From Circinaria calcarea (Eukaryota): DNA of 58,124 nt. The stretch covers positions 1 to 58,124 of the forward strand of contig JAVECS010000006.1 of assembly GCA_051942165.1 (NCBI GenBank). The letters are read 5' to 3'. The notes beneath the pieces are model-generated. The model was not told the origin of the DNA and searched no databases. It worked only from the letters and a program-made list of their open reading frames with translations. Within the stretch, counting starts at the first letter, position 1. Every line of letters starts with the position of its first letter. A program made the translations under genes and the position numbers. This document shows positions 1 through 58,124 of this stretch, one piece after another.

Positions 1-878
1 CCTCCAGGGCCTTGCTGACCTTCAGGTCGTTTTCACTCGGCGGCCCAAAGTTCCTCCCCTCTTCCTTCTTCCTCTGCTCTTCGGACTTGAATTGACCCCC
101 ACCCAGAGCACCCCACGGAGCTAAGCCCATGCCTTCCGCCTGACACATGGGGATGATGTCTCTTTCGAAATCCCTGCGCGCAGCATTCCACCTGCCTTGA
201 TAGACCACGAATTGCCGGAGACAATGATCTCTCGCGTACTGGTTTGCCTTGCTGACAATCCATGCCGGCGTGTCGCTGACACCGAGGTAGATCACCTTGC
301 CTGCCAGCACCAGTGCATTAAGGCTCTGCATCAGCTCCTCGATGCTCGCGGTGAAATCCCACCAGTGCAGGTAAAGTATATCGATGTACTCGGTCTGCAG
401 TTTCTTCAAACTAGCTTCCACGCTTAGTCTCAAGCTTTTGCTTCCATTGCCTGTGTAATTGGAATGGATAATGTTATCATGTCCCTTGTAAGCAATGTAA
501 CCGGTCGAGAATTTGGTAGCGATGACCATCTGGTCTCGACATTCCCTCTCCTTCATCCACTCTCCAATCCAAGTTTCCGACTCTTCATTCTGGTAGTTGT
601 TCGCGGTGTCAATGAAGTTTCCGCCCTGGGATTTGAAGAAGTCCATCATTTCAAAAGCCGTCTCCTTGGTACAGGTACCCATCATTTTCTCCCTGGACGG
701 AACATGGCTCGTTAGCATGGACGTTTGATGTTTAACCCAGAGTACTAGCTTTATACCATGAAGTCCCAAAATTCATAGCTCCCAGACATAATGGGGAAAC
801 CTTTACAGCCGCGGATGGCGAGAGCAGCCTGTGCCTGTCAAGCCGGGACTTGGGTTCTGGAGGTGGTGGAAAAGCCAT
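1..878 (-). CDS. Aldo-keto reductase, aryl-alcohol dehydrogenase / norsolorinic acid reductase-like (3' end truncated by window edge)
   Basis: Manual translation: MAFPPPPEPKSRLDRHRLLSPSAAVKVSPLCLGAMNFG, intron 693-756, then GGNFIDTANNYQ, VIATKF, IDILYLHWWD, GKVIYLGVSDTPAW. These supply the AKR D-Y-K-H tetrad. Missed by the ORF track because there is no stop before the edge. Confidence 0.9.
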
Positions 879-1908
879 GGCAGTTAGTTGGTAGTACTAT
901 TGAGCTCGCAAATACAGTCACTCGTACTTAGAGATGTGGAATGGAGAAGGGAATTGCAGTTCTTCTGCAAGGGACGGACATCTTTATACCTTATTTCACA
1001 ACAGTAATTTGCCTGATGAGGTCATTGGTAGATCACGGTACAATCAACAACAGTCGCGGTTTTAAGCGACAAAGGTCCGTTCGTTAAACCCGTCCTATAT
1101 CCGATGACTTAAAGCCGTACTCCGTATGCAATACCGAGTAACTTTGGTAATCTCATCTCATGATGCACTTTCTGCGGTCGCGAAACTAAGGCATCGCCAG
1201 CTTACCAACAACAATTAGCAATCAACAGAATGTCCAGCTGGAATGTCCAGCTACCTGATGCCCTTCCACAAGACTAGCTTGATAAGCTACTGTACATACG
1301 ATAGGTCTTCTTCAGATTTTCCAAGACTCAATGATATCATGTGGCAGACTACAAGCATCGTCCAAACTACAAAAGCAACTGCGGTTGGAGATTTGGGCAA
1401 AATCTGTATTGGGCTTGGTAAATCTTACAGGAATCCTTAGGGTCTCAGGGGTAGCATATGCGAGTGCCTTGTTGGAAGTAGTGACATATCAAATAACCAC
1501 GAATCCTCTAATCTCTCGTTCATCCGCCGTCTAACCGGTACACAGAAGAGATATCGAATGGTTTCGACTTGCACACAATAACGTGCGAAAAGCGCAAACT
1601 AGCTAAAGGGGTATAGAATATTCAGAACTGGAGAGACGCTGCTTTCCTCTAAGAAATATAGTACCACCATTGTCCCCATCAAGTCTCTTGCCATCCACAA
1701 GTTGTCGAGTTCCGTAATTATAAGGTATTATATTATGTGCAAGTCTGTACATTATATAAGTCGTCCCGTCCTCAACACCTCGATGCCGAATAGTCCGGGT
1801 GAGATACGCCGATCTGGGCTGACCGCCGCCAACGCCGCCGAAGTGCAATTATGCCCCATAACGCCATTCGTAAGGTCATAAGGTATGTCTGATAGAGGAA
1901 TGACCTCA

Positions 1909-3981
1909 TCAAAGACCGTGACCGGACGGTGGCCCGCCTGGTCCGCCTTCTTGCGAGCCTTCACCCTCAACAGTCTTCTTCCAATGCTCCGGCAAACATA
2001 CACAGACAAGCTGGACAAACGTTAGCATAGATGCGCTGAGGTTTACAGTTCTATTACTTACTGGAAAAGCTTTGATCTCCCCCATGGGCGGAGGAGAGGA
2101 CTCCCTCCTGCCGGTGCCATTTGAGACACCGCTATCCCTCAGTTCTTTGCGCTTCGGATCATAGTCTTCCGCACGATCATTGATGCGCACGCCTGTAGCC
2201 CATCCATCATCCCAGATGCCTACGACCTTGAGCATATCGCCTCTTTCAAGCTCGAATTCGTCACCTGCTCGAGGTTGATATGCCCACAGAGTAGCAACCT
2301 TATCGTTGGGATGAATCTCATCCGGCGAATAATAATCTTTAAACGACATTAACTGTTCGGACTGCCCGCTACCTATACCATCCGGCGAGGAGAACTGAGC
2401 TCCACTTCCAGAAACTGGAGAAGTTCCGTTGTCAACGCCTCCGCCGAAGACAGAGTTACTTGAAAGTGATCCATTCCGTCTTCCTGTAGCCGGAGGCGCT
2501 CCTCTACCGCGAGAGCCTGGACTGTCGCCGTACAAGTCCGAGTCCGATGTTTCCCCGAGCCGGCGTCTCTCTGCAGCCAGCACCGGGTTAACATACTGCG
2601 GATCACTACTAGAGGTGCCTTCCAATGCTGACATCCTCGCAACCCGACCGCCAGGCACTACCTGTCCTGGATCTCGGACGGAAGACATTTGAGGCTGCAC
2701 TCCACGCTTTGGAGAAGGCTGATTGAAGATACTGCCGTGAGGAGTAGTCCTCCGCCGTCTTCGGAGATAAATGCAGCACAGGAACAACAATGCAAGCAGA
2801 AATGCCGCCCCCAGGACAGATCCAATCACGATGCCTGCGATCTGACCGCCAGACAGGTTAGGAGGACCGCCGGCCCCTCCTGCAGTTGAATTACCGTTTG
2901 TCGCTGACGGTGTTGACGCTGTCGAGGCCGAAGTCGAGGACGGGAAAAGTGGGGGCATGGACACAAGGGGAGGTAGCGTAACGCCAATGCAGCGGCCGGT
3001 GGCGTTTGAGCCAATGCAACAAGAATCTGTAGCATTTGGGGAGCTGGATGCGCAATAACTGCAAAGACCTTGCATATTGGTCGAGAAACCGCATTCATTG
3101 GGCTCATTCTGTTCACCTGTAATACATGATCCACTCAAAGAGTCTGCCGGTAATGCGCAGTTGGTAAAATCGGCCCGTATTTGCGTCAAGAAGTTTTGAT
3201 TCGGCGTTCCACACAGTTCGGGATTAACGGTTATACGCTCTTCGCTAATTGCTTGCTGAGCCTACACACCATTAGTAGACTGACAGAGCTTCGGATACGT
3301 TTACCTACACAGGAATCCGCGCACAGTGGGCGAGAATCTGCAGCGGACAAAGAGCAGGGCTCTATCGAATTTTGAACAATAGAATTACATATCATACTAG
3401 CGGTATAGCGTGCGTAATAGGCGGTAGTGTTGGTGAGAGTAACATTATTGCAGCCGAGTAATTGCTGATACCTGATAAACAACTTAGCTTGCTCGCTTCT
3501 AGGCTTCTCATGGATTGGTGTAACATACTTCAATTGAACGTAATTCGACGTGATATACTGGCTAAGTCGCTCGTCGAATTCTTGTGTATTTGAGACAAAG
3601 GAGAGGAAAGGGCTATAGAAGGTTAGCTGATGGAGTGTTAGTCCCGTAAAGGTCGACTCACAAGAACGAGCTAAGAGTGGAATCTGTAGAAATGGACGAT
3701 GTATTAAAGGCCGGGCATTGTGTAGACCCTGAGAGCGATATACAGGCCTGTGCAGACACGACAGGTATCGACGCTGCCAGGAGTAGGAGAGCAGTTGCTG
3801 GTACGCCGGTCATGTAACGATTCCTCTTTCTCCGTGCGCCTACTCCAATCGTGACTGGTAGTTGAATAGCAATCGGGTATTCCTCTCCGCTATAATCTCT
3901 TTTATACCCCCCCATTTCACGATCATCCCGTGACGACGTGAAGCGCGCCTCTGGTTGTTGTTGTGCACGTCTTTGGACCAT
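1909..3981 (-). CDS. Single-pass membrane protein with Cys-rich ectodomain and cytoplasmic SH3 domain (5 exons; start 3981 or 3813)
   Basis: Signal-like ALLLLAASIPVVSA, Cys-rich exons, TM IAGIVIGSVLGAAFLLALLFLCCIYL followed by RRRRR, and SH3 motif LWAYQPRAGDEFELERGDMLKVVGIWDDGWATG. Four GT-AG introns with branch motifs join ORFs 3658-3981, 3231-3533 and 1909-3189. Confidence 0.85.
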
Positions 3982-4789
3982 AGCACTCCCGTGGACTTCA
4001 AATTGGAATATCCCCCCTGTCTACCACCACTAGACACCGGTCCACCGATACCCGACTCGTACTTAACCAGAAATACTCGATCCAAAAAAAAGGTCAAAAG
4101 AGTGAGCAAGAAAGCAACGGGAGCGCTGGACACAATCGACCGTAGGTGTAGGGATGAACGGTGGGAAGGATGAGGGAATACCGAAGCGAACGGGAAGGCC
4201 GTGGGAGCTAAAACGACATGATGCCTCGACGGATGGAGAAGGAGCACGAAAGGGCGACTGCCACGGAAGGTCAGCGTTGGTATCGAAGAAGGTGCAACGT
4301 CGACATCTCCCAAAGTACGGAGTATGGAAAGCGTAAAGGTGCCGGAGGGCTGTTGGCGAGGATTCTCCGTGGGGGCATCTGATTGGAGAGAGCTCTCTCA
4401 TGCACGATGTATTGGAAATTTGAGCCGCGCTAAGACCAAAGCGCTAGGTCTCCTTTCGGCTTGGCCTGGGCCTAAGGAAATTACATGAAGCTCGAGTTAG
4501 AAGCCCGACTTTCTCTATTGATTAAGGAGGACAAACTCAATAAGTAGGGAGGATGATTGCTGCCTTTATCGCTCCGTATGCGATGACAGAAGCCCGGGTT
4601 CTGGGACTTTTCGAGGATTCAATCGAGATAGCTTTTACTCAAGTACTAAGGAAAGCACAGGGATTTTGAAGTGCTAATGTCCTTTTTTGCAATTGTTGCA
4701 TGCCTTAAGAATAAAATAATTGACATGGATGTCTTATAACATATATACATCTGCACACAACATAATGCAGCTAGGGGTTACTTTATTCT

Positions 4790-6886
4790 TCAGCAGGTCC
4801 AAATCCCGACCACCCCATCTCTGCGGCCTTCGGTCATGTAGCCGTCCTTGATCCGGACCTTCTCTACTATACCCGGATGCCTGTCTTCCTCCTGGCAAGT
4901 AATACCAGCCCCACAATCCCAATGCCGCCCGTCAGTCTTATCATACACCTTAGCTACGTTTTCGCCAGCGGCAGCGACGATGCGTCTTGTGTCGAACATC
5001 ATGCTTGTAATAGGATTTTCATACGCGAATGCATCGTAAATAGAACCCGTCCGTAAATCCCAGATCTATGCCTAGTTAGTGCTCTACTCTACACGATTCC
5101 ATGTTTGGTACATACCCTGACGCTTCGATCCAAACTACCTGTGACTAGGTGGACGTCGTCAAACTGCAGGCAAGTCACAGGTCCAGTGTGTCCCACCAGA
5201 CTTCGATGTACCTGGCCACTTCGAAGATCCCACAAACGAACCATGCCATCTGCTGTTCCACAGGCTAAAGCAGCATCGAAACATTGTACAGCTCCAACAA
5301 AATCTGCTGTAGCATCCGGAAGTCGCCCGGTGGTCCGCCATTGGCCATTGTTGGAGTTGAGAGTCGAAGAGGCTTGTGCCGCAGCCCACAGCACATCCAG
5401 CGTTTGGACGCAGCGGCCTTTAACGAGATCCCACTGCCTTAATGTCTTGTCCGCAGAGCCTGAAACGAGTATGTCGCCCCTGAAGTGTAAAGCCGTTACC
5501 TCGTCCACATGGGCTTCCAGGGAAAACATTGGACAGTCTTCCATGCTCGAGATAGGTGGAGCTGGATGTAAATCCCCCGGGTTTTCGAAGATGGAGCTAT
5601 CCTCTGCGTCTTCATCACCCTGCTTGTTGATTCTATTGTCCTCTGGCGTATATTCCGCTCTACTCAAGTCCCACAGTCGAATCGATGCATCTATCGAACC
5701 CGTTGCCACGATGTTGTCTTCTACCTGTAGACATCTTACCGACGCTCGGTGACCTTCAAGTAGACCCATACATCGGCCAATATTAAGGTCCCATACACGA
5801 ACAGTGTCATCAAGTGCGGCCGTCACCATAGTGCCGAAGGGCGCATCGAAATCTAGAGCCGTGATTATGTCATTGTGAGCCTGAAGGTCTTTGATGTTTG
5901 TACCAGGCTCAAAGTGCTCATGCCGAATGGGCATAGACTTCCGCCGGTTGACCTTATGTCGCTTTGCTTTCGGTGATGGTATTTTCTCATAGATCGACGC
6001 GGACATGAAAGTATCCGTTGCTGTCTGGGTCTCTAAGTCCAAGGCATCTGGGTCCAGGTCTGGATCTGGATCTATACCCAGAGGAGGCGTTGCAGTATTG
6101 CCCAGCGTTTTAGCATCATCCAACTCTTCTTGGAGATCCTCTAATTTATTATCGAGACTCAGAAGCTCATGCTCCACCCGTAACTCGTCCTCCTCCAGAC
6201 CTGATAGCCTATCCAGCACAATCTTCCGCATACTGTTGAGGTTGGAGATTTTGTTGTCTATCTCTCGAATTTCAGAAGAACACATGTTCTTTCGTACTCC
6301 CATCATTTCCAAGCGGTGATTCACTGCACGTCTTTCCTGCTTCAACTTCGACAGAGACGGATGCTGATCTGTCTCATCTTGCTCTACCTCTCCAAGCAGC
6401 TTCTGGCTCCTTGAGTTGCGCCGTCTATGGGTCTTTCTGTGTTCAATTTCATCTTCCGGTACCGTTGCAGTAAAGCCTTGGAACAGCGAGTACGTATTGT
6501 CATTCTCGGGTATAGTTCTGAGAAGCTCATCTGGGATATAAGTAAGGGCGCGGTGTTGAATCTCTGATTTCGACAACTTGGATCTTACAAGCTCCCTTGG
6601 GGAGGCTTGGGCATACGAGAATACCCTTTGCTGAATGCCCGGCCGTCGAAGCTCCCTCTGCAGCTCACTCATAGCATGTTGGTAATGTGAGCTACTGCTT
6701 GGATCACCTAAAGGTCCGATCAGGTGGTTTGCAGTTGTTGTGACCTTCCGACCAAAAGCTTCGATATGACGAGTCTATCACACATTAGCCAGGCCCTTTC
6801 AAAGCTGTCTAGAGTATTACGGTTAAGGCAGTCCCCAGGACCGATTCACCTTCTGCCGCCGATGATGGAGCATTACTGCTTGCCAT
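4790..6886 (-). CDS. MDV1: Mitochondrial division protein 1 (Mdv1/Caf4-type coiled-coil + WD40 adaptor)
   Basis: N-terminus MASSNAP...LT, intron, [24 protein letters not shown] motif; coiled coil; WD40 repeats ([27 protein letters not shown]). A final GTATGT...TAG intron precedes the IWDLRTG exon ending GIWTC*. Confidence 0.9.
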
Positions 6887-7372
6887 CAGGCGTAAAAGAA
6901 ATTTCACAGAAAAGCCTATTAGCCACGACGAATCTTGCCCTCATCCAATAACCATCATGATTGTCTATTCTTCAATGTACTGTGGCTATGTGATAGGCAA
7001 GAAGAGCGTGTGGAACAGGGAGCAAGCCACAAAGCCACATGTCTGACGCGTGAACAATCTGGCTCCTGTTGCCGATCATCCGGGGGTGGCTTTGCTATGG
7101 TAACACTTCAATGGGTGAGTGAGACCACTCAGGAACCCTACTAATTATGATGACTTATGACAAGATATCTTTTCTAATTTGGCCTTGATAGCTACAATAT
7201 ATCCTCTAGTACTGACTCTCTATGGTGAGAAAAGGAAGGAGATAGAATACGGAATAGTTGCCATGCGCGTTCGCACACTTCAATATTAAACTCCAAGGTT
7301 TGAGGTGCCTTGTTTATCAAACTTCAGCGTCTACGAGCTTGTAGCTGGATTTCAAAGAAATAAAGCTGGGTC

Positions 7373-8280
7373 ATGGACAGCGCAATCGATCTTTCAGATG
7401 CATCAAAAGCCCTCGATCTGGACAACATCCGCTTTCAACTAATGTAAGTTCCTTGTGTAGTAAGGTACCTAAACATTGATGTACTGATATCATTTTCAGT
7501 CGTCTAGAGGATACAATCACTTTCCACCTTATCGAACGGGTACAGTTCCCGCTGAACAGGACAATCTATGCATCGGGGGGCGTGAAAATCCCAGGCAGTA
7601 GTCTTAGTCTCTTGGATTGGATCCTCCGAGAGCAGGAGCGTACTCATTCCAAGGTACGCCGGTATCAATCGCCTGATGAGTATCCATTTTTCCCCGACGC
7701 TTTGGAAACGCCGATCCTGCAGCCCCTACAATACCCCCAGATCCTTCATCCCAACAACATCAATGTCAACGAAGAGATCAAGCAGAAGTACATTGAGAAG
7801 GTCTTGCCACTTGCTTGTCGGAATTTCGACCGAGAAGACCGAGGGGAAACCCAAGAAAACTATGGATCAGCCGCTACGTGTGATGTGTCATGCCTCCAAG
7901 CCTTATCTCGCAGGATCCACTTTGGCAAATTTGTTGCTGAATCGAAGTTTCAGACGGACACAGACAAGTTTGTAGACTTGATCCGCCGAGAAGATAGAGC
8001 GGGTATCGACAATGCTATCACCAACGCGGCCGTCGAGGCTAAGGTCTTGGAAAGATTACGGCTAAAGGCAAAGACTTATGGCACAGACCCGAGTGCGGGC
8101 ATATCTGGACAGGAAAAGATCAACGTTGAAGCAGTCGTAGCTATGTACAAAGTAAGTAGGCGCCTCCAATTATACCAAACTTGAGTCTGATATAGAAAGG
8201 AAACTGTCATACCTTTGACAAAGGTTGTGGAAGTAGAATACCTGATGCAGCGCCTAGAGGGAACTCATTGGAAGCAGTGA
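7373..8280 (+). CDS. ARO7: Chorismate mutase (eukaryotic type)
   Basis: [24 protein letters not shown], intron 7444-7499, [13 protein letters not shown]...[11 protein letters not shown]...[19 protein letters not shown], intron 8152-8199, [19 protein letters not shown]...*. Confidence 0.96.
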
Positions 8281-8353
8281 TGTGTATCCTTTACTGTTAA
8301 AGGGAGGGAGGTACGTGCTCTAGAGAGACAAAGTGACGGTGCTCCTAGCCTGA

Positions 8354-9317
8354 TCAGGATGGCCGCATAAAGTCCTCCAAGGCCTTAACTGCCGATTCAA
8401 ACTTCGATGCTTCTAGTAACATCATATGACCCTGCGGTTTTATTCCCAGCTCCTGGAACGTCCTTTTTGCGTCCGCCTGACCATCGCTTTCCTCCTTCAG
8501 GTACGCAAAACCCCCGTACATTGTTGCATGGCGTTGGCAAACCTCGTCTTCCGGATGAAAGTAGAATATTTCTCTATTCTCCTCCTTGGCAGCATTCTTT
8601 TTCTTCTTCTTCTGTGGTCTACTGTTCTCTTGATTCAAGGCCGATGTAATTTCCCGGTAGGTCTTTGAGAGGATCAGATAGTGAGAGAAGGTATAAGGCT
8701 CCTTCTCCTCAATTGCCCAGGATATCTCCTCTAACAACATCTTGTACATAGGTGGCACAACCTCCGATGGAATGTTTATCAGCCTTTCGGTGAGAATAAG
8801 ACCTACTTCGGCCTGGTTGAACGGTTTGAGAAGATCTGCTATTGGTGATAATGAAGGATTTGTCATTGCTTGTTGCGCTATGTAGTCCGTCAAGGTCTTG
8901 ATGATTGGCTTATCCTATAGTCGGGTCAACTCAGGCATCTAATAGAGGTCAAGACTAATGTACCCTATGCTCGTGAAGGTTCAAGATTGTCAAAAAGGCA
9001 TAAGGGTCCGTTTCGTTCCCCTCCACCTTAACAGTGGAACCAAGTAGTGGCTGGGCAAGTACCAGGTCTGTCAAAGCGCTAAGATCGAATAGTTGAGCGT
9101 CGACGTCGAATAACTGCCGCAACAACGTCTTCAAGCCATGAAAATCATGTTCCGGCTGTGGATCGAACCATTCGAATTCCACGTCCAACATATCGGTGTC
9201 CTATCCCCACCTTAGCGGGAAAGCAGTATGTGATCTCTTGGTTCGCACCTCATCACTACTACTACTCTCGTCCGGAAATTGCTTCTCAGCCACCTCAGGC
9301 TCTTTGCGCTTCACCAT
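8354..9317 (-). CDS. BCP1: Protein BCP1 (BCCIP family; ribosome biogenesis)
   Basis: Three exons: MVKRKE...SSSDE / [29 protein letters not shown] / [28 protein letters not shown]...FYFHPEDE, joined by GT-AG introns. Confidence 0.92.
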
Positions 9318-9700
9318 GGTGCTCAAATTCAATGTCCGTATAAAGTCGAGGGTTTGGGCAGACAGACAAGTGTCACCTTGTAAGATTTCCATTGGTAGGG
9401 TTAGCGATGTCGCGGCTCAGCGGCTAGAAAGCGTTTACTGCGGACGATTCTCTTATCGATAAGTGAATTTCTCGCTTATCGGGCCTATCAGATTTGGCGA
9501 GGCAATATACGGCTTTGAACCCTCTAGCCTAGCAAAAGAAATTGGGGAGCGCATTGTACACCTTAGGTATCTTCATTCTACCTCGTGAGCAGCAGCATTT
9601 AATTCTCCAGCTTTCCTTACTACTGTTGTTAATTCCTGTTCCCGCCCTGCTCTTTGGGCACTTGAAGAGCATTTCTTGAATCCACTCCTTAACTACCAAA
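9318..9700. promoter_or_regulatory. Divergent BCP1/GUA1 promoter region with palindromic CTTATCGATAAG (9452-9463) and further GATA-type motifs
   Basis: Head-to-head genes 383 bp apart. CTTATCGATAAG, CTTATCGG and TAGGGTTAG are seen directly; function is inferred. Confidence 0.45.
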
Positions 9701-11525
9701 ATGGCTAGTAATAATGGCATACCCATAGACGAGCCACACAAGACCTTTTCGACAATCCTGGTTCTTGATTTCGGTAGTCAATACTCACATTTAATCTGCA
9801 GACGTCTCCGGGACCTCAATATCTTCAGTGTCATGCTGGCGTGCACAGCTAAGCTTTCTGAACTTGATTGGACTCCGGTAGGCGTTATTCTTTCCGGGGG
9901 ACCCTACTCAGTTTACGAAGATGGGGCGCCGCACGTAGAGGAAGATTTGTATAAGCTAGGCGTTCCAATTCTCGGCATTTGTAAGGTTCCCGTTTGAAGG
10001 CTTGATCAGCTACTTATGTTTGAAAAATATTGATATGTTTATGAAAAGGTTACGGCCTTCAGGAAATAGCCTGGCGACACGGCCGAAATGTGCTTGCTGG
10101 TCAACATCGGGAGTATGGACATGCAAGATTGAGGATACAGAGAAACGAAGGCAAGGCCCCTCATATTGACAAGCTCTTTGAGGGGCTTGGAGACGACCTT
10201 GAAGTTTGGATGAGGTATTTGAATTCTTTCTACGATCTTCCATATCGAGTCACATATTTTCAACTAAAACAGGTTCTAGCCACGGTGACAAGCTTTCTAA
10301 TCTACCCGCTTCCTTTACAGTGATCGCGGAAACAGATAACTCGCCATTTGCCGCCATTGTCCACGAGGAAAAGCCTTATTATGGCATCCAATGGCATGCC
10401 GAAGTCACGCATTCAAACTTGGGATCCAAGCTCTTCGAAAACTTTGCCGTACGTATTTGTCACGCCCGCCAGGACTGGACCATGAGCGCGTTTGGCGACC
10501 AAGAAATCAACCGTATTCGTGCTCTTGTGGGGTCGAAAGGTCAAGTCATTGGCGCAGTCAGCGGAGGCGTCGACTCCACTGTCGCGGCCAAACTTATGCA
10601 CTCTGCTATCGGCAGTCGTTTTCACGCCGTTCTGGTCAACAACGGTCTCCTCCGCCTCAATGAAGCCGAAACGGTCCACGAGACTCTCACCGCCCATCTC
10701 GGTATTAATCTTACCGTAGTGGACGCCAGCAATCGCTTCCTCACAGATCTAAAGGGTGTCACGGATCCCGAGCAGAAGCGTAAAATCATAGGGAAGAACT
10801 TCATCGACGTCTTTCAAGAGACCGCAAAATCCATTGCTGCGGAAGCCGAAGGTTCTGAATCAGCCGGTCCTATAGAATGGTTACTTCAAGGTACACTTTA
10901 CCCCGACGTCATCGAAAGTATCTCCTTCCGAGGGCCGAGTGCCACAATAAAGACTCACCATAACGTGGGTGGTCTCCCTGCGGCCATGCATCTTAAGCTC
11001 ATCGAGCCTCTCCGTGAGCTATTTAAAGACGAAGTGCGCGTACTCGGAGAGCAACTTGGGATCCCGTCCGACCTTGTCTGGCGGCATCCTTTTCCCGGTC
11101 CCGGTCTTGCAATACGGATCCTCGGCGAAGTCACACCCTCGCAACTTGCTATCGTCCGTCAAGCAGACCACATCTTTATCGACGAGATCCGGAAAGCAGG
11201 ACTATATCGGAAGATAAGTCAGGCATTCGCAGCCCTATTACCTCTTAAAGCCGTAGGGGTGATGGGAGACAAGAGGGTGCATGATCAGATAATTGCATTA
11301 AGGGCGGTGGAGACGACGGACTTTATGACAGCGACCTCGTGTGATCTGGGTCAGGAGTTCAGGCAAAGGGTGAGCACGAGGATCGTGAATGAGGTGGAGG
11401 GGGTTTGCAGGGTGTTTGAAGATAGTAAGTCTCCTTTGGATGGATGAATGTGAGTAGTTCGGATGAATAGGCTGACCTAGTGAATAGTTACGAGTAAACC
11501 TCCCGGCACGATTGAACTGGAGTGA
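9701..11525 (+). CDS. GUA1: GMP synthase (glutamine-hydrolysing)
   Basis: [15 protein letters not shown] (catalytic Cys codon split by intron 9981-10048), WMSHGD (intron 10215-10279), [38 protein letters not shown], intron 11425-11487, [13 protein letters not shown]. Confidence 0.97.
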
Positions 11526-11841
11526 GAGACTTGTCCCTGAGGATATCGATGCGCAACCTTGCTCGTTTTACATAGCCTCGGCGTTCTTGGGGCGATTGGA
11601 AAAACGGTCGTTTTACTACACGCACGCAGAAGAAACTAGACCATAGATTATAGAGATACCCATGACCTTGCGCAGCAGTAACTTCATGCATTCATCCCAT
11701 GGCTCAGCTACGCTCCGTCATGTCGCCACTATCGCATGTTTGATGTGCTAGGTCATGCTATACTCTATCTACCAGTTACTTTGTTGGGATACATGGACAC
11801 AACTCATGTACCTCCAAACCCCCTTTCACGAGATCTCCGTC

Positions 11842-12238
11842 CATAAACTCCCGCTTGATGGAAGTCTGCCAAGTCATGGATTACCCTTCACCTCTCTCTC
11901 TCTAACTCCTCCCATCAGCTTTCGGTAAGCCCCTCCTGAGCGATCATTTTCTCTTGATGATACGGGAAGTCAGCGCTGGTACGCGGTGAATGGCTTTTGG
12001 CACGCGCTTGAGGGGGGGGCTTGTTTGAATCAGCTACTGGGAAGTGGGAAGAGCTCACATGAGAGTCAATTTCGGGCGCGGCGAGGGCTTGGGAGTTATG
12101 AATGAACAGACAGGAACTCCGTTTGCAGTACGTACATGCCTTGCATTAGATTACTACCTTTCTACCTAATCTGTGCTTGACTCGCTTACCAGACTTCTGT
12201 AACGCTGACATTTTCAATGCTTTCTTTTTCTTATCTAG
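11842..12238 (+). ncRNA. Candidate structured non-coding RNA followed by an intron-like segment (unidentified)
   Basis: Nested pairings 11842-11852/12091-12100, 11910-11920/12032-12042 and 11927-11942/12005-12022, with G-U pairs on the + strand. Downstream GTACGT (12128), GCTGAC (12204), pyrimidine tract and TAG (12238). No plausible ORF. Confidence 0.3.
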
Positions 12239-12744
12239 ACTCTATCTATCTCCCAAGGGTTAAGGTTGTAAGGGCTTTTGCTTCGCGCTTCTCGTTTGAA
12301 ACTTTTATGCTTTCTGGGGGAATGTAAACGGGCTGCGGGGGAGGGGGTTGGTGGTTTCGCAAGGGGGTTTATGAAATATTGGGGTTGGCTTTCGGAGCTC
12401 GTTCGTAGATCGTTGTGGATACAATACGAATATAACTCCTTGAAGCACGTCTCTCTCTTCCAATGAAGGCATTGGCTCTCCTGGTTTAGCCTAACAAAAC
12501 TCTCCTTTTTCAGATCTAGGTCTTATAAATCTCTTTCAAATTTACACTGTGACGACCCAGAGCGGCATAAAAAGAAGAAATGGTAGAACCGGTCTTGCAA
12601 TTTATGATTACCCCAGAACAGTAATTCCGAATGACGTAAATTATACCCGATGGATTACCTCCACAATGATTCCGCTCAGGTCAAAATAATCCGATTGCTA
12701 CTCGCAATCGCCTGGGGACTTGCAACAGCCAGCCGACCGAGACA

Positions 12745-13746
12745 TCAAAGTCTACTGCGCAAAGGCAACGATGCGGTCTCAAGTTGGGCGTCCCTGTTAG
12801 GGGCAGTGGGACCCAGAGCTTCATTGACATGCGAAAGGTCCCCAAACTGCCAAAAGTTCTGAATAGCTGCCCAATACCGCACCTTGTCCTCTAGGATCAG
12901 AGCGCAATGCGGACTGGAGTAGAACATCACGCCATCGGCCCGATAGCCTTGAGTTCGAGCGGCTTTCAAGTGCGACTGGACATCCTGCCACTCAACCATT
13001 TGATCGGCAACTGAGTATAGATAGAGTCTTGCCGCATGTGTTCCAAAGACGGCGCTGCCGTTCAACTGGGCACGCATTTCTCTTACAGAGTTCATGACAC
13101 CGAAGTGCTGCAAACCAGTGATAGCTGCAATGATTGGATAGAGCGCAAGCCTTCCGATAGACTGGGCAGGTTGACAGCGAGGAAGCGACAATACAGCGGC
13201 ATTGTATGCTTTTTGGAATGTGGCATCTCCAGGGCAGCAATCGAAGATGATGCCTCTGAGTGGTATGGGCATGCGGTTTTCTCGCATGGAAAGGGCAAGC
13301 TGGATCCCCGTATTACATCCACCGTGGGAGAAGATGTGCAGAAGAACGCAGCCATCTGAACTGTCGTCAACGAAATCCCTATCACCTAGGATTGTACAGA
13401 TGGCATTTCGAGCAGGCACCAGTCGTGCCCGGATTTGTCTAAAGGAATGTAAGGTAATGTCTAGTATTGTCGTCCGAATGAGGAGGATGCAAGCATTTGG
13501 GAAGAATTGCTGATATTTGATGATGTATTTATCAATGCGTTTGGTTGTCGCACCTCCCAACCAAGTGCAAAGAATAACCAGAGAAGGAGGAGGTAGATTG
13601 TCTTTTTCTTTACTACCTAAGGCTTCTGCATCATCGACTTCAGGCTTGTATAAGAAGATGTTCTGGCCCAAATCTTGAAAGTCAACCACAGTCCTCAGAG
13701 CAGGTTTGGGTGACATAGCTGTATCAGTTGGGGTTATTTGGGGCAT
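12745..13746 (-). CDS. DUF829/TMEM53-family alpha/beta-hydrolase-like protein (PaxU-like)
   Basis: Intronless 333 aa ORF with family motifs LVILCTWLGG, LLHIFSHGG, IIFDCCPG, RLYLYSVADQMV and SPHC. Confidence 0.85.
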   Translation of the reverse strand: MPQITPTDTAMSPKPALRTVVDFQDLGQNIFLYKPEVDDAEALGSKEKDNLPPPSLVILCTWLGGATTKRIDKYIIKYQQFFPNACILLIRTTILDITLHSFRQIRARLVPARNAICTILGDRDFVDDSSDGCVLLHIFSHGGCNTGIQLALSMRENRMPIPLRGIIFDCCPGDATFQKAYNAAVLSLPRCQPAQSIGRLALYPIIAAITGLQHFGVMNSVREMRAQLNGSAVFGTHAARLYLYSVADQMVEWQDVQSHLKAARTQGYRADGVMFYSSPHCALILEDKVRYWAAIQNFWQFGDLSHVNEALGPTAPNRDAQLETASLPLRSRL

Positions 13747-13991
13747 AGCACGTAGGACGGATTGTCTAATTACGGTGGAAGGAATAAATACTTAAATGCG
13801 CTGTATCTGAATGGCAAACATTGCGCCAATCAAACTACTACGCATTCAATTGAATTATTCATATTAAGATGTGCAATTACTATTCGTGGTTGAAAAATAT
13901 ATTACTAGGCAATTTACTACAGCTCCATTAAGTTAGTGCCCGCTTTACCATACCCCTGCACTGATTATTGCGGACAGTATAAATATATACT

Positions 13992-14280
13992 TGGGGGGTT
14001 CAGTTTTTTTTTGCTAGAAATTTGTTATGCTCGGGAGCACGGCACCGATGGGCTAAGCCCGATGCTGTAAAGCACGGGGGCCAAGCTGGCAGAAACTGTG
14101 CATTCGTATTGGCCACACTAGGTCCACTAGCATAACATAGCTCCGTTATGGATGTACAATGGAGCTATGTAAAGCCAGGCGGGGGTGGCCTGGCAGACGA
14201 GTATTGATTGGCTGGGAGCATTGTTATTCCGGGCCTACCTAACATCCTCCGAGCATAATAAAGGAAAACTGAACCCCCCA
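13992..14280. mobile_element. MITE-like element with 16-bp terminal inverted repeats
   Basis: TGGGGGGTTCAGTTTT (13992-14007) and AAAACTGAACCCCCCA (14265-14280); subterminal IR TTATGCTCGG/CCGAGCATAA; flanked by ACT on both sides; no coding capacity. Confidence 0.6.
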
Positions 14281-15832
14281 ACTGTTCGACTTACGTAAGC
14301 CCTAACACTATTTTCGAGGATGAGCCGAGAAAGGCATGGGCTGCCTCGGAGCGGCCAAATTCATGGTGGACTAGAACACCTTTAGCCTGAGGATTCCGAA
14401 CAAATGCTTAATTCAATCGCATGCGGGGCATATAGTGGACGTCCCTGTGAGTAATGGGCACAACCACGGTCATCTGATTGAGGTACAATGATGGCTAATT
14501 GGTGACATCGATTTCCGATCGAGTACTTTGATGCTACCAACTGACTGCCGCCTTGGCGCAATAAGAGAAGATCAGACGAACGAGCCGACCAGACGGAGGA
14601 CATCCAGTGACCTGCAAAACCTTTACGATGATGTCAGCCATCACGGGATTCTCCCAGTTATCCTGCACTGCTGACCAAAGACACTATAGCTCATTTATAC
14701 GAGATCCAATCAGAAAGAAAAAGGGCGGATAAATACAACAAGCGTACGATTGATGCGCTGGCTGGGTACTTGCAATTTGTCATGAGAACCTGGCCCATTC
14801 AGAGTACCTCCCGAGTACCCATCTTGGGCTTGGGCAGACGGTCTATGCTCTTCCACACAATGGGAGAATTAGGCCGCGCAAACAAACCACTTGGGATCCA
14901 ACCGGCACAAGGCCGAGAGACTTTGGTCTGGGGGCTCAGAAGTCAAGTTGGGGTATTGGCAGGCTGTGGTGTGTGTGCAGAAACCCAACGCATCCAAGAG
15001 TGCCTCGATTACCTTTACATCTTGAGTAATACGTTTGAGTTGATAGAGCTATTGGAGGGAACCCCCAACGCCGCTGACGCCACAAGCAGCGTCTGAGGAT
15101 CCTCGTCGTACGACACATGTCTCCTCGGGCCAAGTGGCACACGACCCGTTCAAAGCCACCTGAAGCCATTCCCGTTCTTCATCCGATCATCCACCTTCCC
15201 CATGTTTCCCCGCAAACCCTTTCTTCACCGCTGGGGCTGGGAAAGGGAAGCAGACCAGGCCCTTCGATTGGAATATTCCATCCCAAGATCTTGTCAGCTG
15301 CATCGCCAAGCCGGTCTAGCCGCTAGCCCCGCCGGGAAAATCGCCAGGGTGGTAATGCCTCTGATTGGCTGGAGCAAGACCCGCGAAGATTCCCTGACCA
15401 TTCTGAACCTTCTCTCGACGTCCCTTTGCCTTCTTCCAACTGTTACACCCGACGCGAGTCGTCATTAGGCCCCCCGAAGGGAAGGAAGCGCGAAGCTTTC
15501 TGGCTCTCCTGCAATAACCGGCCAGAGGCACTTGTCGATGCCAACGGTCATCATGTATTCTGCTCCGAGGCAGTCAGCTGAGGGGAAGGGGAGGGGCAAG
15601 AGGAGGGAAATAACTGGCGAACAGAATATAACCTCCTGCATGTCCGCCTTTGGTCTGTATCTTCATCGCAAAAAAGGGCTCCGAGAACACTACTCGCCCC
15701 AGTGCCGGAAGCTTATACCTGTGAATCGCATACAGCTTCATTGGATTTTCATCATCCCTATTCACACAACGCTTGATTATATAAACCCTGCACATACCAC
15801 AGCAACTCCAACAGCACTAAAGGAGATTCATT

Positions 15833-17271
<1,439 letters not shown>

Positions 17272-19278
17272 TCAGGATGGCTTCGGAGTCTACGACAATT
17301 GATGATTTACGCGCAGCCATATTAATGTACCAATAACATTTTCCGACCGCTGGCGACCACCGACTTCGACAGTCGCTAAATTTCATTGACTCCGCTACAG
17401 ACTTTCCAGCATCTTCAAATACCCATGTACCAACACTGTCGCTATGTGTACGGCAGCTTCGTGTCCTGTGGACAACAGCCATGATCCGTCTCATTTATCT
17501 ACGACTCTAAGAATACGGTTTCAGAATAGAAAATCATCGACGTGTACGCTTCATGTAGAAGCTACCTCGATAGTTGATCTAGTACGATCCTCGACCTTGT
17601 TAGCGAGATTACGAGAACACAGATATCTCATATCGCCACCATCGCTACATACCCTAAGCGTTGAGCATTTTCACGGACGGCTTTACTCTCGCTGCGGGCA
17701 CAGCTACGAGGATCTGAAAACATTGTATAGCATTATTTTCTTGCCAACTGTCGCTCAAGATACCCTCTTGTATATTCCTTTCAAAGAGAGATGATGTGTA
17801 ATCTATTCTTCATGTCTATCGTTTGGATACCCATAGGCACGTTGGAGGAGAGAGCTTACACTGTAGCGCAGTTGTATTTAGCAGAAGCTAGGCTTATTCC
17901 ACAGATGACTTCTGGATAAATCAATCAGTCTATGCAAAGTAGAGATGGTGACAGATGTAGCAGCGAAGTCGATGACTTCTCTAGGGTTATTGGTAGTTGA
18001 GTATTTTATAGCTGTACAAACGTAGAGGCATACTCCCAAAGAATTCAAACCTAAAGTCTCTTCCGCGTCCCAGATACACAGTTGCTTGTGGGCGAAATTC
18101 GAAAATCGAGAATCGGGCCGCTCCATTCTCCGGGTCTTGGCAGTACCACAACAGATGAACTTTCGGATATAAAGAATTAACAACAAACAATGGAAAACTG
18201 AATCGTATAGCCTTCCCCATCACTGCAGTTCGTATTTGATTCCTCCTAGGCAACCTCTATGATATTGCGTTACGCTTTCAGCAGCGTTCCTCAACTAGAG
18301 CTTTCTCCCTACACTTCCTTATTCTCCACATTGATCCTACCTTCATGCAAGTACTATAGCACTTAATATTCTCTCCCCCTTTCCTTTCAGCTCCTACAAG
18401 CAACACGCCCTCCCAGCGCCTTCTCCCCTCCACTAGGAGAATCCCTACAGGTTCCTCTCTCTCTCGGGGTCCTCCACTCGCCAGCGCGTCATGCGCTCGG
18501 CAGCGGAGTCGAAGCTGGGGGTGGCAGTTACCCTCATTTGTCTATGGATGAATGGGTGGTAAAATATAAGTGTTTGCGAGAGGGAAATACGAGTATCATA
18601 GTTCATTGTCTCCTTCCCTTCTTGTGTCCGTTTGCGGCATTGGAAGGGGTTTCGATGGGGGTGGTGACTCCAAGCGCTCGGACAATTGTTGCGTCGTTTG
18701 AGGAGCTGTTAGCAGGTCCAAGATATCGGCACCACAGTATGCGTTTAAGGCCAAAGAGTCTAAGTTTGCATAGCCGCGACAGGTGAATATCAGCTGACTG
18801 TCTCCTATGACTTTGATGCTTGAAATTTGATAGTTCGAGATGCATTGTCTGGCACTAGAATATCAGCTATCCTATGTAGGCCTCGTCTTCAACACAATCG
18901 TCCACATGCCGATCCATCTCAGGCTCCCCCGATGATCCGCTTTATTCCCTAACCATATATCTGCGTTCTTCAACACCGGTCGCACGCCTAGTATTTTCCA
19001 AATTCCCATCCCATGTGCGATCAGCTATCACGTCCATCCCGCGGATCATTTAGACCCTCCAACCTCGTCTCCTAGTCCATCTCGCTCGTTTCCGTCCACT
19101 GTCCAGAGCAGTCCTTTCCCTACCCCTACCCCTTTGCAGTTCCTAGGGATCCTCGAGTACAAAAAGGGGCGCAAAGGGTCATAGCCCCGTTTAGATTCAA
19201 TACCGCGGCAACATCTCAGGATGTGAAGTATATAGATTTAAAAAAAGTAAACCAATATGTCAAAGGGAGCAAAACAAT

Positions 19279-19432
19279 TGACATCGGCGAGATTCGAACT
19301 CGCGCTGTTTTACCAACAGGTAGAAGCATGATTTAGAATCACCTGAAACCCTACCATAAGTTAATTATTTGTTGGATTGACATTGTGGGAAGGACCCGAC
19401 ATACTGCGCCATAACCACTCGGCCACGATGCC
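19279..19432 (-). tRNA. tRNA-Leu(CAG) with two introns: spliceosomal-type at 19351-19404 and canonical tRNA intron at 19323-19341
   Basis: Acceptor GGCATCG/CGATGTC plus discriminator A; D-arm GCC-GAGTGGTTAT-GGC; anticodon stem CA^GGT/ACCTG with loop TT-CAG-G^T; long variable arm; T-arm GCGAG-TTCGAAT-CTCGC; downstream T-runs. Mature length 81 nt. Confidence 0.88.
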
Positions 19433-19715
19433 TTATACGAATAAATAACCCACTTATTTACATAAATATAGCCATTTTTGATCAGTCCGGGAGACTTCGC
19501 ATTCGTTCGTTATTAATTTGTTTAACTAATCACGGCGAGAGCCCACCCGATTTGGAATGTTCCGACCAAAAGGCTTGATGACGCTCTTTGGCTTGATGAC
19601 TTTTTCAGCCCCGTCTCAAACTCGACACGGCAACTTCCCTGGCCTCATGATGATATTCGAAAAGATGCGCATAACCTCTCCGAATGACCTCGTTGGCTCG
19701 GACCGATAACATGAA

Positions 19716-21617
19716 ATGGGCTATGGCCCGGCTTCTCATCGCCTCCACAATATGGCCGAACGAATAGCACGCCGAAAGCTTCCCTTTCGACAGCTGGTTG
19801 CCTTGTTGATTCTGATCCAGTTCTGCGTCGCTACTGCCCTTGCGCCCTCGTCGCCAACCACACCTCACCCAAGATGCATACTGGTAGGAAGGGACTCTGC
19901 GCTGAGTCCAGGTCGAGCATGCCGGAACGCAAACAACAAACATGGACAAAAGAGAAAAGCAACACTGGGAAACTTAGCTCAGTTTAGAAGTCAAGTTGAG
20001 GATGGAGAGCCCAACAGTCCTACCAACCTCCCCGCCACGTTTCCCGCCATGCTCGACGCTCTCGACGTTATGCAATCACACTTCTTCGAGATATGGCTAG
20101 GCATATGGCCAACCGCAATTGATTGGACTGCGGCTGTCATGGGAACACAGGTTTCCACCACCCTGAATGCTATTACGAGCTTTACGGACTACGACGCGCA
20201 TCTTGGAGCTGTTGATGAATCTGGGTTAATGATGGACAGTGTGACAGCTAGAGAGAATCTCATCAATCAATATTTCAGCCATCTTACCTCCTTCTATTTC
20301 GGCGAAAATGCCTTTGGCCTCCGAACACAAGCCTACGATGACATGTTGTGGGTAGTACTAGGGTGGCTAGAAAGCATCAGCTTTATAAACACGCACTCGG
20401 AGCTACATTTTGAGTCTTCTACAAGCAGCGAGCGTAACTCTTCTTGGCATGGGCGTCAATTTATCCCTTCTTTTGCGCATCGCGCGCGTATTTTCTACGA
20501 TCTTGCATCGCGCGGCTGGGATACTTCACTGTGTGGCGGTGGTATGATCTGGAGTCCTTATCTTGCGCCTTACAAAAACGCAATTACAAATCAACTGTAT
20601 ATTTCCGCCAGCATCAGCATGTATTTATATTTCCCGGGCGACGATAATACCTCGCCGTTCCTCGTGAACGGGGAAACAGCAGAGTTGCCTAAAGCAAAGG
20701 AGCATGATGAGAAGTATCTCGAAGCTGCAATCGAAGCCTACACATGGCTGTCGTCAAGCAACATGACCAACACCAAGGGTCTCTATACCGACGGTTTTCA
20801 TATCCATGGTTGGCGAGGCGGAGGTCTGAACGGTAGCATAGGGAGTGGAAAGTGCGATGTTCGCGAAGAGCAAGTATACACTTACAACCAAGGTGTCTTG
20901 CTCTCTGGTCTACGCGGTCTCTGGGAAGCCACAGGTAGTACAAACTATCTCGAAGACGGCCACCAACTTGTTCGCAACGTGATAGCCGCGACTGGATGGC
21001 CGATCGAATCCACATCGGAGAATTACCAATGGGCTGGACTCGGTAGAAATGGGATTCTCGAAGAAGCATGTGATCTTCACGGGACATGCAACCAGAACGG
21101 CCAAACCTTCAAAGGCATCTTCTTCCATCATCTGACACTCTTCTGTGCGGCCTTACCAAAGGGAGAGAAGGAAGGGGTATTCTGGAGAGCCGATAAGGAT
21201 TTGGTGGCCCTTCATAGCAAAAGTTGTAGGGAGTACGGTGGCTGGATTCGGCGAAACGCCGAGGCGGCTTATGAGACTCGGGACGAAGAAGGCAGATTTG
21301 GCATGTGGTGGGCCGCGAAGTTGGACCGGTGGGTTGGGAATGACGACCATCTTAACGGAAAAGACGAAGGGACGGATTATAGGAACAGTGGCGTTCCGGA
21401 TGATGACATTTGGCAATTACCTCGGAGTAGGGCCGCAGTACCAATGCACCGTCCAATACTCAAGCCGCACGGGAAGAAGCTCCCTCGGGGAACCGACGAC
21501 GGCAGTAAAGACCTGAACGACCGAGGCAGAGGCCGGACGGTGGAAACGCAAAGTGGAGGTCTGGCAGTCTTGCGGGCTTTGTATAGATTGGTGGACAAGG
21601 ATGTATATATGGGTTAG
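19716..21617 (+). CDS. Glycoside hydrolase family 76 protein (alpha-1,6-mannanase / six-hairpin glycosidase)
   Basis: 633 aa ORF with AYDDMLW (catalytic DD), CGGGMIW, YKNAITNQL, YTYNQGV and FKGIF; hydrophobic N-terminal segment. The true start may be the second Met (19752). Confidence 0.92.
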   Translation: MGYGPASHRLHNMAERIARRKLPFRQLVALLILIQFCVATALAPSSPTTPHPRCILVGRDSALSPGRACRNANNKHGQKRKATLGNLAQFRSQVEDGEPNSPTNLPATFPAMLDALDVMQSHFFEIWLGIWPTAIDWTAAVMGTQVSTTLNAITSFTDYDAHLGAVDESGLMMDSVTARENLINQYFSHLTSFYFGENAFGLRTQAYDDMLWVVLGWLESISFINTHSELHFESSTSSERNSSWHGRQFIPSFAHRARIFYDLASRGWDTSLCGGGMIWSPYLAPYKNAITNQLYISASISMYLYFPGDDNTSPFLVNGETAELPKAKEHDEKYLEAAIEAYTWLSSSNMTNTKGLYTDGFHIHGWRGGGLNGSIGSGKCDVREEQVYTYNQGVLLSGLRGLWEATGSTNYLEDGHQLVRNVIAATGWPIESTSENYQWAGLGRNGILEEACDLHGTCNQNGQTFKGIFFHHLTLFCAALPKGEKEGVFWRADKDLVALHSKSCREYGGWIRRNAEAAYETRDEEGRFGMWWAAKLDRWVGNDDHLNGKDEGTDYRNSGVPDDDIWQLPRSRAAVPMHRPILKPHGKKLPRGTDDGSKDLNDRGRGRTVETQSGGLAVLRALYRLVDKDVYMG

Positions 21618-22160
21618 GCATACGGACGTATATAGATGGAAAGTGGGGGAACGTTAAGTAGTTCATTGCAAACCGTATATCCTATTTTGCGTAATCGGCC
21701 GAAGACTCGACCAAAACCATACAGATGCTTGTTAGATACCCTTGTTCAATCCAACTCTCCTCCGCCATCGAAATTCCTCTCCCCCTGTAACGGTTACATC
21801 TAGCTTAACGCCGTAGAACCCAAGGGAAACCATGAACACGTGCTTGCCTTGGAGAGCAGGAAAAACGGGGACAAGGATATAAAGATAAGGGAAACTGTGA
21901 AAAATCGTATCTATTACTTGTTCTACTATCCCAAACTTTTCGTAACTAGTAAAGTAGTATCGCTTTGCGTACTGGTCGGTCGAAAATGGGTAAATTCACG
22001 GGGAATCCCAGCGTTATCCGGGGACATGCGAACTGTTTTTCCAAGGCTAAAATAAAAGAGCTGCCGTCAAGAGGGTTTCTCCAGGCTCAAGCCCGGTGGC
22101 GCAGGCTCTTTCTATGTCGTTGGAAGGGCTTGACGTTCACACCGGGAGGGAGGGGGGGGG

Positions 22161-22710
22161 GAATACCGTGATTGCTACAGCCGTCTCCTTGGGGAAGATA
22201 AGCTAGGGATTTTCTGCATCAAAGTCCTCGTGGACGCATGCTCCACAGGGATGGCACTGCTATTCAACACCTCCGTCAAGCCTCACCACGACCAAGGAGA
22301 CGTGAAAGAGGGCTTAGTTGCTACCACTTGCATTGGCCAATTCGAGGGAAGATGGCCAGTCTTTCCAGCCCTAGGCCTGGTATTTGGTCAGAAGCAAGGG
22401 GATGTATACTATTTGCCAGGTCGGCAATTCCGGGAGGATTAGGTCATGCCAATCACCCGGGGTTGAGAGATACTCTCTCACAAACTTCACAAATGGAAAT
22501 GTGATGTACCCTGCACCAATCACAGCTACCTGTGACTTGTGTGGCCAGGGATTGGGCAAGGGTAATCTTGGTTATCACTGGCGTGACAACTTGAAAAAGG
22601 GCACGGCAGATGCCGTCCACACCGTCGAGGAACTAGTAGACCGCCATGCTTTGTCCAGGAAACGAAGCCGAGAGCCCAAGAAGAAACAAGCAAGCGGTTC
22701 CAAAACGTAA
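22161..22710 (+). pseudogene. Decayed TET/JBP-like 2OG-Fe(II) dioxygenase with a downstream CxxC...H zinc-finger-like segment
   Basis: FNTSVKPHHDQGD (HxD), IGQFEG...PALGLVF...GDV, in-frame TAG at 22440, +1 frameshift at about 22464 into ERYSLTNFT (RxS), then CDLC...YH...H. Confidence 0.5.
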
Positions 22711-24200
22711 ACCGGAGTACTTTGTAGATGAGCATTTGGTGAAGAACAACAAAACCTCAAGCATAAAACGGTAAGAGAAGACGTCTCTAAACGGAAAAGA
22801 GAGAGCCCCGAGGATATGTTGTCCGCAAGGGCCCAAGAAGCGAAGAGGCGTAGAGGTGATTGGGTGAGTTAGTAAGTAGCCTGGCGATCTTCTAACAGTT
22901 AGCTGCAATCGCCTAACTGTGCACTACGGTATCGACGACTACAGCTTATAGGGTTATGGGCATCAGTGATACGAGCTGGATAGACAAAAGAGTGGAGATA
23001 GTGGGCAGCTACTAGTGTTTGGCAAAGCAAAAGGTTGGAGAAATATATGGTGGAGGCTTCAAATACTGGTACTGAGAGAGGCACTGTGAAACAGATACTT
23101 AAATGCGGTAAAATAGAGAAATACAAAGATCAACCATGCTATCTGCAAGCCTATTTCAATAACTAACCTAGCATAAGCAGTCGATGAAATATGGGATTAG
23201 TAATAGAAGAGCAAAGAACTTGGCAAAAGAAAAGGTATCTTTGAGCGGAGAGGTTAACATGGGCAGAAGCATTCGCGCTGAGAGGATTCAATACCGGCCT
23301 GTACCTGTATTAGTATCGGTTTCCGAGCCTCGAGTACTGCCGTTCGAGAGGAAAGATCTAGAGCATTAGCAAACTGGGGTAGACGCACGGATGTTCTGTC
23401 CAATTGTTGCGTGAGAGGGAAGACAGCCGCAGATTGACGAGGAGACCCCGTTGCCGCTGCGTGATGCTGATTGTTTTGAAAGCCTTGGCAAAGCCACACC
23501 TGTAGCAAGTAGCGAGGCAGCATCGCAGATGGCTGACATTGTGCTAGGAGCCGAGGAGATAGGTGTGCATGGTCAAAATGCTAAAAATCAACATATGGAG
23601 CGGCGTGAGTGATGAAGGGGGCTCAATCGCCGAGACACTAGTATGATGAGAAGCTCAAGCCGCATAGTAGCAGTGTAATAATTTGAAGGACCCTTCCTTC
23701 GAATCATTGGGCCTGTATTGGGGAAAGCCTTCGAAGGGTACTGAGCGAGTCTGATATACGGTACGAGGACTGCGAAAAAAGGGGAGGGGGGTTCGCGAGA
23801 TGAACAATGGGTTAGATGACAAGCTGGTCGACGTAATAGAACCGGCATGTATGCGAGTAGTCCCGAATGGGCGTGTGGTGTATCAAGGAAGCTGAAGGGT
23901 GCTGTGCCGCATTTGCCAAGCTCTTGTTGGATTGGTCGAATGGTTCTCGCTACCCTAACCTCCGAACATCAAAACCCGCTTGATTTCCCTCCTTTGCCTC
24001 TTTCAATCCTTCTTTCTTCCAATTCCATTCATTGACTTACATGATTTATCGACTCCACCCAAACCCCCACCACTTCATCTTAAGTCTCGATGGTATCATC
24101 AAGTGAATAGTCGCACTGAAACATCTCTCCCTTTTCTTACTTTAGATTCCCCGCATCGCACCACTTAATCAACACAAGAAAAGACTGCTGCGCCAAAACA

Positions 24201-24674
24201 ATGCCATCAGTAGACAAACCTCGAAGCACTCGCACAAGTCGACCAATAGCTTCAACAAAATATGACTTGTGGCTGCAGCATGCCGAGAAACACATTGCAG
24301 AAACCTCACGCCGACAGTGCAAGCGTCAAGAGAAGAAGGACTGGATCCTGTTTCCTGGCGAGACAATTGACCCATTTACGGCATCCCGCAAGAAAGTCGT
24401 GGATGCTGTGTCAAACCACGGACTCCTGTCTCCAGTACCTTCCCCGAAAGTGTGCCATCGAGTTGCTCGTCAAATCGAAGCGCCGTCCAAGCACGCTTCT
24501 CTATCTGGTAAAAATAGGGAAGAGTCCTTTGAGACGAAAGATTCCACTCCCCATTTGGAAAAGTCCATTATACGACGGAGTGCTCCCCCGCCTGCTCCGT
24601 CACCGCCCCGTTTGCCAACGCCAGAATTGGAGGACTTGAATGGAGACGAGCGATGGTCTGCTGCTAAGGTCTAA
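24201..24674 (+). CDS. Hypothetical protein (157 aa, PPRLPTPEL motif)
   Basis: ATG in AAAACAATG context after a pyrimidine-rich leader; the RLPTPD/E-like motif is familiar from fungal hypothetical proteins; no domain recognised. Confidence 0.45.
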   Translation: MPSVDKPRSTRTSRPIASTKYDLWLQHAEKHIAETSRRQCKRQEKKDWILFPGETIDPFTASRKKVVDAVSNHGLLSPVPSPKVCHRVARQIEAPSKHASLSGKNREESFETKDSTPHLEKSIIRRSAPPPAPSPPRLPTPELEDLNGDERWSAAKV

Positions 24675-25323
24675 ATCAAGTCATGATAGCAGGGAATTAT
24701 GTAAGACGTGGTTATGGTATAACATGAATAGTATACTGACTTTCTCGACAGAAAGTAATAGGAAAGATATGAGCATAAGTGTACGTCGTCTTCGTCATAG
24801 ACGTGACCTTAGCCGGATCTAGGGAACCGAAAGTGTACGAAATGTTGGAGGGATGGATATGTTGAGAGAATAGCAAGAGTTGTACGCGTTTGATGTTCCC
24901 TTTCAAATACACGATACTAAGCGTGCTGATCCCGAGAGAGAATGCAAATGGGCGTTGAACTTCCTTATCGAGCTTTCTGGAGCTGTCAGAAGCGGTGTCT
25001 TGTTATAGATGAGGCTTCTCTGGCTGCGCGGTCAGGATTTATTATTATTAGCCGTTAGAGTTTTGGCCCTAGAGTAATTCGAGACTCTATTCTTATAATC
25101 TGAGATAGCCATATGACCTATCTGACCTGGTAAATATGTAAGGTAAAAAGGCCTTCTATGGAGTTACTATTGAGGACAATGAGTTGTCGTTGAGATCCAA
25201 AAATACATCTCGCACCTTTCCTCTTGTAGCTCTAGTGGTGTTCCAGGGCTGCTAGGATCGCAACACTATTTCAACTTTGTACGACCACTGTGTTGCCTTT
25301 TTCATCACACACAGCGGAGTACG

Positions 25324-27072
25324 ATGGCTGACGCTCCTGAGCAGAAATTCGATGAGCTAGTAGAGAGGCTTACGACTGGATTTGGTGCATTGCTTGAGTT
25401 GGCGGAAGACCTTGCAACGAAAACCGCAAGTTGGGACCGGTCACTCGATCTTCAGAAACAGGTATAGAATCTTTTCTGTCTACTTGCTACCCACTCCTAC
25501 TCATGATGAACACATTCAGCTCTAGATCTGGAGCTGCACGTGTAGCAATGATCGAGTACATACCATAATATCTGACTACCATTTAGCTGGCCCTTCGCTT
25601 TACTTGTTATTTGTATTGGTCTCTTTGCTTACTGGCGTCTGTCACTATAGTATCAAGAAGACTCTTTGCACGAAATTTCAATCCGACAAAATATCAATCC
25701 TTCTAAGAACGATGGAAATTCTCCCCCGCCCCTTGCAAAGGTCGGAAAGGAGAGCCAGCGAGGTGTAGAGTTAGATCACCTGGGCATAGCTGGGGACGAC
25801 CATGATACTGTGCCATCATGGATGCGGACCTTGGGAAATGACCAACGTGTGATAGATGTTGTACGAGCTATTCCAACATGGCGGAAGCTTCGAATACAGC
25901 AAGGAGGAGACACTCATCACCTAGGTACTTCGGCACAAGAGGTCGCCTCTGTCCCTGAAAGCTCGATTATAAAACCGGTTGAAACCGCTACGCAACCTCC
26001 TTGTGACAGGGAGCTAAACTTTACTACGGAGGGCAAACAAGGGGACTTGAAATGTCCATTTGCCACAAGAGTACCGGCTCAAAAGCTAGCAGATACTATG
26101 GCAATGCCTCACTCACTTGGCTATCAAAGAAGATTCTCACTTCCGACGCCACCTCACCCGAACCAACAATTTTTGATAGATCCTATAGCAGCCGAGCTAC
26201 AAGCTACAGATTTCGTGTCTCCACCGCCATCAGCTAATGGTTCCGCCTCCAAATGTCCTATACGATTTTTAGATCAACACTCACCGGAGGAAATTGCCAA
26301 GTACTTTGAAAACCATAAACATGAGATTCCGAGGAGCCACGAGATCTGCGTGAAGCGGTATCAGAGTAACTCGGAGAGCATTCGACAGCTTGATGCAAAA
26401 TACGGAAACCTCGTTAATATGATTCAAGGACTTGGGGTGAAACATCAGCCGTTGCTTCCTACAAAAGAGGAGGAGGACGACACCAGGTCATTGAACGAGC
26501 GCCACTCATTCGAAAAAGTTGAAAGATGGGCTGCAACTTATAGCAACAATTTCGCTGCAGCACCTGCTGAAAGCTCAAGCGACGATGAAATTGGCGAGGG
26601 TAGGACAGGACATTTCGATCGACCGCTGAAAGAGATCAGGGTTGGGGAGTCCCCTAGCCGACCTTGGGGTATAACAGTCCCGTTTTCCTTGAGCAATCGT
26701 CAGATCCAGAACATAGAAAGCGAAGAAGCGGAATTAGAGCCCCGAATAGGACCTCAACCATCCGCGTCAATGCTTCCGCAGCCACAACACCAAAGCAGTG
26801 GCTCAGACGCTGTACCCCCGAGAGGCAAGTATCCATTCGATCCTCAATCTTCTCAAGCCAGTCCCAAATCTCGTGAACGGCCCATGTCATCCAAGTCACG
26901 GTCCACCAAAGGGAAGGATCCGTCGCTACCTACGTTGCAAACCGAGAGCAGGTCCTCCCACAACCAACCAAAGATGGTTTTTACGGGCCCGGTATTTATA
27001 GGGTACTCAGCAGAGCAAGCACGGGATCTCATGCGGGAATGTTTTCAGAATATGAACTTAACAAAGGACTAA
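25324..27072 (+). CDS. Conserved fungal hypothetical protein with Cys-Pro motifs (2 exons)
   Basis: Exon 1 MADAPEQKFDELVERLTTGFGALLE...KQ, phase-0 intron 25462-25650, exon 2 with KCPF, SKCPIRFLDQHSPEEIAKYFENHKHEIPRSHEICVKRYQ and C-terminal MVFTGPVFIGY. Confidence 0.8.
25503..25575 (+). ncRNA. Intronic box C/D snoRNA
   Basis: Box C ATGATGA (25503); guide AGCTCTAGA before a D'-like CTGG; internal stem GCTGCA/TGTAGC; C' ATGATCG; box D CTGA (25572). Lies in a 189-nt intron, whereas most introns here are ~48-68 nt. Confidence 0.8.
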
Positions 27073-28279
27073 TCTACTAATCGAGGCCCCAAATGAGAAG
27101 TACACAGCACCGGGGTAAAATTGATATTACAGTCTTGGCATGAGTCTCAGTAAACGGAACTGGAGGCTACCGTGAGTGAATTTAGGAAGACTGATGACGT
27201 ATGAACAATGCTCAGGCGAAGGGAGGTGAGATTCTCAACGCAGAATACGTGGAATGAAATGAAAACTATAATGGTCAGCTTGAATTTTGCTTCCAGCGCT
27301 TGAACGCTGCAATCTGGATGGTGGTTCATACAATTAAGCTACCCGCTCAGTATCTAGTTACAGAGTAAATCCGATCCCGTGAAGAAAGTGCTTTATCATT
27401 ACCAGATGTAACTTGTGATTGGAGGCAGATACTTTACTCTACATATAAACTCATGAAGCCTACCCCCTAAAATTGTCCGGTCCCAAGTTGACCCGCAGAG
27501 ATCTTGGGTGATGAGGTTCCAAAAGTCAAACATCCATCACTGGCGGGTTTCTCTTCAAAGTGTGCTGTGTACACCAGAGTACCACACCTCCGTGTTTCTG
27601 CCTCATCTCGTGGAGCCCGCATGGGTGAGAACGATCGATCACCATTCACCCAGTTCCTCGGAAAAGTCTGCTGATTCCATTTCCCTGGCCAACTGGATTT
27701 TTATGACCCTGACTCTACCTAAACCTCTTTCCCCACCCCCTACCCCCATGGCTTTATCCTAACCCTACTGTTAATGCGTGTGTATAAAGAGACGTGGAGG
27801 GGATGAGATGACATCCTCGACTTTTCTGTCTGGTGATGAAAGTCAAAGGGATTGAAGGTAGAGGGGAAGGAATTGGTGGGGTTCATATGGTTGTGGGAGG
27901 TTTGGGGGGGGGAGGTTTCTTTGGAATGAGACTGAATAAAGATGGCTTGGACACGAGTGTCCACTCTTTGGGTTGGTGCTAGGCAATACTCAGGTCCGTT
28001 TTCCTTTTCCTTCCAAAAAAAAAACCAACCAGATTGTATTGGGAGATTTTAGGTTTTCAATTGTAAGCGTTTCTCAAGACATGTACATCTACATACATTC
28101 CCTTTTCCGTGCCCCTGGCTGAATAAGGCCGTAATCTAGGCTGCGTCCAAGTTTACTACCCCTACCCGTCCAAACCAAAAGCCTTTTTGGCAGAAATGGC
28201 TTTGCCTTGCCGATGCCCAAAAGAATCGATCGAGGACCGCCAACACCGCGCTAAAAGAGAGTTGACCACCACTCTGGTG

Positions 28280-29021
28280 CTATGACGCAGTACTGGAGGA
28301 ACTGCGGTAGAATGTATGGTTCCGCGGGTTGCTATTGGGCACCTCAAGGCCTTTATCGAAAATCCTGTCATAAATGTCGCTTGCCCGTTCGTCATAACTA
28401 ATAGCAATTCCATACCCTCGCCCATCAAAGCTGGCGTTACTACCCGAAACCTGGGTTTTATAGCCTGGTAAATCTCGATCGGTGTAACTCCTCCATTGGT
28501 AGCTATCATTACCTGCCGGGCTACCGCCACCGTCTTCTCTCGGAACCAAAGCTGGCTCAATACTGAACCGATCATCCTCGCTCCCGTATGCGTAACCATA
28601 AATTTTCTGGGTACCACTTTGATCATCCATCTCGATATCCGCATTCGCCTCCACTATCTGCGCTAGAGGGGCGACCTTGGCAGAGTTACTTCTCGTGGCA
28701 TCGTTACACTGACTATTCCAGCCCTTGTTTGAGGGAATGCCGTGGTTACTGTTCAGAGATGGGTCGCGGGAAAATGGCGGCTTAGTCTTCGGATAGCTTA
28801 CAGGTTGACTGGACTCAAACGTGTCTTGGGGGTTGGGCGTATTTCGGGCTCGTGAGCTTCGTGAGCGGGTCCGATCTAATTGGCGTGGAAGATATTTGGC
28901 AAAGAATGGTCGGAGGGCAGGAGCCGAGGCACAAAGCTATTATCAAATCAGATTGAGTACAGTGAGCTGCTTAGGACGAACTCAACACATACGATGCCAA
29001 TGTCGATTTCAACGGCAGTAG
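28280..29021 (-). CDS. 3' part of PTH11-like (fungal rhodopsin-domain) membrane protein; 5' exons missing at palindrome axis
   Basis: Exon 29021-28993 TAVEIDIGI, GTATGT intron 28992-28937, exon LCASAPALRPFF... open to the stop at 28280. The E..IGI.CAS.PALRP motif is typical of the last TM helix of the family. Confidence 0.75.
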
Positions 29022-29103
29022 CTATAGCATAGTTAGTTTGAATCGTATGACGACAAGGACCATGGTCCTTGTCGTCATACGATTCAAACTAACTATGCTA
29101 TAG

Positions 29104-29845
29104 CTACTGCCGTTGAAATCGACATTGGCATCGTATGTGTTGAGTTCGTCCTAAGCAGCTCACTGTACTCAATCTGATTTGATAATAGCTTTGTGCCTCG
29201 GCTCCTGCCCTCCGACCATTCTTTGCCAAATATCTTCCACGCCAATTAGATCGGACCCGCTCACGAAGCTCACGAGCCCGAAATACGCCCAACCCCCAAG
29301 ACACGTTTGAGTCCAGTCAACCTGTAAGCTATCCGAAGACTAAGCCGCCATTTTCCCGCGACCCATCTCTGAACAGTAACCACGGCATTCCCTCAAACAA
29401 GGGCTGGAATAGTCAGTGTAACGATGCCACGAGAAGTAACTCTGCCAAGGTCGCCCCTCTAGCGCAGATAGTGGAGGCGAATGCGGATATCGAGATGGAT
29501 GATCAAAGTGGTACCCAGAAAATTTATGGTTACGCATACGGGAGCGAGGATGATCGGTTCAGTATTGAGCCAGCTTTGGTTCCGAGAGAAGACGGTGGCG
29601 GTAGCCCGGCAGGTAATGATAGCTACCAATGGAGGAGTTACACCGATCGAGATTTACCAGGCTATAAAACCCAGGTTTCGGGTAGTAACGCCAGCTTTGA
29701 TGGGCGAGGGTATGGAATTGCTATTAGTTATGACGAACGGGCAAGCGACATTTATGACAGGATTTTCGATAAAGGCCTTGAGGTGCCCAATAGCAACCCG
29801 CGGAACCATACATTCTACCGCAGTTCCTCCAGTACTGCGTCATAG
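29104..29845 (+). CDS. Mirror copy: 3' part of PTH11-like membrane protein
   Basis: Reverse complement of 28280-29021. Confidence 0.75.
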
Positions 29846-31052
29846 CACCAGAGTGGTGGTCAACTCTCTTTTAGCGCGGTGTTGGCGGTCCTCGATCGAT
29901 TCTTTTGGGCATCGGCAAGGCAAAGCCATTTCTGCCAAAAAGGCTTTTGGTTTGGACGGGTAGGGGTAGTAAACTTGGACGCAGCCTAGATTACGGCCTT
30001 ATTCAGCCAGGGGCACGGAAAAGGGAATGTATGTAGATGTACATGTCTTGAGAAACGCTTACAATTGAAAACCTAAAATCTCCCAATACAATCTGGTTGG
30101 TTTTTTTTTTGGAAGGAAAAGGAAAACGGACCTGAGTATTGCCTAGCACCAACCCAAAGAGTGGACACTCGTGTCCAAGCCATCTTTATTCAGTCTCATT
30201 CCAAAGAAACCTCCCCCCCCCAAACCTCCCACAACCATATGAACCCCACCAATTCCTTCCCCTCTACCTTCAATCCCTTTGACTTTCATCACCAGACAGA
30301 AAAGTCGAGGATGTCATCTCATCCCCTCCACGTCTCTTTATACACACGCATTAACAGTAGGGTTAGGATAAAGCCATGGGGGTAGGGGGTGGGGAAAGAG
30401 GTTTAGGTAGAGTCAGGGTCATAAAAATCCAGTTGGCCAGGGAAATGGAATCAGCAGACTTTTCCGAGGAACTGGGTGAATGGTGATCGATCGTTCTCAC
30501 CCATGCGGGCTCCACGAGATGAGGCAGAAACACGGAGGTGTGGTACTCTGGTGTACACAGCACACTTTGAAGAGAAACCCGCCAGTGATGGATGTTTGAC
30601 TTTTGGAACCTCATCACCCAAGATCTCTGCGGGTCAACTTGGGACCGGACAATTTTAGGGGGTAGGCTTCATGAGTTTATATGTAGAGTAAAGTATCTGC
30701 CTCCAATCACAAGTTACATCTGGTAATGATAAAGCACTTTCTTCACGGGATCGGATTTACTCTGTAACTAGATACTGAGCGGGTAGCTTAATTGTATGAA
30801 CCACCATCCAGATTGCAGCGTTCAAGCGCTGGAAGCAAAATTCAAGCTGACCATTATAGTTTTCATTTCATTCCACGTATTCTGCGTTGAGAATCTCACC
30901 TCCCTTCGCCTGAGCATTGTTCATACGTCATCAGTCTTCCTAAATTCACTCACGGTAGCCTCCAGTTCCGTTTACTGAGACTCATGCCAAGACTGTAATA
31001 TCAATTTTACCCCGGTGCTGTGTACTTCTCATTTGGGGCCTCGATTAGTAGA

Positions 31053-32801
31053 TTAGTCCTTTGTTAAGTTCATATTCTGAAAACATTCCCGCATGAGATC
31101 CCGTGCTTGCTCTGCTGAGTACCCTATAAATACCGGGCCCGTAAAAACCATCTTTGGTTGGTTGTGGGAGGACCTGCTCTCGGTTTGCAACGTAGGTAGC
31201 GACGGATCCTTCCCTTTGGTGGACCGTGACTTGGATGACATGGGCCGTTCACGAGATTTGGGACTGGCTTGAGAAGATTGAGGATCGAATGGATACTTGC
31301 CTCTCGGGGGTACAGCGTCTGAGCCACTGCTTTGGTGTTGTGGCTGCGGAAGCATTGACGCGGATGGTTGAGGTCCTATTCGGGGCTCTAATTCCGCTTC
31401 TTCGCTTTCTATGTTCTGGATCTGACGATTGCTCAAGGAAAACGGGACTGTTATACCCCAAGGTCGGCTAGGGGACTCCCCAACCCTGATCTCTTTCAGC
31501 GGTCGATCGAAATGTCCTGTCCTACCCTCGCCAATTTCATCGTCGCTTGAGCTTTCAGCAGGTGCTGCAGCGAAATTGTTGCTATAAGTTGCAGCCCATC
31601 TTTCAACTTTTTCGAATGAGTGGCGCTCGTTCAATGACCTGGTGTCGTCCTCCTCCTCTTTTGTAGGAAGCAACGGCTGATGTTTCACCCCAAGTCCTTG
31701 AATCATATTAACGAGGTTTCCGTATTTTGCATCAAGCTGTCGAATGCTCTCCGAGTTACTCTGATACCGCTTCACGCAGATCTCGTGGCTCCTCGGAATC
31801 TCATGTTTATGGTTTTCAAAGTACTTGGCAATTTCCTCCGGTGAGTGTTGATCTAAAAATCGTATAGGACATTTGGAGGCGGAACCATTAGCTGATGGCG
31901 GTGGAGACACGAAATCTGTAGCTTGTAGCTCGGCTGCTATAGGATCTATCAAAAATTGTTGGTTCGGGTGAGGTGGCGTCGGAAGTGAGAATCTTCTTTG
32001 ATAGCCAAGTGAGTGAGGCATTGCCATAGTATCTGCTAGCTTTTGAGCCGGTACTCTTGTGGCAAATGGACATTTCAAGTCCCCTTGTTTGCCCTCCGTA
32101 GTAAAGTTTAGCTCCCTGTCACAAGGAGGTTGCGTAGCGGTTTCAACCGGTTTTATAATCGAGCTTTCAGGGACAGAGGCGACCTCTTGTGCCGAAGTAC
32201 CTAGGTGATGAGTGTCTCCTCCTTGCTGTATTCGAAGCTTCCGCCATGTTGGAATAGCTCGTACAACATCTATCACACGTTGGTCATTTCCCAAGGTCCG
32301 CATCCATGATGGCACAGTATCATGGTCGTCCCCAGCTATGCCCAGGTGATCTAACTCTACACCTCGCTGGCTCTCCTTTCCGACCTTTGCAAGGGGCGGG
32401 GGAGAATTTCCATCGTTCTTAGAAGGATTGATATTTTGTCGGATTGAAATTTCGTGCAAAGAGTCTTCTTGATACTATAGTGACAGACGCCAGTAAGCAA
32501 AGAGACCAATACAAATAACAAGTAAAGCGAAGGGCCAGCTAAATGGTAGTCAGATATTATGGTATGTACTCGATCATTGCTACACGTGCAGCTCCAGATC
32601 TAGAGCTGAATGTGTTCATCATGAGTAGGAGTGGGTAGCAAGTAGACAGAAAAGATTCTATACCTGTTTCTGAAGATCGAGTGACCGGTCCCAACTTGCG
32701 GTTTTCGTTGCAAGGTCTTCCGCCAACTCAAGCAATGCACCAAATCCAGTCGTAAGCCTCTCTACTAGCTCATCGAATTTCTGCTCAGGAGCGTCAGCCA
32801 T
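31053..32801 (-). CDS. Mirror copy: conserved fungal hypothetical protein with Cys-Pro motifs
   Basis: Reverse complement of 25324-27072. Confidence 0.8.
32550..32622 (-). ncRNA. Mirror copy: intronic box C/D snoRNA
   Basis: Reverse complement of 25503-25575. Confidence 0.8.
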
Positions 32802-33450
32802 CGTACTCCGCTGTGTGTGATGAAAAAGGCAACACAGTGGTCGTACAAAGTTGAAATAGTGTTGCGATCCTAGCAGCCCTGGAACACCACTAGAGCTACA
32901 AGAGGAAAGGTGCGAGATGTATTTTTGGATCTCAACGACAACTCATTGTCCTCAATAGTAACTCCATAGAAGGCCTTTTTACCTTACATATTTACCAGGT
33001 CAGATAGGTCATATGGCTATCTCAGATTATAAGAATAGAGTCTCGAATTACTCTAGGGCCAAAACTCTAACGGCTAATAATAATAAATCCTGACCGCGCA
33101 GCCAGAGAAGCCTCATCTATAACAAGACACCGCTTCTGACAGCTCCAGAAAGCTCGATAAGGAAGTTCAACGCCCATTTGCATTCTCTCTCGGGATCAGC
33201 ACGCTTAGTATCGTGTATTTGAAAGGGAACATCAAACGCGTACAACTCTTGCTATTCTCTCAACATATCCATCCCTCCAACATTTCGTACACTTTCGGTT
33301 CCCTAGATCCGGCTAAGGTCACGTCTATGACGAAGACGACGTACACTTATGCTCATATCTTTCCTATTACTTTCTGTCGAGAAAGTCAGTATACTATTCA
33401 TGTTATACCATAACCACGTCTTACATAATTCCCTGCTATCATGACTTGAT

Positions 33451-33924
33451 TTAGACCTTAGCAGCAGACCATCGCTCGTCTCCATTCAAGTCCTCCAATT
33501 CTGGCGTTGGCAAACGGGGCGGTGACGGAGCAGGCGGGGGAGCACTCCGTCGTATAATGGACTTTTCCAAATGGGGAGTGGAATCTTTCGTCTCAAAGGA
33601 CTCTTCCCTATTTTTACCAGATAGAGAAGCGTGCTTGGACGGCGCTTCGATTTGACGAGCAACTCGATGGCACACTTTCGGGGAAGGTACTGGAGACAGG
33701 AGTCCGTGGTTTGACACAGCATCCACGACTTTCTTGCGGGATGCCGTAAATGGGTCAATTGTCTCGCCAGGAAACAGGATCCAGTCCTTCTTCTCTTGAC
33801 GCTTGCACTGTCGGCGTGAGGTTTCTGCAATGTGTTTCTCGGCATGCTGCAGCCACAAGTCATATTTTGTTGAAGCTATTGGTCGACTTGTGCGAGTGCT
33901 TCGAGGTTTGTCTACTGATGGCAT
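33451..33924 (-). CDS. Mirror copy: hypothetical protein (157 aa)
   Basis: Reverse complement of 24201-24674. Confidence 0.45.
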   Translation of the reverse strand: MPSVDKPRSTRTSRPIASTKYDLWLQHAEKHIAETSRRQCKRQEKKDWILFPGETIDPFTASRKKVVDAVSNHGLLSPVPSPKVCHRVARQIEAPSKHASLSGKNREESFETKDSTPHLEKSIIRRSAPPPAPSPPRLPTPELEDLNGDERWSAAKV

Positions 33925-35414
33925 TGTTTTGGCGCAGCAGTCTTTTCTTGTGTTGATTAAGTGGTGCGATGCGGGGAATCTAAAGTAAGAAAAGGGAGAG
34001 ATGTTTCAGTGCGACTATTCACTTGATGATACCATCGAGACTTAAGATGAAGTGGTGGGGGTTTGGGTGGAGTCGATAAATCATGTAAGTCAATGAATGG
34101 AATTGGAAGAAAGAAGGATTGAAAGAGGCAAAGGAGGGAAATCAAGCGGGTTTTGATGTTCGGAGGTTAGGGTAGCGAGAACCATTCGACCAATCCAACA
34201 AGAGCTTGGCAAATGCGGCACAGCACCCTTCAGCTTCCTTGATACACCACACGCCCATTCGGGACTACTCGCATACATGCCGGTTCTATTACGTCGACCA
34301 GCTTGTCATCTAACCCATTGTTCATCTCGCGAACCCCCCTCCCCTTTTTTCGCAGTCCTCGTACCGTATATCAGACTCGCTCAGTACCCTTCGAAGGCTT
34401 TCCCCAATACAGGCCCAATGATTCGAAGGAAGGGTCCTTCAAATTATTACACTGCTACTATGCGGCTTGAGCTTCTCATCATACTAGTGTCTCGGCGATT
34501 GAGCCCCCTTCATCACTCACGCCGCTCCATATGTTGATTTTTAGCATTTTGACCATGCACACCTATCTCCTCGGCTCCTAGCACAATGTCAGCCATCTGC
34601 GATGCTGCCTCGCTACTTGCTACAGGTGTGGCTTTGCCAAGGCTTTCAAAACAATCAGCATCACGCAGCGGCAACGGGGTCTCCTCGTCAATCTGCGGCT
34701 GTCTTCCCTCTCACGCAACAATTGGACAGAACATCCGTGCGTCTACCCCAGTTTGCTAATGCTCTAGATCTTTCCTCTCGAACGGCAGTACTCGAGGCTC
34801 GGAAACCGATACTAATACAGGTACAGGCCGGTATTGAATCCTCTCAGCGCGAATGCTTCTGCCCATGTTAACCTCTCCGCTCAAAGATACCTTTTCTTTT
34901 GCCAAGTTCTTTGCTCTTCTATTACTAATCCCATATTTCATCGACTGCTTATGCTAGGTTAGTTATTGAAATAGGCTTGCAGATAGCATGGTTGATCTTT
35001 GTATTTCTCTATTTTACCGCATTTAAGTATCTGTTTCACAGTGCCTCTCTCAGTACCAGTATTTGAAGCCTCCACCATATATTTCTCCAACCTTTTGCTT
35101 TGCCAAACACTAGTAGCTGCCCACTATCTCCACTCTTTTGTCTATCCAGCTCGTATCACTGATGCCCATAACCCTATAAGCTGTAGTCGTCGATACCGTA
35201 GTGCACAGTTAGGCGATTGCAGCTAACTGTTAGAAGATCGCCAGGCTACTTACTAACTCACCCAATCACCTCTACGCCTCTTCGCTTCTTGGGCCCTTGC
35301 GGACAACATATCCTCGGGGCTCTCTCTTTTCCGTTTAGAGACGTCTTCTCTTACCGTTTTATGCTTGAGGTTTTGTTGTTCTTCACCAAATGCTCATCTA
35401 CAAAGTACTCCGGT

Positions 35415-35964
35415 TTACGTTTTGGAACCGCTTGCTTGTTTCTTCTTGGGCTCTCGGCTTCGTTTCCTGGACAAAGCATGGCGGTCTACTAGTTCCTCGA
35501 CGGTGTGGACGGCATCTGCCGTGCCCTTTTTCAAGTTGTCACGCCAGTGATAACCAAGATTACCCTTGCCCAATCCCTGGCCACACAAGTCACAGGTAGC
35601 TGTGATTGGTGCAGGGTACATCACATTTCCATTTGTGAAGTTTGTGAGAGAGTATCTCTCAACCCCGGGTGATTGGCATGACCTAATCCTCCCGGAATTG
35701 CCGACCTGGCAAATAGTATACATCCCCTTGCTTCTGACCAAATACCAGGCCTAGGGCTGGAAAGACTGGCCATCTTCCCTCGAATTGGCCAATGCAAGTG
35801 GTAGCAACTAAGCCCTCTTTCACGTCTCCTTGGTCGTGGTGAGGCTTGACGGAGGTGTTGAATAGCAGTGCCATCCCTGTGGAGCATGCGTCCACGAGGA
35901 CTTTGATGCAGAAAATCCCTAGCTTATCTTCCCCAAGGAGACGGCTGTAGCAATCACGGTATTC
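35415..35964 (-). pseudogene. Mirror copy: decayed TET/JBP-like dioxygenase
   Basis: Reverse complement of 22161-22710. Confidence 0.5.
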
Positions 35965-36507
35965 CCCCCCCCCTCCCTCCCGGTGTGAACGTCAAGCCCT
36001 TCCAACGACATAGAAAGAGCCTGCGCCACCGGGCTTGAGCCTGGAGAAACCCTCTTGACGGCAGCTCTTTTATTTTAGCCTTGGAAAAACAGTTCGCATG
36101 TCCCCGGATAACGCTGGGATTCCCCGTGAATTTACCCATTTTCGACCGACCAGTACGCAAAGCGATACTACTTTACTAGTTACGAAAAGTTTGGGATAGT
36201 AGAACAAGTAATAGATACGATTTTTCACAGTTTCCCTTATCTTTATATCCTTGTCCCCGTTTTTCCTGCTCTCCAAGGCAAGCACGTGTTCATGGTTTCC
36301 CTTGGGTTCTACGGCGTTAAGCTAGATGTAACCGTTACAGGGGGAGAGGAATTTCGATGGCGGAGGAGAGTTGGATTGAACAAGGGTATCTAACAAGCAT
36401 CTGTATGGTTTTGGTCGAGTCTTCGGCCGATTACGCAAAATAGGATATACGGTTTGCAATGAACTACTTAACGTTCCCCCACTTTCCATCTATATACGTC
36501 CGTATGC

Positions 36508-38409
36508 CTAACCCATATATACATCCTTGTCCACCAATCTATACAAAGCCCGCAAGACTGCCAGACCTCCACTTTGCGTTTCCACCGTCCGGCCTCTGCC
36601 TCGGTCGTTCAGGTCTTTACTGCCGTCGTCGGTTCCCCGAGGGAGCTTCTTCCCGTGCGGCTTGAGTATTGGACGGTGCATTGGTACTGCGGCCCTACTC
36701 CGAGGTAATTGCCAAATGTCATCATCCGGAACGCCACTGTTCCTATAATCCGTCCCTTCGTCTTTTCCGTTAAGATGGTCGTCATTCCCAACCCACCGGT
36801 CCAACTTCGCGGCCCACCACATGCCAAATCTGCCTTCTTCGTCCCGAGTCTCATAAGCCGCCTCGGCGTTTCGCCGAATCCAGCCACCGTACTCCCTACA
36901 ACTTTTGCTATGAAGGGCCACCAAATCCTTATCGGCTCTCCAGAATACCCCTTCCTTCTCTCCCTTTGGTAAGGCCGCACAGAAGAGTGTCAGATGATGG
37001 AAGAAGATGCCTTTGAAGGTTTGGCCGTTCTGGTTGCATGTCCCGTGAAGATCACATGCTTCTTCGAGAATCCCATTTCTACCGAGTCCAGCCCATTGGT
37101 AATTCTCCGATGTGGATTCGATCGGCCATCCAGTCGCGGCTATCACGTTGCGAACAAGTTGGTGGCCGTCTTCGAGATAGTTTGTACTACCTGTGGCTTC
37201 CCAGAGACCGCGTAGACCAGAGAGCAAGACACCTTGGTTGTAAGTGTATACTTGCTCTTCGCGAACATCGCACTTTCCACTCCCTATGCTACCGTTCAGA
37301 CCTCCGCCTCGCCAACCATGGATATGAAAACCGTCGGTATAGAGACCCTTGGTGTTGGTCATGTTGCTTGACGACAGCCATGTGTAGGCTTCGATTGCAG
37401 CTTCGAGATACTTCTCATCATGCTCCTTTGCTTTAGGCAACTCTGCTGTTTCCCCGTTCACGAGGAACGGCGAGGTATTATCGTCGCCCGGGAAATATAA
37501 ATACATGCTGATGCTGGCGGAAATATACAGTTGATTTGTAATTGCGTTTTTGTAAGGCGCAAGATAAGGACTCCAGATCATACCACCGCCACACAGTGAA
37601 GTATCCCAGCCGCGCGATGCAAGATCGTAGAAAATACGCGCGCGATGCGCAAAAGAAGGGATAAATTGACGCCCATGCCAAGAAGAGTTACGCTCGCTGC
37701 TTGTAGAAGACTCAAAATGTAGCTCCGAGTGCGTGTTTATAAAGCTGATGCTTTCTAGCCACCCTAGTACTACCCACAACATGTCATCGTAGGCTTGTGT
37801 TCGGAGGCCAAAGGCATTTTCGCCGAAATAGAAGGAGGTAAGATGGCTGAAATATTGATTGATGAGATTCTCTCTAGCTGTCACACTGTCCATCATTAAC
37901 CCAGATTCATCAACAGCTCCAAGATGCGCGTCGTAGTCCGTAAAGCTCGTAATAGCATTCAGGGTGGTGGAAACCTGTGTTCCCATGACAGCCGCAGTCC
38001 AATCAATTGCGGTTGGCCATATGCCTAGCCATATCTCGAAGAAGTGTGATTGCATAACGTCGAGAGCGTCGAGCATGGCGGGAAACGTGGCGGGGAGGTT
38101 GGTAGGACTGTTGGGCTCTCCATCCTCAACTTGACTTCTAAACTGAGCTAAGTTTCCCAGTGTTGCTTTTCTCTTTTGTCCATGTTTGTTGTTTGCGTTC
38201 CGGCATGCTCGACCTGGACTCAGCGCAGAGTCCCTTCCTACCAGTATGCATCTTGGGTGAGGTGTGGTTGGCGACGAGGGCGCAAGGGCAGTAGCGACGC
38301 AGAACTGGATCAGAATCAACAAGGCAACCAGCTGTCGAAAGGGAAGCTTTCGGCGTGCTATTCGTTCGGCCATATTGTGGAGGCGATGAGAAGCCGGGCC
38401 ATAGCCCAT
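36508..38409 (-). CDS. Mirror copy: glycoside hydrolase family 76 protein
   Basis: Reverse complement of 19716-21617. Confidence 0.92.
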   Translation of the reverse strand: MGYGPASHRLHNMAERIARRKLPFRQLVALLILIQFCVATALAPSSPTTPHPRCILVGRDSALSPGRACRNANNKHGQKRKATLGNLAQFRSQVEDGEPNSPTNLPATFPAMLDALDVMQSHFFEIWLGIWPTAIDWTAAVMGTQVSTTLNAITSFTDYDAHLGAVDESGLMMDSVTARENLINQYFSHLTSFYFGENAFGLRTQAYDDMLWVVLGWLESISFINTHSELHFESSTSSERNSSWHGRQFIPSFAHRARIFYDLASRGWDTSLCGGGMIWSPYLAPYKNAITNQLYISASISMYLYFPGDDNTSPFLVNGETAELPKAKEHDEKYLEAAIEAYTWLSSSNMTNTKGLYTDGFHIHGWRGGGLNGSIGSGKCDVREEQVYTYNQGVLLSGLRGLWEATGSTNYLEDGHQLVRNVIAATGWPIESTSENYQWAGLGRNGILEEACDLHGTCNQNGQTFKGIFFHHLTLFCAALPKGEKEGVFWRADKDLVALHSKSCREYGGWIRRNAEAAYETRDEEGRFGMWWAAKLDRWVGNDDHLNGKDEGTDYRNSGVPDDDIWQLPRSRAAVPMHRPILKPHGKKLPRGTDDGSKDLNDRGRGRTVETQSGGLAVLRALYRLVDKDVYMG

Positions 38410-38692
38410 TTCATGTTATCGGTCCGAGCCAACGAGGTCATTCGGAGAGGTTATGCGCATCTTTTCGAATATCATCATGAGGCCAGGGAAGTTGCCGTGT
38501 CGAGTTTGAGACGGGGCTGAAAAAGTCATCAAGCCAAAGAGCGTCATCAAGCCTTTTGGTCGGAACATTCCAAATCGGGTGGGCTCTCGCCGTGATTAGT
38601 TAAACAAATTAATAACGAACGAATGCGAAGTCTCCCGGACTGATCAAAAATGGCTATATTTATGTAAATAAGTGGGTTATTTATTCGTATAA

Positions 38693-38846
38693 GGCATCGT
38701 GGCCGAGTGGTTATGGCGCAGTATGTCGGGTCCTTCCCACAATGTCAATCCAACAAATAATTAACTTATGGTAGGGTTTCAGGTGATTCTAAATCATGCT
38801 TCTACCTGTTGGTAAAACAGCGCGAGTTCGAATCTCGCCGATGTCA
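38693..38846 (+). tRNA. Mirror copy: tRNA-Leu(CAG) with spliceosomal-type intron 38721-38774 and canonical intron 38784-38802
   Basis: GGCATCGTGGCCGAGTGGTTATGGCGCA[GTATGT...TTAACTTATGGTAG]GGTTTCAGG[TGATTCTAAATCATGCTTC]TACCTGTTGGTAAAACAGCGCGAGTTCGAATCTCGCCGATGTCA. Confidence 0.88.
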
Positions 38847-40853
38847 ATTGTTTTGCTCCCTTTGACATATTGGTTTACTTTTTTTAAATCTATATACTTC
38901 ACATCCTGAGATGTTGCCGCGGTATTGAATCTAAACGGGGCTATGACCCTTTGCGCCCCTTTTTGTACTCGAGGATCCCTAGGAACTGCAAAGGGGTAGG
39001 GGTAGGGAAAGGACTGCTCTGGACAGTGGACGGAAACGAGCGAGATGGACTAGGAGACGAGGTTGGAGGGTCTAAATGATCCGCGGGATGGACGTGATAG
39101 CTGATCGCACATGGGATGGGAATTTGGAAAATACTAGGCGTGCGACCGGTGTTGAAGAACGCAGATATATGGTTAGGGAATAAAGCGGATCATCGGGGGA
39201 GCCTGAGATGGATCGGCATGTGGACGATTGTGTTGAAGACGAGGCCTACATAGGATAGCTGATATTCTAGTGCCAGACAATGCATCTCGAACTATCAAAT
39301 TTCAAGCATCAAAGTCATAGGAGACAGTCAGCTGATATTCACCTGTCGCGGCTATGCAAACTTAGACTCTTTGGCCTTAAACGCATACTGTGGTGCCGAT
39401 ATCTTGGACCTGCTAACAGCTCCTCAAACGACGCAACAATTGTCCGAGCGCTTGGAGTCACCACCCCCATCGAAACCCCTTCCAATGCCGCAAACGGACA
39501 CAAGAAGGGAAGGAGACAATGAACTATGATACTCGTATTTCCCTCTCGCAAACACTTATATTTTACCACCCATTCATCCATAGACAAATGAGGGTAACTG
39601 CCACCCCCAGCTTCGACTCCGCTGCCGAGCGCATGACGCGCTGGCGAGTGGAGGACCCCGAGAGAGAGAGGAACCTGTAGGGATTCTCCTAGTGGAGGGG
39701 AGAAGGCGCTGGGAGGGCGTGTTGCTTGTAGGAGCTGAAAGGAAAGGGGGAGAGAATATTAAGTGCTATAGTACTTGCATGAAGGTAGGATCAATGTGGA
39801 GAATAAGGAAGTGTAGGGAGAAAGCTCTAGTTGAGGAACGCTGCTGAAAGCGTAACGCAATATCATAGAGGTTGCCTAGGAGGAATCAAATACGAACTGC
39901 AGTGATGGGGAAGGCTATACGATTCAGTTTTCCATTGTTTGTTGTTAATTCTTTATATCCGAAAGTTCATCTGTTGTGGTACTGCCAAGACCCGGAGAAT
40001 GGAGCGGCCCGATTCTCGATTTTCGAATTTCGCCCACAAGCAACTGTGTATCTGGGACGCGGAAGAGACTTTAGGTTTGAATTCTTTGGGAGTATGCCTC
40101 TACGTTTGTACAGCTATAAAATACTCAACTACCAATAACCCTAGAGAAGTCATCGACTTCGCTGCTACATCTGTCACCATCTCTACTTTGCATAGACTGA
40201 TTGATTTATCCAGAAGTCATCTGTGGAATAAGCCTAGCTTCTGCTAAATACAACTGCGCTACAGTGTAAGCTCTCTCCTCCAACGTGCCTATGGGTATCC
40301 AAACGATAGACATGAAGAATAGATTACACATCATCTCTCTTTGAAAGGAATATACAAGAGGGTATCTTGAGCGACAGTTGGCAAGAAAATAATGCTATAC
40401 AATGTTTTCAGATCCTCGTAGCTGTGCCCGCAGCGAGAGTAAAGCCGTCCGTGAAAATGCTCAACGCTTAGGGTATGTAGCGATGGTGGCGATATGAGAT
40501 ATCTGTGTTCTCGTAATCTCGCTAACAAGGTCGAGGATCGTACTAGATCAACTATCGAGGTAGCTTCTACATGAAGCGTACACGTCGATGATTTTCTATT
40601 CTGAAACCGTATTCTTAGAGTCGTAGATAAATGAGACGGATCATGGCTGTTGTCCACAGGACACGAAGCTGCCGTACACATAGCGACAGTGTTGGTACAT
40701 GGGTATTTGAAGATGCTGGAAAGTCTGTAGCGGAGTCAATGAAATTTAGCGACTGTCGAAGTCGGTGGTCGCCAGCGGTCGGAAAATGTTATTGGTACAT
40801 TAATATGGCTGCGCGTAAATCATCAATTGTCGTAGACTCCGAAGCCATCCTGA

Positions 40854-42292
<1,439 letters not shown>

Positions 42293-43844
42293 AATGAATC
42301 TCCTTTAGTGCTGTTGGAGTTGCTGTGGTATGTGCAGGGTTTATATAATCAAGCGTTGTGTGAATAGGGATGATGAAAATCCAATGAAGCTGTATGCGAT
42401 TCACAGGTATAAGCTTCCGGCACTGGGGCGAGTAGTGTTCTCGGAGCCCTTTTTTGCGATGAAGATACAGACCAAAGGCGGACATGCAGGAGGTTATATT
42501 CTGTTCGCCAGTTATTTCCCTCCTCTTGCCCCTCCCCTTCCCCTCAGCTGACTGCCTCGGAGCAGAATACATGATGACCGTTGGCATCGACAAGTGCCTC
42601 TGGCCGGTTATTGCAGGAGAGCCAGAAAGCTTCGCGCTTCCTTCCCTTCGGGGGGCCTAATGACGACTCGCGTCGGGTGTAACAGTTGGAAGAAGGCAAA
42701 GGGACGTCGAGAGAAGGTTCAGAATGGTCAGGGAATCTTCGCGGGTCTTGCTCCAGCCAATCAGAGGCATTACCACCCTGGCGATTTTCCCGGCGGGGCT
42801 AGCGGCTAGACCGGCTTGGCGATGCAGCTGACAAGATCTTGGGATGGAATATTCCAATCGAAGGGCCTGGTCTGCTTCCCTTTCCCAGCCCCAGCGGTGA
42901 AGAAAGGGTTTGCGGGGAAACATGGGGAAGGTGGATGATCGGATGAAGAACGGGAATGGCTTCAGGTGGCTTTGAACGGGTCGTGTGCCACTTGGCCCGA
43001 GGAGACATGTGTCGTACGACGAGGATCCTCAGACGCTGCTTGTGGCGTCAGCGGCGTTGGGGGTTCCCTCCAATAGCTCTATCAACTCAAACGTATTACT
43101 CAAGATGTAAAGGTAATCGAGGCACTCTTGGATGCGTTGGGTTTCTGCACACACACCACAGCCTGCCAATACCCCAACTTGACTTCTGAGCCCCCAGACC
43201 AAAGTCTCTCGGCCTTGTGCCGGTTGGATCCCAAGTGGTTTGTTTGCGCGGCCTAATTCTCCCATTGTGTGGAAGAGCATAGACCGTCTGCCCAAGCCCA
43301 AGATGGGTACTCGGGAGGTACTCTGAATGGGCCAGGTTCTCATGACAAATTGCAAGTACCCAGCCAGCGCATCAATCGTACGCTTGTTGTATTTATCCGC
43401 CCTTTTTCTTTCTGATTGGATCTCGTATAAATGAGCTATAGTGTCTTTGGTCAGCAGTGCAGGATAACTGGGAGAATCCCGTGATGGCTGACATCATCGT
43501 AAAGGTTTTGCAGGTCACTGGATGTCCTCCGTCTGGTCGGCTCGTTCGTCTGATCTTCTCTTATTGCGCCAAGGCGGCAGTCAGTTGGTAGCATCAAAGT
43601 ACTCGATCGGAAATCGATGTCACCAATTAGCCATCATTGTACCTCAATCAGATGACCGTGGTTGTGCCCATTACTCACAGGGACGTCCACTATATGCCCC
43701 GCATGCGATTGAATTAAGCATTTGTTCGGAATCCTCAGGCTAAAGGTGTTCTAGTCCACCATGAATTTGGCCGCTCCGAGGCAGCCCATGCCTTTCTCGG
43801 CTCATCCTCGAAAATAGTGTTAGGGCTTACGTAAGTCGAACAGT

Positions 43845-44133
43845 TGGGGGGTTCAGTTTTCCTTTATTATGCTCGGAGGATGTTAGGTAGGCCCGGAATA
43901 ACAATGCTCCCAGCCAATCAATACTCGTCTGCCAGGCCACCCCCGCCTGGCTTTACATAGCTCCATTGTACATCCATAACGGAGCTATGTTATGCTAGTG
44001 GACCTAGTGTGGCCAATACGAATGCACAGTTTCTGCCAGCTTGGCCCCCGTGCTTTACAGCATCGGGCTTAGCCCATCGGTGCCGTGCTCCCGAGCATAA
44101 CAAATTTCTAGCAAAAAAAAACTGAACCCCCCA
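43845..44133. mobile_element. Mirror copy: MITE-like element
   Basis: Reverse complement of 13992-14280. Confidence 0.6.
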
Positions 44134-44378
44134 AGTATATATTTATACTGTCCGCAATAATCAGTGCAGGGGTATGGTAAAGCGGGCACTAACTTAATGG
44201 AGCTGTAGTAAATTGCCTAGTAATATATTTTTCAACCACGAATAGTAATTGCACATCTTAATATGAATAATTCAATTGAATGCGTAGTAGTTTGATTGGC
44301 GCAATGTTTGCCATTCAGATACAGCGCATTTAAGTATTTATTCCTTCCACCGTAATTAGACAATCCGTCCTACGTGCT

Positions 44379-45380
44379 ATGCCCCAAATAACCCCAACTG
44401 ATACAGCTATGTCACCCAAACCTGCTCTGAGGACTGTGGTTGACTTTCAAGATTTGGGCCAGAACATCTTCTTATACAAGCCTGAAGTCGATGATGCAGA
44501 AGCCTTAGGTAGTAAAGAAAAAGACAATCTACCTCCTCCTTCTCTGGTTATTCTTTGCACTTGGTTGGGAGGTGCGACAACCAAACGCATTGATAAATAC
44601 ATCATCAAATATCAGCAATTCTTCCCAAATGCTTGCATCCTCCTCATTCGGACGACAATACTAGACATTACCTTACATTCCTTTAGACAAATCCGGGCAC
44701 GACTGGTGCCTGCTCGAAATGCCATCTGTACAATCCTAGGTGATAGGGATTTCGTTGACGACAGTTCAGATGGCTGCGTTCTTCTGCACATCTTCTCCCA
44801 CGGTGGATGTAATACGGGGATCCAGCTTGCCCTTTCCATGCGAGAAAACCGCATGCCCATACCACTCAGAGGCATCATCTTCGATTGCTGCCCTGGAGAT
44901 GCCACATTCCAAAAAGCATACAATGCCGCTGTATTGTCGCTTCCTCGCTGTCAACCTGCCCAGTCTATCGGAAGGCTTGCGCTCTATCCAATCATTGCAG
45001 CTATCACTGGTTTGCAGCACTTCGGTGTCATGAACTCTGTAAGAGAAATGCGTGCCCAGTTGAACGGCAGCGCCGTCTTTGGAACACATGCGGCAAGACT
45101 CTATCTATACTCAGTTGCCGATCAAATGGTTGAGTGGCAGGATGTCCAGTCGCACTTGAAAGCCGCTCGAACTCAAGGCTATCGGGCCGATGGCGTGATG
45201 TTCTACTCCAGTCCGCATTGCGCTCTGATCCTAGAGGACAAGGTGCGGTATTGGGCAGCTATTCAGAACTTTTGGCAGTTTGGGGACCTTTCGCATGTCA
45301 ATGAAGCTCTGGGTCCCACTGCCCCTAACAGGGACGCCCAACTTGAGACCGCATCGTTGCCTTTGCGCAGTAGACTTTGA
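44379..45380 (+). CDS. Mirror copy: DUF829/TMEM53-family protein
   Basis: Reverse complement of 12745-13746. Confidence 0.85.
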   Translation: MPQITPTDTAMSPKPALRTVVDFQDLGQNIFLYKPEVDDAEALGSKEKDNLPPPSLVILCTWLGGATTKRIDKYIIKYQQFFPNACILLIRTTILDITLHSFRQIRARLVPARNAICTILGDRDFVDDSSDGCVLLHIFSHGGCNTGIQLALSMRENRMPIPLRGIIFDCCPGDATFQKAYNAAVLSLPRCQPAQSIGRLALYPIIAAITGLQHFGVMNSVREMRAQLNGSAVFGTHAARLYLYSVADQMVEWQDVQSHLKAARTQGYRADGVMFYSSPHCALILEDKVRYWAAIQNFWQFGDLSHVNEALGPTAPNRDAQLETASLPLRSRL

Positions 45381-45886
45381 TGTCTCGGTCGGCTGGCTGT
45401 TGCAAGTCCCCAGGCGATTGCGAGTAGCAATCGGATTATTTTGACCTGAGCGGAATCATTGTGGAGGTAATCCATCGGGTATAATTTACGTCATTCGGAA
45501 TTACTGTTCTGGGGTAATCATAAATTGCAAGACCGGTTCTACCATTTCTTCTTTTTATGCCGCTCTGGGTCGTCACAGTGTAAATTTGAAAGAGATTTAT
45601 AAGACCTAGATCTGAAAAAGGAGAGTTTTGTTAGGCTAAACCAGGAGAGCCAATGCCTTCATTGGAAGAGAGAGACGTGCTTCAAGGAGTTATATTCGTA
45701 TTGTATCCACAACGATCTACGAACGAGCTCCGAAAGCCAACCCCAATATTTCATAAACCCCCTTGCGAAACCACCAACCCCCTCCCCCGCAGCCCGTTTA
45801 CATTCCCCCAGAAAGCATAAAAGTTTCAAACGAGAAGCGCGAAGCAAAAGCCCTTACAACCTTAACCCTTGGGAGATAGATAGAGT

Positions 45887-46283
45887 CTAGATAAGAAAAA
45901 GAAAGCATTGAAAATGTCAGCGTTACAGAAGTCTGGTAAGCGAGTCAAGCACAGATTAGGTAGAAAGGTAGTAATCTAATGCAAGGCATGTACGTACTGC
46001 AAACGGAGTTCCTGTCTGTTCATTCATAACTCCCAAGCCCTCGCCGCGCCCGAAATTGACTCTCATGTGAGCTCTTCCCACTTCCCAGTAGCTGATTCAA
46101 ACAAGCCCCCCCCTCAAGCGCGTGCCAAAAGCCATTCACCGCGTACCAGCGCTGACTTCCCGTATCATCAAGAGAAAATGATCGCTCAGGAGGGGCTTAC
46201 CGAAAGCTGATGGGAGGAGTTAGAGAGAGAGAGGTGAAGGGTAATCCATGACTTGGCAGACTTCCATCAAGCGGGAGTTTATG
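45887..46283 (-). ncRNA. Mirror copy: candidate structured ncRNA
   Basis: Reverse complement of 11842-12238. Confidence 0.3.
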
Positions 46284-46599
46284 GACGGAGATCTCGTGAA
46301 AGGGGGTTTGGAGGTACATGAGTTGTGTCCATGTATCCCAACAAAGTAACTGGTAGATAGAGTATAGCATGACCTAGCACATCAAACATGCGATAGTGGC
46401 GACATGACGGAGCGTAGCTGAGCCATGGGATGAATGCATGAAGTTACTGCTGCGCAAGGTCATGGGTATCTCTATAATCTATGGTCTAGTTTCTTCTGCG
46501 TGCGTGTAGTAAAACGACCGTTTTTCCAATCGCCCCAAGAACGCCGAGGCTATGTAAAACGAGCAAGGTTGCGCATCGATATCCTCAGGGACAAGTCTC

Positions 46600-48424
46600 T
46601 CACTCCAGTTCAATCGTGCCGGGAGGTTTACTCGTAACTATTCACTAGGTCAGCCTATTCATCCGAACTACTCACATTCATCCATCCAAAGGAGACTTAC
46701 TATCTTCAAACACCCTGCAAACCCCCTCCACCTCATTCACGATCCTCGTGCTCACCCTTTGCCTGAACTCCTGACCCAGATCACACGAGGTCGCTGTCAT
46801 AAAGTCCGTCGTCTCCACCGCCCTTAATGCAATTATCTGATCATGCACCCTCTTGTCTCCCATCACCCCTACGGCTTTAAGAGGTAATAGGGCTGCGAAT
46901 GCCTGACTTATCTTCCGATATAGTCCTGCTTTCCGGATCTCGTCGATAAAGATGTGGTCTGCTTGACGGACGATAGCAAGTTGCGAGGGTGTGACTTCGC
47001 CGAGGATCCGTATTGCAAGACCGGGACCGGGAAAAGGATGCCGCCAGACAAGGTCGGACGGGATCCCAAGTTGCTCTCCGAGTACGCGCACTTCGTCTTT
47101 AAATAGCTCACGGAGAGGCTCGATGAGCTTAAGATGCATGGCCGCAGGGAGACCACCCACGTTATGGTGAGTCTTTATTGTGGCACTCGGCCCTCGGAAG
47201 GAGATACTTTCGATGACGTCGGGGTAAAGTGTACCTTGAAGTAACCATTCTATAGGACCGGCTGATTCAGAACCTTCGGCTTCCGCAGCAATGGATTTTG
47301 CGGTCTCTTGAAAGACGTCGATGAAGTTCTTCCCTATGATTTTACGCTTCTGCTCGGGATCCGTGACACCCTTTAGATCTGTGAGGAAGCGATTGCTGGC
47401 GTCCACTACGGTAAGATTAATACCGAGATGGGCGGTGAGAGTCTCGTGGACCGTTTCGGCTTCATTGAGGCGGAGGAGACCGTTGTTGACCAGAACGGCG
47501 TGAAAACGACTGCCGATAGCAGAGTGCATAAGTTTGGCCGCGACAGTGGAGTCGACGCCTCCGCTGACTGCGCCAATGACTTGACCTTTCGACCCCACAA
47601 GAGCACGAATACGGTTGATTTCTTGGTCGCCAAACGCGCTCATGGTCCAGTCCTGGCGGGCGTGACAAATACGTACGGCAAAGTTTTCGAAGAGCTTGGA
47701 TCCCAAGTTTGAATGCGTGACTTCGGCATGCCATTGGATGCCATAATAAGGCTTTTCCTCGTGGACAATGGCGGCAAATGGCGAGTTATCTGTTTCCGCG
47801 ATCACTGTAAAGGAAGCGGGTAGATTAGAAAGCTTGTCACCGTGGCTAGAACCTGTTTTAGTTGAAAATATGTGACTCGATATGGAAGATCGTAGAAAGA
47901 ATTCAAATACCTCATCCAAACTTCAAGGTCGTCTCCAAGCCCCTCAAAGAGCTTGTCAATATGAGGGGCCTTGCCTTCGTTTCTCTGTATCCTCAATCTT
48001 GCATGTCCATACTCCCGATGTTGACCAGCAAGCACATTTCGGCCGTGTCGCCAGGCTATTTCCTGAAGGCCGTAACCTTTTCATAAACATATCAATATTT
48101 TTCAAACATAAGTAGCTGATCAAGCCTTCAAACGGGAACCTTACAAATGCCGAGAATTGGAACGCCTAGCTTATACAAATCTTCCTCTACGTGCGGCGCC
48201 CCATCTTCGTAAACTGAGTAGGGTCCCCCGGAAAGAATAACGCCTACCGGAGTCCAATCAAGTTCAGAAAGCTTAGCTGTGCACGCCAGCATGACACTGA
48301 AGATATTGAGGTCCCGGAGACGTCTGCAGATTAAATGTGAGTATTGACTACCGAAATCAAGAACCAGGATTGTCGAAAAGGTCTTGTGTGGCTCGTCTAT
48401 GGGTATGCCATTATTACTAGCCAT
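46600..48424 (-). CDS. GUA1: Mirror copy: GMP synthase
   Basis: Reverse complement of 9701-11525. Confidence 0.97.
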
Positions 48425-48807
48425 TTTGGTAGTTAAGGAGTGGATTCAAGAAATGCTCTTCAAGTGCCCAAAGAGCAGGGCGGGAACAGGAATTAACAAC
48501 AGTAGTAAGGAAAGCTGGAGAATTAAATGCTGCTGCTCACGAGGTAGAATGAAGATACCTAAGGTGTACAATGCGCTCCCCAATTTCTTTTGCTAGGCTA
48601 GAGGGTTCAAAGCCGTATATTGCCTCGCCAAATCTGATAGGCCCGATAAGCGAGAAATTCACTTATCGATAAGAGAATCGTCCGCAGTAAACGCTTTCTA
48701 GCCGCTGAGCCGCGACATCGCTAACCCTACCAATGGAAATCTTACAAGGTGACACTTGTCTGTCTGCCCAAACCCTCGACTTTATACGGACATTGAATTT
48801 GAGCACC

Positions 48808-49771
48808 ATGGTGAAGCGCAAAGAGCCTGAGGTGGCTGAGAAGCAATTTCCGGACGAGAGTAGTAGTAGTGATGAGGTGCGAACCAAGAGATCACATACT
48901 GCTTTCCCGCTAAGGTGGGGATAGGACACCGATATGTTGGACGTGGAATTCGAATGGTTCGATCCACAGCCGGAACATGATTTTCATGGCTTGAAGACGT
49001 TGTTGCGGCAGTTATTCGACGTCGACGCTCAACTATTCGATCTTAGCGCTTTGACAGACCTGGTACTTGCCCAGCCACTACTTGGTTCCACTGTTAAGGT
49101 GGAGGGGAACGAAACGGACCCTTATGCCTTTTTGACAATCTTGAACCTTCACGAGCATAGGGTACATTAGTCTTGACCTCTATTAGATGCCTGAGTTGAC
49201 CCGACTATAGGATAAGCCAATCATCAAGACCTTGACGGACTACATAGCGCAACAAGCAATGACAAATCCTTCATTATCACCAATAGCAGATCTTCTCAAA
49301 CCGTTCAACCAGGCCGAAGTAGGTCTTATTCTCACCGAAAGGCTGATAAACATTCCATCGGAGGTTGTGCCACCTATGTACAAGATGTTGTTAGAGGAGA
49401 TATCCTGGGCAATTGAGGAGAAGGAGCCTTATACCTTCTCTCACTATCTGATCCTCTCAAAGACCTACCGGGAAATTACATCGGCCTTGAATCAAGAGAA
49501 CAGTAGACCACAGAAGAAGAAGAAAAAGAATGCTGCCAAGGAGGAGAATAGAGAAATATTCTACTTTCATCCGGAAGACGAGGTTTGCCAACGCCATGCA
49601 ACAATGTACGGGGGTTTTGCGTACCTGAAGGAGGAAAGCGATGGTCAGGCGGACGCAAAAAGGACGTTCCAGGAGCTGGGAATAAAACCGCAGGGTCATA
49701 TGATGTTACTAGAAGCATCGAAGTTTGAATCGGCAGTTAAGGCCTTGGAGGACTTTATGCGGCCATCCTGA
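48808..49771 (+). CDS. BCP1: Mirror copy: BCP1
   Basis: Reverse complement of 8354-9317. Confidence 0.92.
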
Positions 49772-49844
49772 TCAGGCTAGGAGCACCGTCACTTTGTCTC
49801 TCTAGAGCACGTACCTCCCTCCCTTTAACAGTAAAGGATACACA

Positions 49845-50752
49845 TCACTGCTTCCAATGAGTTCCCTCTAGGCGCTGCATCAGGTATTCTACTTCCACAA
49901 CCTTTGTCAAAGGTATGACAGTTTCCTTTCTATATCAGACTCAAGTTTGGTATAATTGGAGGCGCCTACTTACTTTGTACATAGCTACGACTGCTTCAAC
50001 GTTGATCTTTTCCTGTCCAGATATGCCCGCACTCGGGTCTGTGCCATAAGTCTTTGCCTTTAGCCGTAATCTTTCCAAGACCTTAGCCTCGACGGCCGCG
50101 TTGGTGATAGCATTGTCGATACCCGCTCTATCTTCTCGGCGGATCAAGTCTACAAACTTGTCTGTGTCCGTCTGAAACTTCGATTCAGCAACAAATTTGC
50201 CAAAGTGGATCCTGCGAGATAAGGCTTGGAGGCATGACACATCACACGTAGCGGCTGATCCATAGTTTTCTTGGGTTTCCCCTCGGTCTTCTCGGTCGAA
50301 ATTCCGACAAGCAAGTGGCAAGACCTTCTCAATGTACTTCTGCTTGATCTCTTCGTTGACATTGATGTTGTTGGGATGAAGGATCTGGGGGTATTGTAGG
50401 GGCTGCAGGATCGGCGTTTCCAAAGCGTCGGGGAAAAATGGATACTCATCAGGCGATTGATACCGGCGTACCTTGGAATGAGTACGCTCCTGCTCTCGGA
50501 GGATCCAATCCAAGAGACTAAGACTACTGCCTGGGATTTTCACGCCCCCCGATGCATAGATTGTCCTGTTCAGCGGGAACTGTACCCGTTCGATAAGGTG
50601 GAAAGTGATTGTATCCTCTAGACGACTGAAAATGATATCAGTACATCAATGTTTAGGTACCTTACTACACAAGGAACTTACATTAGTTGAAAGCGGATGT
50701 TGTCCAGATCGAGGGCTTTTGATGCATCTGAAAGATCGATTGCGCTGTCCAT
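49845..50752 (-). CDS. ARO7: Mirror copy: chorismate mutase
   Basis: Reverse complement of 7373-8280. Confidence 0.96.
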
Positions 50753-51238
50753 GACCCAGCTTTATTTCTTTGAAATCCAGCTACAAGCTCGTAGACGCTG
50801 AAGTTTGATAAACAAGGCACCTCAAACCTTGGAGTTTAATATTGAAGTGTGCGAACGCGCATGGCAACTATTCCGTATTCTATCTCCTTCCTTTTCTCAC
50901 CATAGAGAGTCAGTACTAGAGGATATATTGTAGCTATCAAGGCCAAATTAGAAAAGATATCTTGTCATAAGTCATCATAATTAGTAGGGTTCCTGAGTGG
51001 TCTCACTCACCCATTGAAGTGTTACCATAGCAAAGCCACCCCCGGATGATCGGCAACAGGAGCCAGATTGTTCACGCGTCAGACATGTGGCTTTGTGGCT
51101 TGCTCCCTGTTCCACACGCTCTTCTTGCCTATCACATAGCCACAGTACATTGAAGAATAGACAATCATGATGGTTATTGGATGAGGGCAAGATTCGTCGT
51201 GGCTAATAGGCTTTTCTGTGAAATTTCTTTTACGCCTG

Positions 51239-53335
51239 ATGGCAAGCAGTAATGCTCCATCATCGGCGGCAGAAGGTGAATCGGTCCTGGGGACTGCCTT
51301 AACCGTAATACTCTAGACAGCTTTGAAAGGGCCTGGCTAATGTGTGATAGACTCGTCATATCGAAGCTTTTGGTCGGAAGGTCACAACAACTGCAAACCA
51401 CCTGATCGGACCTTTAGGTGATCCAAGCAGTAGCTCACATTACCAACATGCTATGAGTGAGCTGCAGAGGGAGCTTCGACGGCCGGGCATTCAGCAAAGG
51501 GTATTCTCGTATGCCCAAGCCTCCCCAAGGGAGCTTGTAAGATCCAAGTTGTCGAAATCAGAGATTCAACACCGCGCCCTTACTTATATCCCAGATGAGC
51601 TTCTCAGAACTATACCCGAGAATGACAATACGTACTCGCTGTTCCAAGGCTTTACTGCAACGGTACCGGAAGATGAAATTGAACACAGAAAGACCCATAG
51701 ACGGCGCAACTCAAGGAGCCAGAAGCTGCTTGGAGAGGTAGAGCAAGATGAGACAGATCAGCATCCGTCTCTGTCGAAGTTGAAGCAGGAAAGACGTGCA
51801 GTGAATCACCGCTTGGAAATGATGGGAGTACGAAAGAACATGTGTTCTTCTGAAATTCGAGAGATAGACAACAAAATCTCCAACCTCAACAGTATGCGGA
51901 AGATTGTGCTGGATAGGCTATCAGGTCTGGAGGAGGACGAGTTACGGGTGGAGCATGAGCTTCTGAGTCTCGATAATAAATTAGAGGATCTCCAAGAAGA
52001 GTTGGATGATGCTAAAACGCTGGGCAATACTGCAACGCCTCCTCTGGGTATAGATCCAGATCCAGACCTGGACCCAGATGCCTTGGACTTAGAGACCCAG
52101 ACAGCAACGGATACTTTCATGTCCGCGTCGATCTATGAGAAAATACCATCACCGAAAGCAAAGCGACATAAGGTCAACCGGCGGAAGTCTATGCCCATTC
52201 GGCATGAGCACTTTGAGCCTGGTACAAACATCAAAGACCTTCAGGCTCACAATGACATAATCACGGCTCTAGATTTCGATGCGCCCTTCGGCACTATGGT
52301 GACGGCCGCACTTGATGACACTGTTCGTGTATGGGACCTTAATATTGGCCGATGTATGGGTCTACTTGAAGGTCACCGAGCGTCGGTAAGATGTCTACAG
52401 GTAGAAGACAACATCGTGGCAACGGGTTCGATAGATGCATCGATTCGACTGTGGGACTTGAGTAGAGCGGAATATACGCCAGAGGACAATAGAATCAACA
52501 AGCAGGGTGATGAAGACGCAGAGGATAGCTCCATCTTCGAAAACCCGGGGGATTTACATCCAGCTCCACCTATCTCGAGCATGGAAGACTGTCCAATGTT
52601 TTCCCTGGAAGCCCATGTGGACGAGGTAACGGCTTTACACTTCAGGGGCGACATACTCGTTTCAGGCTCTGCGGACAAGACATTAAGGCAGTGGGATCTC
52701 GTTAAAGGCCGCTGCGTCCAAACGCTGGATGTGCTGTGGGCTGCGGCACAAGCCTCTTCGACTCTCAACTCCAACAATGGCCAATGGCGGACCACCGGGC
52801 GACTTCCGGATGCTACAGCAGATTTTGTTGGAGCTGTACAATGTTTCGATGCTGCTTTAGCCTGTGGAACAGCAGATGGCATGGTTCGTTTGTGGGATCT
52901 TCGAAGTGGCCAGGTACATCGAAGTCTGGTGGGACACACTGGACCTGTGACTTGCCTGCAGTTTGACGACGTCCACCTAGTCACAGGTAGTTTGGATCGA
53001 AGCGTCAGGGTATGTACCAAACATGGAATCGTGTAGAGTAGAGCACTAACTAGGCATAGATCTGGGATTTACGGACGGGTTCTATTTACGATGCATTCGC
53101 GTATGAAAATCCTATTACAAGCATGATGTTCGACACAAGACGCATCGTCGCTGCCGCTGGCGAAAACGTAGCTAAGGTGTATGATAAGACTGACGGGCGG
53201 CATTGGGATTGTGGGGCTGGTATTACTTGCCAGGAGGAAGACAGGCATCCGGGTATAGTAGAGAAGGTCCGGATCAAGGACGGCTACATGACCGAAGGCC
53301 GCAGAGATGGGGTGGTCGGGATTTGGACCTGCTGA
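51239..53335 (+). CDS. MDV1: Mirror copy: mitochondrial division protein 1
   Basis: Reverse complement of 4790-6886. Confidence 0.9.
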
Positions 53336-54143
53336 AGAATAAAGTAACCCCTAGCTGCATTATGTTGTGTGCAGATGTATATATGTTATAAGACATCCAT
53401 GTCAATTATTTTATTCTTAAGGCATGCAACAATTGCAAAAAAGGACATTAGCACTTCAAAATCCCTGTGCTTTCCTTAGTACTTGAGTAAAAGCTATCTC
53501 GATTGAATCCTCGAAAAGTCCCAGAACCCGGGCTTCTGTCATCGCATACGGAGCGATAAAGGCAGCAATCATCCTCCCTACTTATTGAGTTTGTCCTCCT
53601 TAATCAATAGAGAAAGTCGGGCTTCTAACTCGAGCTTCATGTAATTTCCTTAGGCCCAGGCCAAGCCGAAAGGAGACCTAGCGCTTTGGTCTTAGCGCGG
53701 CTCAAATTTCCAATACATCGTGCATGAGAGAGCTCTCTCCAATCAGATGCCCCCACGGAGAATCCTCGCCAACAGCCCTCCGGCACCTTTACGCTTTCCA
53801 TACTCCGTACTTTGGGAGATGTCGACGTTGCACCTTCTTCGATACCAACGCTGACCTTCCGTGGCAGTCGCCCTTTCGTGCTCCTTCTCCATCCGTCGAG
53901 GCATCATGTCGTTTTAGCTCCCACGGCCTTCCCGTTCGCTTCGGTATTCCCTCATCCTTCCCACCGTTCATCCCTACACCTACGGTCGATTGTGTCCAGC
54001 GCTCCCGTTGCTTTCTTGCTCACTCTTTTGACCTTTTTTTTGGATCGAGTATTTCTGGTTAAGTACGAGTCGGGTATCGGTGGACCGGTGTCTAGTGGTG
54101 GTAGACAGGGGGGATATTCCAATTTGAAGTCCACGGGAGTGCT

Positions 54144-56216
54144 ATGGTCCAAAGACGTGCACAACAACAACCAGAGGCGCGCTTCACGTCGTCACGGGAT
54201 GATCGTGAAATGGGGGGGTATAAAAGAGATTATAGCGGAGAGGAATACCCGATTGCTATTCAACTACCAGTCACGATTGGAGTAGGCGCACGGAGAAAGA
54301 GGAATCGTTACATGACCGGCGTACCAGCAACTGCTCTCCTACTCCTGGCAGCGTCGATACCTGTCGTGTCTGCACAGGCCTGTATATCGCTCTCAGGGTC
54401 TACACAATGCCCGGCCTTTAATACATCGTCCATTTCTACAGATTCCACTCTTAGCTCGTTCTTGTGAGTCGACCTTTACGGGACTAACACTCCATCAGCT
54501 AACCTTCTATAGCCCTTTCCTCTCCTTTGTCTCAAATACACAAGAATTCGACGAGCGACTTAGCCAGTATATCACGTCGAATTACGTTCAATTGAAGTAT
54601 GTTACACCAATCCATGAGAAGCCTAGAAGCGAGCAAGCTAAGTTGTTTATCAGGTATCAGCAATTACTCGGCTGCAATAATGTTACTCTCACCAACACTA
54701 CCGCCTATTACGCACGCTATACCGCTAGTATGATATGTAATTCTATTGTTCAAAATTCGATAGAGCCCTGCTCTTTGTCCGCTGCAGATTCTCGCCCACT
54801 GTGCGCGGATTCCTGTGTAGGTAAACGTATCCGAAGCTCTGTCAGTCTACTAATGGTGTGTAGGCTCAGCAAGCAATTAGCGAAGAGCGTATAACCGTTA
54901 ATCCCGAACTGTGTGGAACGCCGAATCAAAACTTCTTGACGCAAATACGGGCCGATTTTACCAACTGCGCATTACCGGCAGACTCTTTGAGTGGATCATG
55001 TATTACAGGTGAACAGAATGAGCCCAATGAATGCGGTTTCTCGACCAATATGCAAGGTCTTTGCAGTTATTGCGCATCCAGCTCCCCAAATGCTACAGAT
55101 TCTTGTTGCATTGGCTCAAACGCCACCGGCCGCTGCATTGGCGTTACGCTACCTCCCCTTGTGTCCATGCCCCCACTTTTCCCGTCCTCGACTTCGGCCT
55201 CGACAGCGTCAACACCGTCAGCGACAAACGGTAATTCAACTGCAGGAGGGGCCGGCGGTCCTCCTAACCTGTCTGGCGGTCAGATCGCAGGCATCGTGAT
55301 TGGATCTGTCCTGGGGGCGGCATTTCTGCTTGCATTGTTGTTCCTGTGCTGCATTTATCTCCGAAGACGGCGGAGGACTACTCCTCACGGCAGTATCTTC
55401 AATCAGCCTTCTCCAAAGCGTGGAGTGCAGCCTCAAATGTCTTCCGTCCGAGATCCAGGACAGGTAGTGCCTGGCGGTCGGGTTGCGAGGATGTCAGCAT
55501 TGGAAGGCACCTCTAGTAGTGATCCGCAGTATGTTAACCCGGTGCTGGCTGCAGAGAGACGCCGGCTCGGGGAAACATCGGACTCGGACTTGTACGGCGA
55601 CAGTCCAGGCTCTCGCGGTAGAGGAGCGCCTCCGGCTACAGGAAGACGGAATGGATCACTTTCAAGTAACTCTGTCTTCGGCGGAGGCGTTGACAACGGA
55701 ACTTCTCCAGTTTCTGGAAGTGGAGCTCAGTTCTCCTCGCCGGATGGTATAGGTAGCGGGCAGTCCGAACAGTTAATGTCGTTTAAAGATTATTATTCGC
55801 CGGATGAGATTCATCCCAACGATAAGGTTGCTACTCTGTGGGCATATCAACCTCGAGCAGGTGACGAATTCGAGCTTGAAAGAGGCGATATGCTCAAGGT
55901 CGTAGGCATCTGGGATGATGGATGGGCTACAGGCGTGCGCATCAATGATCGTGCGGAAGACTATGATCCGAAGCGCAAAGAACTGAGGGATAGCGGTGTC
56001 TCAAATGGCACCGGCAGGAGGGAGTCCTCTCCTCCGCCCATGGGGGAGATCAAAGCTTTTCCAGTAAGTAATAGAACTGTAAACCTCAGCGCATCTATGC
56101 TAACGTTTGTCCAGCTTGTCTGTGTATGTTTGCCGGAGCATTGGAAGAAGACTGTTGAGGGTGAAGGCTCGCAAGAAGGCGGACCAGGCGGGCCACCGTC
56201 CGGTCACGGTCTTTGA
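54144..56216 (+). CDS. Mirror copy: Cys-rich/TM/SH3 protein
   Basis: Reverse complement of 1909-3981. Confidence 0.85.
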
Positions 56217-57246
56217 TGAGGTCATTCCTCTATCAGACATACCTTATGACCTTACGAATGGCGTTATGGGGCATAATTGCACTTCGGCGGCGTTGGCGGC
56301 GGTCAGCCCAGATCGGCGTATCTCACCCGGACTATTCGGCATCGAGGTGTTGAGGACGGGACGACTTATATAATGTACAGACTTGCACATAATATAATAC
56401 CTTATAATTACGGAACTCGACAACTTGTGGATGGCAAGAGACTTGATGGGGACAATGGTGGTACTATATTTCTTAGAGGAAAGCAGCGTCTCTCCAGTTC
56501 TGAATATTCTATACCCCTTTAGCTAGTTTGCGCTTTTCGCACGTTATTGTGTGCAAGTCGAAACCATTCGATATCTCTTCTGTGTACCGGTTAGACGGCG
56601 GATGAACGAGAGATTAGAGGATTCGTGGTTATTTGATATGTCACTACTTCCAACAAGGCACTCGCATATGCTACCCCTGAGACCCTAAGGATTCCTGTAA
56701 GATTTACCAAGCCCAATACAGATTTTGCCCAAATCTCCAACCGCAGTTGCTTTTGTAGTTTGGACGATGCTTGTAGTCTGCCACATGATATCATTGAGTC
56801 TTGGAAAATCTGAAGAAGACCTATCGTATGTACAGTAGCTTATCAAGCTAGTCTTGTGGAAGGGCATCAGGTAGCTGGACATTCCAGCTGGACATTCTGT
56901 TGATTGCTAATTGTTGTTGGTAAGCTGGCGATGCCTTAGTTTCGCGACCGCAGAAAGTGCATCATGAGATGAGATTACCAAAGTTACTCGGTATTGCATA
57001 CGGAGTACGGCTTTAAGTCATCGGATATAGGACGGGTTTAACGAACGGACCTTTGTCGCTTAAAACCGCGACTGTTGTTGATTGTACCGTGATCTACCAA
57101 TGACCTCATCAGGCAAATTACTGTTGTGAAATAAGGTATAAAGATGTCCGTCCCTTGCAGAAGAACTGCAATTCCCTTCTCCATTCCACATCTCTAAGTA
57201 CGAGTGACTGTATTTGCGAGCTCAATAGTACTACCAACTAACTGCC

Positions 57247-58124
57247 ATGGCTTTTCCACCACCTCCAGAACCCAAGTCCCGGCTTGACAGGCACAGGCTG
57301 CTCTCGCCATCCGCGGCTGTAAAGGTTTCCCCATTATGTCTGGGAGCTATGAATTTTGGGACTTCATGGTATAAAGCTAGTACTCTGGGTTAAACATCAA
57401 ACGTCCATGCTAACGAGCCATGTTCCGTCCAGGGAGAAAATGATGGGTACCTGTACCAAGGAGACGGCTTTTGAAATGATGGACTTCTTCAAATCCCAGG
57501 GCGGAAACTTCATTGACACCGCGAACAACTACCAGAATGAAGAGTCGGAAACTTGGATTGGAGAGTGGATGAAGGAGAGGGAATGTCGAGACCAGATGGT
57601 CATCGCTACCAAATTCTCGACCGGTTACATTGCTTACAAGGGACATGATAACATTATCCATTCCAATTACACAGGCAATGGAAGCAAAAGCTTGAGACTA
57701 AGCGTGGAAGCTAGTTTGAAGAAACTGCAGACCGAGTACATCGATATACTTTACCTGCACTGGTGGGATTTCACCGCGAGCATCGAGGAGCTGATGCAGA
57801 GCCTTAATGCACTGGTGCTGGCAGGCAAGGTGATCTACCTCGGTGTCAGCGACACGCCGGCATGGATTGTCAGCAAGGCAAACCAGTACGCGAGAGATCA
57901 TTGTCTCCGGCAATTCGTGGTCTATCAAGGCAGGTGGAATGCTGCGCGCAGGGATTTCGAAAGAGACATCATCCCCATGTGTCAGGCGGAAGGCATGGGC
58001 TTAGCTCCGTGGGGTGCTCTGGGTGGGGGTCAATTCAAGTCCGAAGAGCAGAGGAAGAAGGAAGAGGGGAGGAACTTTGGGCCGCCGAGTGAAAACGACC
58101 TGAAGGTCAGCAAGGCCCTGGAGG
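57247..58124 (+). CDS. Mirror copy: aryl-alcohol dehydrogenase-type aldo-keto reductase (partial)
   Basis: Reverse complement of 1-878; intron 57369-57432. Confidence 0.9.

Follow-up and report, generated by a model that had tools for sequence, protein, structure and literature searches.

Introns removed by the spliceosome and introns of tRNAs are usually held apart: in the relevant sections of two reviews, spliceosomal introns are assigned to Pol II transcripts and a few snRNAs, whereas tRNA introns are assigned to an endonuclease-ligase pathway (PMC12530127, PMC10275265). The sections of these and a third review that deal with tRNA introns describe the endonuclease type only, including the non-canonical introns of Archaea, Cyanidioschyzon merolae and nucleomorphs that are flanked by bulge-helix-bulge (BHB) structures (PMC4090602, PMC12530127, PMC10275265). 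Among the archaeal introns listed are some in the anticodon stem, at positions 29/30 and 30/31 (PMC4090602). The tRNA genes of Archaea, C. merolae and the cryptophyte and chlorarachniophyte nucleomorphs resemble the gene reported here in that several introns can occur per gene and that standard finders miss them, as described in the same review (PMC4090602). However, those introns are defined by a BHB and cut by endonuclease (PMC4090602), whereas the 54-nt insert analyzed here has no BHB and carries spliceosomal signals. The canonical eukaryotic intron at position 37/38 is matched by a second, 19-nt intron in the same gene and by an 11-nt intron in L075, a related gene from metagenome data. 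The 54-nt insert differs from this canonical type, as it is located at position 28/29, lies within a stem and is bordered by GT...AG.

Several fungal non-coding RNA genes are known to contain spliceosomal introns. The U6 snRNA of S. pombe, which is made by Pol III, contains an mRNA-type intron which the spliceosome excises (Tani and Ohshima 1989, 1991, cited in PMC5855946). U6 and the present locus are alike in that the gene of a small, structured Pol III RNA is interrupted by a short intron of the GT-AG type that includes a branch site, and the account of the U6 intron in PMC5855946 includes the suggestion that it originated by reverse splicing followed by reverse transcription. In contrast to U6, the host is here a tRNA, which stands outside the spliceosome, so that closeness to the catalytic centre cannot account for how the intron was gained. 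The tRNA-Leu(CAG) RNA would additionally need the unrelated TSEN endonuclease and a ligase, and its splicing is one that we infer. Rhodotorula hasegawae carries further spliceosomal introns in its U2, U5 and U1 snRNA genes, and others are known from rRNA genes (Takahashi 1993, 1996; Bhattacharya 2000; cited in PMC5855946), and introns were also reported for fungal U3 snoRNA genes (PMC5832005). These cases are similar to the present one in being spliceosomal introns of fungal non-coding RNA genes with a patchy, lineage-specific spread, but their host RNAs are different and no tRNA is named among them in the survey given by PMC5855946, where the determinants of spliceosomal intron insertion into non-coding RNAs are described as unclear. 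Introner-like elements of Dothideomycetes have been proposed as a source of newly gained fungal spliceosomal introns (PMC4457414). The elements portrayed there are multi-copy and reside in protein-coding genes (PMC4457414), whereas the tRNA insert has no second copy within 29 kb.

In a full-text search of the literature, largely confined to journals outside subscription, no description of a spliceosomal intron within a tRNA gene turned up. This is in line with the preliminary description of the locus, whose author knew of no such case. The locus is best interpreted as a functional nuclear tRNA-Leu(CAG) gene with a 54-nt insert in the 5' strand of the anticodon stem that represents a U2-type (GT-AG) spliceosomal intron and would be removed before TSEN cuts the canonical intron. 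Based on the sequence comparisons detailed below, a probability of roughly 0.68 is assigned to this interpretation. Two aspects are new on this interpretation, namely the type of gene that hosts the putative spliceosomal intron and the apparent requirement for two splicing systems on one RNA. Excision by the spliceosome, the enzyme and the polymerase involved and the order of the steps are what we infer from the arrangement of the signals.

The window, i.e., the entire stretch of DNA that was analyzed, spans 58,124 bases and consists of a 29,062-base stretch joined to its own exact reverse complement (2 x 29,062 bases, 0 mismatches). Every feature consequently appears twice, which looks like a result of window construction and not of biology. 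The intervals 19279-19432 (-) and 38693-38846 (+) are therefore a single locus seen on two strands and do not indicate a second gene. Coordinates are given on the + copy, and a position x maps to 58125-x on the other copy (Table 1). Pfam annotation identified the 29-kb stretch as a gene-dense chromosomal region with genes for GH76, GH5, DUF829, GMP synthase, BCCIP, chorismate mutase, a WD40 protein, an SH3 protein and an aldo-keto reductase. The tRNA gene is located between the GH76 and GH5 genes and is divergent from GH76. The protein-atlas clusters nearest to the DUF829 ORF are eukaryotic, with Ascomycota being the commonest, which serves as a lead only.

Table 1. Features of the interrupted tRNA-Leu(CAG) gene, its neighbouring genes and probable local mRNA introns in the window.
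Feature	Position	Strand	Remarks
Whole interrupted tRNA-Leu(CAG) gene	38693-38846	+	154 nt; mirror 19279-19432 (-)
Exon 1	38693-38720	+	Acceptor 5' strand, D arm, G26, C27-A28 of anticodon stem; ARAGORN after deletion
A box	38700-38710	+	TGGCCGAGTGG; inside exon 1
Spliceosomal-type insert between tRNA positions 28 and 29	38721-38774	+	54 nt; mirror 19351-19404
Donor GTATGT	38721-38726	+	Hexamer also opens probable mRNA introns 53010-53059 (+) and 41707-41757 (-)
Branch-like TTAAC	38761-38765	+	Insert positions 41-45, followed by 9 nt; distance of the A (38764) from the end 10 nt
Acceptor TAG	38772-38774	+	First AG past the branch-like motif
Middle exon	38775-38784	+	10 nt; G29-U31 of anticodon stem and loop; anticodon CAG at 38780-38782
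Canonical tRNA intron	38785-38803	+	19 nt, anticodon loop; ARAGORN placement; 38784-38802 gives the same product
Last exon	38804-38846	+	Stem 3' strand ACCTG, 13-nt variable arm, T arm, acceptor 3' strand, discriminator A
B box	38824-38834	+	GAGTTCGAATC; T arm of last exon
Downstream T run (T4)	38851-38854	+	Five bases downstream of the gene
Downstream T run (T7)	38879-38885	+
GH76 neighbour gene	36508-38415	-	Pfam PF03663, E 6.2e-24; marks neighbourhood homologous to L075
GH5 gene	40904-42211	-	Pfam
Probable mRNA intron	53010-53059	+	50 nt, donor GTATGT
Probable mRNA intron	54464-54512		49 nt, donor GTGAGT
Probable mRNA intron	54817-54863		47 nt, donor GTAGGT
Probable mRNA intron	41707-41757	-	51 nt, donor GTATGT

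Exact deletion of the 54-nt insert in silico allowed ARAGORN to identify a tRNA-Leu(CAG) of 81 nt with a 19-nt intron in the anticodon loop, and the restored anticodon stem (CAGGT/ACCTG) contains five perfect base pairs. An identical product is obtained if both borders of the insert are shifted by one base, but GT...AG ends occur only at the borders listed in Table 1. After removal of both inserts, the window gene and L075 each display a long variable arm, U33, a purine at position 37 and discriminator A, as is found in functional tRNA-Leu. Both genes also contain the A and B boxes and a T-run terminator of Pol III genes. The distance between the A and B boxes is stretched to approximately 124 nt in the window gene; spacing of this extent may be tolerated. 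Runs of four T are absent from the pre-tRNA of either gene and T runs follow just downstream in both. The T4 and T7 runs of the window gene are likely Pol III terminators, and L075 features T4 directly after the discriminator and T5 further on. One lone B-box-like motif (GGTTCGATCC) was noticed at position 48956 (+), with neither an A box nor a tRNA call nearby, and is probably due to chance.

The undeleted gene is not recognized by standard search tools. ARAGORN in default mode did not find a tRNA in the window and was silent on unmodified L075. Allowing introns (-i) resulted in the call of a tRNA-Phe(AAA) with a 64-nt intron at the unmodified locus, which was rejected due to its poor anticodon stem and absurd variable region and because unmodified L075 gave no call. 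Rfam searches at the gathering score reported nothing for the locus, and in E-value mode the Rfam tRNA model matched the T arm only, with 13.1 bits compared to a gathering score of 29. The coordinates given in the preliminary description and the features listed there (A box, B box, discriminator A and the lack of TTTT in the insert) were verified. It had also anticipated that deletion would yield a tRNA-Leu(CAG) with a 37/38 intron and that standard finders would miss or miscall the gene, and the ARAGORN and Rfam results are as foreseen.

The splice-like signals of the insert were evaluated against a loose intron definition that combined a GTRNGT donor, a YTRAY motif 6-30 nt from the end and a terminal YAG and was applied to all positions and all lengths of 40-80 nt. 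Only 23 of 2,380,624 segments on both strands of the stretch satisfied this definition (approximately 1e-5), a count that includes the real introns. Introns of nearby protein-coding genes were obtained by strict ORF joining and thus represent reading frames, not RNA. This procedure returned nine candidate rows at five places, four of which were taken as probable mRNA introns (Table 1). The fifth place (43036-43154, 117-119 nt) is doubtful and was set aside, as were the results of a relaxed ORF-joining search, which proved too noisy. The four probable introns have lengths of 47-51 nt, compared to 54 nt for the tRNA insert. Their branch A residues are located 7-10 nt from the intron end, while this distance is 10 nt in the window insert and 11 nt in the L075 insert. 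Judged against these ORF-joined introns, the 54-nt insert is of the same size and signal class as the local mRNA introns. It had been described beforehand as a GTATGT...TTAAC...TAG element of local intron size whose donor recurs in introns of MDV1 and EXG1; the signals are present and the donor was indeed recovered in the WD40 (MDV1-like) and GH5 (EXG1-like) genes. The anticodon CAG itself constitutes a second YAG, 8 nt past the proposed acceptor, and the resulting segment 38721-38782 also passes the loose filter. Use of this second YAG would destroy the tRNA and the choice of the first AG as the acceptor therefore matters.

Metagenome data were scanned with a pattern in which a portion of the D arm and the six bases leading up to the insert were fixed, 40-70 nt of any sequence were allowed and the nine bases following the insert were fixed again. 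The pattern set no GT, AG, branch motif or tRNA 3' half; it did impose the position of the insert and its exon flanks and is therefore uninformative on how frequent the arrangement is. Among 92 matches, a single tRNA was detected, which is the Leu(CAG) gene of L075 (- strand, 4089-3946). The other 91 matches contained no B box and no GT...AG and no tRNA emerged when the gap was deleted. In control scans with this pattern, prokaryotic genomes contributed 72 matches and viral contigs 5; GT...AG was absent from all of them, and none formed a tRNA spanning the junction. Among these 77 control constructs, ARAGORN made one call, which was dismissed because this unrelated bacterial tRNA-Gly occupies construct positions 79-152 and does not touch the junction. 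The L075 insert is 52 nt long, is found at the same site (28/29) and follows the order GT...CTAAC...TAG with the branch A 11 nt from the end and the first AG as the acceptor. Its donor GTACAG retains the GT but lacks G at +5 and T at +6 and is a mismatch to GTRNGT, the donor form of the local mRNA introns, which the GTATGT of the window matches. Deletion of the insert again led ARAGORN to report a tRNA-Leu(CAG), which contains the canonical intron of 11 nt. A weak donor of similar appearance (GTACAT, without G at +5) was seen at a candidate 49-nt intron (49162-49210, +) just upstream of the BCCIP ORF in the window, which was suggested by ORF joining only.

The genomic surroundings of the two tRNA genes could be compared. 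A GH76 homolog is encoded at L075 4857-6471, approximately 770 nt from the tRNA, with 67% identity over 1127 nt in blastn and blocks of 62-76% amino acid identity in tblastx searches with the window GH76. As a tRNA lies beside a homologous GH76 gene in both cases, the loci belong to homologous neighbourhoods of clearly different species, and on this comparison the two tRNA loci are regarded as positional homologs in well-diverged species. Compared to the window, the L075 tRNA flanks the opposite side of GH76 and has the reverse relative orientation, so that paralogy or independent gain may apply instead of strict orthology. A local rearrangement or a paralogous copy is taken to underlie the placement of the L075 tRNA. 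The preliminary description had expected that a relative's locus next to GH76 would combine conserved exons and GT, branch and AG signals with a divergent intron interior, and the one relative found displays all of these, albeit with the donor GTACAG. A weak GH5-like match at L075 7497-7646 suggests that the order GH76-GH5 was kept. A minor rearrangement seems to have its breakpoint at the tRNA (L075 3946-6471 versus window 36508-38846).

Alignment of the two genes revealed that 72 of 81 exon columns (89%) are identical, with 26 of 28 identical positions in exon 1, 10 of 10 in the middle exon and 36 of 43 in the last exon. The inserts on both sides of the invariant middle exon diverge: only 21 of 58 alignment columns of the large insert and 6 of 19 columns of the canonical intron are identical, and the interior of the large insert is unalignable. 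Eight of the nine exon differences form four compensatory double changes that maintain Watson-Crick pairs (two in the T stem and one each in the acceptor and variable-arm stems), and the ninth difference affects the 13:22 pair. Overall, 47 of 48 cells are paired in the two genes, and sliding the partners by 1-3 columns abolished all double changes. Random placement of nine changes on 81 exon positions altered at least four pairs on both sides in 0 of 200,000 trials. A shuffle control of the pairing gave 34 of 500, a test that has little power with two sequences. The exon pattern indicates purifying selection on tRNA structure and reads as the signature of a tRNA that is kept functional as its introns and flanking sequences drift. 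Had the insert been inherited, the gene would have worked with it in place, which would call for its precise removal. Eight bases 3' of the gene (TTTTGCTC; window 38847-38858, alignment A1 columns 213-220) are identical in L075 and the remaining flank is unalignable; this stretch is possibly the terminator together with a conserved 3'-trailer element.

These data bear directly on the possibility that the locus is a dead gene, i.e., a Leu(CAG) copy that was inactivated when an intron-like sequence inserted into it, perhaps through reverse splicing and subsequent reverse transcription, while intact genes supply the tRNA. The rejection of the locus by tRNA finders would fit such a scenario, and eukaryotic tRNA genes with odd inserts are presumed to be pseudogenes where they are mentioned in reviews (PMC4090602). 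Intron-less Leu(CAG) paralogs may also exist. In contrast, a dead gene would not be expected to keep exons with 89% identity next to strongly diverged flanks, inserts and neighbouring coding sequence, nor exon differences of which eight out of nine are compensatory. The window gene and L075 have each preserved an intact A box, B box, discriminator and terminator, and the splice signals were retained while the interior of the insert was not. Inactivation is thus considered unlikely.

A further possibility leaves the spliceosome in place and changes the polymerase. The tRNA would then be spliced as part of a longer, capped Pol II transcript from which RNase P and RNase Z release it, and the Pol III signals would be of secondary importance. 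In favour of this route, the spliceosome is usually coupled to Pol II, and the L075 tRNA shares its strand with GH76, from which it lies approximately 770 nt downstream. However, the divergent orientation of the window tRNA and GH76 means that there is no conserved host transcript that both loci could share. The A and B boxes and the downstream T runs of both genes, which do not contain an internal run of four T, also argue against this route, which we regard as improbable.

Excision by proteins of the tRNA pathway would require that TSEN or another endonuclease and a tRNA ligase process a non-canonical tRNA intron whose GT...AG ends are coincidental. There is precedent for non-canonical and multiple introns, including some in the anticodon stem, in Archaea, C. 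merolae and nucleomorphs, and for some of the nucleomorph introns the mechanism is given as unknown in the review that covers them (PMC4090602). BHB motifs were searched for as 3-nt bulges around a 4-bp helix in 16 geometries for each gene, which included the product-equivalent shift by one base. Neither a BHB nor a relaxed BHB was found at the borders of the insert, as the best central helix comprised three of four pairs in the window and two of four in L075. The eukaryotic TSEN measures the tRNA body to reach position 37/38, as outlined in the same review (PMC4090602), and the insert prevents formation of the anticodon stem. Given its position (28/29 and not 37/38) and the missing BHB, the insert was not assigned to the TSEN/BHB class. 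The coincidence would also have to extend to the GT, the branch motif with its A at 10-11 nt and the first-AG end in both genes, which for one gene alone has a chance of approximately 1e-5, and protein-based excision is accordingly viewed as very unlikely. A group I or group II ribozyme should be far larger than 52-54 nt, and a transposon footprint or introner-like repeat was discarded since the insert has no inverted ends (3 of 10 positions only in the terminal repeats), no target-site duplication of 2-8 nt and, within 29 kb, no copy other than its self-match.

For the favoured interpretation of a spliceosomal intron in a functional tRNA gene, the following maturation pathway is proposed. Points that count against this interpretation are the weak donor of L075, the single relative found, the stretched A-to-B box distance and the fact that the spliceosome does not ordinarily act on Pol III transcripts. 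Pol III would most likely transcribe the gene, starting from the internal A and B boxes and stopping at the downstream T runs. The spliceosome would recognize GUAUGU, the UUAAC branch and the first AG, release the 54 nt as a lariat and join A28 to G29. The anticodon stem CAGGU/ACCUG could form only after this removal. TSEN would then measure from the folded tRNA body and cut the 19-nt intron before tRNA ligase seals the halves. The proposed order with the spliceosome acting first is suggested by the fact that the insert breaks the anticodon stem on which TSEN relies.

It is conceivable, though put forward here tentatively and at somewhat less than even odds, that the gene represents a hidden class of ascomycete tRNAs whose Pol III transcripts need the spliceosome before the tRNA endonuclease. 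The 28/29 intron of Leu(CAG) would then be an old, selected feature that different species have inherited, some genomes would have no source of an isoacceptor other than such genes, and fungal tRNA gene counts would be systematically too low. If the interpretation of the locus is correct, it would provide the second natural case, after U6, in which a product of Pol III is processed by the spliceosome and would link translation capacity to the activity of the spliceosome. It would also bear on the gain of introns in abundant structured RNAs that never reach the spliceosome's active site. For annotation methods of the tRNAscan, ARAGORN and Infernal type, it would reveal a blind spot, and apparent gaps in fungal tRNA sets may then be artefacts. 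Should such genes be the sole isoacceptor source in some genomes, the decoding of CUG would depend on the spliceosome. In eight ORFs of the window, CUG accounts for 60 of the 279 leucine codons.
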